DNA of 48,428 bases from the IMG/VR virus record IMGVR_UViG_3300045988_145381. One strand, 5' to 3'. The number at the start of each line of letters is the position of its first letter. Positions within the stretch are counted from its first letter, which is position 1. Shown here in pieces: positions 1 through 48,428 of this stretch. Source of the DNA: a virus. Lineage: Duplodnaviria > Heunggongvirae > Uroviricota > Caudoviricetes. Made by a program: the position numbers and the translations under genes. Under the pieces are notes generated by a model, which was given only the letters and a program-made list of their open reading frames with translations, was not told the DNA's origin and ran no database searches.

Positions 1-128
1 GTTGACACCCTCGCATAACCATATTGCATACTTTCTAAACCGCGATTGTTGCTAAAAGCGGGAAAAAATATCGTTCAGACGACACAGAGGCAATTCGCAA
101 AAACCTCGGTTTACAGGAAACGGTAAAT
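1..128. repeat. 128-bp sequence identical to 48301..48428 (circular contig overlap)
   Basis: First 128 nt of the window recur exactly at the 3' end; the boundary coincides with the invertase crossover site. Confidence 0.9.
103..127. promoter_or_regulatory. DNA-invertase crossover site, left inverted repeat (gix/cix-like)
   Basis: acctcggtttacaggaaacggtaaa is the perfect reverse complement of 3155..3179; it lies about 75 bp upstream of the invertase start (wrap-around). Confidence 0.75.
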
Positions 129-1064
129 CAGGCTTCTGGCGCATTACAGAAAAACCAGAACGGCGCAGATATTCCGGGAAAAGATACCTTCACCAAAAAT
201 ATTGGGGCCTGCCGCGCATATAGCGCATGGCTGGATATTGGTGGCGATAGTCAGGTCTGGACAACCGCGCAATTTATTTCGTGGCTGGAGAGTCAGGGAG
301 CATTTAACCATCCTTACTGGATGTGCAAAGGCTCATGGGCTTATGCAAATAATAAGGTCATTACAGATACAGGTTGCGGAAATATTTGTCTTGCAGGTGC
401 TGTGGTGGAAGTTATTGGCACTCGCGGCGCAATGACCATACGCGTTACCACGCCGAGCACGTCCAGCGGTGGAGGAATTACTAACGCTCAATTCACTTAT
501 ATTAATCATGGTGATGCTTACGCTCCTGGCTGGCGACGAGACTACAACACGAAAAATCAACAACCTGCATTTGCTTTAGGGCAAACAGGAAGCACTGTCG
601 GAAATGATAAAGCTGTTGGCTGGAACTGGAATAGCGGGGTCTATAACGCAAATATTGGTGGCGCATCGACATTAATCCTCCACTTCAATATGAATACGGG
701 GAGCTGCCCTGCTGCACAGTTCCGCGTGAATTACAGAAATGGCGGAATCTTTTATCGTTCAGCGCGTGATGGTTATGGCTTTGAAGCTGACTGGTCAGAG
801 TTTTACACCACAACCCGCAAACCCTCTGCGGGAGATGTTGGTGCATATACGCAGGCAGAATGTAACTCAAGGTTTATTACAGGTATTCGCCTTGGCGGTC
901 TGTCATCTGTTCAGACATGGAATGGTCCCGGCTGGTCTGACAGGTCAGGTTATGTCGTTACGGGTTCAGTTAACGGAAACCGTGATGAATTAATTGATAC
1001 AACTCAGGCAAGGCCAATTCAGTATTGCATTAATGGAACGTGGTATAACGCGGGGAGTATTTAA
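104..1064 (+). CDS. silent alternative tail-fibre C-terminal cassette (no own start; fused to the constant part after inversion)
   Basis: Frame is open from 39 to 1064 without an upstream ATG; encodes ...LGLQETVN..., matching residues 454-461 of the expressed 792-aa fibre; C-terminal INGTWYN motif shared with the expressed fibre. Confidence 0.65.
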
Positions 1065-1066
1065 TT

Positions 1067-1600
1067 ATGATGCACTTAAAAAATATTACTGCTGGCAACC
1101 CTAAAACAAAAGAGCAATACCAGCTAACGAAACAATTTAACATCAAATGGCTTTACTCTGAGGACGGAAAAAACTGGTATGAGGAACAAAAGAATTTCCA
1201 GCCAGACACTTTGAAAATGGTCTATGACCATAACGGCGTTATTATTTGTATTGAAAAGGATGTTTCAGCAATTAATCCGGAAGGCGCAAGCGTCGTTGAA
1301 TTACCTGATATTACAGCAAATCGCCGTGCTGACATTTCGGGTAAATGGATGTTCAAAGATGGCGTAGTGGTAAAACGAACTTATACCGAGGAAGAGCAGA
1401 GGCAACAGGCGGAAAATGAAAAGCAAAGCCTGCTACAGCTCGTCAGGGATAAAACCCAGCTATGGGACTCACAGCTACGGCTGGGCATCATTTCCGACGA
1501 GAATAAACAAAAATTAACCGAGTGGATGCTCTATGCGCAGAAAGTCGAATCTACAGACACCTCCAGCCTGCCAGTAACATTTCCCGAACAACCTGAATGA
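1067..1600 (+). CDS. tail fibre assembly chaperone (Tfa), partner of the silent cassette
   Basis: 177-aa ORF directly after the alternative cassette; clear paralog of the 175-aa ORF at 1629..2156 (MMHLKNI.AGN.KT.EQY.LTK...). Confidence 0.7.
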
Positions 1601-1603
1601 GAC

Positions 1604-1630
1604 AAGGCCCGATAGCGGGCCTTAATTTTT
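1604..1630. terminator. hairpin terminator between convergent tfa genes
   Basis: aaggccc/gggcctt stem followed by a T-run, between the two convergent tfa ORFs. Confidence 0.5.
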
Positions 1631-2156
1631 ATTCAGGCTTTTGTGGCCATTCAGGATTTGCCGTATCCACACGGCTGACCAGAACACTGTAGCGTTCCCA
1701 TGACTCCAGTCGTGCGCGCTCCTCATCCGTCGCCATATTCAGCCTGACAGCGCGTTCCAGTGGCTGAATAACGCTTTCTGCTTCGGAAAGTAACGCGGCC
1801 TTTTGTGATTCGGCCTGTTGTTGCTGTTCGTCAGCCGTATAAATCCGTTTAACCACAGCTCCGTCCTTAAACATCCACTTCCCTGAATCATCGGCACGAC
1901 GATTGGCTGTTATATCGGGAACCTCAACGACGCTAAAGCCTTCAGGGTTAAGCGTAGAGGCATCCTTGGTGATAGCGACAATAATATTATTTTCATCGTA
2001 AACAATCTTTATTGTGTCTGGCTGAAAGTTTTTCACTTCCTCATACCAGTTTTTTCCGTCCTCAGAGTAAAGCCAGATAACTCCGTGTTTCTTTGTTAAT
2101 TCGTACTGCTCAAGTGTTTTAGCGTTACCCGCTTTAATGTTCTTTAAGTGCATCAT
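1629..2156 (-). CDS. tail fibre assembly chaperone (Tfa), expressed orientation
   Basis: 175-aa ORF immediately downstream of the tail fibre gene; paralog of 1067..1600. Confidence 0.75.
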
Positions 2157-2157
2157 A

Positions 2158-4536
2158 TTAAACGCTCGCTACATTATACCAGGTGCCATTTATATACTTT
2201 TGAACGGGTCTGTAATAAACGCCCGCTATATTATCGGCAGAGTTGGACCCTGTATCCTGAACATTAATACCAGACAATACATGACCTGACGGGCACTGGA
2301 AATTCCATGTTTGCCAGTTGTTCACTCCATAATATTGCTGTGAACCAAGTCGAACATCTTTCACATATCTGGAATCAAAATTGCCATAGTTGCCGGGAAT
2401 AACTTGCGCACCGCAAAGCCAGTTTCCGTTATTATCCATGTACGCCTGACCATCGGTGCCATTGGCTGTCCTTGAATTATTAATCATGTAGATGCCAAAT
2501 TGCTTGTTCCCCAGTCCACCTATCATGAACTTGCGGTCGGCGTGATTCTGGCGAAGCAACGCCTGAGCGCTATCAGTGTTAACTATATTTTTCCCAAAGA
2601 TAGCGTTGTTATCGCGCATCTGAATCCACATACCATTACTGCTGTTAATAGCAAAACGGTCTGAAAGTGTCTCCCCTGAAACATTAAGACCACGCCCCAT
2701 CGAAACAGCGCCAGTAGCGTTATTAATCCATAATGGCCTTAATCCGTTATAAGTCCCCATGTTGTCACCGGAGTTTGTCAACATGAAGTATGTATTTGAA
2801 CCATCATTACGAATAAAGAATCCGTAATTACCATAAGCAATACGTAGGCCGTTTGCTGATTTTGATATGACTTCGCCATTTACAATGGCATTGACAAGAA
2901 CATACAAAGCATCCCATTTAAGATTCATCAGGTCTTTTGTTGTGGTACTTTGTTTGCTTCTCCATTTGAAATATTCATTGCCGTTGTCGCCTGTCTCAAA
3001 CCACATGTATGAATCAGTGTCACCATCGGCATCATTTTTAAATCCAATCTTCGCCCAGTCAGTATTTCGAATCCAGGCAAGGATTGAGTCATTTTCAAAA
3101 GTAAGCCCGCCGGACAAGGTATCGCCTGTCTTTTGAACGGCGTTACCAGCCTTGTTTACCGTTTCCTGTAAACCGAGGTATTCGATAACGGCAGCAACGG
3201 TCGATTTCGCAAGAATATCCCGCCCGACTTTTGTCAGGGTTGCCAGGCTGGCGACATCATTCCCCGTAAAATACGGAAACTTGTCTGCCGCAGTAGCAAG
3301 CCCGGCCAGCGCCGTCAGGGTGGCATCTTTCGGTTGCTTACCCGCAAGCGCGTTAGTCATGGTGGTCGCAAAATTCGGGTCGTTTCCCAGAGCCGCCGCT
3401 AACTCGTTCAGCGTATTCAGTGCGTCAGGTGACGAGTCCACGAGGGCAGCGATCGCAGCCATAACGAAAGCCGTGCTTGCGATTTGGGTATTATTCGTTC
3501 CCTGTCGCGCAGTTGGCGTTGTTGGCGTTCCGGTCAACGCAGGACTGTTTAAGGGCGCTTTCTTGTTCGTTTCATCCATTACCGCCTTGACCGCTTTCGA
3601 TGTCGCGGCCAGTGTTTCAGACGTGCTGTTGGTGGAACTACTGAGCTGAGTTATTCCCCTTACAGTCAGTGAAGCTACAGGCACATTTGTTATCTGCTCC
3701 CACGAATGCGTGTGATTGGACGGAGCCTTTCCGGCCGCAAGATCATACGCTGCCTTAACAGCCTTTGGTGTTGCTGCTAGCGTTTCAGACGTGCTGTTGG
3801 TGGCACTACTGAGCTGAACAATCCCTTTTCGCGCTGTGGTAGCGTCCTGTGCGGTGTATTTGCCATTAGCCAGGTCATATGCTGCCTTAACAGCCTTAGG
3901 CGTCGCAGCAAGCGTTTCAGACGAGCTATTGGTGGCGCTGCTAAGTTGAACAAAGCCTTTTGAGGTTAAAGTTGCATCAGGATGATTACGTGATTGTTCA
4001 TGTTTCACAATGGCTTGCTTAAGCCGCTTTGCTGAAACAGCAAGGGAATCATCTGTACCGTCATCAATTTCTTGTTCATTGGCAAATCTTGCAACCCCAA
4101 CAACAGTTTCGGTTGCGGGAGGATTAATAAACTCAATATCACCAAATGTAATATTTTTAGTATCAAGAGTCTTGATTGCTATGTCACTTGATATTAAAGC
4201 AATAGTAGATGATGCTTTATTTATTATTGCTTGTTCTTGCGAGTATACAGCAAACAACGTTCCCTTATTTGTATACAATCCTATTGTATGGACAACATAC
4301 TCATCTTTACTATCATCCTTCGCCGTTACATGAATTGTATCAGGGGAAACAACTTTGCCACCTATTGTGGTAAGTCGTTTTATTTCGTTTGTTATATTTG
4401 TTTGTGAAGTTGACGTGACATAATATCTACTACCTAAACCAACAGAAACAATCTCAACTTTATTTGTTCCTGTTTTGTTGGCATTAACCAGCTCCTGACG
4501 CCCGGCGTCAGTCATCGTAAATAATAATTTACTCAC
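2158..4536 (-). CDS. tail fibre protein (constant N-terminal part plus currently expressed variable C-terminal part)
   Basis: 792-aa ORF with three tandem ~33-aa repeats (G[IF][27 protein letters not shown]) typical of phage tail-fibre repeats; crossover site inside the ORF; followed by tfa. Confidence 0.85.
3155..3179. promoter_or_regulatory. DNA-invertase crossover site, right inverted repeat (inside tail fibre ORF)
   Basis: Perfect reverse complement of 103..127; falls at codons ~453-461 of the fibre. Confidence 0.75.
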
Positions 4537-4566
4537 GCTTAATTCCTTGAATTAACAAATTGCGAA

Positions 4567-5148
4567 TTAGCACTCGCCAATTAATCGTACATAAGACACA
4601 GGCTGACAAGCACCAACAATACCGACACCACCAGAAACATTGGCTGCTTGCGAAAATGTAAATAATGTTCTTGCCGACTTTGCGCTCTTGATACTTCTTA
4701 ACGTATCTTCCAACATCTCTTTCGAAGGAACGGCACCATCAAAAGAGTTAATCGAAGCAACAATTGAGGCTGTATATGGTTCGCCAGGTGGTGATGTTTC
4801 AAACCATTCTGTTATGTTTACCTCTCCACCCAAGCTATTTACTACATCTTCAACCGCTGCCCTTGTACCCTTTATTCGCTTTGTTCGTATTATTGATTTA
4901 AAAACAGAACGCTTTAACGATACAGGCCAACTATCCCTCCATGTATCAGCATTCCATTGCCAAGCTAAATGATCGAGAACAACTGAGTCCAGGTTATCAA
5001 CAACGCTATATATTTCTGTCTTATATATTAAATTGTTAATTGCTTGTAGTTCATCATCAATAGCTTTCGACATAGCTATCACGTTGGGATCTCTAGCTAA
5101 GTTAGGAGGTAAAACATCCAACAAGCTAACATTAAAGATATCAGCCAT
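4567..5148 (-). CDS. tail/baseplate protein (P2 gpI / Mu gp48-like)
   Basis: 193-aa ORF between the baseplate J-like gene and the tail fibre, the conserved position in P2/Mu-type tail modules. Confidence 0.5.
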   Translation of the reverse strand: MADIFNVSLLDVLPPNLARDPNVIAMSKAIDDELQAINNLIYKTEIYSVVDNLDSVVLDHLAWQWNADTWRDSWPVSLKRSVFKSIIRTKRIKGTRAAVEDVVNSLGGEVNITEWFETSPPGEPYTASIVASINSFDGAVPSKEMLEDTLRSIKSAKSARTLFTFSQAANVSGGVGIVGACQPVSYVRLIGEC

Positions 5149-6265
5149 CCTCTAACCCCGCATACTGGCAATTTATATTTCTCTCTCTGGCGACCTGCGT
5201 CTCTCCAACTACAGTAAATACAGGACTTGATATTTCTAATCTTTTAGCCCCGGCATTTTTTAAACGTTGAATAATTTCATCTGGATTTATATCTCTTCCC
5301 ATAACCGAACGTTGCCATTGTTTATACTCATCAAGAGCTTTCTCAACCTCACTTTGAATTAACGTTGTTCTGTTTTTGTCCGATGAGTTAATCCAGTATT
5401 TAATTATTATATCGTATTCAATGCTCTCTGGTTTCTTAACAAGAACTTTATCTGTGAATGGTCGAATATTAGTTGCAGAGAGAACGCTATTTATCTGCTC
5501 TAATAGTTCATCAGAAGGTATATCCCCGTTCTCTAACAAAGAACGGATTTCTACAGTTCCGGGCGATGGTGTATATACATTCACATCTTTTATATTCTGA
5601 TTGGCTGTTCTTGTCCAATATTTATAAGAATCCTCCGGCCCTGCTGTAGACAGTTTTTCCGGCGACAGTTTTATTCTTTCAGCATAATTATCATCTGACT
5701 CTGTATCAGCACCAGAATTAGATGTTGTTAGATTCCTTACGCTGGAAACATACGGCAACGGAGTCACCAACTCGTTTATTTGCCCAGGTAAAAATCCATT
5801 CCCCGATAAGCCAGGTATAACAGCATATCCTGAGACTGTACCAACTGTTTTCCCAGCTGGTATTTCCAACAAAACATCTGTTTGGAAAATAACACTATTT
5901 CCAGTTGAAATTTGAGTGCCAGCAGGTATTGTATATATCCCCGATAATTTTGTTGACAGATTAAACTCAAATGTAGTCAAGGCAGATTGAGCTTCCAGCC
6001 TAGGCGTATCCGTCAGATAGCCTATATGGTCGAGATATTCACCCCCACCATATGTAAGAAGGTTTTGTTTTGCAGAAAAATCGATAGCTTTTCTTTGCTG
6101 TATAATAATCTCACACAATGACAAGATGAATAATCTACGTGGATCAGCAGGTGCTAATGTTTCACCTGTTATACTCTCAAAAGCCCTGATTGAACGAGTT
6201 GTTATATCAGTCGGGTTAGAATCTGCGAAAGTAATATCTGGCAAACCACCGCGCGGCAACGTCAT
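5141..6265 (-). CDS. baseplate protein J-like
   Basis: 374-aa ORF, translationally coupled to its neighbours, in the J position of a P2/Mu-type baseplate cluster. Confidence 0.6.
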   Translation of the reverse strand: MTLPRGGLPDITFADSNPTDITTRSIRAFESITGETLAPADPRRLFILSLCEIIIQQRKAIDFSAKQNLLTYGGGEYLDHIGYLTDTPRLEAQSALTTFEFNLSTKLSGIYTIPAGTQISTGNSVIFQTDVLLEIPAGKTVGTVSGYAVIPGLSGNGFLPGQINELVTPLPYVSSVRNLTTSNSGADTESDDNYAERIKLSPEKLSTAGPEDSYKYWTRTANQNIKDVNVYTPSPGTVEIRSLLENGDIPSDELLEQINSVLSATNIRPFTDKVLVKKPESIEYDIIIKYWINSSDKNRTTLIQSEVEKALDEYKQWQRSVMGRDINPDEIIQRLKNAGAKRLEISSPVFTVVGETQVARERNINCQYAGLEDG

Positions 6266-6582
6266 TCTCTAACTCCTATCACAAGTTTTGGCCTAATAAA
6301 ACCATCAGAAACGTCCGTTCTTTCAAAAGTAACAGAATGGATAATCGCTCTAGGCTCAAACTCACTAATTTTTTGAATTATTTCTCGTGTTGCTGTAGCA
6401 ATAAAAATTGGGCTAGGGCTATCAACAAGACTTGAATTAACTCCTAATTTTCTGGCATATGGTACAGTGCCAATCTGAGTATTAATAATAGTAGAGACAT
6501 TTTGCAAAACTTCTTCTACAACTGTTTTGGGCGACCAATCAATCGAGTAAGAAGGTGATGATATGGTAAACGTATTATTCAT
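6262..6582 (-). CDS. baseplate protein (P2 gpW / T4 gp25-like)
   Basis: 106-aa ORF; size and position upstream of J. Confidence 0.5.
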   Translation of the reverse strand: MNNTFTISSPSYSIDWSPKTVVEEVLQNVSTIINTQIGTVPYARKLGVNSSLVDSPSPIFIATATREIIQKISEFEPRAIIHSVTFERTDVSDGFIRPKLVIGVRE

Positions 6583-7046
6583 AATAATTTACCTAACGCA
6601 CTTCTAGTTTTTGACTCTATATTGCCAGCAATATCAACTAATGCTTCTTTCAGAGAGGTCTGTCCGACTTCCTGTAATTTAATGCCGACGATAATCACTC
6701 GTGGATTCCCAGTTGGACCGAAATAAGTCCATGATTCCTCTATATCTGTAATTATAAAATTACCAAAATACTGAATACCAATTACAACAGGATTTACTTC
6801 CTGAATTGATTGCATTGTCCTAAGTAATGAAAGCGCAGCCAATGGAACAATGCCAAGTGTTGTATCCAACCGCATATTAAAACTAACTTCATCCAGATCT
6901 GGACCTATATCCTCCAGAACAGGTTTAAGCCCAATAACATCATGGCGCGCTACACGACGCTTTGACGTCCTTTTAAAATTGTTGAACGTATTCACCACTA
7001 TTGATGAGGCAACAAAAGGCATTGTACCAAGCATACCCACAATCAT
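6579..7046 (-). CDS. putative baseplate-associated protein
   Basis: 155-aa ORF coupled between the V-like and W-like genes; no recognisable motif. Confidence 0.3.
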   Translation of the reverse strand: MIVGMLGTMPFVASSIVVNTFNNFKRTSKRRVARHDVIGLKPVLEDIGPDLDEVSFNMRLDTTLGIVPLAALSLLRTMQSIQEVNPVVIGIQYFGNFIITDIEESWTYFGPTGNPRVIIVGIKLQEVGQTSLKEALVDIAGNIESKTRSALGKLL

Positions 7047-7662
7047 GCCTGAGCCTCCGTTGTCGGAGCGTATTCCCCCTGAGCCGTGTGATGGTGGCCT
7101 TTAGATTTAATCCCATCAACATCTATATCACCACCAACAACCTTAACATCCCCAGAAATTGTAGCTGCAACACCTCCAGCAGAAGATCCTTTCATTCCAC
7201 CTTTGAAGGTTAGTAATCCTTCAACTGTAGCATTTCCGGTAATGATGGTTTCTGGAGCATCAATAGTTACGGTTCCTGTAGCCTTAACGGTTACATCTCC
7301 GACAGCATCAACAAGGAGTAAATTAGATTCTCTGTCTACCTCAATACGAGTTCCGTTATTAAATCTAATGACGCGTTTATTAACAGTATTAGATGGCGGC
7401 TTCTGTGTTTCATCATAAAAACTACCAAGAATAAACCTTGTTGCGGCCCTGCGGGATGAAAGATACACAAAACTTGCTCACCAATATCTGGCATCCAGTA
7501 ATCAGCATTCTTATCCGTATTTTTCACAATAACTGATAACTTTGCCGAAGTGACGTTATCCTGATCATCGAAAGTAACTCTTGCTGTAACATCGCCATCA
7601 TCAATATCAGAAACAACGCCAACTCTTATAGTCTGACGTAATAATGTTTCTAAATCATTCAT
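7043..7662 (-). pseudogene. baseplate assembly protein V-like gene split by a frameshift
   Basis: N-terminal part (ORF 7336..7662, ...IGEQVLCIF...) and C-terminal part (ORF 7043..7468, ...VKATGTVTID...VVGGDIDVDG...) are in different frames; the break maps to a ccc run at 7447..7449. Confidence 0.55.
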
Positions 7663-7664
7663 AA

Positions 7665-8666
7665 TTAATACCCATTAATTACTCTTCGGACATCAATCGA
7701 GGTGGTATAACCACTAGCCCCAATTGAATGCACAGCTTTCGATATAAGATATTTTCCAGAAAATGAACCGAATCCGTCCAGATTTATAGTTACACCAGCT
7801 ACCAATCTGGTGTCTCCAACCAATACTAAAGATCCTGTATTTTGATATCTATTTTTAAGCCGCAAAGCAGCCTTTGCCTTACGTTTTGCTTCATCTAAAT
7901 TAGCTACCAGTTTTCTTATCTTAAGATTCGACCCTTCTTCTACGGATGGATCTACCCAAGTATACGAAAGCGACTTTCTTTTTTTAGGTACGCGATATTT
8001 GCACGTGCAACTTTTATACAAATCTGTAGATTGTGTGCTAAAGCTATATCTGATTATCTCATCAATACCTAACGTAAGCGTAGCGATAGGATCTTTTTGC
8101 TCAAACATCTCTTGAGCAAATATTATTAATTGGCTATCAGTGACCTTTAACGACAACCCTTCATCCTGGCATAGTCGATGGAGAAATTTTAAATCGCTTT
8201 CCTCCATTTGATCTTCACGCGCATAATATGGATTACTATCACCATCAATAAGAAACAACAGTTCAAGGTTAGCTAATTTAGCTATAGAGGTTGCTATATC
8301 TTTAAGAGTTGTTTTTTCCCATGCATTACTTTTTAAATCACGTCTAATGCCTGATGAAACAGGAACAGAAACAGCAGTCACCTCAACAACAGAAGGTGGT
8401 CCAGAGCAAGTTATGCCATCTACCTGGAATTTCCCGCACTCAAGGACGATTTGATTTATAGGCTTAAAGCTCAAATCAATAAAATCACCCTTTTTAGGTG
8501 TCCAGTCTCCAGACCATTTCCCATCATCATTTTTTAATATAATAGAAATATCATCGACCTGACCATCTTCATTATCTGTATAAGACATTGACAAAACATC
8601 AGGTGACATATGAGCGGTAATATTTACATTCTGATATATAACATCAAAAAGCGTTTTACGTAACAC
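7665..8666 (-). CDS. tail protein D-like (late control D family)
   Basis: 333-aa ORF directly downstream of the X-like gene and tape measure, the conserved gpD position. Confidence 0.6.
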   Translation of the reverse strand: MLRKTLFDVIYQNVNITAHMSPDVLSMSYTDNEDGQVDDISIILKNDDGKWSGDWTPKKGDFIDLSFKPINQIVLECGKFQVDGITCSGPPSVVEVTAVSVPVSSGIRRDLKSNAWEKTTLKDIATSIAKLANLELLFLIDGDSNPYYAREDQMEESDLKFLHRLCQDEGLSLKVTDSQLIIFAQEMFEQKDPIATLTLGIDEIIRYSFSTQSTDLYKSCTCKYRVPKKRKSLSYTWVDPSVEEGSNLKIRKLVANLDEAKRKAKAALRLKNRYQNTGSLVLVGDTRLVAGVTINLDGFGSFSGKYLISKAVHSIGASGYTTSIDVRRVINGY

Positions 8667-8874
8667 TATTGCGTCTCCACGGAGGCAAATTGTTTACTGA
8701 TATTGGCATAACCGGAGCATCAGGAACTTTAAGAATAATTCCCGCAGAAAAAAGCACCGTAAAGCGGTGCTCAGTATTAGCATCAATAAGAAGATAAGAC
8801 AGGTACTCATTACCATACAACTTTAACGCGATACTATCCCATGAGTCCCCTTGAACCGTTCTATAATCATCCAA
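8656..8874 (-). CDS. tail protein X-like
   Basis: 72-aa ORF overlapping the end of the tape measure gene, the typical gpX position and size. Confidence 0.5.
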   Translation of the reverse strand: MDDYRTVQGDSWDSIALKLYGNEYLSYLLIDANTEHRFTVLFSAGIILKVPDAPVMPISVNNLPPWRRNSVT

Positions 8875-11659
8875 AACTTAATCTCCGTTGTTGGAACATA
8901 TGAGCACTCAATTTCTTCTCAAAATCAGAATATCCCGCATCTAATGCTCTTTTAGCTGCCGCCTCAGTTTCCTTTGGTGAACCAGCCGGAAGATTGATTA
9001 CAGGTGAATAGGTTATTCCACCAGTCACAGCATTAACGTTCTGGCGAGGTCCAGAAGTCCCGGCGGCAGATATCCCGTGAGGTGATAAATTTGATTGCCC
9101 GAACTTGGTTGCTATTGCATTCTGTAAGCTGTTATTCCTGCTAACGCCTGATGCCAGAGTAGTCATTATTGCACCACCTGACTTTGTTAGCTGTGAGAAT
9201 GGACCTTTTTTCGCGTCAGAGAACGGTAAATACTCACGTACAGAAGAAAAAACGCCTTTCACTTCATTAATTAAAGCATTTGCTTTTGATTTTATCCCAG
9301 TGATTAACGTCTCAATTATTTTTGCGCCTGACTCACTCCAGTTTATTCCAGACAAATAAGCCGTTACAGATTGGAATGCTCTTATAAAGAGTCCAACTGG
9401 TGAAAAACGCATAAAAACAGATACCAGTGTATCTATGATTTTCTTTCCTGTTTCGCTCCAGTTAATACCAGAAAGGTAATTTGTTGTAAGTTTAAATGCT
9501 TTAATTAAGAACGGAAGCGGAGACATCCATTTAAAAGCACTAATTAATGTACTGTAAATTCTTACTCCTGCCGAACTCCAGTTTATGTTGGAAAGATAAT
9601 CCCATGCTTTACCAAACATAGATATAATCCATCCATTGAGATCAAAGTTTAAGATAAATTTTTTTATAGCTTCAAACGATTTAACTGTATATTCCTTAAC
9701 AGAAGGCCAAACTCTGACAGCATAATCTCTGATCTTATCCCAGTTCTGATAGAGCAATATTCCTGCGGCAACCAGCGCAGATATAGCCATCTGAATCCAC
9801 CCGAAGGGTGTTAGCTTTGTCGCTACAGATAAAGCCAGCATAGCTACCCTACACGCTATAACCACACTTTTCATGGTTAGAAACGCACCTGCCGCCATCA
9901 CAATCTGAGACACAAAATTGGGGTTGTTAGCTACAAATTCACTAATTTTTGTAATCAGCGGAACCAAAACACTAAGCGCGGCATTCAAAGCAGGTTGCAA
10001 GGCCTGACCAAAACTTAATGATGCATTGCTAGCCTGAATACGTAATTGTTTCAATCGCTCCGCATTGTCTTTCGTTATGTTGGCAAAATCGCGGTCAATA
10101 ACAGCACTTCCAGCACCAAGAGATGTTGCTTTGATTCTCTGGTATTCCTTCCAGTTTTGAATCATCGGACGAACAAAGTTCTGAACCTGCATATCGCCAA
10201 ATAGCTCACCAAGTAACTTCTGATCTCCGTTCTTAGTCATTTTCATGACAGAATGCATTGCAGCTTCGAATGGATTCTTCCCTTTTTTCTGCGCTGTTGT
10301 GACAATTTTATATAAATCTACACCGAAATTTTTCTTTGCTTTTTTTAGTGTTTCAGGGGAAAGTATTTTCGCCAAAAAGTTGTTCATATTATTAGCAGCC
10401 TCATCCGAAGTTGCAGCACCTTTGCGAGCTATCTGCAAAGCTGCCCCCATCGTCGCGGCGGCTTCTTTACCTCCCATTTTTAATGCCTGGAACTGAGCAC
10501 CAAGCACAGGAAGATTTTTGGCCATATCTTTAAATTCAAAGTTTCCCTCTTTCCCTGCCTGAACCAGAATCCCCATTGCAGACTTCATTTGAGATGGATC
10601 AATCTTCAATGAGTCACTTAATGTAAATGATGCTTTCGAGACATCGAGGATATCAGAGCCAGTAGCTGTAGCTGTTCGCCCAATAGTTAGTAGATTCGCC
10701 TGAGCCTCTTTATAATCCTGCCCAGCAGCGACGAGAAAACCCTGAGCGGCCTGAATATCAGATGCAAACTGGTTGGTGGCCGTTCCGGTAACAAGCATCG
10801 CCTGCCCCATCGCCTGAACTTCTTCCGGCTTCATATCTGCCGTAAGACCAATCATTTTGTTTTCACGATTGAAATTTGCTGCATTGTTAGCAGCAGCAAA
10901 TGCACCAGCCGCTACAGCACCAGTTTGTAATCCTGACCTTACAAGTTGACTCTTTGCCTCACCAAGATGCTCTCGCTTCAATTCACGCTGCCTTTCCAAC
11001 GCGCGGTTTAACTCCTCCTGAGCACGTTTTACTGCAAGAACATTTTTCCGTGCTTCAGCCAACGCATTTTTATAGCTGTTAATTTTATCAATACGTTGTT
11101 TTTCTAATGCCCGGTTAAGTTCCTCCTGCTGTTTTTTCACTTGCTGAACATTTGCTCTGGCTAAAGCCAAAGCCGTTCTGTAGCGGTTAACCTGCTCAAC
11201 GCTACGGACCTGAGCCTCACGATTACGATCAATGCTGGCTTTAAGCTCTTTCTCTCTTGAGGCCAAAGCTCTGGCAGATGTATCAGCTCCCTGATAGGCA
11301 GACTTTAAAGCGGCCAGTTCTTCACGCTGAGAACGTAGTGATGCTCGTAAATTCGATGAATGTGTTTTTGCCTTCTCAAAGTCACGAAGCATCGCTCTGG
11401 TTGGATTGGCCGTGTTTTTTATTTGCTTCTGTAACTCTTCAACGCGAGCGGCAGCTTTATGATATTCGAGGGCAGTCTGTCCAACCTTTACTTTTACAGA
11501 TTGTAGCTTTTGAATTTCCCCATGTTCTTTCGTTAATCCAGCAAGCTCGGCATTTAATTTAGCAACAGCCTGATTAGCTGTAGTAAAACTTTTGGGGAGA
11601 GAGGCGGCAACTTTGCCGCCAATTTCAAAAGCCAGCTTAAAGTTCTTATTGCTGGCCAT
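8867..11659 (-). CDS. tail tape measure protein
   Basis: 930-aa ORF, long coiled-coil N-terminal half (repeated ...QEELNRALE...), hydrophobic segments and Gly-rich C-terminus; follows the chaperone pair. Confidence 0.85.
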   Translation of the reverse strand: MASNKNFKLAFEIGGKVAASLPKSFTTANQAVAKLNAELAGLTKEHGEIQKLQSVKVKVGQTALEYHKAAARVEELQKQIKNTANPTRAMLRDFEKAKTHSSNLRASLRSQREELAALKSAYQGADTSARALASREKELKASIDRNREAQVRSVEQVNRYRTALALARANVQQVKKQQEELNRALEKQRIDKINSYKNALAEARKNVLAVKRAQEELNRALERQRELKREHLGEAKSQLVRSGLQTGAVAAGAFAAANNAANFNRENKMIGLTADMKPEEVQAMGQAMLVTGTATNQFASDIQAAQGFLVAAGQDYKEAQANLLTIGRTATATGSDILDVSKASFTLSDSLKIDPSQMKSAMGILVQAGKEGNFEFKDMAKNLPVLGAQFQALKMGGKEAAATMGAALQIARKGAATSDEAANNMNNFLAKILSPETLKKAKKNFGVDLYKIVTTAQKKGKNPFEAAMHSVMKMTKNGDQKLLGELFGDMQVQNFVRPMIQNWKEYQRIKATSLGAGSAVIDRDFANITKDNAERLKQLRIQASNASLSFGQALQPALNAALSVLVPLITKISEFVANNPNFVSQIVMAAGAFLTMKSVVIACRVAMLALSVATKLTPFGWIQMAISALVAAGILLYQNWDKIRDYAVRVWPSVKEYTVKSFEAIKKFILNFDLNGWIISMFGKAWDYLSNINWSSAGVRIYSTLISAFKWMSPLPFLIKAFKLTTNYLSGINWSETGKKIIDTLVSVFMRFSPVGLFIRAFQSVTAYLSGINWSESGAKIIETLITGIKSKANALINEVKGVFSSVREYLPFSDAKKGPFSQLTKSGGAIMTTLASGVSRNNSLQNAIATKFGQSNLSPHGISAAGTSGPRQNVNAVTGGITYSPVINLPAGSPKETEAAAKRALDAGYSDFEKKLSAHMFQQRRLSFG

Positions 11660-11664
11660 TAGTA

Positions 11665-11847
11665 TTAATCCTCATTAAACACATCAATCCATGCGACGAT
11701 TCGCCTCAACCGAAGCGAAAGCCAGTAGGATATAGGTGTTGATTGAGATGATTGAGATAGAGAACTCGCGGCCCTCATTATTTGCTTATCAATAGGTTTT
11801 TGCTCATCAAAACCTACGAGAGCAAAAAATTCTGTACCTTTTGACAA
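11665..11847 (-). CDS. frameshift extension of tail assembly chaperone (E+E'-like product)
   Basis: 60-aa ORF in the -1 frame overlapping the chaperone 3' end; minus-strand T-TTT-TTG slippery sequence at 11833..11839. Confidence 0.5.
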   Translation of the reverse strand: MSKGTEFFALVGFDEQKPIDKQIMRAASSLSQSSQSTPISYWLSLRLRRIVAWIDVFNED

Positions 11848-12095
11848 ACTTTAACAAAGTCTTTCGCTGGCAATCCATTCAGATACTCTATTGGACGGCC
11901 AATACAGCGAGCAGCCAAGGCTGCATGGACTTTATTATCAAGTGATGTTTGAACTGAAACATGCCCTTGAGATTGCAGTAAGTCCGATACCTCTAAAATA
12001 TCACTGCCTTTTAGGTTGTCTAAATCAAGGTTGAGTTCAGTCACCGGCTCAAAGTCTTCAAAACGATATTCTTTACTTAATTTAACGGTTTCCAT
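11814..12095 (-). CDS. tail assembly chaperone (P2 gpE-like)
   Basis: 93-aa ORF between tube and tape measure; slippery heptamer near its 3' end. Confidence 0.6.
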   Translation of the reverse strand: METVKLSKEYRFEDFEPVTELNLDLDNLKGSDILEVSDLLQSQGHVSVQTSLDNKVHAALAARCIGRPIEYLNGLPAKDFVKVCQKVQNFLLS

Positions 12096-12104
12096 TTTGT
12101 CACC

Positions 12105-12626
12105 TTATAAACCTAAATCATCACGAACGCTTTTTAATATATCTTCACCATCAAAGATACAAATAAAGTTCAACTTATCAATTTCCAAGACTTCTTTTCC
12201 ATCAATAAATAATTTGATATAGAGAACTTCAAATTCATTCTCTGAATCAGTAGCCTTTGCCACCTGTAGCGAACCTAAATCCAGTTTTTTAGGGTTTAGC
12301 TTCATTGAAGCCCGAATAGGAACCGTTTTATATTTTCCTGTTCCTGCATCATAAACCTGCTGGCTACCGCGAAAATCTACCTGATGCGATGAGGATAGAA
12401 ATAATTTTGTACCAGCAGAGGTCAGAGTTCGCCATTTAAGAGAGACAGTCATTGGTTTGAAATGCCCCAGCGTTCCGCTCTCAAGCTCTCCAGCGATACC
12501 TGCACCACTAACAGTTTCTGTCATCATCTCAATTGATGGCAGCTTTGCGTCAGCAACACCGATAATACGGTTTCCCTCACCGTATACTGTAAAGTTAATA
12601 AGTCTCTCAGGAATTTGATTGCTCAA
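12105..12626 (-). CDS. major tail tube protein
   Basis: 173-aa ORF immediately downstream of the sheath gene. Confidence 0.75.
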   Translation of the reverse strand: MSNQIPERLINFTVYGEGNRIIGVADAKLPSIEMMTETVSGAGIAGELESGTLGHFKPMTVSLKWRTLTSAGTKLFLSSSHQVDFRGSQQVYDAGTGKYKTVPIRASMKLNPKKLDLGSLQVAKATDSENEFEVLYIKLFIDGKEVLEIDKLNFICIFDGEDILKSVRDDLGL

Positions 12627-12642
12627 AGCAACCTCCTATTAT

Positions 12643-14106
12643 TTATTCAGAAAACAAGTTCAGCAGATAATCAGGATTATATTCCATGACGAACTCTATA
12701 TCTCTGGCAGGTGAGAATGGTGTCATTTTTACATGGAATTTAACAATCCCGTCCATCAATGACGTAATCGTGTTTTCAGATTGATCAAAGGTAACAACAC
12801 CACCTGCAATATCCTGATTACCTGTGAGGCCGTTAAGCCAAATATTCGCACTTGTAACAATCGATTCAATTAATCGACGGTTTGCAGGATTGTCTATTTT
12901 TGACCAATGCGAAAGAATTAACGTATTACCCACCCAGTTAAACATACGTCGGCAAACACGAAATGCGTCTTTGGGGTCTGTAGATGTTGGATAAATAGCA
13001 TTACGGTTTCCCCATGATTTCCAACCATCAAAATTAAGGCTTGTTACAATCCCCTGTCCATTTAAGTAGTTTGCCTGGCTAATGTTAAGCCATACTTCAC
13101 TGCCATCTTTACGTACAGCACCGTCCATCTGTAGTTTTATATTTGACGGAGAACGTGATGGAATATCACCATACTGACTATCCAGCAAGCATGTTGCGGC
13201 CGCTAAATGGGTTGAGTGATGGTAAATATTGTCACCAAGTTTCACCATCGGCCAGCACACTGTCTGGTTAGCGGCCATGTGATTATTGTTCTGTTTCCAT
13301 TCAGGAACAGCCGAGTAATCACTGATAGTAGATTTATCGGTCGGTGCATCAGTTATGGCTTCTGCTTTGAACAATTCACTAATCAACGCGGCTTTAGCCG
13401 CCATTAGCTGACCAACTTCACTATCAGAACTAAATCCAGGCGCAATCACTTGTCCAGGAACCAACTTGAAGCGGGGATACACATCAGACAGTAACTCAAG
13501 CCCTGTATTGGCTTTAGTGTTGGAATCCACACCACCGATAATGTCATTTTTAGTTACGGCACCGGGATCAAGATGCGTATAACTAACCTTAAGAGTAGCG
13601 TCTTTTTCGGTAATTTTTCCTCCGCTAATAGCGGTAATGACCGTATAGCCATTATCATCCAGCGCCAGCACATAATCGGTGTCAACCGTTAATCCTGCCG
13701 AATCACCATCTGCTTTTTTCACAACAACAGATTTATATAAGACACCATCGTTAGAGAGCGTACCTTTCCCGCCAGAAAGTTTTACTACCTCATCAGTTAC
13801 GTCTTTCTTATGCTTTGCTGGATCAAGCACATTAATAAATACAACTGGCGCAACACCATATATTCCAAATGCGACTTTAATTACTTCGCTTAAAGTATAT
13901 TTCTCGAAGTTTGTGCTATATCCTATTTTAGATACGGCCTCTGCGTATGTATAAGCAATGATAGGTTTATTTACCGCTGAGGCTGGATCTTCTAACTGAT
14001 TAACAGGAGCTGTACCAAATGCGACAATCAACCCAGCACTAACTTGTACTGGAGGAGTTATAGATGTAGCCAGCTCAGATATATAAATACCGTGGCGATA
14101 TCCCAT
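12643..14106 (-). CDS. contractile tail sheath protein
   Basis: 487-aa ORF with sheath-like N-terminus (MGYRHGIYISE...), followed by the tube gene. Confidence 0.85.
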   Translation of the reverse strand: MGYRHGIYISELATSITPPVQVSAGLIVAFGTAPVNQLEDPASAVNKPIIAYTYAEAVSKIGYSTNFEKYTLSEVIKVAFGIYGVAPVVFINVLDPAKHKKDVTDEVVKLSGGKGTLSNDGVLYKSVVVKKADGDSAGLTVDTDYVLALDDNGYTVITAISGGKITEKDATLKVSYTHLDPGAVTKNDIIGGVDSNTKANTGLELLSDVYPRFKLVPGQVIAPGFSSDSEVGQLMAAKAALISELFKAEAITDAPTDKSTISDYSAVPEWKQNNNHMAANQTVCWPMVKLGDNIYHHSTHLAAATCLLDSQYGDIPSRSPSNIKLQMDGAVRKDGSEVWLNISQANYLNGQGIVTSLNFDGWKSWGNRNAIYPTSTDPKDAFRVCRRMFNWVGNTLILSHWSKIDNPANRRLIESIVTSANIWLNGLTGNQDIAGGVVTFDQSENTITSLMDGIVKFHVKMTPFSPARDIEFVMEYNPDYLLNLFSE

Positions 14107-14396
14107 TATTTAATCTCCATGATAGAAGAAGAAACTCTAGAGTACATTACATACTCGACACTGGTTTTATCAGAAAGTCTTTTTTCTGCATCTGCAAAAT
14201 CACTGGTTGCCACAAACAAACACTTTGCACCAGGAATATGTGATATTAATTTTTTACACTCTGGAGATAAACCATTCTTAAATAGTTTATGCTTCAAAAT
14301 TGAGAGTTGAGGGATTGTTGGTCCTATATATACAAATGTTTGAGCAACATCTTCCTTCTTTTCTATATCTTCTTTACTACTTTTCTTATTAGCCAT
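14106..14396 (-). CDS. hypothetical structural protein
   Basis: 96-aa ORF coupled upstream of the sheath gene. Confidence 0.35.
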   Translation of the reverse strand: MANKKSSKEDIEKKEDVAQTFVYIGPTIPQLSILKHKLFKNGLSPECKKLISHIPGAKCLFVATSDFADAEKRLSDKTSVEYVMYSRVSSSIMEIK

Positions 14397-14846
14397 TTAG
14401 ATAAACTCCTGAGACTGAATATTCTGAGGCTTTAATACTAGCCACGTTCCAGTTGCTTCCGTTATCCAATATGGATATGGTTGATCATCAAACATTCGCC
14501 ATCTGATATCACCCTGAAAGAGAAATTTCTCTTCAAGTAAAGGCTTCTCCTGAAAATGAAACATCATCCTTTCAAGAAGAGCCATTACCCATTCATATCC
14601 AGTATGGTCCTCACAAAAACCACCTAGAAGAAACTTAACCTTAACTTCATCCGTTTCAGGCTGCATTCCTCCTTCCGTGGGCCTGATAATCACATGAGGA
14701 AATTCTGGCGGTTTATCTGGAGATGGTTGTGATTTAGGAGGCAAGTACCCTTTAAATATTGTTGGAACAAACAATTTAATATCGCTGTCTGTTTCATCAT
14801 AAGGAGGCCCCTGCACTAATAAATCATGGAAAACCTCATGTTCCAA
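14397..14846 (-). CDS. putative tail completion / head-tail joining protein
   Basis: 149-aa ORF between head and tail blocks. Confidence 0.35.
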   Translation of the reverse strand: MEHEVFHDLLVQGPPYDETDSDIKLFVPTIFKGYLPPKSQPSPDKPPEFPHVIIRPTEGGMQPETDEVKVKFLLGGFCEDHTGYEWVMALLERMMFHFQEKPLLEEKFLFQGDIRWRMFDDQPYPYWITEATGTWLVLKPQNIQSQEFI

Positions 14847-14879
14847 CCGATTTTTTCATTGCATCTATCAAAAGATTAA

Positions 14880-15224
14880 TCAAATCGGCATTCCTCTGTT
14901 AGTATTAACAGTGAGAGTTATTTCCAATACACCAACATTATCTGATACTTCATCAATAATATAATTTTTACCGTTGATTTTCATTGACTGGTCTTTGACA
15001 GGGAGAACAGGAAAATCTTTTCTTGAAACAAATAATATTATTTGCCCCTGATTTATTCCCTCTGCAAACTCAGCATATGAGCGTTTATTCCGCTCATGAA
15101 TAAGGTCTGTATCAATAACGGCAAGGATATCCTTGCCGTCTATGTTATATGTATCGGCAAACTCTTTTTCATTGAGGAATATTGCAGAAATATCTTGCGC
15201 TATAACCTCTTTGAAGGAGTTCAT
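14880..15224 (-). CDS. putative head-tail connector protein
   Basis: 114-aa ORF between head and tail blocks. Confidence 0.35.
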   Translation of the reverse strand: MNSFKEVIAQDISAIFLNEKEFADTYNIDGKDILAVIDTDLIHERNKRSYAEFAEGINQGQIILFVSRKDFPVLPVKDQSMKINGKNYIIDEVSDNVGVLEITLTVNTNRGMPI

Positions 15225-15616
15225 TACTTCTTATTACCTTTTTTTTGCGTTGATTTTTTCGCATTACTGGTATCAGAAGTAGCTACAGATTCAGATGAAT
15301 CATCAGCAACCGTTTCCTCATTGCCGCCATCATCCTCAAACTCAACCTCGAATACACAGCTACCCGCCTCCGTTCGCGTAATCAACCCCGCGTCCACAGC
15401 ATCATTAACAGCAGATGCGTATCCATGCTCAAAAGCTAACTTAGCAGCATCATAGCCCCCGGCCGATGCCAAATCACCATCCTCTTCGGTGGCAATAGCA
15501 TGTCCTGACGCAATCAGTTCGGCAATTCTGGAGTTATCCATTAGCCCATTAAGCAAACGGCCCGCTTTTAGCGAGCCGTGGCTTATCGTATCAATGTTTT
15601 TAATCAGTCTGGCCAT
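15224..15616 (-). CDS. hypothetical head-associated protein (acidic C-terminus)
   Basis: 130-aa ORF directly downstream of the major capsid gene. Confidence 0.35.
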   Translation of the reverse strand: MARLIKNIDTISHGSLKAGRLLNGLMDNSRIAELIASGHAIATEEDGDLASAGGYDAAKLAFEHGYASAVNDAVDAGLITRTEAGSCVFEVEFEDDGGNEETVADDSSESVATSDTSNAKKSTQKKGNKK

Positions 15617-16660
15617 TTAAACCACCTTAGCCACCAGATAGGCATCAGCCACACCAGGATTAGGCAGTGGAGATGACTTCATGGCAACATAACGGCCAGC
15701 CGGCTTACGAGTTACCCAGGTGTCTGGAACTCGTGGTGACTCAACAATCGTTAGAGTCTTTTCGGCGTCATCTACAAGCTCTACAGCACCATACAGCATC
15801 GTTCCTCGACCAGGAGAGCCAAAGAGGATCTTATCTTCCGGTACTAATGGTTCTGGTTTTCCTGTTTTATCATTGCGAATAAGTTCGTCGTAACCATAAA
15901 AATCGACACCTTCAAGATTGCCATAATGAGTTACGCCTTCTTCTAACTCCTTAGGCTCAATATACCCAAGCTCTTTTCGGCGATTATCAAGATATTTAGT
16001 TACTGCTTCATTTTTAACGAAAGCATCAACAACTTTTGCGCCCATTACGGCAACACGAGGTGTAAAACCTGAAGTTAGTGATACCCGACGTTTCCAGTTG
16101 CGAACATTGACCAACGGATCTGATTTTGCAGCACTCCATAAATCATCACCTGTCAGTTCAAGATATGGTTTATCTCCTTCCTCTTCAGGCCAAAAATAAA
16201 CTGTGTCATCCACACCTTCACCAACAATATCAACCTGCCCCGTAAACAAGACTTGTGCACACATCCATTCTTCACGGCGGTTAACCATTTCATCAAGCTC
16301 AAGCAAATCTTTACCTAATTGCTCGGCGGCTCGTTCTGCTGGCGATTTTGCGTTGTAAATATTCTCACCCGGAAGCCTGTTTAAAAGCAGCTCTGCTGTT
16401 GTTACCAAATCAGGTGCAACAAGTGGTGGCTCCAGAGTTCTCGTTACAAAGCCGCGTCGCTCAACGGTTTTTGAGCCAAAACCTTTACCAACAAACGGAG
16501 CCATAGTACGGCCACCGCGAACAAAATCCAGATCAACTTTCTTTGTATTAAAGGTCTGAACACCAGGAAAAAAGGTACGAAGAAGAAAACGACGAGCCTT
16601 GAAATTCTGAATAACAGGCTCAAGCATTGTACGTCGTTCAAAAATATCAATATTCGGCAT
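15617..16660 (-). CDS. major capsid protein (lambda gpE-like)
   Basis: 347-aa ORF after the decoration-like gene; size and order match lambda E. Confidence 0.7.
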   Translation of the reverse strand: MPNIDIFERRTMLEPVIQNFKARRFLLRTFFPGVQTFNTKKVDLDFVRGGRTMAPFVGKGFGSKTVERRGFVTRTLEPPLVAPDLVTTAELLLNRLPGENIYNAKSPAERAAEQLGKDLLELDEMVNRREEWMCAQVLFTGQVDIVGEGVDDTVYFWPEEEGDKPYLELTGDDLWSAAKSDPLVNVRNWKRRVSLTSGFTPRVAVMGAKVVDAFVKNEAVTKYLDNRRKELGYIEPKELEEGVTHYGNLEGVDFYGYDELIRNDKTGKPEPLVPEDKILFGSPGRGTMLYGAVELVDDAEKTLTIVESPRVPDTWVTRKPAGRYVAMKSSPLPNPGVADAYLVAKVV

Positions 16661-16680
16661 AAAAATACGACCTCTTTATA

Positions 16681-17064
16681 TTATGCAGATGGATTTTGTT
16701 GTGCGGTGTTAAGGAATATCCCAACCTTCCGGCAAGCCAGATATACATCGGCAATCTTTGCTGATTCAGGAAGGATAACCGCATGTGCATTGAACATTCC
16801 GGTCAGCCATGCTGTTCCAACTTGCGCTGAATCAGTCGCATCAATACTGTGTTGAGCGATACAATACGGTTCTTTTGCCACCCCCTCACCAGAGAGATTT
16901 ATTGGTGCTACAGTGACAACATTTGTTGTCTGATCAATACTGACAAAAGCAAGCAACTCACCTCGATTTACTTTACCGCTGGCAAGTTTAATACTTGTTG
17001 TAATTGCTGGCATACCACCAGAAATAATCAGATTATCTGGTTCAAATGAAAAAGACTCTCGCAT
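16681..17064 (-). CDS. head decoration protein (lambda gpD-like)
   Basis: 127-aa ORF between the protease and capsid genes. Confidence 0.5.
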   Translation of the reverse strand: MRESFSFEPDNLIISGGMPAITTSIKLASGKVNRGELLAFVSIDQTTNVVTVAPINLSGEGVAKEPYCIAQHSIDATDSAQVGTAWLTGMFNAHAVILPESAKIADVYLACRKVGIFLNTAQQNPSA

Positions 17065-17073
17065 AAACTCACC

Positions 17074-18162
17074 TTAATTTTTATCGCGGTTTTTAAATAC
17101 TGACCCAATAACATTTTTTACTACTTCAGCTTGTTTATCTCCGTTGTTTTCTGGTTGATTAACATCAACTGAATCATTCACCTCATTTGCGTCTTCTTGC
17201 CGTTGATTAAGAAAGTTTTTGTTACGCGCTCGCTCTGCATTCATAATTTCCAAAGCAAGTTCAGCCGCAGAAACTCCCGTTTTGAATTTTGCATTCTTAA
17301 CCAGGTCGTCATGACCTGGAATCACGCTATTCTCGATTGTTTCAATGCGCTCGCGTTCTGATTTAACGCCCTCGTCTTTACCAGCATTAAAAACCTGATT
17401 GTATAATTCTGGATGTTTATTTTTTAATTCATCAAGAGTCACAACATCGTCCTCATTTTGTTCATTTAATTCAGTAGATAATTCATTTTTATTTTGTGGC
17501 AACTTTGCGAGCGAATCAGGTAATTTTGAAAACCTTGATGCTTCAAAAGTTATTCCATTGAGCGAAAGCATCCCTTCCTTTATAGAAGCGGATAAGCGCA
17601 TTGGTTTTTCAACTTCGTCAGCAAATCCAAGCTCTACAGCCTCTTCTGCATTTAGCCATGTTTCCTGATCCATTAGTTCAATTAATTTATCCTCAGAAAG
17701 CCCTGTTTTCTCCTTATATGCAGATAAAATACTATCTCGTATCTTATCCATCATCTCAGCAATATCACGTAGTTCATCCGCATCACCAGCAGCAAATGTC
17801 CACGGATTATGGATCATCATCATAGCATTAGATGGGATAACAACTTTATCACCTGCCATTGCAATAATGGTTGCAGCCGATGCAGCAATACCATCAATAT
17901 AAACAGTAATATTAGCCTTATGACGTTTTAATGAAGAAAGAATAGCTTGAGCAGTAAAAACAGAACCACCATAACTATTAATTTTTACGTTGATAGCATT
18001 TGATGATATATCCTTTAATTTATTAACTATGTCAGAAGAAGAAACCTCATCAAATTCGCCAATATATCCGTAGATTAAAAGTTCAGCCGGAGAGTCATCT
18101 TCACCCGTGCTATTTTTTATTTCCCACCAATTAGGCATCATCTGTCTCCATATTTTGTTCAT
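17074..18162 (-). CDS. prohead protease (S49/ClpP-like) with C-terminal scaffold-like region
   Basis: 362-aa ORF; protease-like core (...INSYGGSV...) and an acidic, coiled C-terminal half; overlaps the portal gene end. Confidence 0.7.
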   Translation of the reverse strand: MNKIWRQMMPNWWEIKNSTGEDDSPAELLIYGYIGEFDEVSSSDIVNKLKDISSNAINVKINSYGGSVFTAQAILSSLKRHKANITVYIDGIAASAATIIAMAGDKVVIPSNAMMMIHNPWTFAAGDADELRDIAEMMDKIRDSILSAYKEKTGLSEDKLIELMDQETWLNAEEAVELGFADEVEKPMRLSASIKEGMLSLNGITFEASRFSKLPDSLAKLPQNKNELSTELNEQNEDDVVTLDELKNKHPELYNQVFNAGKDEGVKSERERIETIENSVIPGHDDLVKNAKFKTGVSAAELALEIMNAERARNKNFLNQRQEDANEVNDSVDVNQPENNGDKQAEVVKNVIGSVFKNRDKN

Positions 18163-19705
18163 TTACCTCAGAAACAGGAGGCGTAATCAGCCCCAACTCA
18201 CGGCGAGCATTCTCTTCTCTGCCACAAATTTGTGCGGTTTCTTCCCAGTTAAGACCTGACATTTCAGCCGCTTCCTTTTCACGGGTAGAGAATGTTTCCT
18301 CAACACGCAGTTTTGCAGCTTTGACTTCTTTAAGGGGATCTAATTGGCCTTGTGATGGGCCATACCATTGAGCGCCACTCCATGCAGCGCGATATTCAGG
18401 CCCATAAAAAAAACCAGGGGCAATAACACGACCTTTAGCAACGGCTTCGGCCAACCATTCCTCATAGATCGGTTGGCAAAATGACTGAACCATCCAGTCA
18501 CGTCGCATACGGAACATTTTCCAGGCTTCAAGTAATGCGGCCCTGCTTGCGCTATAACTTGCTGTAAAATGCTTTACCAAGAGTTCGTAAGGGAGTTCTA
18601 AAGCAGCCCCAATTTGACGGCATATGGCGACAACAAAACCATCAAATGCCGTATTTGGTCGCCCGGGATTTGCTGTATCTATCGACTCACCTTCACCCAA
18701 ACTTACTATGGAGCCATTCCCCATTTCTTGGGTGTTATCATCATGGTTATCGATCTGCTCGTACTGAGGGATACCCGATTCACCGACTGGTCCATCAGGA
18801 GCGTCTGTTTTAATAAAGACAGTAAACATCCCTGACACAACCGCAGCAACCAATTCAGCATCGGTGTATCGTCCTAACTGCTTCAATGCTTCAATAACAG
18901 GAGCAAGGACAGGAACGCCACGACGTTGCCCAGGCCTTTCAAAATCCTGCATGACATGCAGAATATTTCTTCTTCCTGTTTTACTCCCATATGCGGGAAT
19001 ACGTTCCCACTTGCGGGTTACAAAACCAGAAGTCCCGGCTGGGTGATGTTTTGCAACCCAGTACGCCACAGGCTCGCTAAATTCACCAACCTCTACGCCA
19101 CCGTAAAGATTTGGTATAAAACGATCCTCTGGATTGCAAACACGATCACCTTCAATTAAATAGACGCACAAATCATATATAACACCCTTACGCTTAATAA
19201 CTGGTAGCGCAGCAAATATATCGCCAGATGTTAACGCAGATATTTGGACCAATGATTGCAATTGTCCAAAAGTACACATTCTTGATGCATCACAATTTGG
19301 AGAATCAGCCCATAATCTAAACTCACGCTCAACATGCTTTTCCCATGCTCGCGCTTCTTCCTGCGTCATCCCCAAGAAATCGGCATCAATGTTCGCATTT
19401 AGTTTTAAACCGGAACCAACAACGTTTGTCCTGATAGTTTTTATTGCGCCAACCGATAGCGGGTTTCCCATGAAGAGATCACGAGAACGCTCACGCAATT
19501 TATCTATATTTTTAACAATATCATCATCAGGAGAACCAGCTTTACTAAACCAACCCCTTAATGATTTTTTATGAGTGCTTGCACCATGACGTGAATATCC
19601 AAGGTTATTAATACCTTCAAGTGCTTCTAACCGTTTTCTTGCCAAAGCTCGATTTAATGCCCTCTGAGGTGAAAACGGCGCAATAACTCGATCAAGAATA
19701 TTCAT
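18131..19705 (-). CDS. portal protein (lambda gpB-like)
   Basis: 524-aa ORF downstream of W-like and TerL genes. Confidence 0.75.
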   Translation of the reverse strand: MNILDRVIAPFSPQRALNRALARKRLEALEGINNLGYSRHGASTHKKSLRGWFSKAGSPDDDIVKNIDKLRERSRDLFMGNPLSVGAIKTIRTNVVGSGLKLNANIDADFLGMTQEEARAWEKHVEREFRLWADSPNCDASRMCTFGQLQSLVQISALTSGDIFAALPVIKRKGVIYDLCVYLIEGDRVCNPEDRFIPNLYGGVEVGEFSEPVAYWVAKHHPAGTSGFVTRKWERIPAYGSKTGRRNILHVMQDFERPGQRRGVPVLAPVIEALKQLGRYTDAELVAAVVSGMFTVFIKTDAPDGPVGESGIPQYEQIDNHDDNTQEMGNGSIVSLGEGESIDTANPGRPNTAFDGFVVAICRQIGAALELPYELLVKHFTASYSASRAALLEAWKMFRMRRDWMVQSFCQPIYEEWLAEAVAKGRVIAPGFFYGPEYRAAWSGAQWYGPSQGQLDPLKEVKAAKLRVEETFSTREKEAAEMSGLNWEETAQICGREENARRELGLITPPVSEVNEQNMETDDA

Positions 19706-19941
19706 AAATCTCTTATCACCACTCGTTTAATTCGTGGGCCTCGGCGTATACCTGCTGATAATCTTTCTACTTCATTACGCCAGTAATCCATCTCTTTTCT
19801 GACTTCTGATAAATCCGCACGAGTTAACTGCCGCGTACCAAATTTATATGACTGACCGCCAATAGCAATAGCGCGATATGCTTCCCGCCAGACAGATAAC
19901 ATCTCTCTGGCTTCAGTCAGAGAAAATGCTTCATTGTTCAT
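19702..19941 (-). CDS. head-tail joining protein gpW-like
   Basis: 79-aa ORF between the TerL and portal genes. Confidence 0.55.
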   Translation of the reverse strand: MNNEAFSLTEAREMLSVWREAYRAIAIGGQSYKFGTRQLTRADLSEVRKEMDYWRNEVERLSAGIRRGPRIKRVVIRDL

Positions 19942-19952
19942 TTATATTTCCT

Positions 19953-21809
19953 CTATATGGTTACGCCTTTACTTATAACTCTACGGCGTCTTCTACGTAT
20001 ACCTGACGAGTTCTGCACATACACATTACCTCGCATTTCCTGTTCGGCAAGCCAGTTAAAATTAGGGTTCAGAATTTCCATCGCGGCAGTTGCATAGTTA
20101 CGGCAATCAAGAGGCTCGTTACGCTCGTAGACTTTCACCCACTTTTCTTTTGTCTGCCCATTTTTATATTCAAATATTTTCTTCTCTGATAATAATCCTT
20201 TAAAGTATTCGGTATCATATCCTCTGTCAGAATCTAATGGGAAATGCATATAACCAGGACCAGGATCATGTAGTTTAATTCTTGCCATGATGGTCCCTTT
20301 ACCATCATCAACCCCCAAATTAAACAACATAGCACCCACACGGTTATTATTACTTGGCTTTCCTATAAATGGTAAACCTACCCCACCACGCCCCCTGATA
20401 GAGTATATTCGCCTTGATTCTCTCGGCTTAGTAAAGCGATATACCTCTGTCGTAAAATGCCCACCAGAGTCAATACAAACGGAAGAAATCTGTAATTTTC
20501 GACCGTCACGGAATGACCAGCTACGGAGTAAGTATTCATCAAGTTGTTTCCAGACAACATCTTGTGCGGGATCACCTGGGAATATTTTATATTCTATCCC
20601 CCATGACTCCTTACCTTTTCCCCAACCGACCAATTCACAAACTAAATACGTGTCCTGTACGTCAACACCAGCACTTAACAATAAAACATCATCTGGTAAA
20701 AACTCTTCAAACCTTATTCTGCGTTGCAACAAGTATTCAGGATCGATATCGTCTTTAGCATCCTCTTTCCATGGCTCACCCAGCTTAAGGTTAATAAACT
20801 CCATTAATCCATTTTTATCGCGGTTTCTGGTTGCTTCCGTAAATTCTTCAACCAGCTCTGACAATGCAACCCACGGGGAGTAAAGACTGTTAATATGAAA
20901 ACCAACAATACCTTTAACTCCAGTATGTTCAGCTATCCATACCCCCTTCGCCAACCAATCAACGTCTGGTTTACCAGATCCGCGCATAATCCCGCCGCAC
21001 TCACAGCACTCATATCTGGCCGTTTCCGGTAACGCCTCACCTGAATCGCTCTTATCCCATCTGACTTGCGACCATTTCATCACCTGCATGGTGCCACAAC
21101 ATGGGCAAGGAACATGGTAGTAACGCTGATCGGAGAGCTTAAACCACTTGTGGATTTTGCTCGTTTCCTCCAAAACAGGAGTAGAAACAAAAACTTTCTT
21201 ACGATTATGAAAGTTGGTAGTACGCTGAATACCTAGTTTTAGTGGGTCGCCCTCCTGCGTCACACCGTAACGATCAATCTCATCAGCTAACAGTATTCGA
21301 ATTGGCCTGGATGCAAGACCTGCTGGGGAATTAGCACCAACAAGTGCTATATATCCACCAGCGTAATGCTTCATACGTATAGTCGTGCTGGACTTTTTGG
21401 CTGCACCGCGCCCCTCTTTCCCTTCATGCAGCTTGTGTTTCAAACCAGGGGAATATTTGAACGTCGGATCAATACGCTCTTTTGAAAAAGCCTCAGCCGC
21501 CTCTACCGTTGGATAAATCATCAACTGAGGAGATGGCTCCTGATCTGCAAAGTAACCCATAACATTTAGCTGTAATTCGGATTTACCAATTTGCGAGCTA
21601 CATTGCATCACTACTGTTTCTGTATCAGCGTCACCAATAACATCCATTGGTTCACGCAAATATGGCACTCGGCTTGTACGCCACGGCCCTGGCTCTGGAG
21701 ACGTTCCCGGCGCTACATGACGATACTTATCAGCCCATTCGGAAACAGTTAGCCGTGATTTAGGGCGAAGCGCACGGAAAAAAGCGGTGCTCCATACTGT
21801 TTCGCCCAT
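19953..21809 (-). CDS. terminase large subunit (lambda gpA-like)
   Basis: 618-aa ORF following the small-subunit gene; lambda A-like size and order. Confidence 0.8.
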   Translation of the reverse strand: MGETVWSTAFFRALRPKSRLTVSEWADKYRHVAPGTSPEPGPWRTSRVPYLREPMDVIGDADTETVVMQCSSQIGKSELQLNVMGYFADQEPSPQLMIYPTVEAAEAFSKERIDPTFKYSPGLKHKLHEGKEGRGAAKKSSTTIRMKHYAGGYIALVGANSPAGLASRPIRILLADEIDRYGVTQEGDPLKLGIQRTTNFHNRKKVFVSTPVLEETSKIHKWFKLSDQRYYHVPCPCCGTMQVMKWSQVRWDKSDSGEALPETARYECCECGGIMRGSGKPDVDWLAKGVWIAEHTGVKGIVGFHINSLYSPWVALSELVEEFTEATRNRDKNGLMEFINLKLGEPWKEDAKDDIDPEYLLQRRIRFEEFLPDDVLLLSAGVDVQDTYLVCELVGWGKGKESWGIEYKIFPGDPAQDVVWKQLDEYLLRSWSFRDGRKLQISSVCIDSGGHFTTEVYRFTKPRESRRIYSIRGRGGVGLPFIGKPSNNNRVGAMLFNLGVDDGKGTIMARIKLHDPGPGYMHFPLDSDRGYDTEYFKGLLSEKKIFEYKNGQTKEKWVKVYERNEPLDCRNYATAAMEILNPNFNWLAEQEMRGNVYVQNSSGIRRRRRRVISKGVTI

Positions 21810-21814
21810 GAGGT

Positions 21815-22375
21815 TTATTCTTCCTGCTTAATAAATCGGGATTCCTGGAGCGCCTGAAGCGCAAAATTAATCTCGTCTTCAATAATGCGTTCGATCTCCC
21901 TGGCTGTTTTGCCTTCACAACGGGGAGCTGCTCTTGGAGCAATACTAAATAAGCGGCTACGCAATTCATTAGCTGCCAGAAATGCATCATCCCTGACCGC
22001 ATCTTTAGCGATGAGAGAGCCTTCCTTTTCTTCAAATTCAAGGCGTTTCAGCTTTGCCTGATAAATTTTTTCTGCGGTCTTAGCCTTGTTGAATTGCACC
22101 GCAACACCGGAAGTACCACCAGCTAATCCGGCATCATCAGCGGGTAACTCTGGTTGTTCCGAAGATATCCCATGCCCTCTTTTTCCATTTTCAGCAGATA
22201 CCTCACGACCAACCTGTCGGCTCGCTTCATAAGCCGCACTGGCTTTATCAAAATCCAGCTTGCCGCTTTTCAGCACTGGAATGCGACCGGAACGACAGAG
22301 CTTCGTAACCATTGCCGGAGAAATACCTTTCCGGCGAGCAAACTCTGACTTACTGACGATGGCCATTACTTGCAA
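21815..22375 (-). CDS. terminase small subunit (putative)
   Basis: 186-aa ORF with N-terminal HTH-like segment (...ARRKGISPAMVTKLCRSGRIP...) directly upstream of TerL. Confidence 0.5.
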   Translation of the reverse strand: MQVMAIVSKSEFARRKGISPAMVTKLCRSGRIPVLKSGKLDFDKASAAYEASRQVGREVSAENGKRGHGISSEQPELPADDAGLAGGTSGVAVQFNKAKTAEKIYQAKLKRLEFEEKEGSLIAKDAVRDDAFLAANELRSRLFSIAPRAAPRCEGKTAREIERIIEDEINFALQALQESRFIKQEE

Positions 22376-22956
22376 CCATTAGCAAGATACTGAACAAATC
22401 CCTCATGCGTTTCATGCGCGTCGTGGTACTGACGATAAACATCCAGCAACAATGCAATTTCCATATCCGTCGCGGGAATACGTTCTTTATCAATAGCCAG
22501 GTACTTAATTTGAACAACAGGGGAAGAATTATCGTCTTCTTCCTGCGGCTGTTCATCGCTTAACATTTCGTCAAGCTCTGCATCATTAAACCCAAGCAGA
22601 TCAATATCAAAATCATCATCCATTAACTCTTTGACTTCTTCGGCCAGAAGCTGCATATCCCAGCCAGCATTTAAGGCCAGCTTGTTATCTGCAATCCTGT
22701 AAGCCTTCTTCTGTTTTTCAGAAAGGTTACTCAACCGAATCGCCGGAACTTTATCCATTTCCAGAATTTCGGCTGCTGCAAGCCGACCATGCCCCGCAAT
22801 CAGTTCATTCTTTTCATCGATCAGCACAGGATTAGTGAAACCGAACTCACGGATACTGTTCACCAACTGTTCAACCTGCTCATCTGAATGAGTCCGTGAA
22901 TTTTTGGCGTATCTGAGCAGCTTACCGACTGGTAAATATTCGATTTTTAGAGCCAT
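22366..22956 (-). CDS. ParB-like nuclease-domain protein
   Basis: 196-aa ORF with ParB N-terminal domain pattern (...NPVLIDEKNELIAGHGRLAAA...); paralog of 25623..26246; overlaps the TerS start. Confidence 0.65.
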   Translation of the reverse strand: MALKIEYLPVGKLLRYAKNSRTHSDEQVEQLVNSIREFGFTNPVLIDEKNELIAGHGRLAAAEILEMDKVPAIRLSNLSEKQKKAYRIADNKLALNAGWDMQLLAEEVKELMDDDFDIDLLGFNDAELDEMLSDEQPQEEDDNSSPVVQIKYLAIDKERIPATDMEIALLLDVYRQYHDAHETHEGFVQYLANGCK

Positions 22957-23513
22957 TTTTTAACCGCCATAACACAACAGGTTAAAGAAAACTGTTTAAC
23001 TTATTGATACTAAAAGAGAAAAATGACGATCTTTTTACTCATAAAAAATCACACAAACCAGCATAATCATCTGATTTTATTAAGTTTTTATAAGTAAAAA
23101 GGATCTTGAGATGGTGTTTTGGTTAAAAGATTGGATGTATTTGCATGATTTATAACGATTTTTATCAGAACAACATCACATTGGTTAAAGATCTGCGCGT
23201 ATCTTGATGATCTAAAAGAAAATTTTCTACTTTCTTTTTACCAGCACAAATACAGCAAAAAATCACGTTTTCCCGATATTTTTCAATGAGATGAGTAAAT
23301 TTCTTTTACCGCAACTTTTAACCTAACTTTTTTCACGTTTAGCTAGCCGAACATCGGGGTTCGAATGACCCGCATCCAACGCTTTTGGTCAGAAGGACCC
23401 AATTCTGCCGGACGATGAAACGATGCTCGTGCTCCCCCACAGACAGCCAGCGAGCGACGCTACAGAACACAGTGAATACACTATGCATAACAACACCATC
23501 AACCACACGATGA

Positions 23514-24233
23514 TTAACGAGAGAAGGTCTTAGAAAGAATGTCATCAATAGCCTTTGTGACTTCATCAGCAAACGCATCCTCACCAGCACGCAGCGCCAC
23601 GCCATGCCAATCAAGACGCTGCGAATAGTTAGGTTGCTGGATAAACGTAAGGATCAACGTAGGACGCCGCCCAACGCGCTGCCAGACGCCTGGTTGAAGC
23701 GGGTTACTTGTACCAGGTCGAACAACAAAAAACTCCGTAGGCTTGCCCTGACGGCGATTTTGATGCGCATCTCGCTGAACTCTTAGGCCAGATAAGACCT
23801 GCTGTAATTGCCCCCGCGAAATATTCCCGTATTTGTCCAGCTTTGCGCCGGGACCAGGAGCAAGCTGCCAGCCGTTAGGCAAATATCCACCAGCCCTTAG
23901 CGCCCCTTCTGAGCGTTTGTACTGTCGTTGGCCACCTTCGATTTGCGGAGTCAACGTTACAGGGGCTGGCGTTCCTCCCCATTCACGAGCATACACAATG
24001 GCTGTAGGATCACTCTTCTTTGCGGCCAAAACGTAAGTAGAGTTCTGAATCCACGGCGTGGGCCTGTCAAATACCCGATTAATTTCATTCTTAATCGCAG
24101 CCTGAGAAGCCTTTGCCGTTCTGGTTGCCGCAAGCGCCATTGCGAACGGCAATTCGCGTTCTTCAAGGCGCTGGAGTTGTCGTTGAATATCCTGAGAAGA
24201 AAAATCCATCTTTATCTCAATTCTGTCAGCCAC
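23514..24233 (-). CDS. hypothetical protein
   Basis: 239-aa ORF downstream of the ParB-methyltransferase gene; no recognisable motif. Confidence 0.45.
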   Translation of the reverse strand: MADRIEIKMDFSSQDIQRQLQRLEERELPFAMALAATRTAKASQAAIKNEINRVFDRPTPWIQNSTYVLAAKKSDPTAIVYAREWGGTPAPVTLTPQIEGGQRQYKRSEGALRAGGYLPNGWQLAPGPGAKLDKYGNISRGQLQQVLSGLRVQRDAHQNRRQGKPTEFFVVRPGTSNPLQPGVWQRVGRRPTLILTFIQQPNYSQRLDWHGVALRAGEDAFADEVTKAIDDILSKTFSR

Positions 24234-24249
24234 CAGCGCCTCCTACACA

Positions 24250-25629
24250 CTACTTAATCAACGGCCGGAAAGCCGCCAGCACATCATCAGATCGTCCGAT
24301 TGTTGAACCACCAGGCAACGGCAACTCAAACTCAAAACGAACAGCTTTCTCCAGACTCGCCCAACTAAGGGAATCATCGTTAATGACGTGCAAATACCAG
24401 CTCTTACAGTTGAATATTGACCGCTTAATCCTGAAACCATGTACACGACACAACTGCTTCACTTCATCATCAGAGTGGAACTTCTGGTAAAACCAGTGCC
24501 CCTTCCGGTACAACGCGGTAAAACCGTTATGATCAATAAAATAAAGCCGGCTTTTGGAACTCGCCGCTTGTGTTTGCTTCAGGACTGTTTCCAGCTCTCC
24601 ACGGCTACGACCAGAAAAGAATATTGACCCACCAGCTTTACACAGGCCTTTCAGAACCGTCAGAACGGACCATTCAGCCTCGACACTGTCGACCGAGTTC
24701 AAAACGCTATCGCAAATCACGTAGTCGTAACGCCCTCGCGTTTTTAAGTCATCCACCAGCGTATCAATCATCCGGTTTGTTGCAGCCCTATCCAGAGTGT
24801 TTCCTGCGCCCTTACGGCGGAAAAGCTCGAGATCATGCAGGTTATACCCCTTTGCCCTGAGCATTCGCGCGTAGTCTCCCTGCCCCGAACCAAAATCAAT
24901 TCCTCTTGGCGTCTTGGCAATGATCGGGAGGATCAACGACTCATACAGGTTTGATTTCAGGCTGCCACCATTACGCAACCGCATAAGCTGCGCATACGTC
25001 TGGATGTATGTTGTTTTCTCCAGATGAGAATACTCAAATACACCATAAGTTTTATTCAGATAACTTTGGTATTTTTCCTTCTCAACATCAGGGATCACAA
25101 ACACCGTTAGCGGTGTGCGCGTCATCTTCGCTGCTAATGCATACTGAGCACAGTGAATAACCTCACCAGACTGAGTAGCAACACAACCACCCCACGGACC
25201 ATACTTGATAACCAGTTCCGCTATGTTCTTTCGAACATATGCCATTTTCGCGCGCATATTGCCTGAGATCTGGCTTGCCGATACCTGAACAAAACCATGC
25301 TTATCTTCCAGACCGGACACCCTGCAACGCTCATCTCCGCTATCAAAATCCGTTCCGTTATGCAGTTGGTTAAACCGTACTTCGTCGTATACCGTCGTTT
25401 CACAGGGCAACACATACACCGCAGCACGCGTTATTCCCAACTTACGTAGCGCCTTCGTCCTTTGGTGTCCCGCCACCAGCAAATCGCCGCGCACTATCAA
25501 TGGCTTCACAAGCCCCAGCTCCCTGACGCTTTCCGCCAGCCTCGCAAGATCATCCTCACCGATAAAACGCGGGTTATATTCCGCGCCGCGTAGGTGCGTT
25601 ATGTCGTAATTGAGGTGAAGCATCAGCAC
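24250..25629 (-). CDS. ParB-like N-terminal domain fused to class I SAM-dependent methyltransferase
   Basis: 459-aa ORF; N-terminus ParB-like (...LIVRGDLLVAGHQRTKALRKLG...); motif I IDFGSGQGDYARML and motif II-like YDYVICDSVLN. Confidence 0.65.
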   Translation of the reverse strand: MLMLHLNYDITHLRGAEYNPRFIGEDDLARLAESVRELGLVKPLIVRGDLLVAGHQRTKALRKLGITRAAVYVLPCETTVYDEVRFNQLHNGTDFDSGDERCRVSGLEDKHGFVQVSASQISGNMRAKMAYVRKNIAELVIKYGPWGGCVATQSGEVIHCAQYALAAKMTRTPLTVFVIPDVEKEKYQSYLNKTYGVFEYSHLEKTTYIQTYAQLMRLRNGGSLKSNLYESLILPIIAKTPRGIDFGSGQGDYARMLRAKGYNLHDLELFRRKGAGNTLDRAATNRMIDTLVDDLKTRGRYDYVICDSVLNSVDSVEAEWSVLTVLKGLCKAGGSIFFSGRSRGELETVLKQTQAASSKSRLYFIDHNGFTALYRKGHWFYQKFHSDDEVKQLCRVHGFRIKRSIFNCKSWYLHVINDDSLSWASLEKAVRFEFELPLPGGSTIGRSDDVLAAFRPLIK

Positions 25630-26246
25630 ACCTCCCCAGCCAGCAATGCGGATACAAATCCGATATAGCTGCCATTATCATCAACATAACGAGACACCGC
25701 GCAGTCAAAACGATCCGCTTCCTCATCCGTTGCCGGGATTTTATGACCTCCAAATGACAGGTACTGAACTTTTACGCCTGATTTGGCCTCATCCTTCTCA
25801 AATGGGATATCCATACCCTCTGTGTCATCGTAGACCGCCGCACTCAATAAGTTATCCAGTTCGCGCTGAGTAAAACCAATTGAGTCCAGAGCAAAATCAT
25901 CGGCCGCAAGATCTGCAAGCTCCGCGCTTAACAACTCTTCATCCCAACCAGCATTCAGCGGAATACGGTTGTCGGCCAGACGATATGCCTTCTTCTGATT
26001 CTCCGTTAGCCCAGCCAGAACAATGCAGGGAACATCATCCATCCCCAACTGAGTGGCCGCAGCAATTCGACCATGACCAGCAATTACAACGTTGTTCTCG
26101 TCTATCAGGATCGGATTAGTCCATCCGTACTCCTGTATGCTGGCAACAATCTGATCTACCTGCTCCACGGAGTGTGTGCGAGCGTTCTTTTCATAACCAA
26201 TCAACACAGAAAGTGGTAAAGAAACCACATTAAGATGTTTTGTCAT
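25623..26246 (-). CDS. ParB-like nuclease-domain protein
   Basis: 207-aa ORF, paralog of 22366..22956 (...NPILIDENNVVIAGHGRIAAA...QKKAYRLADN...); coupled to the methyltransferase gene. Confidence 0.65.
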   Translation of the reverse strand: MTKHLNVVSLPLSVLIGYEKNARTHSVEQVDQIVASIQEYGWTNPILIDENNVVIAGHGRIAAATQLGMDDVPCIVLAGLTENQKKAYRLADNRIPLNAGWDEELLSAELADLAADDFALDSIGFTQRELDNLLSAAVYDDTEGMDIPFEKDEAKSGVKVQYLSFGGHKIPATDEEADRFDCAVSRYVDDNGSYIGFVSALLAGEVC

Positions 26247-26480
26247 GCCGTTTATCCGCTAAAATCCCCTCGCTTGTGCAAGCAAGTGGGCCTCGGTTTG
26301 TATCCACGGCACCCTGTGGGTATGAATGACTGTCGTCAGGTCGCAACTGACGGCAGTCGCCCACCTTCCAGTAATAAAAAAGCCACCAGCATTAACTCCA
26401 CAGCAAGCTGGAGTTAATGAGACAGCTTTGGTTTGCGCATTATCGCAGCCCCTGATAAGCACAAGAGCTGCTGTAATGCG

Positions 26481-26891
26481 TTACGCAGGGATCAAACGGA
26501 GGCAGCCGTTATTTACCTCAATACGAGAGTATTCCGGCTTACCATCAACGATTCCGGTAATGACAAGTTCGCCATCAGACGAGCATTCTTCTTTGTCGTC
26601 TTCAAGTACCGCGCCTTCTGGCAAATCAACACAGGCAAAAACAGGGCAGCCAGGATAACGATCATCTTCCATCGCAATCAGCATCGACTCACCGAACCAC
26701 TCTGTGGTAGCACGGCCATCAGCCGCCTGATAGTGAATCAGATACTGGTTTTCGCCATTTGCATACTGAGCACGGGCTTGAACTTCTCCCCATTCGTCAC
26801 TGATACGCATTGTTACCAGTTGGGATAATTCAAACTTAAACGGAACAGACTCTGCACCAATGGCAATCGGTTTATCTTCTTTCTTTTCCAT
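26481..26891 (-). CDS. hypothetical acidic protein (start trimmed to the Met with an aggtga Shine-Dalgarno)
   Basis: ORF 26481..26960 with probable start MEKKEDKPIAIG...; an upstream hairpin terminator overlaps the longer ORF. Confidence 0.4.
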   Translation of the reverse strand: MEKKEDKPIAIGAESVPFKFELSQLVTMRISDEWGEVQARAQYANGENQYLIHYQAADGRATTEWFGESMLIAMEDDRYPGCPVFACVDLPEGAVLEDDKEECSSDGELVITGIVDGKPEYSRIEVNNGCLRLIPA

Positions 26892-26940
26892 AACATCACC
26901 TGAAAATAAAAAGCCCCGCGACACCGCGAGGCTGTAAGAG

Positions 26941-27093
26941 TTACTTTCGATAGAAATCAAGGCGCATTTGCTCCCGCTTAAGCCGAAAAGCTCTCTGCGC
27001 CACTAAGATGCGCCACAGGACACCAGCAATAACCACCAGCGAGATACAAAAACACACGGCCACAACCATCAGAAAAATGCCAACACCATTCAT
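26941..27093 (-). CDS. small hydrophobic membrane peptide (50 aa, MNGVGIFLMVVAVCFCISLVVIAGVLWRIL...)
   Basis: Read directly from the sequence (below the ORF-track size cut-off); ATGA overlap with the upstream 68-aa gene; hairpin terminator follows. Confidence 0.4.
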   Translation of the reverse strand: MNGVGIFLMVVAVCFCISLVVIAGVLWRILVAQRAFRLKREQMRLDFYRK

Positions 27094-27296
27094 GAAACTA
27101 TCCATTCTTCAATGAATATCTCCAGTAATGTCAAGAGATACGCCGTCCCCAGCGCGGTTCCTACCGATATAGCTAAGACAAACCTCAAAGATAACGAGGT
27201 GTCTTTCGCTTTTCTCCAGACGTAAGCGCCAGCCAGAAATACCAACAAATCTCTTATTGGAAGCGGAAACCAGAACAAATCACTCGGCAAGTCCAC
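27090..27296 (-). CDS. small membrane protein (68 aa, two predicted TM segments)
   Basis: Hydrophobic ORF coupled to both neighbours. Confidence 0.4.
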   Translation of the reverse strand: MDLPSDLFWFPLPIRDLLVFLAGAYVWRKAKDTSLSLRFVLAISVGTALGTAYLLTLLEIFIEEWIVS

Positions 27297-27298
27297 GG

Positions 27299-27766
27299 TT
27301 ATATCCTTCCATTCATTTTTATCGGATGACCAGATAGCCTTACGCAGTTGAGCTGTAAAGCTCCGGTATCAACTAAATAATCAACTAACATGATTAGAGA
27401 TTCATATTCAGCCAGATAGCTAACCTGACGCATTCGACCGCCGTTGTTCTCCAGAATGTCGGCCACCTTTGCAGCCAACTCGCTTAGACAGGAGAACTTA
27501 TTCCCATATATCGTTTTATACTCGCGCTTCTGGCATTCTTCTGGCATTCTTCTGGCTTGCGGCTGGTTATCGAGAGCTATCAGCGACCGATAACTATCAA
27601 GGAAGTCCACAATCTCATTCAGGCACTCTTTGGCTGCCTCATCGTGACTTTTTCCGTATGCTTCATGGAGGACTTTCATCCTCATCATTGCTCCGTCACA
27701 CATAATCGAAAGCGCGTAAAGCACATCACTAATCGCCATTTCTTTTTTGGTGCTTGTCGAAGGCAT
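27299..27766 (-). CDS. hypothetical protein (first gene of a terminator-flanked moron)
   Basis: 155-aa ORF with aggaga Shine-Dalgarno; terminator upstream; contains an 11-bp tandem repeat at 27531..27560. Confidence 0.5.
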   Translation of the reverse strand: MPSTSTKKEMAISDVLYALSIMCDGAMMRMKVLHEAYGKSHDEAAKECLNEIVDFLDSYRSLIALDNQPQARRMPEECQKREYKTIYGNKFSCLSELAAKVADILENNGGRMRQVSYLAEYESLIMLVDYLVDTGALQLNCVRLSGHPIKMNGRI

Positions 27767-27773
27767 CCCATGT

Positions 27774-27800
27774 TCTCCTTTGTCTGGATGTAAAAAAGCC
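27774..27800 (-). terminator. rho-independent terminator
   Basis: gcctcggcaattgccggggc hairpin followed by tttttt on the minus strand. Confidence 0.55.
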
Positions 27801-27840
27801 CCGGCAATTGCCGAGGCTCGTTGTTCGTTATCGTTACGGT

Positions 27841-28041
27841 TTAATGCTCGCGTCGTCCGGCGACAACTTCGGATTTGTATTTCAGGTCGCCCAGCAAGAA
27901 TTGCAGTTTAAGCATCTTTGCCGCCGTGTAGTTCCCTGATTCCACAACCTCTTTCATGAGGTCATAAACGGCCGCTACATCATCAGCCAGGAACTCTTTG
28001 CGTTGCTGCTCAGTCGCACGTTTGAAGGAAATACGCATCAC
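27841..28041 (-). CDS. hypothetical protein
   Basis: 66-aa ORF coupled to 28038..28307. Confidence 0.35.
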   Translation of the reverse strand: MMRISFKRATEQQRKEFLADDVAAVYDLMKEVVESGNYTAAKMLKLQFLLGDLKYKSEVVAGRREH

Positions 28042-28307
28042 TCATCATCTCCTGCCGCACATACAACCTCACAAAAAACATCAGCGGAATGTTTCTCCTT
28101 GAACGAATGACGCTCAAAACCGCACTCAATATCAGGCGCAAAAACATCCACCACATACGGTCTTTCAGAATGTTGGTTTTCCCAACGATAAACCGTAGTG
28201 ACGTTGAAATGTTTTAACGCTTCACGGAACTCAACGCTGCCCGTCAGGTTTTTTGAGGTCAGGTATTGCAGGAGGTTTTTTACTACTTCACGGTCTTGTA
28301 CTTTCAT
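28038..28307 (-). CDS. hypothetical protein
   Basis: 89-aa ORF directly downstream of copy 1 of the conserved promoter-leader element. Confidence 0.45.
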   Translation of the reverse strand: MKVQDREVVKNLLQYLTSKNLTGSVEFREALKHFNVTTVYRWENQHSERPYVVDVFAPDIECGFERHSFKEKHSADVFCEVVCAAGDDE

Positions 28308-28314
28308 CGGGTTA

Positions 28315-28425
28315 TCTCCGGTTTAACCAGGGCGGGTATCGCTCGGTTTCGGGTATAACCTTAGGAAATTTTTTCCCACCTGTAAAGCACTTTTTATATA
28401 AATCTATAATTATATAATTCTATGA
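28315..28425 (-). promoter_or_regulatory. conserved promoter-leader element, copy 1
   Basis: Near-identical to 34827..34940 and 44347..44457; gene-direction read gives TTTACA-17bp-TAAGGT, a -10-like TATACC, a conserved leader and ggaga Shine-Dalgarno; AT-rich palindrome upstream. Confidence 0.6.
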
Positions 28426-29007
28426 CACTTGCCAGAGAGCATCATGCAACTGGATACCTCCGTTGCACTGGTTGCCCCAGCCATGCCAGCCATCAGGTAA
28501 ATCACCGCGAGCAAATAGCTCAATACGAGGAACATCACCTAACAGTCTTACCAGCTTGTCACGAACCACATCAGGCTTCCGTGAATGTTCCAGACGAGGC
28601 GATGTAAACGACTGAATGATCCCCGCATCAAGACGTGTCGGTAGTTTGCCTTTCACTGCAAACAAGCAATCTTCACTGTTTGCACGAGTCATATGCCCCA
28701 TCCCCATCACCAGCTTATCTGGTTGTCGGCTACCACATTTGTTCCATGTGAAGCCCTTCATGGTCATAAGCCTGAATCCCCATGCTTTCACCACCAGCAA
28801 CGCTTCTTCTGGCTGAGTCGGAACCCACCACATGGCCAACAAACACGATTCAGGATTAGCAAGCTGCCAGACAGGAATACGAGCAATATCCTCAGCTTTC
28901 ATCGTTGGATACTTAAAACCAGCTCCACGATTCCCATCCTTACACTTATCTTTGTATTCCCAGGGGGGATCTGCATAAATCAGATTAAACAATGCAATTG
29001 CCTCCAT
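28420..29007 (-). CDS. MT-A70-family N6-adenine DNA methyltransferase
   Basis: 195-aa ORF with the DPPW catalytic motif (...IYADPPWEY...). Confidence 0.7.
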   Translation of the reverse strand: MEAIALFNLIYADPPWEYKDKCKDGNRGAGFKYPTMKAEDIARIPVWQLANPESCLLAMWWVPTQPEEALLVVKAWGFRLMTMKGFTWNKCGSRQPDKLVMGMGHMTRANSEDCLFAVKGKLPTRLDAGIIQSFTSPRLEHSRKPDVVRDKLVRLLGDVPRIELFARGDLPDGWHGWGNQCNGGIQLHDALWQVS

Positions 29008-29315
29008 GTTAGTTGTGCCTCCGGCGCTTATCTCCGGCAGTCATAACGCTGGCCAGCTCTACAGCAGACACAACGAAAAGGGCACTAACCAGACTGATTA
29101 ATGCCCTTGCCTGTTGTGTGCCGGATATCGCCCGACAACGCTGTTTTGGTAACACGGCTACAGTTCCGTGCCGCTCCAGCTTTTACCCCTTTGCGGATAA
29201 CAGGCCCTGCCTGTAACTTAGCCCCACGTTCGCCCGAAATGCGCACCAGGCACGCATAAAGATGAGCACGAAGGAAGTAACTCCACCGCGCTTATCTTTA
29301 TGTGTGAGAGTGAAT

Positions 29316-29391
29316 TGGTGGCCCCTACCGGATTTGAACCGATGACCGTGCGATTATGAGTCGCCTGCTCTAACCACTGAGCTAAGGGGCC
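29316..29391 (-). tRNA. tRNA, anticodon CAU (Ile2-like or Met)
   Basis: 76-nt cloverleaf GGCCCCTTAGCTCAGTGGTTAGAGCAGGCGACTCATAATCGC...GGTTCAAATCCGGTAGGGGCCACCA with encoded CCA; 5' half matches E. coli ileX-type tRNA as recalled from memory. Confidence 0.85.
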
Positions 29392-29560
29392 ATATTTGAT
29401 CTGTTTGTCTGGTGTGGCGCCGCGCACGAAAATCCCAGCCAATAAATTCAGGATTTTTGGGCGCGGCGGCATATCAGACAAACATGGTTGATGCGTGCGC
29501 CCATAAGAAAAGCGCATAGAATGTTGTAACTATATATTTATATAATTATAGAAATATATA

Positions 29561-29770
29561 TTACTTTCGGCAGTTGATTTCCCATGCCCTGTTATGAGCC
29601 AGAATATCTTTCTTTGTCTGGCGGTCCATAACATCGATGTCGTGATCAGTCAGGTAGATGGGCTTTACCCAATCACAGGCGGTATCAACCACCACCGGGA
29701 CGCTTCCACGACTCCCGCAGCTCGCGATCAACATCGTCATCAGCCATATGGTTAACACTCTGCTGTACAT
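29561..29770 (-). CDS. o-spanin (Rz1-like lipoprotein)
   Basis: 69-aa ORF with lipobox-like LIASC, out of frame inside the 3' part of the i-spanin ORF. Confidence 0.55.
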   Translation of the reverse strand: MYSRVLTIWLMTMLIASCGSRGSVPVVVDTACDWVKPIYLTDHDIDVMDRQTKKDILAHNRAWEINCRK

Positions 29771-29963
29771 TCCCCACCTCTTTTGTCACTTCTATACGCC
29801 GCTCCGCAGTGGCTTTTACGGCGGCTGCATTCTCATTAATGCGCTGCTTTTCAGCTTCATATTCGGCCTTTTCTCGCCCCTTCATACGACCAAAACCAAA
29901 TGCGCCGAATGCAACTAATATAATGGTGCCGATAAATGACAAAACGGCTTTCAAACCAGTCAT
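29685..29963 (-). CDS. i-spanin (Rz-like)
   Basis: 92-aa ORF with N-terminal TM segment and charged coiled region; immediately downstream of the endolysin. Confidence 0.55.
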   Translation of the reverse strand: MTGLKAVLSFIGTIILVAFGAFGFGRMKGREKAEYEAEKQRINENAAAVKATAERRIEVTKEVGNVQQSVNHMADDDVDRELRESWKRPGGG

Positions 29964-30502
29964 ACCACCACTCGCTCTTTCATCCAGCCATAGACAAACG
30001 ACTCATTTGCTTCGCGTTTCTCCGCCAGGTCCAGATAACGGTCGCCCTGCGTACAGTTAAGGGCCGTCAGCATTACCCGTTCGCCGTCTTTTCCCCGATT
30101 CCCAAGATAAGCACGTAATGCCGCAATGGTGCGCGGGCCGATTCGCCCATCCACATCCATATCTGGATACAACTTCCCGCCACGGTTGAAAACATTCAGC
30201 CAACGTTGAAGCATCTTCGTAGCCACAGTCGGCCCCATGTTGACGCCCGTATCGCACATCTCAGCCGCAATATCAGGGGAAAATTGCGCCACCTGGTCAA
30301 AACGAGGCCCATACCAATAATCACCTTCAAGAATCATCAGAGCCTGTTCTCGCGTCAGATCTCGCATATCGCCACGGTATCCGTGAGCACGGGCAGTATT
30401 CTGAGTGATGCCCCACATTGTTGGGCCTCCCTTGTCGTCAGGGTGATCAACATAACCGCCCTCTTTTCCAAGAATGCTGTTAAAAATCTCATCTTTGGTC
30501 AT
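29960..30502 (-). CDS. endolysin, GH108-type muramidase with C-terminal peptidoglycan-binding region
   Basis: 180-aa ORF; N-terminal ...GKEGGYVDHPDDKGGPTMWGIT... motif characteristic of GH108 lysozymes. Confidence 0.8.
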   Translation of the reverse strand: MTKDEIFNSILGKEGGYVDHPDDKGGPTMWGITQNTARAHGYRGDMRDLTREQALMILEGDYWYGPRFDQVAQFSPDIAAEMCDTGVNMGPTVATKMLQRWLNVFNRGGKLYPDMDVDGRIGPRTIAALRAYLGNRGKDGERVMLTALNCTQGDRYLDLAEKREANESFVYGWMKERVVV

Positions 30503-30785
30503 GATTAAATCCTAATGCGTCAACTATCCGCGCCAGATTGCCCCTGAAATACAGAACAACGATGCAGATAATCAGATTTCCAATAACCACCAGCCAGTGG
30601 GATTCTTGATAAAGACCGAACACATAACGGAAGGGAACATTGGCGTATACAATGACGTAGATATAAGCTAGAAAGGAAACAAATGGACGATGCCTGGAGT
30701 CTTTCCGTCGATAAAGCATCAGCGCCATTACTATTACTGTGCAAAGCACCGCATTAATCAGTGCTGACGGGTCACTGCTTACCAT
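30489..30785 (-). CDS. membrane protein, possible holin or antiholin partner
   Basis: About 3 TM segments; between the holin and the endolysin; start uncertain (ORF track 30489..30821). Confidence 0.4.
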   Translation of the reverse strand: MVSSDPSALINAVLCTVIVMALMLYRRKDSRHRPFVSFLAYIYVIVYANVPFRYVFGLYQESHWLVVIGNLIICIVVLYFRGNLARIVDALGFNHDQR

Positions 30786-31167
30786 TTGAACCCCCTCCAC
30801 GTAAGCGGGAAAGCATTCCAAAGATGCTACCGAGATCCTGGCTGTTTACGAACGTGAGGATTTTAATGGTCAATGCAGCCACAATAACCGCACCAAGCGC
30901 ATCCAGAGGACGATCGTTGTAGCTGGTCCATTTGGCAAGAAATGAGCCAACTAACGGCGCTCCAATCACTCCAACAATGAACGATGTAAAGAAATAGCCA
31001 ATCAGCTTGAGACGGCTAATATTCACCGCTGTAGCAACATAGAAAACAGCGCCAGCAAATGCCCCGAATACAACGCCGTAATCAATACCAGTTGCAATAC
31101 CAAAAACGCTGGCACCCATCAGGCCACCAGCAGCAACGGCCGTACCGGAAATTGGTTCTGCTGACAT
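30772..31167 (-). CDS. holin (putative)
   Basis: 131-aa multi-TM protein at the head of the lysis cassette; gaggat Shine-Dalgarno; terminator immediately upstream. Confidence 0.55.
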   Translation of the reverse strand: MSAEPISGTAVAAGGLMGASVFGIATGIDYGVVFGAFAGAVFYVATAVNISRLKLIGYFFTSFIVGVIGAPLVGSFLAKWTSYNDRPLDALGAVIVAALTIKILTFVNSQDLGSIFGMLSRLRGGGSNGKQ

Positions 31168-31176
31168 TGAAATCCT

Positions 31177-31212
31177 CGTTAAAAAAAAAGCCCCGCCGAA
31201 AAAGGCAGGGCT
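31177..31212 (-). terminator. terminator-like hairpin upstream of the lysis cassette
   Basis: Minus-strand GC hairpin followed by a run of 9 T. Confidence 0.5.
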
Positions 31213-31553
31213 TCATAAAGCAACAAATTACGCGGTAATCGCTTAACGCAGTTTTACTACGTTAAATGAAACACTACACCCAGTTACCACCTAAAACAAG
31301 GTTTCCCCATAAAAAAACCTTCATATCGTGGTTAATCGATCAATAAAAAAGCAATGTTCAACTTTTTACCAACCGAACATCCCGACCAGGACTTCCATAA
31401 TATTCGCCGATATGCCACTGCTTAAGTTGAGTAATCTTCTCCAACTTAACTCCCATAGAGTCCAGTTTCTGCCATGTTTTCGGTTGTATGTGCTTCATTA
31501 CCCGCTCTGAATATCTGAATACTGCTCGTAAGCGCATGGCTTCTCACTACAGC

Positions 31554-32060
31554 TTATATATGTTCACGACTGGACTTCCAGAATATCCACGCCAGATCAA
31601 CATTCGGGTCCTGGTAATTCATCCCTTCGTTGGCACGAAGCAATAATGTTTCATGGTTTTTATCACCCGCATGAAACCTGACAAGTGCTTCGAACTTTTC
31701 GCGCCCATCATCCGGCACTACCGGCTCTGGTTGGATAGTGACGTTGGCAAAGGCAGCACGCAAACCGGCCTTAATTTCCTCTACTTCATCAGCGCCTAGC
31801 GATGAATCTGACAATGCGTGATGGAATGCGTAAGCCATATCGTCGTTTACTGCAACCGGCTCTGCTTCCAGTGATGCCAGTGCAATTTCATAAGCACGGC
31901 GCTCAATATTGTCTCTAACGTCCAAGCTGCCTATGCGCTCTTTGATTTCTTTAATCATTTCTTTGTCGGTAAAAGTGGTCACATCACTCTCCTTTAGTGC
32001 GCAGATAACTGTGGTTTTTCCAGCGGTTTTGCGCCGCGCTGGGCTTTTTGCAAAAACCAC
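31554..32060 (-). CDS. hypothetical protein
   Basis: 168-aa ORF; start uncertain. Confidence 0.4.
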   Translation of the reverse strand: MVFAKSPARRKTAGKTTVICALKESDVTTFTDKEMIKEIKERIGSLDVRDNIERRAYEIALASLEAEPVAVNDDMAYAFHHALSDSSLGADEVEEIKAGLRAAFANVTIQPEPVVPDDGREKFEALVRFHAGDKNHETLLLRANEGMNYQDPNVDLAWIFWKSSREHI

Positions 32061-32164
32061 AATCCATCATCCCGTAATGTTTCATTAACCCCATCCGTCG
32101 GTTGCTGAGTCTCACCCACTGCCAGACGCCAGGAGCGTTTCTACGAACTAACAGAATCTTTGCT

Positions 32165-32452
32165 TTACGGTTTTTCATCGTTTGCCCCCTGCTTTTCTGC
32201 CCTTAACACCATGCGAGAACCATCATCCAGCTCCCAATTGATTTCACCGCCTTCTGCCATGACAAGATGCCAAACGAGTTGTGCGGCCTCGTTGGTTACA
32301 TCACGACCGCGATCATTGCCTACACGGCGTTTTGTTCCGTCACCTAAATCGCGCATTTTGGCCAACACGATGGTTTTTGATAGCGGTGAAAAACCAAGCT
32401 GTAGCCGTGCGGAATTACTCACTGGTTGCCCCCTGAATACGTTTAAACTCAA
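32165..32452 (-). CDS. hypothetical protein
   Basis: 95-aa ORF; true start probably internal (MRDLGDG...). Confidence 0.3.
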   Translation of the reverse strand: MSLNVFRGQPVSNSARLQLGFSPLSKTIVLAKMRDLGDGTKRRVGNDRGRDVTNEAAQLVWHLVMAEGGEINWELDDGSRMVLRAEKQGANDEKP

Positions 32453-33020
32453 TTACCCATACCCACGGGTTAGATAGCCAGTTCTCTTGCCCGTAAATAC
32501 CGCGCCAGATATCACCAAAGCCAACGCGATAAACCGCTTCCGGCGGTGTAATCTTGTACGTCGCCGGAGATGCGCCTTCCGCTTTAGCATCTGCCTCGCT
32601 CATGTCATGCAGCCGTTCCACACGCACGTCGGTAATTTCCAGCAAAATACGCGAAGCCCAGCGCGGCATGTGAATCGACGGGGTCCAGCCCTCAGCTGGC
32701 TTGCTACTATCTGAGTAATCAGCCTTGTAATCACACAGTTCAGAAGCCAGAGAGACACCATCTTTGATTTCCTGAATGACATCGTTATCCAGCCAAAAAG
32801 CGTTGAATGTTTCACGGACCCATATGCGATCACCAACGTTACCGAACGGGCATAAACCATGTTCCGGTGCATCCATAACGTGGGTATAGACACCATTGCG
32901 TTTCTTTGTCGGTTTACGGATAACCAGGCAGTTATCGGCCCTGACATTTTTTACAGGTCGGCGAGTCTGCGTTTTCCTTCCTTCGAGGATGGCTCTGACC
33001 ATCTCATCATTAAAAATCAT
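32415..33020 (-). CDS. ASCH/PUA-like domain protein (putative)
   Basis: ORF 32415..33107 trimmed to MIFNDEMVRAILEGRKTQTRR..., an ASCH-like N-terminal signature recalled from memory. Confidence 0.45.
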   Translation of the reverse strand: MIFNDEMVRAILEGRKTQTRRPVKNVRADNCLVIRKPTKKRNGVYTHVMDAPEHGLCPFGNVGDRIWVRETFNAFWLDNDVIQEIKDGVSLASELCDYKADYSDSSKPAEGWTPSIHMPRWASRILLEITDVRVERLHDMSEADAKAEGASPATYKITPPEAVYRVGFGDIWRGIYGQENWLSNPWVWVIEFKRIQGATSE

Positions 33021-33040
33021 GCCGCGCTCTTTCACCTTGC

Positions 33041-33406
33041 TCACTTCAACTCCTCCCGACGACGTTCCTGAAGCTCTAGCATTGCGGCTCGGAAATCCTG
33101 CCACCACTCCTCATCTGCAACGGGGGTGTTCCGCTCCAGCACCTTGTCCGCATCTGCGATCAGATTTGCCAGACTCTTGTCTGAAATCTTCGTTACCGGA
33201 GTCGTTGGTTGCTCAACCTGCCCGATAGGTTTTATCGTGCTCAAAAGGAGGCGACGGCTGGAAAGTGGCGACCCACAACGGCGCCCATCTTCCTTGCGAT
33301 ATGTTTCTTTCGGACCAACACACCAAGTTGTCGGCGTTTCGCGTAACTTCACTTTTTTCTCACCATCAATGGTGATGATTATTCCGGTATGGGTTTTGAT
33401 GCTCAT
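33041..33406 (-). CDS. hypothetical protein
   Basis: 121-aa ORF coupled to the upstream gene. Confidence 0.4.
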   Translation of the reverse strand: MSIKTHTGIIITIDGEKKVKLRETPTTWCVGPKETYRKEDGRRCGSPLSSRRLLLSTIKPIGQVEQPTTPVTKISDKSLANLIADADKVLERNTPVADEEWWQDFRAAMLELQERRREELK

Positions 33407-33684
33407 GCCACAGCCCCTCTCAACGGCTTAACTTTGGCTAATAAGGTGTTAAACAACATGGAGTTAGGGTTCATGCCAAATGGCAATTCCGGTTTAGCGG
33501 AGTAGTACAGGCAACCATTTATTTTCCTGGTTGTTATCTGTCCTTCGGCAACCATGCTTCTCAGTCTGCAACGCATAGAGTTCTGCGACACACCAATGTG
33601 CTCCGCGATTACGTCCACTTTTGAACATGGGTGATCGGTCAGGAAATTAATCACATCTTGGGGGTTAATAATTTTGCGTTTCAT
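33403..33684 (-). CDS. small winged-helix-like DNA-binding protein (putative)
   Basis: ORF 33403..33705 with probable start MKRKIINPQDV...; AT-rich palindrome motif immediately upstream. Confidence 0.4.
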   Translation of the reverse strand: MKRKIINPQDVINFLTDHPCSKVDVIAEHIGVSQNSMRCRLRSMVAEGQITTRKINGCLYYSAKPELPFGMNPNSMLFNTLLAKVKPLRGAVA

Positions 33685-33761
33685 TGTCGAGGCGTCCTTA
33701 TACATTTATATAAATATATAATTCTATATACAGCGGGAGACATCCCGCCGTATGCTTACTG

Positions 33762-34829
33762 TCAGGCTTTCAATAGCGATTCTTTCAGATATCGGGCATC
33801 AGCCAGGGCGTTTGGAGTAATCTTGCGAACCCATGCATTACGGGTTGGACTCCACTTAAAGGCGCGTGATTTAAGCAGCGAACGAATGTTTGCCTCTGGT
33901 TTGCCAGGGAAATAAAACAGGATGCGGTTATCCTCTGGATCTATCTCCATAGAAAAGCCGTCGTATTCTTCGCGCTGTGCTCCTGTTACAGACTTGACCG
34001 ATTCAAGCTCCTTAATACGGCTCTGTAGTCGTTTGATTTCGGCGTTATTGTTGCTCAGTGCGTATGAAGGGAATCCGATGCGCCCACAGAAATCTCCGGC
34101 CAGTAACTCTTTGGCTTCGCTTTCTGTAAACCTGAGATCGATTAATGCAGAAAGCTGCTGTAATTGGTCTTTTTTGTATTTGCGAATGGCCTTATTTGCG
34201 GCCTTCATTTTGACGTGTGACTTCATGCAGCCTTGCAGTTTACGAAGCAACTTAAATAGCGCATCAGGATCATCAGACGAAATTCCATTACGACCAACAC
34301 CTGCGGCTTTGCTCTCGTAGTGTGATGCTTTACTTTCGCATTCAACAAACGCTTTTCTGAATAACGCATCAGCTTTAGACAAACGGCGGCGATGGCCTTT
34401 CGCGCTATAATGGTCAACTAAAATCGGCTGGCCTAACGGGATCACATCCAACAGGTCATGCGCTCGCTTATGCGCTACCGCTCCTTCTTTTCTGGCTTTT
34501 TCTGCACGAGCAATATATCGGGCAAGACGCGCGTTCTGGCGTTCCTGATAGGTGTTTACGTAATCATCTCCGCGCTGCTGCTGTTCAAGCCATGCTTTGC
34601 GCAGATCTTCTGTTACGTCCACCAGCTCCGCAGGGATACAACCAGTTTGGGCTTCATAAGAGTAACCATCCTCATAGATGCGCCCATCGTCTTCAACAAA
34701 GAAAAAGGTTTCGTGCTCATCGCTTTTGACCATACGACCATTAACATGGCGTAATAGGTAGCCAGTATCAGTGCTTAACAGGCTGTTAGGGTTGTTGATC
34801 CAGTCAGAAATAATTACTTGTTTATTCAT
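33762..34829 (-). CDS. DUF3560-like protein
   Basis: 355-aa ORF; C-terminal ...FKWSPTRNAWVRK... resembles the DUF3560 signature recalled from memory; downstream of promoter-leader copy 2. Confidence 0.5.
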   Translation of the reverse strand: MNKQVIISDWINNPNSLLSTDTGYLLRHVNGRMVKSDEHETFFFVEDDGRIYEDGYSYEAQTGCIPAELVDVTEDLRKAWLEQQQRGDDYVNTYQERQNARLARYIARAEKARKEGAVAHKRAHDLLDVIPLGQPILVDHYSAKGHRRRLSKADALFRKAFVECESKASHYESKAAGVGRNGISSDDPDALFKLLRKLQGCMKSHVKMKAANKAIRKYKKDQLQQLSALIDLRFTESEAKELLAGDFCGRIGFPSYALSNNNAEIKRLQSRIKELESVKSVTGAQREEYDGFSMEIDPEDNRILFYFPGKPEANIRSLLKSRAFKWSPTRNAWVRKITPNALADARYLKESLLKA

Positions 34830-34940
34830 CAGATTTCTCCGGTTTAACCAGGGCGGGTATCGCTCGGTTTCGGGTATAACCTTAGGAAATTTTTTCCCAC
34901 CTGTAAAGCACTTTTTATATAAATTATATAATTATATATT
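34827..34940 (-). promoter_or_regulatory. conserved promoter-leader element, copy 2
   Basis: Near-identical to copies 1 and 3; lies between the Q-like gene and the DUF3560-like gene. Confidence 0.6.
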
Positions 34941-35000
34941 ATTAGATTTTCGATGTTCCCGATGTCTACACACCTATCAAAAAGCTCAAAATTGACACTT

Positions 35001-35378
35001 TTACTCTCTTCGCTTTTTCAAATAGTCGACAACATACGCCCTGGCTTTTGCCAACTTCCGGCGATACTGTCTGAGACTAAGAGAAAGGGCGTGGGCTTTA
35101 TCAATATGCGGTGCATTTATGTCGAGGCCCCGAATCTCCCACGCCCCGTATTCAATTCGGACAACCAGCGCCGCAGTCTCATCAACTACCGTGAGGGCCG
35201 TCACCGCTCCCTCGATACTGGTTTCCAGTGAGTCATTTGGTGCGCCGCCTCCTCCGGTAAACTGGCAACGCGTAACCATCATCATTTCTAACATCGACGC
35301 GAAACCGCTACGGGCGTTGCAGCCATTGCGCACCCACAGCGCCCATAGCTCAAACAAGCTATCCAGATCGCGTCTCAC
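35001..35378 (-). CDS. antitermination protein Q-like (putative)
   Basis: 125-aa ORF; ...LFELWALWVRNG... and C-terminal basic region resemble Q21/QuuD-type antiterminators recalled from memory; sits at the end of the cro-side operon. Confidence 0.45.
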   Translation of the reverse strand: MRRDLDSLFELWALWVRNGCNARSGFASMLEMMMVTRCQFTGGGGAPNDSLETSIEGAVTALTVVDETAALVVRIEYGAWEIRGLDINAPHIDKAHALSLSLRQYRRKLAKARAYVVDYLKKRRE

Positions 35379-35381
35379 TGT

Positions 35382-35714
35382 TCAGATCTCCCGTATCGTG
35401 ACGGGATAAAGCGCCTCTACCTGCTTTTTCTTCATGATGTAGACGTCTGTTCGCACACCTTTAGTGTCGACACAATCAATCGTCCCATCGTCATAAAACA
35501 CCATGAAATCAAGTTTATAAACGACACCACCAGGCAGATGAAAAGGCACCTGCATAAGAAACGTCACAACGCGGCCAGCTTTTCTCAGTAGCTTCAGTTC
35601 GCAGTAGTAATCAGCCTCTTTTTTGCTATCAAAAGCGATATCATCGACAACCGTTTTTTTATTGCCGTATTTGCTTTTCCTTGTCGCTGGTTTGCGAAAG
35701 CCGGTATATCTCAT
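35382..35714 (-). CDS. DUF1064-family phage protein
   Basis: 110-aa ORF MRYTGFRKP...KYGNKKTVVDDIAFDSKKEADYY... typical of the family. Confidence 0.55.
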   Translation of the reverse strand: MRYTGFRKPATRKSKYGNKKTVVDDIAFDSKKEADYYCELKLLRKAGRVVTFLMQVPFHLPGGVVYKLDFMVFYDDGTIDCVDTKGVRTDVYIMKKKQVEALYPVTIREI

Positions 35715-36115
35715 TTGGTATCCCCTGGTACTTCACCAAGACTAAGATCAAACCCAATTTCGTCTTTAACTGACTGCGGCAACAGCTCCCACGTCTGCGC
35801 ACACAAAAATTCATCGGTGCCATAACGCTCAACAAAGCGAGCACAATTACTCAGGGGAGGGTGACGAACGGCAATATGCGGAGGCACGCGCCCACCACCA
35901 GGCACAACACCGCGATGATGTGGTGCGCACAACCCAAAGCTATGGAAGTGGCAATTTTCATCAACGCTGCCGTAATCAGGATCGTGATGTAGCTCCGTCC
36001 ACAGCTCTGGATTCTCAATTTCACGGCCATCAATAATGCAAGCTATGCAACCCACGTGAGTGAGCACCGCTTGTATATAAAGTTTCTCTTTCTTCGTTGG
36101 TGTACGTCCGTTCAT
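35711..36115 (-). CDS. HNH-type nuclease, Ref-like (putative)
   Basis: 134-aa ORF with Cys/His-rich HNH-like motifs (...HVGCIACIIDG...ELHHDPD...CHFHSF...). Confidence 0.45.
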   Translation of the reverse strand: MNGRTPTKKEKLYIQAVLTHVGCIACIIDGREIENPELWTELHHDPDYGSVDENCHFHSFGLCAPHHRGVVPGGGRVPPHIAVRHPPLSNCARFVERYGTDEFLCAQTWELLPQSVKDEIGFDLSLGEVPGDTK

Positions 36116-36348
36116 CAGCGCCCCTTACCATTGATAAAGAGGTTGAACTCGTTGATTAACTGGACATACATGCTTCTGGCCGCGTAGTTCTTTGCCAGCT
36201 CTTTACGGGATGAGATCCCGCAAAACTCACGCAGAATCACAGAGGCCTCAGAACTGTTTGAAACGTTCTTCCCTGTTTTACTGGTCAGAAAGCGCCAGAA
36301 TTGGGGATTCTGGCAATGCATCGCAGCACCGCGAACATAACTACTCAT
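36115..36348 (-). CDS. hypothetical protein
   Basis: 77-aa ORF coupled in the early operon. Confidence 0.35.
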   Translation of the reverse strand: MSSYVRGAAMHCQNPQFWRFLTSKTGKNVSNSSEASVILREFCGISSRKELAKNYAARSMYVQLINEFNLFINGKGR

Positions 36349-36860
36349 TGATGGCCCCCGTCATTTCTGGTGCTTTTCACCGTGCGGCTTCTTAAAAACC
36401 TGCCATCACGAACAACAGACACTTCTCGTTTACCCAACCTCATTTCACGGCGGTAACATTCAGAAAATGCCTCGTCCGGCATCATATAAATGCGACGCTT
36501 CGCCTCCGTATCCAGAAGGGAACGGCTTGGGGTTACATATAAAAACGACTCATCAATAGGGACAAAACCACGAGCAAGAATTGCTGGCAGAATGCCAGGA
36601 AGAACGCAGAAAACAGCTCCACGATGCAGCAACATCTGGTACTCCATGACCTCCGTTATCCCCGTGACGACTGTTACGGTGTCACGTCTGTTACGGCTGG
36701 CAACCAGTCGCTGCACACGTCCAATTTTCTGATCTACAGATAGATGTTTGCTATCGTTATCAATATGATCGATAACAAATCCTTTAATCGTTTGATCAAG
36801 GTAGTGCATCACCTGCGATTGAATCTGGTGATTATCACCAAAGAAGGCCAGAATCATCAT
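36345..36860 (-). CDS. hypothetical protein
   Basis: 171-aa ORF in the early operon. Confidence 0.4.
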   Translation of the reverse strand: MMILAFFGDNHQIQSQVMHYLDQTIKGFVIDHIDNDSKHLSVDQKIGRVQRLVASRNRRDTVTVVTGITEVMEYQMLLHRGAVFCVLPGILPAILARGFVPIDESFLYVTPSRSLLDTEAKRRIYMMPDEAFSECYRREMRLGKREVSVVRDGRFLRSRTVKSTRNDGGHQ

Positions 36861-37351
36861 TCCTCAAGCCTCCCAAGTGCTGAACGCCGGGCGTTGCTAA
36901 TCTCCTTATGAATCAGCTCGATATCGCTGGAATCTTTATTCTTAAGCTCCAGCACGGCAATCGCATCACGAACCTCTGAAACGGTTACGTGTGAGTGTTT
37001 CCAGCGAGCAATGAATCGCGGACCGCGTAGATTGCAACGCTCCGCAGGCATCCCCAGCTCAGAGAAAACCGCTTTCAGCCTTGATAAGCAGTTAACAGGG
37101 AGATTCCCTTTGATCTTGTTCTGCCGAACCGATGTGCCATCGCTACGCTGGCGCTGACGTTCGGCAAAATCTGCCGCCCATTGCTGGACGTTAATCCGGC
37201 CTTCCGAATACGCCACCAGCAGCGTCAGGTTATCCGCACGAGGGAATCTCTCGAAGCGATACCAGGCACCAATCAGTGATGACGTAAAGCCAAACTTTCT
37301 GGCAACACCAATTTGGCCTCCATTTTCGTCAACCCACTCCTGAAAGGTCAT
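36857..37351 (-). CDS. Cro/CII-like HTH regulator (putative)
   Basis: 164-aa ORF divergent from the CI-like gene; N-terminal HTH-like segment (...GGQIGVARKFGFTSSLIGAW...). Confidence 0.45.
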   Translation of the reverse strand: MTFQEWVDENGGQIGVARKFGFTSSLIGAWYRFERFPRADNLTLLVAYSEGRINVQQWAADFAERQRQRSDGTSVRQNKIKGNLPVNCLSRLKAVFSELGMPAERCNLRGPRFIARWKHSHVTVSEVRDAIAVLELKNKDSSDIELIHKEISNARRSALGRLEE

Positions 37352-37370
37352 TTAACGAACTCCAGTTAAA

Positions 37371-37489
37371 ACCACGATATGTGGTATTAAAACCACATAT
37401 CGTGAGTTTTTCAATGGGCGAAACAAAAAATAACCTTCTATTTGTGGTCCACCTCTCGTCTTACCATGTGAAAACCACTAAATGTGGTA
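37371..37489. promoter_or_regulatory. immunity operator region with three ACCAC-N5-GTG(G/A)(T/G) sites
   Basis: accacgatatgtggt (37371..37385), accacatatcgtgag (37392..37406), accactaaatgtggt (37475..37489) in the divergent intergenic region; tataaat -10-like element at 37493..37499. Confidence 0.6.
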
Positions 37490-37525
37490 ATGTATAAATA
37501 ACCCACCATTCACGATTGATGAGAC

Positions 37526-38188
37526 ATGAAAAGCAACGACGAGAACATCAAGAAAGAAATAGGTCTGCGCATTCAGACTCTACGGAAACAATCCGGCATG
37601 ACTGCCGGAGATCTCCAGCAAGTCACTGGAATAGGCTTAAGCACCTTGCAGAACTATGAGGCCGGATTAAGACAACCATCTATACCTGCCATCAAGAAAA
37701 TCGCGCACGCCCTGAAAGCATCAGCGCCTTACATCGCGTGCTTAACAGATAACCCGTTCCCACCCCAGAATACTAACGCTCCTGTTATTCCTGGGCTTGT
37801 AGCTATAAAAAATGACATAGCATCGCACGCCGGAGAAAAGCCAGTGCTGGCGATAGAACAGGAGATTTTACGAAGCAAGAACATCAACCCATCGTCTCTG
37901 TCAGTTCTCCAGAGCAACGATGAGCTAAAGCTAATGTCACCAACAATATCCCCTGGCTCCCAAGTCCTGATTAATACAGACGATACAGAGATTCATGAGG
38001 GGATCTATGCCCTTGAAGACAGAAATGGCCTGGTTGTTTTGAGGCACTGTAGAGTCATACCGGGTGACAATGCTGTTATGCTGTCAACCGAAAGGGATGC
38101 TGAAATGAACACTAAGCATCTGAATAACGAGGAATTTAAGCGTTATAAAGTTCTTGGCCGCGTAGTTAGTGTTGTCAACTGGTTATGA
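37526..38188 (+). CDS. CI-like repressor (HTH domain plus S24 LexA-like peptidase domain)
   Basis: 220-aa ORF; N-terminal HTH (...QSGMTAGDLQQVTGIGLSTLQNYEAG...), Ala-Gly in HAGEK, C-terminal S24-like region. Confidence 0.75.
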   Translation: MKSNDENIKKEIGLRIQTLRKQSGMTAGDLQQVTGIGLSTLQNYEAGLRQPSIPAIKKIAHALKASAPYIACLTDNPFPPQNTNAPVIPGLVAIKNDIASHAGEKPVLAIEQEILRSKNINPSSLSVLQSNDELKLMSPTISPGSQVLINTDDTEIHEGIYALEDRNGLVVLRHCRVIPGDNAVMLSTERDAEMNTKHLNNEEFKRYKVLGRVVSVVNWL

Positions 38189-38280
38189 TACACAGCACGG
38201 CGAAAGCCGTGCATTTCTACGCTCAAAAAAACCACGCTTTGTGGTTTTGACAACATGTGAAAGTATAAAAGAGGCTACGC

Positions 38281-38655
38281 ATGGAATTACATACAGCCAA
38301 TAAAAACGAAACTCTGATCACTGCTGGAATCGAAATCCAAGCGTTGAACATAGCGATTGAGTGTATGTTATGCCAAATCATTGATAATGAGAAAGATATC
38401 GACTGGATAGAATCTATCCTTCATCTGGCATCAGAACAAAAAGTCTGCCTCAAAACGGCCTTACAATACGATGTGCCAGCGGTATCGAAGCTGTGCCAGC
38501 CATTGATGGCATATAACAGGGCTATTATTTCTGTATGCCTCATGATTCTTGATGAAAACACCCCTCTTAGCGACCGCTCAGAAGCTGCTCTAACCCTCTC
38601 ACGTAAACAGCGACAGCTAGCAAATCAACTGATATCAACGATAGCTGACCTCTGA
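38281..38655 (+). CDS. hypothetical protein downstream of the repressor gene
   Basis: 124-aa ORF followed by a hairpin at 38660..38679. Confidence 0.45.
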   Translation: MELHTANKNETLITAGIEIQALNIAIECMLCQIIDNEKDIDWIESILHLASEQKVCLKTALQYDVPAVSKLCQPLMAYNRAIISVCLMILDENTPLSDRSEAALTLSRKQRQLANQLISTIADL

Positions 38656-38683
38656 CTGCAAGCGGGCTAACGCCCGCTTATAT

Positions 38684-38790
38684 GATTATAGATTTATATA
38701 ATTATATAAAACGCTTTTCATCCGCCAAAAAGTTGGTTATGCTTACCTCGTTCTATAAATATAGATTTATAGAATTATATAACCAAACAC
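38684..38790. repeat. AT-rich palindromic repeats upstream of parF-like gene (candidate centromere/operator)
   Basis: Perfect 16-bp palindrome ttatataattatataa at 38694..38709 and related tatagatttatagaattatataa at 38764..38786; a third copy at 39458..39490. Confidence 0.5.
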
Positions 38791-39459
38791 ATGGAGTCTC
38801 GACAAATGACTATCTCTGTAGGTATTTTCAACGGAAAAGGCGGCGTAACCAAATCAACAATTGCCCGTGCTTTAGCAGTTGCTTATGCAAAGGCTGGCTG
38901 GAATGTATGCCTGATCGATATGGATGTGCTTAACGGAACGGTAACGCGTTGGGTACAACGCAGAATGGCCAACAATATCGAACCAGCAATCGCGGCGCAG
39001 CCGTGCGGCACACCATCACAAGTCCAGAAAATCATCGAATCAGAAGTATACGACCTGGTTATCGTCGATGGCGGTGCCTACGCATCTGAATCAGTACCGA
39101 AGCTCTCTGAATTTCTGGATATGGTTATTTTGCCAACCAGATTCTCTACCGATGACCTGGAAACCACCGTTAACACTGCTCACGGCATCGTTAAAAAGGG
39201 TGTACCAATCAAGAAAATTTGCATGGTGTTTTCCGGCGCGGCTGAAAACGAAGCTGACTATATTGAAGCCCAAGAGTACCTGGCTAATACGCCATACTTT
39301 GTTGTTGATAAGTACATTCCCCACAAGCCAGCTCTGAGCAAAGCTCAGGATAAGGGCTTAAGCCTCATTGAGTGCTCATACGTTGCGCCACGCAAAAAGG
39401 CAGACGACGTTATTCAGGGGATTATCAACCAGCTTGAGGCTCTGACTACTGCCGCGTAA
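38791..39459 (+). CDS. ParA/ParF-type partition ATPase
   Basis: 222-aa ORF with deviant Walker A (GIFNGKGGVTKST); start may be the second Met at 38806. Confidence 0.7.
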   Translation: MESRQMTISVGIFNGKGGVTKSTIARALAVAYAKAGWNVCLIDMDVLNGTVTRWVQRRMANNIEPAIAAQPCGTPSQVQKIIESEVYDLVIVDGGAYASESVPKLSEFLDMVILPTRFSTDDLETTVNTAHGIVKKGVPIKKICMVFSGAAENEADYIEAQEYLANTPYFVVDKYIPHKPALSKAQDKGLSLIECSYVAPRKKADDVIQGIINQLEALTTAA

Positions 39460-39502
39460 TATATAATTATAGTTTTATAGATTTATATAAGAGGGGATAC
39501 AC

Positions 39503-39751
39503 ATGGCCGCACCATCAAAACCACCAAAGAAGAACAGCAAAGGCGTACCGCCATCGATCGAACAACCGCAGGTTTTCGACCCGACTGAAACGCCAACCAG
39601 AACCAAATCAGGTGGGGCACAAATGGCGTTTAACGTCGACCCTGAATTTAAACGCGAGTACAAAACGTTCGCCAGCTCAATGGATATGTCATTGAAAGAA
39701 GTGCTGACAAAATCTTTTGAGTTACTCAAGGCTCAATACAACCAGAAGTAA
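39503..39751 (+). CDS. ParG-like small ribbon-helix-helix partition protein (putative)
   Basis: 82-aa ORF immediately after the ParA-like gene; flexible basic N-terminus and C-terminal strand-helix-helix-like segment. Confidence 0.5.
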   Translation: MAAPSKPPKKNSKGVPPSIEQPQVFDPTETPTRTKSGGAQMAFNVDPEFKREYKTFASSMDMSLKEVLTKSFELLKAQYNQK

Positions 39752-39813
39752 GAGAAGGTGACGGCCTCCAGCGCCAACTGTTGGCCGTCGCGACACAACA
39801 AGGGGAATTTGTT

Positions 39814-39963
39814 ATGTCCGAGCAACAATATACACGGTTACTAAAAACTCGTCTAATAGACCTCAAACGGCTGCAAGCTGGTCGCTTATTTGCCCTGCTA
39901 TCCACCAGGCCAGAATGGGTACGTGAAGCAGTTCTGAAAGGCTTAATGCGCTCAAGCGTTTAA
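39814..39963 (+). CDS. small hypothetical protein
   Basis: ORF 39781..39963 trimmed to MSEQQYTRLL... with aagggg Shine-Dalgarno. Confidence 0.3.
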   Translation: MSEQQYTRLLKTRLIDLKRLQAGRLFALLSTRPEWVREAVLKGLMRSSV

Positions 39964-39967
39964 ATTC

Positions 39968-39990
39968 AACCATAAAAAAGGCCCCCGAAG
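39968..39990 (-). terminator. rho-independent terminator (minus-strand orientation)
   Basis: ggcccccgaaggggcc hairpin with a T-run on the minus strand. Confidence 0.5.
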
Positions 39991-40001
39991 GGGCCTAATC
40001 G

Positions 40002-40124
40002 CTACTTGCTGCTAATGTTTATCGTCACATTTAGAGCGTTATCAGTAATCTTCCAACCCTCCCCATGTGGCGTAAACAAAGCTCCAGTAACAACGATAAA
40101 AATACACATACAGTATTTTTTCAT
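40002..40124 (-). CDS. small hydrophobic peptide (40 aa, MKKYCMCIFIVVTGALFTPHGEGW...)
   Basis: Read directly from sequence; Shine-Dalgarno-like aaggg upstream; terminator 39968..39990 immediately downstream. Confidence 0.25.
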   Translation of the reverse strand: MKKYCMCIFIVVTGALFTPHGEGWKITDNALNVTINISSK

Positions 40125-40520
40125 TGTATGGCCCTTACAGGCCGTTTCACGGCATCCCCACCGACGAAAACAACGCGAGAGCAAGCACGGCTGCTTGTGC
40201 TTGCATGTACGGCAACGGAGAATCCTCCCCTAAAGTCGGTGCCCGGGTGCGAATCGGCGGGAAGGTCCACAGGTATTTTACGATTATTTTAAGATTAGTA
40301 ATAGGAAAGAAATTAAACGAAAAAACTCGTTTATTTTCACAAAATCAGTAACCTACCCACAATCTGTGAGTTTGCAGGCACAACAAGAACCACAATTTTT
40401 TGAAGCATAATAGTGGACTATTATTACCTTTTGGGTAAAATTAACTTGCTGCTTGTGCTTGCGTGGTTGTTTATACAACAACGTAATGCTGAAAGGACCG
40501 CGAATCCGATCAGCACGAAA

Positions 40521-40549
40521 GAACCGTCCTCAATAGGGCGGTTTTTTTG
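40521..40549 (+). terminator. intrinsic terminator-like hairpin in the ant leader region
   Basis: Stem-loop followed by 7 T. Confidence 0.45.
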
Positions 40550-40690
40550 TTTCTGCCTACCAATAAACCCACGCTATGTGGTTGTCTCTGTTAAAATCCC
40601 GCCGTATTGACATGAATGCGCCATTGGTGGACACTTTCCGAGCCGTAGCAAAATCTACGGTCGGGATTGGCGTCCCGATTGCACAATGGC

Positions 40691-40716
40691 GCATACCGCG
40701 TTAGCGGTTTTTTTAT
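40691..40716 (+). terminator. intrinsic terminator-like hairpin in the ant leader region
   Basis: accgc-gtta-gcggt stem-loop followed by 7 T. Confidence 0.45.
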
Positions 40717-40876
40717 GCGTAAAGCACTGCTACACCCAAATTATGGTGGGGCGTGCGGGGGCGGAGAAATCCGCGCCGGGTTTGTCATTGTGCCGGTTAC
40801 GCCAACCCTGTACGTCTCACCACCATATTGATTGGCGTCATTGGTGGTGATAGTTCCTTTAATCGGAGATATCACA

Positions 40877-41068
40877 ATGACAAACCTACCCCATGACTAT
40901 TACGTCAACCTCGTAAAGATCCTTCTCAAGAAAGCCTCATACGCCGATAAATTCCGCCTGGCTGAAATCATCGAGCGCGAAGCTATGCGCATCGCCAGCA
41001 ACGATAACGCTGTTTCTGACGCAAAAATCTCCCTCGTAACCAAAGTAGTTATGGGAGGTGCAAAATGA
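40877..41068 (+). CDS. small protein overlapping the ant start (Icd-like position)
   Basis: 63-aa ORF (MTNLPHDYYVNL...) within ORF 40832..41068; ATGA overlap with the ant-like gene. Confidence 0.35.
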   Translation: MTNLPHDYYVNLVKILLKKASYADKFRLAEIIEREAMRIASNDNAVSDAKISLVTKVVMGGAK

Positions 41069-42246
41069 AAACGCTTCCGACCGTTAACACCCTACAGCCT
41101 ATCCTGCATAACCAGCTCCCCGTTATCACTACTGAACTACTGGCGCAATTGTATGGAACCGAGCGCCAACGTCTGACAAACAATTTCAATAGAAACAAGG
41201 AACGTTTTATAGAAGGTAAACACTTTTTTAGGATAGAAGGTAAAGAGTTACGAGAGTTGAAGAACAAAAACTCTTTAAGAGTTCCTGTGAGAGTAGTTAA
41301 CGAACCATCTTTAAGAGGGTTACAAATTCCCCCGAAAGTTCGCTCCCTCATCCTCTGGACAGAACGCGGGGCTGCACGTCACGCTAAAATGCTTGAAACT
41401 AACCAAGCGTGGGATGTGTTCGAACGGCTGGAAGACTGCTATTTCAACCAGAACGCGCAAACGGCCGCGACCGTAACCGTCTCACCAAACAATGCTCGTG
41501 AGGTTGTCGATACGCTCAACGCCAAACCGATGTTTTACATTAAAGTGTGCAACAACGAGCCACTCACAACCTCAGCCGATGTTGCCCAGGCATTCAGCAC
41601 CACAAACAATTCCATCGTTATGGCCATCGATGCGTTACGCATTCCTCGCACAGCTGCGGCGCGTCATTTCTTTAAAGAGCAACGACCGTTGGAAGGAAGC
41701 GACCGCGAAATAACAATCTATCGCATGACAAAAGACGGATTTACCTTGCTCATGGAAAGTATCGACGGTCCAGGCGTGAAGGATATCAAGCTGGCCTACA
41801 TTGAAGCCTTTAACGCTATCAGCAGCGTGTTAAAAACACAGTACGAGCGCGATCTGGCTAAACGACTGTACCAGGAAAAAACGATTATCCGCGCGGCAAC
41901 AGAGCATAATCGGCTATTAACGGAACCGAACTACAGGAAGGAACTAATCAAGGAGTTTGACAAGGCAACAGGGAAAACCAAAGCGGCGCTAAGTCTGCCA
42001 GCAATGACTCAGGAAAATGTGATATCAGCCTTACTTCTTGATCTGCTCAGAAACGCCAGAGCACTTATCAGCTTTGACGAAAACCTGAATCCTCAGCTCA
42101 AGCTACTACCACCGACAGGCAAAGTAGTCGACCAGGCTGATCACAACAGCATACTCAGCGTACTGGATGCAAACCTGCCAGCCAGGACACTACAGGATCT
42201 GATAAAAACATGTGCTGATAAGCTGGCACAGAAAAGCAGACCATAA
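41065..42246 (+). CDS. ant: antirepressor (ORF6N/KilA-N-like plus Rha/Ant-like domains)
   Basis: 393-aa ORF; N-terminal ...ITTELLAQLYGTERQRLTNNFNRNKERFIEGKHFFRIEGKELREL... and central Rha/Ant-like region; hairpin terminator at 42252..42271. Confidence 0.65.
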   Translation: MKTLPTVNTLQPILHNQLPVITTELLAQLYGTERQRLTNNFNRNKERFIEGKHFFRIEGKELRELKNKNSLRVPVRVVNEPSLRGLQIPPKVRSLILWTERGAARHAKMLETNQAWDVFERLEDCYFNQNAQTAATVTVSPNNAREVVDTLNAKPMFYIKVCNNEPLTTSADVAQAFSTTNNSIVMAIDALRIPRTAAARHFFKEQRPLEGSDREITIYRMTKDGFTLLMESIDGPGVKDIKLAYIEAFNAISSVLKTQYERDLAKRLYQEKTIIRAATEHNRLLTEPNYRKELIKEFDKATGKTKAALSLPAMTQENVISALLLDLLRNARALISFDENLNPQLKLLPPTGKVVDQADHNSILSVLDANLPARTLQDLIKTCADKLAQKSRP

Positions 42247-42983
42247 CTACAAGGGGCTACGGCCCCTTACTCTTTTCTCTCTTATCAACACCAGAGACTT
42301 TCTGAAAATCCTTTCGAATAGCGTCAGCGTCACGCGCCAAGCCCATACTCGAACGTGTCGCCATATGACGAAAATGATCAACTGCCGGAAACAAAGAAAT
42401 AATGGACCCAATAGCTTGCAGCAAACTCGCTTTTCTACGCATCATAATTCCACCATAACCGATAACCACCCTTCAGACACACCCCCCCCTCCCCCCATAC
42501 AGGGTGCCCTTTACCGGAGTTCCGGCCCCTTCTCAAAAGCATCAAAAAAAGCTCGAGATCGAGTACCGGAACTCATGCCACCAGATAGCTCCACATCGTT
42601 TCCAATGCTTCGCCGCCGTGTGCGCCCTGTGGCCCACAATCATGCCATTGGTCGTCTGATATACCTTCTTCTGCTCATAGAGCACAGGCGAGTTGTCGCA
42701 CTCCTGCCTTTCTCAGACTCGACTTAGTTTAGATCGCTGTTCCTGGCTTGCGTCAGCACACTTTCCCCTTGTACGCATACCCGCGCGCCACTTCGCCCAA
42801 AAACACCGAACCCAACGAAGTGGCAAAGACAACGACGCGAGCGTGAGTCTGAAATGGGCACCAGTAAAAAAGGGGTTGCAGGCGCAAAAAGATTTGATTA
42901 TCTTTAGACGCAAGAAAGCCGCCCCAATCAAGAGGTGTCTTTTTAAATCCAGCCTACCAAGCAAGATTTAAATTTCAGACTGA

Positions 42984-43007
42984 AAACCGCCCGGCAAGGC
43001 GGTTTTT
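42984..43007 (+). terminator. rho-independent terminator
   Basis: aaccgcc-cggcaa-ggcggtt hairpin followed by tttt. Confidence 0.5.
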
Positions 43008-43055
43008 GTCTTTCTGGCGCTTACATTACACCACCATAAAACGATCCGTAAAGGA

Positions 43056-43328
43056 TCATTTGATCCCTTGTTCCAATTCTGCCGACACTTTAACCTTTTC
43101 CCATACAAGGGTTTGCAGCCTTAACAGAATCGCATCTTTATCAAGGTGTGAAAGATCCTTAACCATATCGTCAAACGACAGAACGCGAATGGCCATCTCA
43201 ATGACCCTCGGCGGCTCCCCCTTCTCATATCGCTTATATGTAGCCAACGATATCCCAAACTCTTCGGCTGCTCGCTCCTGCGTCCAGTTCATCCCACGAC
43301 GCCATAATTTCAATTCGTAACCCGTCAT
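43056..43328 (-). CDS. XRE-family HTH transcriptional regulator
   Basis: 90-aa ORF with HTH (...WTQERAAEEFGISLATYKRYEKG...). Confidence 0.6.
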   Translation of the reverse strand: MTGYELKLWRRGMNWTQERAAEEFGISLATYKRYEKGEPPRVIEMAIRVLSFDDMVKDLSHLDKDAILLRLQTLVWEKVKVSAELEQGIK

Positions 43329-43429
43329 TACATCCTCTACCTTTCCCTAGATATTCAATAAATTAGACATAGCCACTCACGACAAAATAAGATGTATTAA
43401 CAATCCAATCTTTAGGCTTTAGGTAAAAA

Positions 43430-43855
43430 ATGAGTTCATCTGCTTTTGTCACCGTGGTCACTGGTGTAAGTGTTTTTGTTCTAGGCCAACTCATCGTCAA
43501 AGGAGCTATTGAGCCTTACATTTCATTCAGGGAACAACTAGGGAAAATATCCAATCTGTTATTATGTAACCAAGCAAAAATAGTGAATCCTGGCTCGAAC
43601 TTAAAGCCAGAAATCATTCATGATCTAAAAGATTCCGCAGCACAGTTAATGGCGAAATATTCCACTTTACCTTTCTATATCAAAAAGTTACATATCGGCT
43701 TTCGTCTTGTTCCATCAGCCACCGAGATTCTTGGGGCAGCTCAAAATTTGAACTATATAGCGTCAATACATGAAGGTAAGACTGGGGAGAATCCATCTAA
43801 GCATCTCGAAGAGATTGGCCATATGCTCAAAATACCAACTACCTATTCAAGCTAA
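43430..43855 (+). CDS. membrane-anchored hypothetical protein
   Basis: 141-aa ORF with N-terminal TM helix (SAFVTVVTGVSVFVLGQLIV); locally AT-rich coding sequence; divergent from the HTH regulator. Confidence 0.45.
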   Translation: MSSSAFVTVVTGVSVFVLGQLIVKGAIEPYISFREQLGKISNLLLCNQAKIVNPGSNLKPEIIHDLKDSAAQLMAKYSTLPFYIKKLHIGFRLVPSATEILGAAQNLNYIASIHEGKTGENPSKHLEEIGHMLKIPTTYSS

Positions 43856-43923
43856 CCCAATGTAAGTTATCGGCTTGCCCCACAATAAGTTATCTATCTT
43901 CAAACGCCCCCTATATTAACACT

Positions 43924-43950
43924 CGCAAAGTGTCAAAATGACACTTTGCG
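43924..43950. terminator. perfect 12-bp-stem palindrome between convergent genes
   Basis: cgcaaagtgtca-aaa-tgacactttgcg. Confidence 0.45.
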
Positions 43951-43958
43951 CATTGTGT

Positions 43959-44339
43959 TTACTTAACGAGGAATAAAAATGGTTTATTGTTCGGCGGTGT
44001 AATCGGGGCTGGCTCGCTTTTGCTCATGCGATCAGTGTACCAGGCCAACTCCTTGTCAAAGTAAGCCTGATTAAAATAGGCCATGAATGTAGTTTCAAAT
44101 CCATAACGACCGCTAATACGCAGCATCTGATTGCCGTTCTCTGTTTCCAGATATACCTGGGCACGTTCCTGATTCTCCTTCAGCCAGGTTAAAGCCTCAT
44201 CGCATGAGGACACACGATACTCATCATCGTAGCAGTCATCGATGCGGCTTGAGGAAGAACGGCAAATCACGCCAACAGAACCAGCCAGGATAGTTTGAAT
44301 TTTAAGGAAAGCGTTTTTGCGGATTTTAATCATGCTCAT
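43959..44339 (-). CDS. hypothetical protein
   Basis: 126-aa ORF directly downstream of promoter-leader copy 3. Confidence 0.45.
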   Translation of the reverse strand: MSMIKIRKNAFLKIQTILAGSVGVICRSSSSRIDDCYDDEYRVSSCDEALTWLKENQERAQVYLETENGNQMLRISGRYGFETTFMAYFNQAYFDKELAWYTDRMSKSEPAPITPPNNKPFLFLVK

Positions 44340-44346
44340 CGGGTTA

Positions 44347-44457
44347 TCTCCGGTTTAACCAGGGCGGGTATCGCTCGGTTTCGGGTATAACCTTAGGAAT
44401 TTTTTTCCCACCTGTAAAGCACTTTTTATATAAATATATAATTATATAATTCTATGA
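44347..44457 (-). promoter_or_regulatory. conserved promoter-leader element, copy 3
   Basis: Near-identical to copies 1 and 2, including the upstream ttatataattctatga motif. Confidence 0.6.
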
Positions 44458-44502
44458 GCACAAAAAAGCCCCTTTGCAACAGGGGCTTATCATTCGTTCT
44501 GA

Positions 44503-44802
44503 TCAGATGTTAAACGCTATTCGTTTTCCTGTGGGAAGCTCAACATCCAGGCTTAATTTGCCTCCCATAGCTTCAACGTAACGCTTTAATGTCGCCAGCT
44601 TTAAATCATTTCCGCGCTGCTCCAGCTTTGTTACTGCTGGCTGGCTTATACCCATCGCCTCAGCAACCTGTTTTTGTGATAACTGGAGTTCTTCACGCAT
44701 CATCTGCAAGCCGACCTCAAGAATCATCTCATCTGCCATTTCTTTAATTCGCGCCTGGCTTTCCGGTGAACGGCTGGCAATCGCCTCATCTAATGTTCTC
44801 AT
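44503..44802 (-). CDS. higA: HigA-like HTH antitoxin
   Basis: 99-aa ORF with XRE-type HTH (...LSQKQVAEAMGISQPAVTKLEQ...), overlapping the stop of the upstream toxin-like gene. Confidence 0.65.
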   Translation of the reverse strand: MRTLDEAIASRSPESQARIKEMADEMILEVGLQMMREELQLSQKQVAEAMGISQPAVTKLEQRGNDLKLATLKRYVEAMGGKLSLDVELPTGKRIAFNI

Positions 44803-45155
44803 TACTTGCTCTCCAGTGTGTTCAGATGTGCTGCAAACTCATCCTCAGCTATACGCACCAGTTTTTCATAAAACCGCTTATCGTTACTTTTGTCTCCTGC
44901 ACAAAGAACGATGGCCCGGCGAATCGGATCGAACGCATAAAAGGCTCTTATCGGACGGCCAGAAAACTGAACGCGAAGCTCTTTCATATTTTTGTACCGA
45001 GAACCTTTTACGGTATCGGCATATGGCCTGGGTAACTCAGGTCCGTAAACCTGTAGCTTTTTCAAATCAGCCAAAACCTTTTCCTGAAGAGCGTCTTCTT
45101 GCTCATTTAGCCAGTCGTCAAATCGCTGGCTAAAAAGTACCGTCCACATGCTCAA
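44802..45155 (-). CDS. higB: HigB/RelE-family toxin-like protein
   Basis: 117-aa ORF upstream of and coupled to the HTH antitoxin (toxin-first order); two TATAAC-N6-GTTATA-type palindromes at 45159..45204. Confidence 0.6.
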   Translation of the reverse strand: MSMWTVLFSQRFDDWLNEQEDALQEKVLADLKKLQVYGPELPRPYADTVKGSRYKNMKELRVQFSGRPIRAFYAFDPIRRAIVLCAGDKSNDKRFYEKLVRIAEDEFAAHLNTLESK

Positions 45156-45393
45156 TCCTATAACCTGTAGTTTATATCACTAACTATATAACCTGTGAGT
45201 TATAATTTCAAGAAAAACGGGGCTATTTAACATAATGGACGTTATCGGCACCACCGGATCACCGTTCATTGTCGGATCTAAAAAATCCGCTCAAAAGATC
45301 ATGTTTTCCTGGGCGTTTTCCACCGTTTTTTATGTTGCTTATTTGTTAATGAAATCTCGTTTTCAGTTTCGCCTCATTTTCGACGCGAAAGCC

Positions 45394-45684
45394 CTATTTT
45401 TGTGACTTTACTCCTGGCATATGGACTTCCCAGCGACGAATCCCCATAGCTGCGCAAAAATCAGCCACATAATTCAATCCCGCCCATTCGCGGATACCAC
45501 CACGGGCTTTTTCAATGAAAACGGCAATCCCTTTTTTATTGAGAGCAAAAAGCCGCCAGCTTTTTGTCACTTCGTCCTGGGTAGCCACAACACAAGTGAA
45601 AGCTCCCATGCGATACAGGTCCAAGAACTCTTTGCGTGTTTTGCGTACAAGTTCCATAACAAACCTCATATTTGCATGTTTCAA
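45394..45684 (-). CDS. hypothetical protein
   Basis: 96-aa ORF coupled to the upstream HTH gene. Confidence 0.4.
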   Translation of the reverse strand: MKHANMRFVMELVRKTRKEFLDLYRMGAFTCVVATQDEVTKSWRLFALNKKGIAVFIEKARGGIREWAGLNYVADFCAAMGIRRWEVHMPGVKSQK

Positions 45685-45980
45685 ACATCTGTTTTGTTAT
45701 CAATGAAGATTAACCCTAACCCAGCGAAGTAACACAGCAGCGCCCAGGCTGCATACGGAATGCTGGATCTGGATGTGGACTCCTTTAACATCTGCCAGTT
45801 GCGAACATTGCGACTATCTTTTAAGCCAAGTTTTTTGGCCAACTGCGAGCCGCTCATTCCGGTCAGGCCAATGACTGCCCGAACTTCTCCACATGTAGGA
45901 GATTCCCATTCATCCGCTTTTTTTAAACAAGCCGGATTCAACATTTTTAAAACAGTATCTTTATCCATAACCATCTCCAT
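45681..45980 (-). CDS. HTH-domain protein with hydrophobic C-terminus
   Basis: 99-aa ORF; HTH-like ...GMSGSQLAKKLGLKDSRNVRNWQ... and C-terminal ...AAWALLCYFAGLGLIF... Confidence 0.45.
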   Translation of the reverse strand: MEMVMDKDTVLKMLNPACLKKADEWESPTCGEVRAVIGLTGMSGSQLAKKLGLKDSRNVRNWQMLKESTSRSSIPYAAWALLCYFAGLGLIFIDNKTDV

Positions 45981-46379
45981 TTATTATATCTACGATGGTA
46001 GGAAATCTTTTCCTATGTGGCAATAGAAATTTACTACATTGCGTATAAGACAAGTTTTCTATGTCTAATAGGAAATGATGTTTCTTACGTTTTATCGCGT
46101 TCTGATGGCTACTGTGTGCGTATTTATCGACGTTTATTGATAAGGCTCGCCCCTTCCTCCTGCAAAGCCCGGCCGTAGGCCTTATTTCGGCCTTATATAA
46201 ATTGATTTTGTATAGTTCGAAACGCGCCGTTTCGAAAAGGATGATCAGGCTGCTCCATGCCTCCGGCAAGTGCCGGAGGAGGTATATTTGAGCGTAGCGA
46301 CTCGAACCGGCGCGAGCTTTAGCTCGCTGCAAGGGCGAACATATTCACAGGCAAAGCCTGCGTAAGTTAAATAAAGAAA

Positions 46380-46611
46380 GTTTTAATAAAAGAAAGTGAT
46401 TTTGCATTTATTTGTTTAGTGCATCTATTATAAAAAACCATTTGCATATACATATCAAAACTGTGGATAACTTTATTAGCCGATGCCTGTAAAGGCGATA
46501 TTTTTGCTGTGTTCAGGTTTAGAGAAAATTAATTTAGATTGTTTTTTGAACAGATATTTTATTGCGACGTAGATAATCCTCCGGTAAAACCGGATTCATC
46601 ATTCAGGTGGG
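46380..46611. promoter_or_regulatory. candidate replication origin (AT-rich region with DnaA box) downstream of repA
   Basis: tgtggataa (reverse complement of TTATCCACA) at 46462..46470 within an AT-rich stretch about 140 bp beyond the repA stop. Confidence 0.45.
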
Positions 46612-47451
46612 TTAATGTTGGAGTGATTTCCAGGTCTTTCTTAGCCTGTTATAACGCTGCTCAACGAGGGAGCGTAAATATGCAAGGTCAGCACCAGGAT
46701 ACATGCCATCAGCAAATTCCTGGCTAACCTCTCTAGTGATTTGATGGCGAAGTTCGGCCTCTCCCTTTTCCTGAACAAGACGCGCAGCTCTCTCCGCTGC
46801 TTTCTGTTTTGCCTTTATCTCTCTGGCCGTCTTCCTCTGACGCCATACATTCTCCATCTGCTCCTGAATAACAATACGCTTATAATCAGCCTCCGTTATC
46901 GCTTTTTTAAGCCGTTCGCTATTCTTCGCATTGAAGTAATTAAGTTTCTGGCTAACCGCACGTCTCCATGCTTGTTCAGTAATACCAACTGTTTCCAGCA
47001 GTTGATCACGAATCTCGATTTTCGCTGGCCAATACTGTTTATTCACCCGATCCCAGCGACGTTCATAATCAATAAAACCTAACTCTTTCAGTTGCGACAA
47101 CGCCCTTGTACAGCGCGTTATAGACTTGTTCCCAGCTTCGGATACGGTAGACAGGCCGCAAAAATCAGCCAACGCCTCAGCACTGGCCAGAACCCGCTTA
47201 GAAATGATGTTTACATGGTGCAAAATCGCAGCAATCACAGCATTAATCGCCCGACGACGATGCTCGTTTATCCGGCGTTTCCGCTCTGACGGTTGATTAA
47301 CGTAGAACGCAACCTCACACGTAAGATCACGACCATTAATGCGCTGTAAAGCATCAGATAACACCAGCGGCAGCTTGTGCGTATGGTGCTTTGGAGGCTG
47401 GAACTCCGGCGACAAATTACAAACGTAAGCTGAACGTAGAGACGGCATTGG
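46612..47451 (-). CDS. repA: IncFII-type replication initiator RepA
   Basis: ORF 46612..47604 trimmed to MDRPMPSLRS...; strong resemblance to R100/R1 RepA1 as recalled (...KSITRCTRALSQLKELGFIDYE...). Confidence 0.75.
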   Translation of the reverse strand, partial: PMPSLRSAYVCNLSPEFQPPKHHTHKLPLVLSDALQRINGRDLTCEVAFYVNQPSERKRRINEHRRRAINAVIAAILHHVNIISKRVLASAEALADFCGLSTVSEAGNKSITRCTRALSQLKELGFIDYERRWDRVNKQYWPAKIEIRDQLLETVGITEQAWRRAVSQKLNYFNAKNSERLKKAITEADYKRIVIQEQMENVWRQRKTAREIKAKQKAAERAARLVQEKGEAELRHQITREVSQEFADGMYPGADLAYLRSLVEQRYNRLRKTWKSLQH

Positions 47452-47494
47452 TCTATCCATATGTTCGCTCTTGCGTCCACGGAAAACCAACGTA

Positions 47495-47576
47495 TAATGG
47501 GAGTTGTCGAGGCGCCCATGGTTAGTTGTTGGTTTTCCTTTCCGTGGATGTCGCAAGAAGCCCGCAGATTTATCTG
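47495..47576 (+). ncRNA. candidate antisense RNA to the repA leader (CopA-like)
   Basis: Plus-strand TTGCGT-16bp-TATAAT promoter at 47461..47488, long imperfect stem, terminator hairpin gcccgcagatttatctgcgggc plus ttttt at 47548..47576. Confidence 0.45.
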
Positions 47577-47775
47577 CGGGCTTTTTGTTTCCATATCTGG
47601 TCACTTTTCAACCAGACACCCACAATCATAACCACGTTACGTGGTTTTAAGAGAACTCTACCACAACACTTTCGGTCATGCACGAAGTCTCTCACTGATC
47701 GAACGATAATCCACCAGTAAAAGGATCTAAATTGGATCTCGTTTTGCGAGCATCATACTACTGGCCTAACTCCAG

Positions 47776-48330
47776 TCAATGATTCCCAGCCGGAAACCTG
47801 CGGTAAAGCGTGGATAAGGTAACATCGAAGATAATCGCTATCCGCTTACGTGAAACACCATTCGCAATAAGCCTTCCGATCTGTTCCCATTGCTCTGGTG
47901 CCAATTTTGAGCGGCGTCCTCCTATCCTGCCGTTAGCCCTTGCCACCGCCAATCCTGCACGCGTTCTTTCAATCATATTTTCCCGCTCCATCTCTGCGAC
48001 TGCACTCAGCATCGTGTAGGCAAAGCGGCCAATTGAAGTGCTAATTTTTATCCCTTCCGTAATCGAAATAAACTCAATGTTGTTTGATAAAAAATAGTTT
48101 AGTAAATCAACAAGATGAATCAGAGAACGCCCCATTCGGTCCAGCTTCCAGACAATAACCGTATCGCCCGGCCGTAACACCTTCAGTAGCTTATCAAGTC
48201 CTGGTCGTTTTGATTTAGCACCGGATATTTTATCTTCAAAAATCCGGTCACATCCTGAACTCCTGAGCGCCTCCAATTGTAATTCCAAATTCTGGTCAAA
48301 AGTTGACACCCTCGCATAACCATATTGCAT
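47776..48330 (-). CDS. serine DNA invertase (Hin/Gin/Cin/Pin family)
   Basis: 184-aa ORF MQYGYARVSTFDQNLELQLEAL...DRMGRS... with catalytic Ser motif and C-terminal HTH; start wraps to window position 30; crossover site upstream. Confidence 0.9.
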   Translation of the reverse strand: MQYGYARVSTFDQNLELQLEALRSSGCDRIFEDKISGAKSKRPGLDKLLKVLRPGDTVIVWKLDRMGRSLIHLVDLLNYFLSNNIEFISITEGIKISTSIGRFAYTMLSAVAEMERENMIERTRAGLAVARANGRIGGRRSKLAPEQWEQIGRLIANGVSRKRIAIIFDVTLSTLYRRFPAGNH

Positions 48331-48428
48331 ACTTTCTAAACCGCGATTGTTGCTAAAAGCGGGAAAAAATATCGTTCAGACGACACAGAGGCAATTCGCA
48401 AAAACCTCGGTTTACAGGAAACGGTAAA

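Follow-up and report, generated by a model that had tools for sequence, protein, structure and literature searches.

Toxins of the Gp49 family have been catalogued as ribosome-dependent, mRNA-degrading toxins that are encoded in toxin-first order (PMC11980606), and a long C-terminal helix is a trait common to Gp49-like toxins (PMC9098466). For M. tuberculosis HigB1 (HigB-TAC), a study of the ribosome-bound protein placed E66, R68, R77, K95 and K99 among the residues of the catalytic pocket (PMC9098466). The operator palindrome of M. tuberculosis higBA3, TATAACCTAGAGGTTATA, i.e. TATAACCT-AG-AGGTTATA, is located at the operon's own -10 box; MtHigA3 binds a 20-mer with TATAACCT at a Kd of 11 nM and has been crystallised on that DNA, and in EMSA an oligonucleotide with the full palindrome gave no shift and only a fragment with one half-site and the centre was shifted (PMC7340258). 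For HigBA2 of the A. baumannii plasmid pAB120, RNase activity, autorepression by HigA with HigB as co-repressor and stabilisation of an unstable plasmid have been reported (PMC5906591). Furthermore, the promoter of the S. pneumoniae operon contains several palindromes to which its HigA binds (PMC7984235), and a promoter overlaid by two operators was described for V. cholerae HigBA2 and for the classical HigBA modules (PMC11006873, PMC12266136), whose antitoxins dimerise differently (PMC8420761).

Here, we compared with these systems a locus in a window of 48,428 nucleotides, by which we mean the whole stretch of DNA that was analysed. In our judgement this locus is quite probably a bicistronic type II Gp49-HigB/HigA operon that represses itself, encodes a RelE-fold mRNA endonuclease toxin neutralised by its antitoxin and plays a role in the maintenance of a prophage-plasmid. 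A first-pass annotation of the window had interpreted the locus as a HigBA-type module, and this interpretation is supported by our analysis.

Operon layout and gene products

The operon lies on the minus strand, from 45211 to 44458, and reading of the sequence together with promoter and terminator scans gave the order promoter, toxin, antitoxin, terminator. The promoter consists of a -35 box TTGAAA (45206..45211, minus strand) and a -10 box TATAGT (45183..45188, minus strand) with 10 of 12 matches and a 17-nt spacer. The -35 hexamer is invariant across an alignment of five replicons, and hexamers resembling TTGAAA, TTGACA or TTGCAT stand just 5′ of the distal palindrome (see below) in many homologous loci. 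No other promoter-like site was returned by the promoter scan on either strand between 44300 and 45500, and an internal second promoter for the antitoxin therefore finds no support. At the other end, an intrinsic terminator was found by the terminator scan (44458..44488, minus strand; an 8-bp stem with 5 G-C pairs followed by a T-run), starting 15 nt 3′ of the antitoxin stop codon. With a single promoter and a single terminator, and with stop and start codons that overlap by 1 nt, the two genes form one operon of HigBA organisation. The toxin-first gene pair that had been annotated at 44503-45210 is confirmed, with both ORFs as placed and the same order kept in 80 of 80 homologous loci; the functional unit slightly exceeds these coordinates, since the -35 box extends to 45211 and the terminator tail to about 44458.

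The toxin gene (44802..45149, minus strand) encodes a 115-aa Gp49-type HigB, a putative RelE-fold ribosome-dependent mRNA endonuclease according to Pfam, PHROG, AlphaFold2 and Foldseek, and the antitoxin gene (44503..44802, minus strand) encodes a 99-aa HigA-type XRE helix-turn-helix repressor according to Pfam, PHROG and PDB matches. The last A of the toxin TAA stop codon at 44802 is the first base of the antitoxin ATG, and the overlap of stop and start codons noted earlier therefore amounts to one shared base (TAATG). Two Shine-Dalgarno sequences were read from the sequence: AGGA (45156..45159, minus strand), 6 nt before the toxin ATG, and GGAG (44811..44814, minus strand), which lies inside the toxin 3′ end, 8 nt before the antitoxin ATG. 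The true start of the toxin is almost certainly the ATG at 45149, because AGGA is located 6 nt upstream, homologues begin with MW and the RefSeq protein has 115 aa. The length of 117 aa given in the first-pass annotation had to be corrected, as it implies a TTG start at 45155 (44802-45155) which touches the Shine-Dalgarno sequence and leaves no spacing, and homologues all start with MW.

A divergent small ORF 5′ of the promoter (45235-45405, plus strand) was rejected as a gene, since it carries a stop codon in phage vB_YpM_41; its changes in other relatives are mostly non-synonymous. Rfam contained no RNA family for the locus, and the hairpin in the 5′ leader is weak (-6.3 kcal/mol).

Among Pfam families, the toxin matches only Gp49 (PF05973; E 5.7e-23, 81.2 bits vs a gathering cut-off of 23.9, profile positions 1-89 of 90), and PF06296, PF05015, PF09907 and PF05016 gave no match at E <= 0.01. 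The protein is also assigned to PHROG 3445 'toxin' (E 2e-33) and belongs to a large family with 2,385 clusters (50% identity) at E <= 1e-3. The AlphaFold2 model (pLDDT 82.7) contains two N-terminal helices, a four-stranded sheet (strands 44-46, 55-62, 65-74 and 79-86) and a long C-terminal helix (residues 91-113). With this model, Foldseek retrieved RelE, HigB, HigB2 and YoeB as neighbours at a probability of 1.0 and TM scores of up to 0.73, including S. pneumoniae HigB (0.73), M. tuberculosis HigB1 (0.67-0.68) and V. cholerae HigB2 (up to 0.68). When solved structures were searched by sequence, with the single sequence, a 25-sequence profile or a 40-sequence profile, no real match was obtained; it is only the predicted fold that links the toxin to the RelE and HigB structures. 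The earlier description of the toxin as RelE/HigB-like consequently holds for the RelE fold, on the basis of AlphaFold2 and Foldseek, and for a HigB of the Gp49 type, but not for the classical HigB of P. vulgaris or E. coli. In RefSeq the protein is named 'RelE/ParE family toxin' only, and the label 'HigB2' on a phage record is an automatic name which does not denote membership of the Vibrio family.

Residues E57, R59, R68, K87 and K91 of the toxin do not vary among relatives of at least 59% identity and hardly vary among those of at least 35%. Their spacing, E57-x-R59-(8)-R68-(18)-K87-(3)-K91, resembles that of the catalytic-pocket residues of HigB-TAC, E66-x-R68-(8)-R77-(17)-K95-(3)-K99, and a corresponding catalytic role is suggested by this motif spacing and by a weak hhalign register to RelE, not by structural superposition. 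The register comes from an alignment of the toxin profile with E. coli RelE, and at E 0.039 this weak match is a hint to the register only.

The antitoxin carries its XRE helix-turn-helix at residues 32-83 and matches PHROG 2339 over its full length (E 6e-31). The earlier assignment of 44503-44802 (minus strand) to a 99-aa XRE antitoxin was borne out by Pfam HTH_3 (E 3.9e-10) and by nearest structures of HigA type, namely M. tuberculosis HigA3 (6LTY, E 4.8e-5) and HigA2 (7EWC) and S. pneumoniae HigA (6AF3). The recognition helix comprises S53-Q62 and includes K59. The alignment with HigA3 and HigA2 continues through GGKLSLDVE into the C-terminal strand region, which in HigA2 and HigA3 is the dimerising beta-lid. 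Two C-terminal strands are predicted for the antitoxin as well; its AlphaFold2 model was poor (pLDDT 62, from a shallow alignment) and was rejected for fold searches and for mechanism.

Paired palindromes and their covariation with the antitoxin

Immediately upstream of the toxin gene, two palindromes are present at exactly the positions reported earlier (45159..45204). The distal one, O1, reads TATAACTCACAGGTTATA on the coding strand (45187..45204), takes up the spacer between the -35 and -10 boxes and shares 2 nt with the start of the -10 box. The proximal one, O2, reads TATAAACTACAGGTTATA on the coding strand (45159..45176), runs from about +1 to +18 of the transcript, right up to the Shine-Dalgarno sequence. 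The corresponding plus-strand sequences are TATAACCTGTAGTTTATA at 45159-45176 and TATAACCTGTGAGTTATA at 45187-45204. Both palindromes are 18 bp long and imperfect, with 8-nt arms around a 2-nt centre (O2, TATAAACT-AC-AGGTTATA; O1, TATAACTC-AC-AGGTTATA) that score 7/8 and 6/8; the outer arms of the distal palindrome are perfect (6+6), and the two centres are 28 bp apart. When the 48-kb window was searched, blind to motif, for pairs of similar 18-bp palindromes at a distance of 20-35 bp, exactly one such pair was returned, compared with a mean of 0.005 in 200 dinucleotide shuffles (one pair in 1 of 200), which places the pair beyond chance.

Homologous loci were collected in a scan of reference genomes that yielded 80 loci with toxins 52-98% identical to that of the window, from Enterobacterales, Pasteurellaceae, Acinetobacter and others, and an antitoxin homologue directly 3′ of the toxin was present in all 80. 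Most of these loci contain 18-bp palindromes with a TATA-type outer core, typically two of them, located near -55 and -28 relative to the start codon with a spacing of 25-29 bp, and the -10 box of many homologues is formed by the right arm of O1 (..CTTATAAT). The palindromes are also present in the copies of the cassette on pPCP1 and on the IncK2/Z and MOBC plasmids described below. Where the plasmid copies are 75% identical, each of the two sites shows a concerted change of its two arms, with TATAAC...GTTATA replaced by TATAAG...CTTATA.

Such changes follow the recognition helix of the antitoxin. Counted over 78 loci, which are related so that the counts are not probabilities, base 6 of the half-site is G in 117/140 half-sites where residue 59 of the antitoxin is Gln, C in 32/36 where it is Lys and A in 35/40 where it is Ala. 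Residue 56 shows a similar relation to base 5, with Ala56 accompanied by A in 55/55 loci and Ser or Thr by G in 21/22. The pairings of Lys with C and of Ala with A each recur in two different half-site classes, and between antitoxins of about 90% identity a difference at residue 59 is seen in exactly those cases in which the operators are different as well.

We conclude that the two palindromes are real and that they are the predicted operators of the operon, because they travel with the cassette, are kept in homologous loci, covary with the recognition helix and match the HigA3 half-site. The autoregulation proposed in the first-pass annotation fits these observations and, as read from the sequence, would follow from the overlap of the palindromes with the promoter core and the transcription start. 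More tentatively, we propose for this large HigA family a very simple, swappable code of operator specificity in which residue 59 would read base 6 (Lys or Arg reading C, Gln reading G or T, Ala reading A) and residue 56 would read base 5 (Ala reading A, Ser or Thr reading G). Such a code would define at least five mutually insulated classes of repressor and operator, with the window, pPCP1 and MtHigA3 in one class (K59 with TATAAC). If this is true, the module of a pPCP1 already in the cell and that of a phage-plasmid entering it could repress or neutralise one another. Moreover, the residue-to-base code suggested by these natural variants might supply small orthogonal repressors. The operator architecture and the half-site are conserved from Enterobacterales to M. 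tuberculosis.

Host replicon, distribution and likely role

The window encodes structural genes of myovirus type and a Mu-like invertible tail-fibre segment, together with an IncFII-type RepA (46612-47604), ParA (38791-39459), a cI-like repressor and a Rha protein. Since phage structural genes and RepA/ParA occur in one window, the host replicon is a phage-plasmid, of 48 kb and from E. coli, and the module is located in its replication and maintenance region, about 1.5 kb from the IncFII-type repA. Over the module region, identity of the window with a 50-kb E. coli plasmid is 100%, and the window shows 99% identity with many non-mobilizable plasmids of E. coli (47-50 kb) as well as with three Yersinia phages, vB_YpM_39, 41 and 44, that were isolated on Y. 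pestis EV76. The pseudolysogenic phage HQ103, an unrelated 32-kb phage, was rejected as a relative. Essentially all PLSDB records with the repA region also carry the module, which is found in 100 of 5,426 complete E. coli genomes, where 103 of 104 copies are plasmid-borne.

Genes and promoter form a cassette of about 725 bp (~44513-45238) that is also found elsewhere: a 95%-identical copy is present in Y. pestis pPCP1, a 96% copy adjoins colicin genes in an IncK2/Z plasmid, and copies at 75% occur in MOBC conjugative plasmids. The cassette therefore links widespread 48-kb E. coli phage-plasmids, one of which is present in the reference strain ATCC 25922, with the plague plasmid pPCP1, and its distribution shows movement between phages, small plasmids and chromosomes. 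One toxin variant from Y. pestis (P0010) seems to carry a frameshift; it does not stem from the reference pPCP1, whose sequence is intact, and was set aside. On pPCP1, the 95%-identical genes YPPCP1.08c-09c are co-expressed as one transcription unit (microarray r = 0.97; PMC2231364). This co-expression was the sole result of a search for experiments on the module or on copies more than 90% identical to it in the searchable literature.

Both genes are under purifying selection. In informative comparisons, where the ratio could be estimated, dN/dS was 0.03-0.09 for the toxin, apart from a value of 0.55 in one near-identical pair (L006, dS 0.013), and 0.05-0.12 for the antitoxin; in more distant pairs dS was saturated and dN was 0.05-0.26.

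In the mechanism that we propose, the sigma-70 promoter would drive the 115-aa toxin and then the translationally coupled 99-aa antitoxin, and the intrinsic terminator would end the operon. Antitoxin dimers, alone or toxin-bound, would occupy both 18-bp palindromes through the half-site TATAAC(CT), and with one operator filling the -35/-10 spacer and the other covering the transcription start, RNA polymerase would be excluded and the operon would repress itself. Free toxin would most likely enter the ribosomal A site and cut mRNA via E57, R59, R68, K87 and K91, and the antitoxin would neutralise it through direct binding. The likely role would be post-segregational: cells from which the prophage-plasmid has been lost would be arrested or killed. 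Maintenance appears the most likely role because the module belongs to the part of a low-copy phage-plasmid that serves replication and partition, because practically all relatives retain it, and because, in addition to this genomic context, a plasmid-borne relative stabilises plasmids (A. baumannii pAB120, PMC5906591). The addiction function and plasmid-type maintenance ascribed to the module earlier are thus plausible, and we infer its toxicity, RNase chemistry, neutralisation, antitoxin lability and maintenance phenotype.

Other readings of the molecular system seem to us of low to very low probability. The toxin might be attenuated or non-toxic, and the pair might then serve mainly as a transcription-factor cassette that regulates itself, or might neutralise related modules elsewhere in the cell as an 'anti-addiction' copy. 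This is improbable, even though M. tuberculosis HigB2 and HigB3, two members of this Pfam family, proved non-toxic on expression, HigB3 in the hosts used for the test (PMC9098466), and even though the combination of K59 with the TATAAC class, found both on pPCP1 and on Y. pestis-infecting phage-plasmids, would allow cross-neutralisation. The strong purifying selection on the toxin, with the single exception of the near-identical pair, and the persistence of the proposed catalytic residues among distant homologues argue against an inactive protein, and repression from a double operator combined with translational coupling is what would be expected for a dangerous product. The same residue set bears on whether the toxin is a ParE-like gyrase poison instead of an mRNA endonuclease, as its RefSeq name and the fact that both groups share one fold might suggest. 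We consider this highly improbable: PF05016 was absent from the Pfam matches at E <= 0.01, the sole ParE-labelled entry among the Foldseek neighbours ranks 38th, behind RelE, HigB, HigB2 and YoeB, the E/R/R/K/K set matches RNase catalytic residues by motif spacing (PMC9098466) and the Gp49 family is listed under ribosome-dependent mRNA degradation (PMC11980606). As for the palindromes, their short, AT-rich and imperfect sequences, and the fact that the window as a whole is palindrome-rich (188 vs 114 +/- 11 in shuffles), would fit chance occurrence in an AT-rich promoter or sites for another regulator of the phage-plasmid. That is hardly credible, however, for a pair that arose in a single one of the shuffled sequences, that accompanies the cassette to pPCP1, to IncK2/Z and MOBC plasmids and to chromosomes, whose arms have changed together and in step with the antitoxin recognition helix, and whose half-site is the same as in the DNA bound by HigA3.

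A different question is which role was selected in the same molecular system, as the module could instead provide anti-phage defence or superinfection exclusion by abortive infection set off by an infecting phage, or could protect the prophage-plasmid in competition. We regard this as rather unlikely. The module is carried by a phage, virions of genomes 99% identical to the window were isolated on Y. pestis, and many homologues lie on chromosomes, where addiction to a plasmid plays no part. PHROGs places the toxin in the category 'moron, auxiliary metabolic gene and host takeover', NsnC, a candidate defence protein, contains a Gp49-like domain (PADLOC E 6e-7), and toxins of the RelE/ParE superfamily have been widely proposed as defence toxins (PMC11980606). 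However, PADLOC gave no match to a complete known defence system, the module adjoins rep and par functions and not a defence cluster, and small plasmids that are not phages, pPCP1 among them, also carry it. The two roles do not exclude each other, and maintenance and defence may coexist; maintenance of the prophage-plasmid is the role that we favour.

Relation to described HigBA systems

Functionally, the arrangement recalls phd-doc of P1, a type II toxin-antitoxin system of a plasmid prophage that penalises its loss; phd-doc is antitoxin-first and its proteins are unrelated, so that the likeness is a functional analogy only. V. cholerae HigBA2 and classical HigBA (P. vulgaris Rts1, E. coli K-12) share with the module the reverse, toxin-first gene order, a RelE-fold toxin (a ribosome-dependent RNase, in the window a putative one), an HTH antitoxin and a pair of operators at the promoter. 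Their toxins belong to other Pfam families (V. cholerae HigB2, PF06296; P. vulgaris HigB-like, PF05015; E. coli HigB, PF09907), and the likeness to them is at the level of the fold only.

M. tuberculosis HigB1 (TAC; 7NBU, 7AWK) and S. pneumoniae HigBA (6AF3, 6AF4) are among the closest full-length structural matches of the toxin model, with query-normalised TM scores of 0.67-0.73. HigB1 and S. pneumoniae HigB share with the window toxin the long C-terminal helix and the E-x-R...R...K pattern; no match to them was detectable at the sequence level. Moreover, TAC requires a SecB-like chaperone, whereas none is encoded beside the window module. HigBA2 of A. baumannii pAB120, which was compared by description, resembles the window module in being plasmid-borne and toxin-first and in combining a Gp49-type HigB with an XRE HigA. 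Acinetobacter loci are represented among our homologues by toxins 55-59% identical to that of the window; unlike the window, these relatives have a single palindrome, of the class TATAGA/TCTATA, and Ala at residue 59.

M. tuberculosis HigBA3 (Rv3182/Rv3183; HigA3 structures 6LTY and 6LTZ) is also toxin-first and has a Gp49-family toxin. MtHigA3 is the best sequence match of the window antitoxin in the PDB (E 4.8e-5), and in both proteins an XRE HTH is followed by a C-terminal strand region. They have the same recognition-helix lysine (VSKLE vs VTKLE) within the pattern ..SQ..V(S/T)KLE. The half-sites TATAACCT and AGGTTATA of the window are identical to those of the higBA3 palindrome, and the right arm of O2 is AGGTTATA (PMC7340258). 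MtHigBA3 differs in that it stems from another phylum, its proteins are only distantly similar, its locus is chromosomal, and one palindrome has been described for it compared with two in the window.

Overall, the module is an uncharacterised but typical Gp49-HigB/HigA pair, and public annotation already flags it as a toxin-antitoxin system. Its closest family is that of the Gp49-type HigB toxins, which includes M. tuberculosis HigB1-3, Tad and A. baumannii HigB2, and not classical HigB. Compared with these known systems, the only elements that are mildly new are the apparent recognition code and the apparent specificity class common to the phage-plasmid, pPCP1 and MtHigA3.

The upstream block and an antitoxin-operator unit with an apparently different partner

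Directly upstream of the operon promoter lies a non-coding block of about 200 bp (45201-45402), which recurs at L087:2501-2702 in the E. coli plasmid pFHI_NMBU_11_03 and at locus L004:2195-2394, and which is 88% conserved on unrelated plasmids carrying different cargo. A 120-bp portion of the block is also found upstream of pla in the Yersinia pestis plasmid pPCP1 (L003:104-223). A small ORF inside the block (45235-45405, plus strand) was considered and rejected, as its coding is not conserved.

In pFHI_NMBU_11_03 (locus at L087:1545-2702), the same block precedes a gene for a HigA-like HTH protein that is 49% identical to the window antitoxin, has Arg at position 59 and is associated with operators of the TATAGT/TATAAC type. 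No Gp49 toxin gene was found in front of this gene; downstream of it follow a DUF5397 protein and then a Cas2/VapD-like protein. The locus appears to represent an antitoxin-operator unit with a different putative toxin as its partner.

Repeated and structured elements in the window

A 57-nt AT-rich element, whose core consists of TATATAATTATATATTTATATAA plus CACCTGTAAAGCAC, is present in three close copies of 98% identity (44401-44457, 28369-28425 and 34890-34938), all in one shared orientation and each upstream of minus-strand genes. Several further degenerate AT-rich relatives occur in the window, with weaker copies at 29512-29560, 33694-33728, 38676-38782 and 39460-39491. The 57-nt element gave no match in a scan against the sigma-70 consensus, and it looks like a repeated promoter or repressor-binding element of the phage-plasmid. 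Relaxed 18-bp palindromes are enriched over the whole window: 188 were counted, compared with 114 +/- 11 after dinucleotide shuffling.

On the plus strand, Rfam gave a match to the Thr_leader structure at 47475-47590, in antisense orientation to the beginning (5′ end) of repA (46612-47604, minus strand); at 34.6 bits (E 1e-3) it is below the gathering score of 55. This sub-threshold match probably reflects just the stem-loops of the antisense or leader control region of the IncFII-type replicon.

Further copies of the module and possible cross-talk

The 9.6-kb scaffold15 in the genome assembly of Amphibacillus jilinensis (Bacillota) carries both toxin and antitoxin with scores identical to those of the pPCP1 copy, and is most likely a pPCP1-like contamination of that assembly. 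In E. coli ATCC 25922, the phage-plasmid element resides on a record of 94 kb that contains the module twice and is possibly a plasmid dimer.

The cassette copy in the plague plasmid pPCP1 itself (L003:1491-2222) shows 95% identity and corresponds to YPPCP1.08c/09c, whose function is listed as unknown (PMC2231364); its proximal operator is half-degenerate. Since phage-plasmids isolated on Y. pestis (phage loci L002) carry a module of the same specificity class as the pPCP1 copy, cross-talk between the resident module of pPCP1 and that of an incoming phage-plasmid is conceivable.

Follow-up and report, generated by a model that had tools for sequence, protein, structure and literature searches.

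The DNA analysed here, referred to below as the window, is a stretch of 48,428 nucleotides that constitutes a ~48-kb Escherichia phage-plasmid, in which phage genes for tail, capsid and terminase reside on one element together with an IncFII RepA and a ParA. Two small genes, termed gene 1 and gene 2, are located on its minus strand between the HigBA genes and the replication origin, which is the position described in an earlier note on this DNA, and both are indeed present as the maximal open reading frames listed there (45681..45980, 99 aa, and 45394..45684, 96 aa with a TTG start). The features of the locus and of the related sites elsewhere in the window are compiled in Table 1.

Table 1. 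Features of the two-gene locus and of the operator-bearing promoters in the window
Feature	Position	Strand	Remarks
Gene 1 (KorC-family HTH repressor, assigned by homology; 95 aa)	45681..45968	-	RefSeq WP_000356589, PHROG 8351
Gene 2 (basic alpha/beta protein, 87 aa)	45394..45657	-	RefSeq WP_000424604, PHROG 4595
Dyad TTTGTTAnnAACAAA, degenerate copy reading TTCATTGATAACAAA	45693..45707	-	overlaps the final codons of gene 1
Predicted sigma-70 promoter of the gene 1-gene 2 operon	45995..46023	-	promoter scan
Putative operator, perfect 17-bp palindrome TAGGAAAAGATTTCCTA (7-3-7)	45999..46015	.	
Extra operator half-site copy with flank ATAGGAAATGAT	46068..46079	.	inverted; lies upstream of the operator at a distance of 51 nt
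HigB/HigA	44503-45155		Pfam Gp49 and HTH_3 in relatives
DnaA box TTATCCACA	46462-46470		inside a 630-nt gap
IncFII-type repA	46612-47604		
Repeated promoter-leader copy 1	44340..44455 (outer limits approximate)	-	upstream of a 126-aa gene starting at 44339; -35 TTTACA, operator variant TGGGAAAAAAATTCCTA (44394-44410), -10 TAAGGT, leader 44348-44394
Repeated promoter-leader copy 2	34830..34945	-	operator variant TGGGAAAAAATTTCCTA 34883-34899, leader 34837-34883
Repeated promoter-leader copy 3	28308..28425	-	operator variant TGGGAAAAAATTTCCTA 28362-28378, leader 28316-28362

The actual translation starts are most likely the ATG at 45968 for gene 1, with GGAG 6 nt upstream, and the ATG at 45657 for gene 2, with GAGG 6 nt upstream. 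The resulting proteins of 95 and 87 aa have the lengths annotated in RefSeq, and in the maximal frames the profiles of PHROG 8351 and PHROG 4595 set in at residue 5 and residue 10, respectively, that is, at the proposed starts. The two genes are therefore separated by 23 nt without any overlap, and the 4-nt overlap, on account of which the frames had been described as "coupled", is an artefact of the unlikely TTG start. Translational coupling by overlap was rejected for this reason, and coupling through a hairpin in the junction was likewise dismissed, because the stability of the junction fold does not exceed that of shuffled sequence (z -1.27) and Citrobacter relatives lack the hairpin. A terminator scan detected none in the junction and flagged a single 5-pair stem inside gene 1 (45737-45752), so that co-transcription of the two genes, the simplest reading of the arrangement, remains likely. 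Both are real genes under purifying selection: in comparison with the Citrobacter homologues, gene 2 gave dN 0.12 and dS 1.50 (dN/dS 0.08), while gene 1 gave dN 0.086 with saturated dS.

With respect to the element as a whole, positions 45200-46200 match ~57 non-mobilizable Escherichia plasmids of 47-51 kb at 99.7-100% identity, among them that of E. coli ATCC 25922 (48,488 bp, 99.7% over this region), the record of which harbors tail, baseplate, capsid, portal and terminase genes in addition to RepA, ParA, a DNA invertase and HigBA. The element was found at no less than 98.7% identity in at least 59 Escherichia/Klebsiella plasmids, and the region is 99.3-99.7% identical to that of three Yersinia phages (vB_YpM_39, 41 and 44), the highest value belonging to vB_YpM_39. 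RepA of the relatives is of the IncFII type (PF02387). Identity with the pSLy3-type phage-plasmids was rejected, since the pSLy3 group belongs to the ~100-kb SSU5 supergroup. No Rfam family reached its gathering score in 43000-48428, and the literature yielded nothing relevant on the two RefSeq accessions, on the Yersinia phages, or on KorC in phage-plasmids or in connection with anti-CRISPR.

By homology, gene 1 encodes a helix-turn-helix (HTH) repressor of the KorC family. Its product was aligned by BLASTP with KorC of the IncP-1 plasmid pPH1JI (85 aa) at 52% identity and 65% positives (E 5e-23), in an alignment of 77 aa that spans residues 11-82, nearly the whole protein, and includes the motif IPYAAWALLC.YAGLGLI. 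A tblastn search of plasmids matched genes annotated as 'transcriptional repressor KorC' (5e-14), and more distant relatives were detected in ~3,900 plasmids. The AF2 model of the protein (pLDDT 85) displays an all-helical Xre-type HTH fold, which bears out the HTH recognized in the earlier note, and the protein is small with a single HTH domain, as is characteristic of the KorC family. The same note had been unable to assign any family by eye, a statement that still applies to gene 2 beyond its membership in PHROG 4595 and no longer to gene 1.

The decisive lead to KorC was the genomic context of a homologue 52% identical to gene 1 (P0027), which is encoded directly after klcA (Antirestrict) and klcB, the position of korC, in a backbone of IncP type with TrfA, KleE, KorA, IncC and KorB.

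The hydrophobic C-terminus that had been pointed out for the first protein is genuine as composition, the Kyte-Doolittle maximum over 19 residues being 1.77 at PYAAWALLCYFAGLGLIFI. In the AF2 model, residues 72-81 (PYAAWALLCY) form the last helix of the HTH domain, with a pLDDT of 93 for this block. Because the motif is conserved in KorC, the hydrophobic tail is best regarded as the family signature of a cytoplasmic repressor, and it may serve as a dimer interface. A membrane anchor was rejected in view of the modelled HTH helix and the conserved C-terminal motif of KorC.

A further relationship leads to the regulators of anti-CRISPR operons. The family profile of gene 1, on sequence alone, retrieved AcrIF24 at E 1.4e-7 and Aca3 at 2e-3, and its nearest relatives of solved structure are likewise anti-CRISPR-associated, namely the HTH of AcrIF24 and Aca1; gene 1 is thereby related to a named Aca family of HTH regulators. 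The best PDB matches of KorC itself were also AcrIF24 and Aca1, both weak. Pfam, NCBIfam and PADLOC returned nothing usable for gene 1. Other candidates were discarded, namely 'mobile mystery protein A' (TIGR02612), which reached only 1e-4 and 22.1 bits against a cutoff of 122.6, the corresponding mobile mystery protein A/B pair, because gene 2 has no Fic domain, and a connection with AcrIE10 from a Klebsiella plasmid, because AcrIE10 is an RHH protein.

The regulatory behavior of KorC is known from two plasmid systems. In the IncP-1 system RK2/RP4, KorC is a global repressor, and the anti-restriction gene klcA, which is under the control of IncP KorC, is induced about 120-220-fold upon entry (PMC7314908). 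In the IncU plasmid RA3, KorC controls five promoters, and korC heads the korC-kfrC operon, in which kfrC is a non-repressor partner; the promoter korCp is weak and constitutive and is not autoregulated (PMC7414963). Autoregulation is therefore not universal among the KorC family.

The predicted promoter of the gene 1-gene 2 operon was called by a consensus scan with 9 of 12 positions matching, and is composed of a -35 TTGCCA (46018-46023), a spacer of 17 nt and a -10 TACCAT (45995-46000). The putative operator TAGGAAAAGATTTCCTA begins 2 nt past the -35 and covers the first 2 nt of the -10. The pattern TAGG-N9-CCTA, of which 0.27 occurrences are expected in the 48-kb window, occurs there once, precisely at this palindrome. 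When the form of the KorC operator was checked directly on IncP DNA, the palindrome TAGGACATTTTGTCCTA was found twice in pPH1JI, at a distance of 55-71 nt from the klcA gene that it precedes and of 56-72 nt from kleA in the other case, and TAGGGCATTATGCCCTA was found ahead of klcA on an IncP-like contig (L014). The klcA and kleA promoters are assigned to KorC control in a passage of PMC7314908 that cites Thomas 1988 and Kornacki 1990/1993. Gene 1 is 87% identical to its Citrobacter relative and 62% identical to its Enterobacter relative, and in the promoters of both the flanks cannot be aligned, yet the succession of -35, TAGGAAAATATTTCCTA and CCAT is intact. This conserved island of -35, palindrome and -10 reads as a clear phylogenetic footprint of the candidate operator. 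The additional half-site copy farther upstream corresponds to inverted repeat I7 (12 nt, 92% complementary). Homology and the position of the motif together point to DNA binding and repression by the gene 1 protein.

A mismatch-tolerant search of the window disclosed three further operator-like sites, all of them within copies of an element of ~115 nt, which consists of an AT-rich upstream stretch, a -35 TTTACA, the palindrome, a -10 TAAGGT and a 47-nt leader. The leader is identical in all three copies, and the palindromes occupy the same register between -35 and -10 as that of gene 1. In addition to the 126-aa gene behind copy 1, the genes so preceded are a DUF3560 gene (355 aa, starting at 34829) behind copy 2 and an 89-aa gene (starting at 28307) behind copy 3, each with downstream genes. 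In Citrobacter elements, one and the same perfect palindrome, TAGGAAAATATTTCCTA, stands at the operator positions of gene 1, of a 125-aa gene and of the DUF3560 gene, which makes one regulator for all sites the economical reading, and gene 1 is the obvious candidate for this role because KorC serves multiple promoters in RK2 and RA3 (PMC7314908, PMC7414963). A regulon of four promoters under the gene 1 protein is predicted on these grounds. Alternatively, another repressor of the element could bind the three remote operators: several other HTH genes are present, and the remote operators of the Escherichia lineage differ from the autoregulatory one, with one half-site reading TGGGAAA or TGGGAAT instead of TAGGAAA and with a different centre.

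Whether the two genes form a functional pair can be judged from their distribution. The earlier note had considered an accessory or addiction function, and a toxin-antitoxin module, in which the HTH protein would be antitoxin and autorepressor and the 87-aa protein a new plasmid-stabilising toxin, would agree with the antitoxin-first order, the small sizes, the HTH combined with a promoter palindrome, the vicinity of the replicon and higBA, and the weak match of gene 1 to 'mobile mystery protein A'. Among 93 loci carrying a gene 2 homologue, however, 86 showed nothing KorC-like in the flanking DNA, which extended up to +/-4-6 kb and less far on short contigs, the other seven all represent this same element, and no other conserved neighbour of gene 2 emerged across the 93 loci, a situation untenable for a toxin. 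The slot after gene 1 is filled by gene 2 and higBA in Escherichia and Citrobacter elements, by hicAB without gene 2 in Enterobacter elements, and by gene 2 followed by unrelated genes on one Citrobacter-type contig. The solitary gene 2 loci and the retention of gene 1 alone in Enterobacter therefore indicate a lineage-specific juxtaposition rather than a module. Moreover, gene 1 is a KorC homologue, and homology to a known regulator had been named beforehand as refuting the addiction reading; no toxin family or fold was found for gene 2 in the Pfam, NCBIfam, PADLOC and structure comparisons, and HigBA is already present on the element. A toxin-antitoxin pair is not supported and appears extremely improbable, whereas the accessory character survives for gene 2, the occupant of a slot that varies among lineages.

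A second reading of the pair derives from its location, since it adjoins the origin region and gene 1 holds this position in all three lineages; the two proteins would then be replication or copy-number accessories serving the adjacent IncFII-type origin. This proposal is scarcely credible, because the IncP relatives of gene 1 regulate transcription of kil/kle genes and not replication, the homologues of gene 2 are mostly situated in integrated prophages without a plasmid replicon, and the operator lies in gene 1's own promoter, outside the origin.

As an accessory gene of phages with a mobility of its own, gene 2 occupies a variable slot behind the repressor gene. Its product matches the whole 87-position profile of PHROG 4595 (2.5e-47), as do 11 of 11 diverse homologues tested with respect to membership in this family, which shows weak links to PHROG 7844 and contains uncharacterised phage proteins such as gp57 of Salmonella phage SPN3UB. 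A HMMER search of 1.84 billion representatives gave 26 matches at E<=1e-3, of ~60-110 aa apart from artefacts. Homologues with 40-50% identity are located in prophages, some of them in the nin region of lambdoid phages (e.g. SPN3UB) between Eaa and DinI, and others after a 210-aa gene, convergent with tail-fibre genes. Pfam, NCBIfam and PADLOC gave zero matches for gene 2, to toxin and defence models or to any other, Pfam gave none for the 11 diverse homologues, and the gene 2 profile found none among PDB sequences. The structure model of gene 2, built from a 6-sequence alignment, is moderate (pLDDT 72) and its fold matches are generic, the best being eL38 and the FtsH N-domain; the viral fold matches are all uncharacterised proteins, and no toxin-like fold occurred among the structure matches of this model.

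What distinguishes gene 2 is its basic character (pI 9.86) and its leader. Among 59 unique leaders of the family, the dyad TTTGTTAnnAACAAA is present at -30/-31 in 52 and GGTTTGT at -11/-12 in 53. As a tentative suggestion, gene 2 may encode a small basic nucleic-acid-binding protein acting via the conserved TTTGT-rich leader; our next guess, and an unlikely one, is that its product inhibits a defence system or some host factor. In a more explicit version, gene 2 would be a nucleic-acid-binding regulator that either controls itself via the leader or exerts an influence on the KorC-like repressor or on the regulon of the latter. Such a role would fit the basic pI, the fact that homologues only 40-50% identical retain, across contexts, the dyad at -30 together with a GGTTTGT at the SD, and the precedent of RA3, where korC likewise heads a bicistronic operon with the non-repressor kfrC (PMC7414963). 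It is nevertheless doubtful in view of the moderate model with its generic fold match, of the degenerate state of the dyad in the window, of a leader that could equally bind a host factor or be a conserved translation-initiation region, and of the Pfam searches, which revealed no DNA- or RNA-binding family in gene 2 or its 11 homologues.

The kinship of gene 1 with Aca proteins suggests another reading, according to which the locus would be an anti-defence operon of the acr-aca type, with gene 1 as the Aca-like regulator and gene 2 as an effector produced in an entry burst and then switched off. Several parallels favor it, in that an anti-restriction gene, klcA, is among the targets of IncP KorC itself (PMC7314908), the Aca palindrome overlaps the promoter, and Aca can regulate several operons (PMC13551039); gene 2, in turn, is small and resides in accessory hot spots (nin region, moron position, plasmid accessory slot). 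On the other hand, gene 2 has no match to known Acr or anti-defence proteins among solved structures, its homologues almost never adjoin an Aca- or KorC-like gene, and its product is basic (pI 9.9), unlike DNA-mimic inhibitors. Known acr genes usually precede aca, but here the order is reversed, and only the origin precedes gene 1. An acr-aca operon is thus rather improbable.

The explanation that we consider probable as a whole is that gene 1 encodes a KorC-like autorepressor with a probable regulon and that gene 2 is cargo rather than partner. The gene 1 protein, most likely as a dimer, would bind TAGGAAAAGATTTCCTA in its own promoter, where this palindrome is placed between -35 and -10, whereby transcription of gene 1 and gene 2 would be autoregulated, and it probably also represses the repeated promoters at about 28.4, 34.9 and 44.4 kb. 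Entry into a cell free of the repressor would be followed by a burst of expression and then by shut-down to a low steady state, as in IncP and IncU plasmids, and gene 2 would be expressed together with the repressor. A bolder version, in which an 'entry-burst' regulon of four promoters has the KorC-like protein as its master repressor and delivers gene 2 as a new anti-defence or host-takeover effector, seems decidedly improbable to us; if true, it would place plasmid kil-kor logic inside a tailed phage-plasmid, under a regulator homologous to anti-CRISPR-associated proteins.

The locus thus represents a known regulator type, the KorC family, in a new host element, accompanied by an uncharacterised cargo gene. 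This assignment provides a family, a candidate operator and a testable regulon for a gene annotated as 'hypothetical' in at least 59 Escherichia/Klebsiella plasmids, that of ATCC 25922 included, and removes a false toxin-antitoxin candidate. Meanwhile, PHROG 4595 is recognized as an accessory family that is widely scattered among phages and is accompanied by a conserved leader, which makes it a target for functional screens.

Compared with type II toxin-antitoxin systems (HigBA, HipBA, MqsRA), the locus shares two small adjacent genes on a plasmid, an Xre-type HTH and a promoter palindrome, but it differs in lacking toxin homology or fold, in the non-conserved pairing, and in an HTH that belongs to a regulator family. 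Most members of PHROG 4595, for their part, have tail-fibre genes as neighbours or lie in the nin region of prophages, in contrast with the position of gene 2 behind a repressor.

The likeness to KorC is far closer and extends to a length of about 85-95 aa, a single HTH, 52% identity, the C-terminal motif IPYAAWALLC.(Y/F)AGLGLI, a 17-bp TAGG-N9-CCTA palindrome from which the start codon of the gene behind it is about 55-70 nt away, and several promoters per element that carry a palindrome of this kind; as korC-kfrC in RA3 demonstrates, KorC may also head a two-gene operon (PMC7414963). There are differences as well. KorC occurs on conjugative plasmids, whereas gene 1 is carried by a tailed phage-plasmid with an IncFII-type replicon, where klcA, klcB and kle are absent, repA/ori and higBA are the neighbours, and the genes directly behind the remote candidate operators (89-aa, DUF3560, 126-aa) are all uncharacterised, as are most of those farther downstream. 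Proximity to klc and kle genes is a trait of the locus rather than of the protein. The inner bases of the candidate operator, which is known here from sequence, are AAA in place of GCA/ACA in IncP, and the recognition helix reads SRNVRNWQ in gene 1 and DRTIRRWV in KorC.

Among solved structures, those of Aca1, Aca3 and the C-terminal HTH of AcrIF24 come closest to gene 1, which they resemble in the short HTH and in the last helix of the form (P/S)(Y/F)..W..L. A palindrome overlapping the promoter together with negative autoregulation of a small-gene operon is described for Aca (PMC9001735, PMC13551039), and a corresponding arrangement is predicted here. Unlike the Aca operons, the present one contains no known acr gene and places the regulator first and not last, and gene 1 has low identity to Aca1 and Aca3, its similarity to KorC being far greater than that to any Aca with a name. 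KorC of broad-host-range plasmids is nonetheless related by sequence and fold to the regulators of Aca-type anti-CRISPR operons, and since both KorC and Aca control genes of the entry stage, the comparison suggests one lineage of repressors that serves 'burst then shut off' circuits in plasmids and phages alike.

The position behind the KorC-like gene is a variable accessory slot. Enterobacter contig L018 (3096-3786), as well as the Enterobacter relatives L019 and L020, carries a HicA-like ORF and HicB behind the KorC-like gene, replacing gene 2 and HigBA, and this HicA-like ORF, which encodes 74 aa with the motif ...GSHHQFKHP..., had been left uncalled. A further occupant was found in one Citrobacter-type contig (L022), in which FRG-domain and TPR genes follow gene 2. 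At the border of the slot, gene 1 of the Escherichia element ends with an extra DNKTDV, an extension lacking in both the Citrobacter homologue, which stops at ...IFE, and the IncP homologues, and its last seven codons (see the table) look as if gene 1 were reading into an inserted gene 2 cassette.

The leader of gene 2 was compared over the 80 nt upstream of its homologues (loci L003-L012 and L025-L107), for which the counterpart in the window is 45658-45707. Although the surrounding contexts are unrelated, this leader is conserved: the dyad TTTGTTAnnAACAAA is located at -30/-31 in 52 of the 59 unique leaders, and GGTTTGT is present at the SD in 53 of them. In one subgroup, a CCCCCG...CGGGGG stem is formed around the dyad, and its 3' arm is the SD itself. 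Several apparent gene 2 homologues in the database, the Logan-assembly proteins P0002, P0003, P0010 and P0029, are assembly errors: each is a chimera produced by a frameshift, with its beginning read from ORF 45536-45703 in the alternative frame (MITKQMFETCKYEV...), and their inclusion would corrupt an alignment.

Between gene 2 and higB lies a gap of 238 nt, part of which is filled on the opposite strand by an unannotated ORF that may be spurious. Two almost identical 18-nt repeats, TATAACCTGTAGTTTATA and TATAACCTGTGAGTTATA, were observed within 45159-45211. They occupy the -10 end of the promoter predicted for higBA (TTGAAA-17-TATAGT) and the sequence immediately downstream of it, and are probably HigA operators.

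On the other side of gene 1, the stretch 46150-46350 is GC-rich and dense in hairpins, and it separates the AT-rich, DnaA-box-containing part of the origin from the gene 1 promoter; it may serve as a priming site or as an insulating terminator. Within the replicon, the Rfam search returned a sub-threshold Thr_leader match at 47475-47590 (+) (34.6 bits against a gathering threshold of 55, E 1e-3), on the strand antisense to repA and at the 5' end of that gene. The probable source of this match is not a Thr leader but the antisense-RNA control region, itself structured, of an IncFII-type replicon.

Features of the window by position
Feature	Coordinates	Strand	Remark
Promoter-leader element, three copies of ~115 nt	28308-28425, 34830-34945, 44340-44455	minus	
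Unannotated 56-aa ORF	45235-45405	+	has a hydrophobic stretch
Last 7 codons of gene 1	45681-45701		overlap with degenerate gene 2 leader dyad
13-nt inverted repeat	46223-46235 / 46302-46314		in GC-rich stretch
CCTCCGGCAAGTGCCGGAGG	46260-46279		in GC-rich stretch
Palindrome TTCGAAACGGCGCGTTTCGAA			in GC-rich stretch

KorC of the IncP plasmids (L027:2452-2709) shares detectable homology with HTH regulators of the Aca type, which belong to anti-CRISPR operons, the relatives compared with it in the PDB being AcrIF24 (7dtr/7elm), Aca1 (7fa3) and Aca3 (9vt3). No KorC chain was present among the PDB sequence matches for gene 1 and for KorC, and a full-text literature search found no paper connecting KorC with Aca-type regulators. 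The promoter-leader element contains a 47-nt leader of the same sequence in all three copies, and the leader RNA, whose fold partly encloses the SD, gave a z-score of -3.86 against shuffled sequences, none of the 200 shuffles being as good. A similar layout, with an operator over the promoter followed by a structured 5' UTR, has been reported for the Aca1 and Aca2 operons (PMC13551039).

Follow-up and report, generated by a model that had tools for sequence, protein, structure and literature searches.

A candidate single-strand initiation signal beside the IncFII-type origin of a phage-plasmid and its relatives among the Enterobacterales

Three short, perfect inverted repeats lie close together next to the predicted replication origin in a stretch of viral DNA of 48,428 nucleotides (IMG/VR record IMGVR_UViG_3300045988_145381; hereafter, the window), which raises the question of what, if anything, reads them. 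A preliminary description, made from the letters alone, suggested a site for single-strand initiation or primosome assembly or, alternatively, a structured RNA. The window is a phage-plasmid of E. coli of about 48 kb with an IncFII-type replicon, an assignment that follows from its plasmid and Yersinia phage relatives, an invertase gene, a Rha-family gene and its RepA. Positions 46100-46620 share 97.5-100% identity with 59 non-mobilizable plasmids, nearly all of 46-52 kb, that are hosted by Escherichia (E. coli, E. fergusonii and E. albertii) and one Klebsiella aerogenes and that include a plasmid of E. coli ATCC 25922. The hairpin stretch itself (46200-46345) shares 99-100% identity with the Yersinia phages vB_YpM_39, 41 and 44. 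Near-identical relatives carry a gene for a Hin-like invertase next to repA and, about 4 kb from the hairpins, one for a Rha-family regulator.

The surroundings of the hairpins have the layout of an IncFII origin, in which a DnaA box and then AT-rich DNA come after the gene for an IncFII-family RepA. The product of repA (minus strand, open reading frame 46612-47604, 330 codons) is an IncFII-type initiator that matches Pfam IncFII_repA (PF02387) with E = 5.5e-44; in identical plasmids its start is annotated at 47460, giving a gene at 46612-47460 (RefSeq NZ_AP025749.1). Read along the minus strand, the repA stop is followed after 142 bp by the DnaA box, then by about 120 bp of AT-rich DNA with direct repeats, and then by the hairpins. 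The DnaA box had been recognized correctly at 46462-46470 and is perfect; its plus-strand letters are TGTGGATAA, which correspond to TTATCCACA on the minus strand. Likewise, the placement of the hairpins downstream of repA is true in the gene's own, minus-strand direction, where they start 285 bp past the stop codon. The AT-rich origin core (46340-46461, minus strand), delimited by its A+T content and repeats and presumed to be the region of RepA binding and unwinding, reaches 75% A+T over 46352-46461 (~110-120 bp), carries two direct repeats, TTAAATAAAGAAAGT and TTAATAAAAGAAAGT, together with TTTGCAT repeats, and hardly differs between the Escherichia and Salmonella relatives. An IncFII origin would also be expected to have a CopA-type antisense-RNA control element opposite the repA leader; on the plus strand, 47470-47590 could form a highly stable RNA of two stems that includes a terminator (z = -8.3), for which an Rfam search gave no CopA match and returned only a sub-threshold Thr_leader score that is driven by the terminator. 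In contrast to R1/R100 and most FII-type relatives, no Ter site was found near the window origin; the only copy of GTTGTAAC in the window is at 29523.

Sequence inspection and a repeat search recovered each of the three perfect inverted repeats that had been placed near 46220-46330. Hairpin 1 (TTCGAAACG-CGC-CGTTTCGAA; plus-strand arms 46216-46224 and 46228-46236) has a perfect stem of 9 bp and a loop of 3 nt. Hairpin 2 (CCTCCGGCA/TGCCGGAGG; plus-strand arms 46260-46268 and 46271-46279) forms a perfect 9-bp stem around a 2-nt loop, for which an alternative form with 8 bp and a 4-nt loop is the sterically realistic one; its stem had been described correctly, while the loop given as "agt" was off by one base. 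Hairpin 3 (GCGAGCT/AGCTCGC; plus-strand arms 46312-46318 and 46321-46327) has a 7-bp stem with a 2-nt loop, and the earlier rendering of it as 6 bp with a TTTA loop is a valid alternative form. The three hairpins span 114 nt and are followed by CTGCAAGG. With a stem of at least 7 bp and a loop of 2-6 nt as criteria, 40 distinct perfect hairpins were counted in the window, against 14.4 +/- 3.7 in 300 dinucleotide-preserving shuffles, a roughly threefold excess. At least one cluster of three such hairpins within 120 nt appeared in 7 of the 300 shuffled windows, and the real window has two, namely, the region of hairpins 1-3 and 38660-38774. Folded as single-stranded DNA, 46200-46345 reaches -30.4 kcal/mol on the plus strand (z = -3.5 versus shuffles) and -28.2 kcal/mol on the minus strand (z = -2.7).

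Comparison with relatives showed that hairpins 2 and 3 are parts of one module of about 80 nt, in which they correspond to family hairpins II and I, respectively. Along the plus strand, 5' to 3', the module consists of hairpin II, the motif GGGWGSTA, a spacer, CGAACCGGCGCG, hairpin I and CGCTGCAAGGGCG. The motif directly 3' of hairpin II reads GGAGGTAT in the window (46278-46285, plus strand), corresponds to near-invariant alignment columns, and is kept beside oriR in R100 as GGGAGGT. It is followed by the conserved spacer block GAGCGTAGCGAC (46290-46301, plus strand; family alignment columns 101-116), which shows no change in the Salmonella, Pantoea and L011 lineages, while other subfamilies have a small GGCGC-AAA-GCGCC hairpin in its place. 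The 5' flank of hairpin I, CGAACCGGC (46303-46311, plus strand), is invariant in 74 aligned sequences, an invariance that is partly imposed by the search pattern, although the same flank was also recovered by plain blastn in ~3,000 plasmids. Hairpin I has the family form GCG-NNN-loop-NNN-CGC and is followed by the element TGCAAGGGCG (46328-46337); the last stem base of hairpin 3 and the first two bases of this element, TG, make up a CTG at 46327-46329, which is held by CTGCAAGGGCG (46327-46337, plus strand) and is the predicted initiation trinucleotide for primase.

The distribution of the module extends far beyond the phage-plasmids. In Salmonella phage-plasmids, a sensitive blastn search found the whole hairpin region in common at 75% identity, and close relatives carry single-nucleotide differences in loops and spacers and none in stems. 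Pantoea and Serratia IncFII plasmids have only a block of 40-50 nt around hairpin 3 in common with the window, at 87-95% identity. A 76-nt query around hairpin 3 matched 3,142 PLSDB records by blastn, from at least 10 genera, including Klebsiella, Salmonella, Escherichia, Enterobacter, Citrobacter, Yersinia, Serratia and Pantoea, and a degenerate DNA pattern located 68 loci in GTDB species-representative genomes, nearly all of them from Enterobacterales. The family alignment of 74 sequences was collected by a DNA pattern and is thus biased toward the block consensus. An IncFII-type RepA open reading frame was present on the opposite strand at 66 of 79 sites, with the same orientation in all 66, and the distance from the repA stop to the CTG ranged from 282 to 621 bp (median 380). 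Eight of the 13 remaining sites are contig ends with less than 900 bp on the repA side, and at one (L009) the origin is cut by IS1. Of the 79 family sites, 39 have a DnaA box at a distance from the CTG comparable to that in the window (135-204 nt).

The DNA block is far better conserved than the RepA initiator that accompanies it: RepA of five compared replicons is only 16-33% identical to that of the window (86% for the close Salmonella relative). Conservation of the block across initiators that are this divergent points to a host factor as its reader, as far as can be judged from comparative data.

Hairpin 1 behaves differently from the other two. It is conserved only in the Escherichia/Salmonella phage-plasmid clade and absent from the wider family; among Escherichia relatives it varies only at the loop base, whereas Salmonella relatives keep the stem while the loop and both flanks diverge. 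Its conservation thus rests on two lineages and is at most suggestive. In most FII-type relatives, the Ter-like sequence GAATGTTGTAACTA occupies its place, 60-80 nt 5' of the module, with a polarity (Tus/Ter) that is presumably set to stop forks returning to the origin. Hairpin 1 may be an accessory third stem-loop of the signal discussed below or a separate protein-binding palindrome. A role as a repeated operator was ruled out, as a repeat search found hairpin 1 in a single copy in the window.

Within the module, it is pairing that has been retained. Across hairpins I and II, 98.7% of the pair cells hold standard pairs, compared with 33-60% when the partners are slid, and the covariation score of 0.422 exceeds that of shuffled alignments (0.171 +/- 0.010), none of 500 shuffles reaching the observed value. 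Double-sided changes were seen in 131 cells of the two stems, a cell count that overstates the number of independent events given that the sequences are related. Pair 134/143 of hairpin I is GC in 46 and AU in 28 of the 74 sequences, pair 135/142 is AU in 48, CG in 16 and GC in 10, and pair 136/141 is CG in 71, GC in two and UG in one, with no broken hairpin I pair in any sequence. In hairpin II (alignment columns 61-67 and 75-81), double-sided changes occur in five of seven pairs and 97.6% of the cells are paired; the stem-loop of hairpin 2 is conserved as a structure and not as a sequence. The same stem indicates the strand, since 42 G·T cells were counted versus five A·C cells, an excess which implies that the plus strand is the one on which pairing is maintained, while on the minus strand it would break. 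The plus strand also bears the CTG and is the predicted template of the leading strand. Several stem-loops in one strand within ~100-140 nt, kept by selection, were thus found, hairpin 1 being restricted to one clade.

The CTG at 46327-46329 directly abuts the stable hairpin 3 on its 3' side. E. coli primase prefers CTG as the trinucleotide for initiation, as two earlier studies reportedly established. The trinucleotide was assessed without imposing it by scanning metagenomes with a pattern that left 5 nt free; the hits were mostly chance matches in GC-rich contigs, and the count was restricted to the 68 in which hairpin I was intact. At the free positions, 63 of these read CTGCA, three CAGCA, one CTGCG and one CTGTA, i.e., CTG was present at 65 of 68 and CAG at three of 68.

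Taken together, the fixed position, the orientation relative to repA, the stem covariation, the pairing on the plus strand, the near-invariant CTG and a layout like that of phage G4 are the grounds for the reading favored here. It is proposed, with moderate confidence and on comparative grounds, that 46260-46337 (possibly 46216-46337), as plus-strand single-stranded DNA, would be a G4-type priming signal of an IncFII-type origin that is used by DnaG primase alone (a "G site"). The suggestion of a single-strand initiation site beside the IncFII origin accordingly holds up for hairpins 2 and 3 with respect to position, orientation, covariation, strand and CTG, while hairpin 1 falls outside the conserved module.

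The predicted direction of priming is derived from R1, which replicates unidirectionally from oriR and in which RepA is bound just downstream of the DnaA box (PMC5883639). Since repA is read from the minus strand, forks would move leftwards from the window origin and the plus strand would serve as leading-strand template. Relative to repA, the DnaA box and the AT-rich core, the module is oriented as such a template would require, uniformly so in 66 of 66 loci, with a replication direction that is borrowed from R1 and weakly backed by GC skew. Almost throughout the window, the plus strand has a negative skew, which is compatible with one-directional leftward replication, but only weakly so, as it is confounded by gene orientation. 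In the proposed sequence of events, RepA together with DnaA at its box (46462-46470) would open the AT-rich core (46340-46461) and DnaB would be loaded, as established for R1. The helicase would then travel leftwards, away from repA, as it does unidirectionally in R1, and the plus strand of 46216-46340 would become single-stranded, whereupon the hairpins may snap back and stay free of SSB as in G4. DnaG would read the module of hairpins I and II with its invariant flanks and would start a pppAG... primer opposite T46328, copying leftwards through hairpin 3. Pol III would elongate this primer into the leading strand.

Known priming signals were compared with the module by means of a covariance model, which scores the window at 80.8 bits. 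In the phage G4 origin of complementary strand synthesis, oric (NC_001420), three stem-loops occupy ~105 nt and precede CTACTGCAAAG, with the motif CTGCAAAG; the window likewise has three, over 114 nt, and CTGCAA(A/G)G is common to the 3' side of both. The G4 primer is annotated from the CTG back through stem-loop I, and the primer in the window is predicted to run likewise. The CTG is positioned 3 nt past stem-loop I in G4, whereas in the window its C still pairs, as the final base of the hairpin I stem; furthermore, the G4 signal primes the viral complementary strand, while the element in the window would prime the leading strand of a plasmid. With filters off, G4 oric (3890-4000) gave no match to the covariance model, and only the short CTGCAA motif is common to both.

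The second comparison concerned the classical G site of R1/R100, which is reportedly situated downstream of oriR and allows the leading strand to be primed by primase alone. The in vivo start of the leading strand is said to have been mapped in R1/R100, and G sites have reportedly been described in terms of blocks A-C; no paper giving G-site sequences was found in the open full-text literature. The R100 region ~400 bp downstream of oriR (L005, 40257-40360) was taken to be this presumed G site, and it gave no covariance-model match with filters off. The R1/R100 G site and the element in the window have the same replicon family (IncFII RepA, DnaA box and AT-rich core), side of the origin, predicted template and proposed job. 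They differ in distance: the former reportedly lies ~400 bp from oriR, while the CTG of the window directly adjoins the AT-rich core, at 135 bp from the DnaA box. At that nearer position, right after its AT-rich core, R100 has a partial match of 25.5 bits (39987-40095, minus strand) that covers the 5' half of the model only, with the Ter-like GAGTGTTGTAACTA, hairpin II and GGGAGGT; ~51 model positions, those of hairpin I and the CTG, are absent. From these alignments, R100 appears to have lost the half of the module that most relatives keep. The module is dispensable for at least one IncFII replicon, since R100 does without hairpin I and the CTG. The comparison with IncFII origin and ssi sequences that had been proposed therefore bears out the IncFII layout but not homology to G4 oric or to the presumed R100 G site; the comparative data support a module that may act like a G site and do not demonstrate that it is homologous to a defined one. 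A likeness of GAGCGTAGCGA to the origin-proximal region of p15A/ColE1 was considered and dropped, as the motif there probably lies on the other strand with respect to the CTG.

Part of the module recurs away from vegetative origins. The core CGGCGCG-ACC-loop-GGT-CGCTGCAA was found by the covariance model (E = 0.016-0.04, ~25 nt) at three leading-region sites in R100 and two in F. These copies sit in repeats of ~285 nt upstream of ssb and other early genes, not at the vegetative origin, and each core is also preceded by a GC hairpin and GGGAGC. Leading regions of this kind (Frpo/ssi) act as single-stranded DNA in F and R100. The core is on the transferred strand at five of five sites, with the strand deduced from oriT and gene orientation, and these copies independently fit a reading of the core at the level of single-stranded DNA. 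The leading-region ssi/Frpo repeats are reportedly used by RNA polymerase, as far as the preprint's account goes (Masai and Arai 1997, via bioRxiv 10.64898/2026.01.09.698686).

These observations leave room for a variant of the favored reading that is possible but doubtful, namely, that the module is a previously undescribed, plasmid-type primase or single-stranded DNA signal that would represent the ancestral leading-strand start of the IncFII superfamily, would have been lost from the R1/R100 origin, which primes ~400 bp further along, and has a core in common with the Frpo/ssi repeats. On this variant, a single host-read signal in single-stranded DNA would serve both vegetative initiation and establishment after conjugation. 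The reader of the module may also be another host factor that acts on unwound origin DNA, not primase.

It is unlikely that the palindromes are duplex elements with a binding or architectural role (an operator, an unwinding boundary or a fork-pausing element), an explanation that would apply mainly to hairpin 1. That hairpin is a perfect 21-bp palindrome of the type bound by dimeric helix-turn-helix (HTH) proteins, an open reading frame for an HTH-like product of 99 aa (45681-45980, minus strand) adjoins its region, a Ter-like protein-binding site holds its place in FII-type relatives, and R100 replicates without hairpin I and the CTG. However, hairpin 1 occurs only once in the window, and the promoter-proximal repeats of the neighboring gene differ from it (TAGGAAA). 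For hairpins 2 and 3, the compensatory stem changes, the variable loop length and the tolerance of G·T on one strand are unlike a duplex recognition site.

Assembly of a PriA-dependent primosome (phiX174-type, n'-site), in which PriA would bind the hairpins and assemble PriB/DnaT/DnaB-DnaC and primase, is considered improbable. PriA sites, too, consist of several stem-loops grouped near plasmid origins, e.g., in ColE1, and the position, strand preference and stem covariation described here would fit any signal read in single-stranded DNA, a PriA site included. To our knowledge, phiX174-type sites have no sequence consensus, and hairpins alone do not discriminate between the two kinds of signal. 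PriA sites are not known to have a conserved trinucleotide, however, and the near-invariant CTGCAAGGGCG next to hairpin I and its resemblance to CTGCAAAG, where the G4 primer starts, are better explained by primase.

A structured RNA, i.e., a small RNA, a leader or the terminators of neighboring genes, is very improbable. Strand-specific structure would be expected of an RNA as well, and hairpin 2 scores as weakly terminator-like on the plus strand, with AGGTATATTT as its tail. In relatives, this "tail" is the conserved GGGAGCTAC, i.e., the GGGWGSTA motif and not a run of T, and hairpins 1 and 3 lack a T-run, so none of the three passed as a Rho-independent terminator. Moreover, a search of 46200-46350 against Rfam returned nothing with E up to 1, and no promoter-like site was found on the plus strand in 45600-46800; the sole promoter-like site found drives the minus-strand gene at 45980, downstream of the hairpins. 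The Ter-like site immediately upstream of the module in FII-type relatives also argues against an RNA. The earlier alternative of a structured RNA was therefore set aside. Finally, a chance grouping of GC-rich palindromes or a coding remnant is scarcely credible and is effectively refuted by the comparative data: although the 7 of 300 shuffles above contain three hairpins in 120 nt and open reading frames of 123 aa (45961-46332, minus strand) and 31 aa (plus strand) overlap the region, conservation across genera with compensatory changes, single-nucleotide indels between Escherichia and Salmonella that break both frames and thereby exclude a coding function, and RefSeq records that annotate no gene there all speak against it.

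Elements of this kind have been known since the late 1980s, and their presence at an IncFII-type origin would not surprise a specialist; the wide conservation, the absence from R1/R100 and the echo in leading regions are of moderate interest to those who study plasmids. R1 and R100, which lack the half of the module with hairpin I and the CTG, are atypical in this respect, which matters when results obtained with R1 are generalized. For the common family of ~48 kb phage-plasmids of E. coli and Salmonella, a testable start of the leading strand is predicted at about T46328 on the plus strand. In thousands of IncFII-type plasmids, which carry resistance and virulence genes, the compact signature of sequence and structure shows where the origin lies and in which direction replication is predicted to run.

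The window belongs to a family of phage-plasmids whose replicon is of the IncFII type. Over the hairpin region (46200-46345), it shares 99-100% identity with Yersinia phages vB_YpM_39, 41, and 44 (OR545053-55), and over the segment 46100-46620 it is ~98% identical to the plasmid, 48 kb in size, of E. coli ATCC 25922 (NZ_CP037450.1). A Hin-like invertase is also encoded in the window, at 47776-48330, as is a toxin-antitoxin pair of the Gp49/HigB-HTH type, at 44503-45155. The plus strand at 47470-47590, which is antisense to the leader of repA, is predicted to form a very stable RNA fold with two stems (-63.8 kcal/mol, z = -8.3), with the strong terminator GCCCGCAGAT-TTAT-CTGCGGGC and a subsequent T-run forming its 3' end. 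This fold probably corresponds to a CopA-like antisense RNA that controls the copy number of the replicon. An Rfam search gave no match to CopA here, and only a sub-threshold hit to Thr_leader, driven by the terminator, was obtained.

Nearly all IncFII-type origins examined other than that of R100 contain the segment comprising CGAACCGGCGCG, hairpin I, and CTGCAAGGGCG. R100 (L005, 39987-40095) retains the Ter-like site, hairpin II, and GGGAGGT directly after the AT-rich core of oriR, but it lacks, in comparison with relatives L008-L013, the ~50-nt stretch holding this segment. The Ter-like (Tus-site-like) sequence GAATGTTGTAACTA adjoins the origin in most FII-type relatives (loci L008-L081), ~60-80 nt 5' of the module, e.g., around 1440-1455 in L012, and, given the polarity of Ter sites, it would stop forks coming back to the origin. 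In R100 (L005), a second, inverted GAATGTTGTAACTA is found at 40208-40223. There is no Ter-like site near the origin of the window, in which the sole GTTGTAAC lies at 29523.

The core of the module, i.e., hairpin I followed by CTGCAA, is also found in the conjugative leading regions of R100 (L082; 30103-30128, 33409-33433, and 47982-48006) and F (L209; 8184-8209 and 13573-13598), in all cases on the minus strand. Judged from oriT and gene orientation, these five copies lie on the transferred strand. They are embedded in near-identical repeats of ~285 nt that precede ssb and further early genes, and that look like Frpo/ssi single-strand elements.

Elsewhere in the window, three perfect hairpins are clustered at only one further place (38660-38774). 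This cluster consists of the GC-rich, terminator-like AAGCGGGC-TAAC-GCCCGCTT followed by the AT-rich palindromes TTTATATAATTATATAAA and TTCTATAAATATAGATTTATAGAA, and looks like a terminator with an operator/promoter region. The repeated motifs TAGGAAA/TTTCCTA and ATAGAAA/TTTCTAT at 45995-46080 flank the only promoter-like site there (-35 at 46023, minus strand). An HTH-like ORF of 99 aa (45681-45980, minus strand) lies downstream of these motifs, which are probably its operator.

Lastly, in three metagenome loci (L109, L136, and L184), CAG replaces CTG after hairpin I (CGCAGCAAGGGCG) in a module that is otherwise typical. These copies are natural variants that could serve to test the hypothesis that the CTG trinucleotide is the start site of the DnaG primase.

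Follow-up and report, generated by a model that had tools for sequence, protein, structure and literature searches.

A putative countertranscript and a tentative translational switch at the repA leader of an IncFII-family phage-plasmid

We have focussed on a stretch of viral DNA of 48,428 nucleotides (the window), and within it on repA and the leader that precedes this gene. The window is matched at 95-100% identity by 63 non-mobilizable plasmids of ~46-52 kb, the hosts of which were E. coli, E. albertii, E. fergusonii and Klebsiella, and also by three Yersinia myophages (vB_YpM_39, 41, 44). On the strength of these matches, and of the P1/P7-type immunity RNAs (C4 and isrK), ryfA and a tRNA gene (Table 1), we identify the window by sequence comparison as a 48-kb E. 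coli phage-plasmid. Phage-plasmids of this ~48-kb kind are frequent in E. coli, where the reference strain ATCC 25922 carries one, and are also found in Salmonella, in Klebsiella and as free Yersinia phages. The window also carries the genes of a RelE/ParE-family toxin and of a HTH antitoxin (44503-45155, minus strand, annotated from the relative L001), probably an addiction module.

The minus-strand ORF at 46612-47604 encodes an IncFII-family RepA (PF02387, 151 bits for a cutoff of 22.9), and its score against NCBIfam NF040977, RepA_IncFII_LM (232 bits, cutoff 70), makes it a member of the IncFII/LM RepA. The characterised members of this Rep family are under antisense RNA (countertranscript) control (PMC8053102, PMC10724649), and antisense control in an IncFII-family replicon is in itself expected. 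The mechanical ORF opens at GTG 47604 because a 5-nt duplication in the window shifts the frame of the extension. Both profiles begin only ~57-62 residues inside this ORF, the closest homologues that are not identical (81-85% identity) comprise 277 aa, and in alignment A1 their ATG coincides with ATG 47448 of the window, from which the protein would start as MPSLRS. Furthermore, the N-terminal extension upstream of this ATG is open only in some lineages and hinges on a 5-nt indel. For these reasons RepA most likely starts at ATG 47448, or possibly at a second in-frame ATG, 47460, which is specific to the window's lineage, and we have rejected the extension to GTG 47604 as an annotation artefact. 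The same applies to the ATG of the relatives annotated as a 325-aa RefSeq CDS or as the 326-aa form (protein cluster P0001, 525 member sequences), the extension of which (window 47449-47604, minus strand) is likewise not conserved and traverses the antisense control region. This corrects a widespread start-site annotation. About 140 bp downstream of the repA stop there is a perfect DnaA box, TGTGGATAA (the reverse complement of TTATCCACA), in a setting of AT-rich DNA, and this region is likely the oriR; we take the position of the box relative to repA to resemble its placement in the IncFII oriR.

Table 1. Features of the window discussed in the text (positions are those of the whole stretch; + and - are the two strands).
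Feature	Position	Strand	Remarks
tRNA gene	29319-29391		Rfam match above gathering threshold
ryfA	39974-40270		Rfam match above gathering threshold
isrK	40642-40714		Rfam match above gathering threshold
C4 antisense RNA (P1/P7-type immunity)	40739-40827		Rfam match above gathering threshold
Perfect DnaA box	46462-46470	+	Read from sequence
repA (IncFII/LM family)	46612-47448	-	277 aa; start taken at the conserved ATG 47448
Alternative "anti-RBS" hairpin (predicted)	47446-47492	-	CGUUGGUUUUCCGUG (47492-47478) : UAUGGA-U-AGACCAAUG (47461-47446)
repA mRNA leader	47449-47745	-	~297 nt, highly structured (-111.6 kcal/mol, z = -6.7)
Long imperfect repA mRNA hairpin	47470-47557	-	Base CUUGCG/CGCAAG; 5' arm 47548-47528; 3' arm 47491-47476
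Antisense promoter (putative)	47471-47498	+	-35 TTGCGT (47471-47476), 16-bp spacer, -10 TATAAT (47493-47498)
Apical mini-hairpin	47497-47519	-	AUGGG/CCCAU with 13-nt loop CGCCUCGACAACU
Countertranscript (predicted)	47503-47590	+	~85-88 nt; 5' end placed to ~3 nt
Countertranscript 5' single-stranded tail	~47503-47510	+	GUUGUCGA
Countertranscript stem-loop I	47511-47553	+	
Hypervariable segment	47520-47543	+	Loop of antisense stem-loop I; internal loop of mRNA hairpin
Countertranscript terminator	47554-47587	+	Core stem 47560-47581, loop UUUA, then U-tract to 47590
Leader palindrome/hairpin AACCACG-UAA-CGUGGUU	47630-47646	-	Stem invariant, loop varies among relatives
repA promoter (predicted)	47752-47779	-	TTGACT (47779-47774), 16 bp, TATGAT (47757-47752); 10/12 consensus matches

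Transcription of repA is predicted to start near 47745, from a promoter both hexamers of which are kept in the clade A relatives described below (alignment A1). Just downstream of this start there is a direct repeat, AGATCC-N5-AGATCC (47724-47738, minus strand), containing two GATC (Dam) sites and kept in Salmonella and Klebsiella relatives, which could be an operator or a methylation-sensitive element. The palindrome aaccacg-tta-cgtggtt that the first-pass annotation had seen further upstream of repA is present in the leader, and a second conserved hairpin (47596-47616, minus strand), upstream of the antisense target, seems by eye to keep its pairing despite sequence changes. The same annotation had seen no CopB-like ORF, and this was borne out, as no CopB gene was found upstream of repA: the leader contains short ORFs without a consistent stop, and the upstream gene codes for a serine recombinase. 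This recombinase, of the Hin/Pin/Gin DNA-invertase type (47776-48330, minus strand), lies directly upstream of the repA promoter and adjoins tail-fibre and tail-fibre-assembly genes in the relatives, an arrangement suggestive of an invertible host-range switch.

On the strand opposite the leader, the hexamers of the plus-strand TTGCGT-16bp-TATAAT promoter described by the first-pass annotation were confirmed at the positions given in Table 1. The pattern TTGNNN-16..18-TATAAT has a single occurrence per strand (plus and minus) in the whole 48-kb window. The -35 box agrees with TTGACA at only three of six positions, and a simple consensus scan listed neither this promoter nor its terminator. From the arrangement of the two we infer that an untranslated RNA is transcribed against the leader, composed of a single-stranded 5' tail, a stem-loop (I) and a terminator. 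An 87-nt plus-strand RNA folds at -40.6 kcal/mol (z = -6.4). The classical terminator that had been placed at 47548..47576 does exist, but those coordinates are ~12 nt too low, the actual element extending over 47560-47590, with a G+C-rich stem (47560-47569/47572-47581) followed by TTTTTGTTT; RNAfold gives it a 16-bp stem, a 4-nt loop and a U-tail.

A long imperfect inverted repeat had been counted as part of the same countertranscript signature. The repeat is real, with arms at 47476-47491 (tccacggaaaaccaac) and 47528-47548 (gttggttttcctttccgtgga), but the hairpin that it would form belongs to the repA mRNA. The left arm sits within the antisense promoter, between the -35 and -10 boxes, so a transcript initiated there would lack it and include the right arm alone. 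The repA mRNA is the only transcript with both arms, and the long hairpin is thus an mRNA structure. Its 3' arm and base overlap the spacer and the -35 box of the antisense promoter, and a 121-nt stretch folds at z = -9.6. At the apex, the core of the loop of the mini-hairpin, GCCUCGACAACUCC, is complementary to the 5' tail of the countertranscript.

Homologous loci (numbered with the prefix L) were gathered via the plasmid matches, via contigs encoding RepA relatives and by a motif scan of viral and metagenome contigs; in the genome contig collection no RepA relatives were found, and the motif scan of the same collection gave chance matches only, in unrelated taxa. The elements of the module are kept in more than 20 homologous loci belonging to two clades. 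In clade A (RepA 81-100% identical) repA follows the module immediately, and in clade B (RepA ~60% identical) the module is followed by an ORF of 158-162 aa, the stop of which overlaps the start of repA. In 20 homologues the TATAAT does not vary, always lies on the strand opposite repA and is accompanied by TTGCGT at a spacing of 16 bp (clade A) or by TTGCAT at a spacing of 18 bp (clade B), the spacer sequences being unrelated. The A-tract and terminator hairpin are also kept in both clades, with the U-tract on the plus (antisense) side. The stem sequence of this hairpin differs between clades with compensation (pairs 10-33, 17-26 and 18-25), and its loop reads UUUA (clade A) or UUCG (clade B). 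The countertranscripts predicted in the 20 homologues are 79-91 nt long and share a common three-part architecture in both clades, i.e., an invariant unpaired 5' tail, a variable stem-loop I and a tetraloop terminator.

A hairpin of ~90 nt is present in all the loci, and its arms are unrelated between the clades yet always complementary. Its apex bears a near-invariant block, GCCUCGACAACUCC(C/G)AUUAUA, with single substitutions in three clade A lineages (in the core in L002, L004 and L006), and the closing pair of the mini-hairpin (103-121) changes from G-C to C-G between clades. In clade A alone, 96.5% of the cells of the mRNA hairpin are paired, versus 34-49% in slid controls, and four pairs show double changes. 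For both clades together the figures, which rest on an alignment fitted to a covariance model of the structure, are 95.2% versus 34-47%; changes on both sides affect 16 pairs and 100 cells, and none of 500 shuffles did as well. A count of G:U versus A:C cells, meant to tell which strand folds, was uninformative (11 versus 13).

Conservation of this kind could also arise if there were no regulatory RNA at all, the hairpins being cis-acting parts of the repA mRNA or DNA (an attenuator, a stability element or a protein-binding site) and the TATAAT being conserved within the loop motif for some other reason. The weak antisense -35 box would fit this, the invariant 20-nt block at the apex could be a protein or RNA recognition site, and there are sub-threshold Rfam matches to hairpin-plus-terminator shapes resembling Thr_leader. 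However, the U-tract is found on the plus strand only, the minus-strand tails (UUCUUGCG or CUCUGCGG) being poor for termination, and a -35-like hexamer is kept at a legal spacing in both clades even though the spacer differs. There is neither a Thr/Ile-rich leader peptide nor a plus-strand gene upstream, and the characterised members of the Rep family use a countertranscript (PMC8053102). We consider this explanation quite improbable. The sub-threshold matches themselves (Thr_leader, 34.6 bits for a threshold of 55; rli61; CsrC) were rejected as reflecting a generic hairpin-plus-terminator shape. The relatives share the promoter and the intrinsic terminator on the strand facing the rep leader, as expected of copy control by a cis-encoded antisense RNA. 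By comparison, antisense control at the repA leader is well supported, and a countertranscript that represses repA very probably exists.

As to how such an RNA might act, folding of the free mRNA predicts that the long hairpin forms and that the SD-like UGGA and the AUG remain largely unpaired. When the bases covered by the antisense RNA are masked, the best fold of all clade A sequences is a hairpin between the 3' arm and the SD/AUG region (the anti-RBS hairpin of Table 1), and the mean unpaired probability between -14 and +4 goes from 0.5-0.6 (0.24 in L010) to 0.08-0.39; L010 is an exception, its OFF fold being the best already in the absence of antisense RNA. In the window this pairing comprises 15 bp with one bulge, covering the UGGA and both candidate AUGs, with a duplex energy of -15.8 kcal/mol (p ~0.007 versus natural 23-mers). 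Across five lineages with differing RBS spacers, the 3'-arm:RBS duplexes reach -13 to -16 kcal/mol (p = 0.005-0.023 versus natural 23-mers). One U:A to A:U exchange preserves the pairing, and in each lineage the RBS-proximal element resembles the 5' arm of the hairpin (for example, AAGAAUUCAAC versus AAGAAUCCAAC in L010). The significance in clade A is only moderate, as longer flanks give p of 0.015-0.07, and in clade B the helix is not significant (p 0.02-0.48). A test of cognate versus non-cognate 3'-arm:RBS duplexes separated the clades but not the clade A lineages. An UGACC:GGUCA compensation in L034 and L038 was discarded, being only apparent and absent from L066. Transcription attenuation was also rejected, because no U-tract follows the alternative hairpin.

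The model that we propose is the following. The sigma-70 promoter would drive an ~85-nt countertranscript ending at the intrinsic terminator. In the ON state, the last 90 nucleotides of the repA leader would form the long hairpin, and the weak SD (UGGA) and AUG would stay accessible, allowing synthesis of RepA. The countertranscript, identical in sequence to the 3' arm of this hairpin, would nucleate with its invariant 5' tail (GUUGUCGA...) on the invariant apical loop (GCCUCGACAAC), and the pairing would then spread across the 5' arm and the complement of the terminator. In the OFF state the displaced 3' arm would pair with the 5'-arm-like SD/AUG region, blocking the initiation of RepA and hence replication. 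Since the countertranscript would be made in proportion to plasmid dosage, the outcome would be a negative feedback on copy number, with the variable stem-loop I setting the specificity of incompatibility. We find this model as a whole, countertranscript plus refolding of the repA mRNA, reasonably probable. Its refolding step, in which the displaced 3' arm hides the repA RBS, is put forward tentatively, because the support weakens with longer flanks, clade B is not significant and one compensation is not universal.

Alternatively, the countertranscript might repress repA with no refolding, through an ~85-bp duplex that is cut by RNase III, destabilises the mRNA or hinders the ribosome, the complementarity between the 3' arm and the RBS being incidental. 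The evidence from promoter, terminator and architecture fits this equally well, and the moderate support of the anti-RBS helix, weak in clade B, would be in its favour. On the other hand, ~55 nt separate the promoter-proximal end of the duplex from AUG 47448 downstream of it, too great a distance for direct occlusion, and with the target masked the 3'-arm:RBS helix emerges as the best fold in all clade A lineages in spite of their different RBS spacers. We regard repression of this sort as unlikely and prefer the refolding model.

The control mechanisms of the classical IncFII family have been summarised (PMC8053102, PMC10724649), and the module was compared with the RNAs involved. The Rfam models CopA (RF00042), PK-repBA (RF01089) and PK-repZ (RF01087) gave no match at E<=10 within 46300-48428, nor at E<=0.01 in the homologues L002, L006 and L007. 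Two positive controls behaved as they should: a true IncFII replicon with annotated tap and regulatory RepA protein (L045) scored 99.9 bits with CopA, and a metagenomic relative (L005) scored 49.3 bits with PK-repBA (threshold 45), 28.8 bits with PK-repZ and 34.3 bits with CopA. The control region of L005 (L005:1045-1215) is a classical IncB/IncI-type set, with a long hairpin with an UUGGCG loop, an antisense promoter TTGAAA-16-TATAAT, CGCC near the RBS and a leader ORF of 15 codons with a stop overlapping the repA start (GUGA). As its RepA is 63% identical to that of the window, closely related Rep genes evidently carry different control cassettes.

The first-pass annotation had read the locus as a CopA/CopT-like countertranscript. 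What holds of this is the countertranscript, for a cis-encoded RNA opposite the repA leader is still the best reading of a promoter, a terminator orientation and an architecture kept in two clades. There are also real likenesses to the CopA/CopT-Tap-CopB system of IncFII plasmids (R1, NR1), namely the Rep superfamily, a countertranscript of ~85-90 nt that comprises two stem-loops and is terminated intrinsically, the negative and dosage-dependent control of RepA translation (predicted in our case) and an origin with a DnaA box downstream of repA. However, in Rfam membership as in anatomy the module is not, on its sequence, a member of the CopA family. CopA has a 6-nt recognition loop where the terminator stem-loop here bears a tetraloop; the UUGGCG/CGCCAA loop motif is absent from the window's module, as is CopB; we propose that a 5' tail contacts an apical loop and that the effect comes about by a refolding of the mRNA.

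A Tap-like leader peptide is also missing, since three frames of ten clade A leaders contained no ORF conserved in start, SD and stop, and one leader ORF of 23-41 aa, partly conserved in sequence, was judged non-coding. Yet a classical arrangement deserves consideration, in which an ORF starting at AUG 47519 in the apical loop (MGASTTPIIRW...) would be a leader peptide coupled to RepA, its translation opening the downstream structure and the countertranscript covering its start. Most clade A sequences keep the AUG and the first ~20 codons, and the ORF crosses the 3' arm and the repA start, ending 28 nt into repA in L004, L013 and L044. But it lacks an SD, its start codon is CUG in L010 and L012 and absent in clade B, its stop position varies from 32 aa to more than 100 aa, and the conservation of its amino acids is explained by the conserved nucleotides of promoter and loop. 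A tap-like peptide thus seems very improbable, and the refolding model remains the one that we pursue.

The RNAI/Inc RNA systems of IncB, IncI-alpha, IncK and IncL/M, with a leader peptide (RepB/RepY) and an activator pseudoknot, also resemble the module in some respects. The window RepA belongs to RepA_IncFII_LM, CopB is absent, the antisense -10 (AUUAUA in the mRNA sense) lies just upstream of the regulated RBS, and a sequence near this RBS is complementary to part of an upstream structure. In contrast to L005, however, the window has no UUGGCG loop, no leader ORF with a stop overlapping the rep start, no CGCC by the RBS and no PK-repBA match. Besides, its RBS-proximal element resembles the target arm and not the antisense RNA, and the long-range pairing is therefore predicted to be inhibitory rather than activating.

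The logic of the proposed switch has parallels elsewhere. In pT181, pIP501 and pAMbeta1, the antisense RNA binds the 5' part of the leader and so frees a segment that forms an inhibitory hairpin, a transcription terminator. A freed segment would likewise form an alternative inhibitory hairpin here, but these plasmids have Rep families and hosts unrelated to those of the window, and, with a hairpin that has no U-tract and covers SD and AUG, the output would in our case be translational. In hok/sok and in the RNA-IN/RNA-OUT of IS10, a single-stranded 5' end nucleates on the hairpin loop of the partner, the same tail-on-loop geometry that we propose, although their biology is unrelated. Finally, IncI2 plasmids (pHNSHP45; antisense RNA/RepR/PcnR) are IncFII-related and have a leader antisense RNA and no pseudoknot of the IncI1 type (PMC8053102). 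They differ in having a 19-aa leader peptide coupled to repA and a ProQ/FinO-family protein; beside the window's repA locus we saw neither a conserved leader peptide of this kind nor an adjacent ProQ/FinO-type gene.

Judged from the sequences, then, the layout is neither of the CopA/Tap/CopB nor of the RNAI/leader-peptide/pseudoknot type, and it is common to two clades of phage-plasmid replicons. We found no published description of this replicon or of its copy-number control in the literature. It may represent an undescribed class of switch in the IncFII/LM Rep family, carried by a widespread group of phage-plasmids of E. coli and Salmonella, in which the antisense RNA is a decoy of one arm of an mRNA hairpin and an "anti-anti-RBS" structure flips to an "anti-RBS" one, with no leader peptide, pseudoknot or CopB, with an invariant tail/loop nucleation site, and with a slippage-prone specificity loop generating new incompatibility alleles. 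If true, a fourth regulatory layout would be added to the well-studied IncFII, IncI/B and IncL/M family, a translational switch could replace the arrangement of leader peptide plus pseudoknot, and the stem-loop I allele would be a sequence marker predicting incompatibility among these phage-plasmids.

Stem-loop I is indeed very variable. At least eight alleles were distinguished in E. coli plasmids that are otherwise nearly identical, and almost all the differences fall within the hypervariable segment, a short A/C-rich tract in which the alleles differ by indels of GGAAA and CAA-type units. In two relatives aligned across the whole leader (L001 and L036), 6/7 and 10/12 of the leader differences are inside it. 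The types include that of the window, with a tandem duplication of GGAAA (47539-47543), an AATTAA type and an CAACAACAAT type. They could be incompatibility alleles or simple slippage, in which case the variable loop would be merely an unconstrained, slippage-prone sequence.

The ORF that separates the module from repA in clade B (L007:716-1204, L015:728-1204, L008:112-588) shares 4 nt with the start of repA. Its product is paralogous to the N-terminal half of RepA (31% identity, E = 2e-17), with weak winged-helix matches in L007 only, and the start of the ORF, AUGGA(A/U)AAC, aligns with the AUGGA that in clade A precedes repA. This points to an origin of clade A by deletion or of clade B by duplication.
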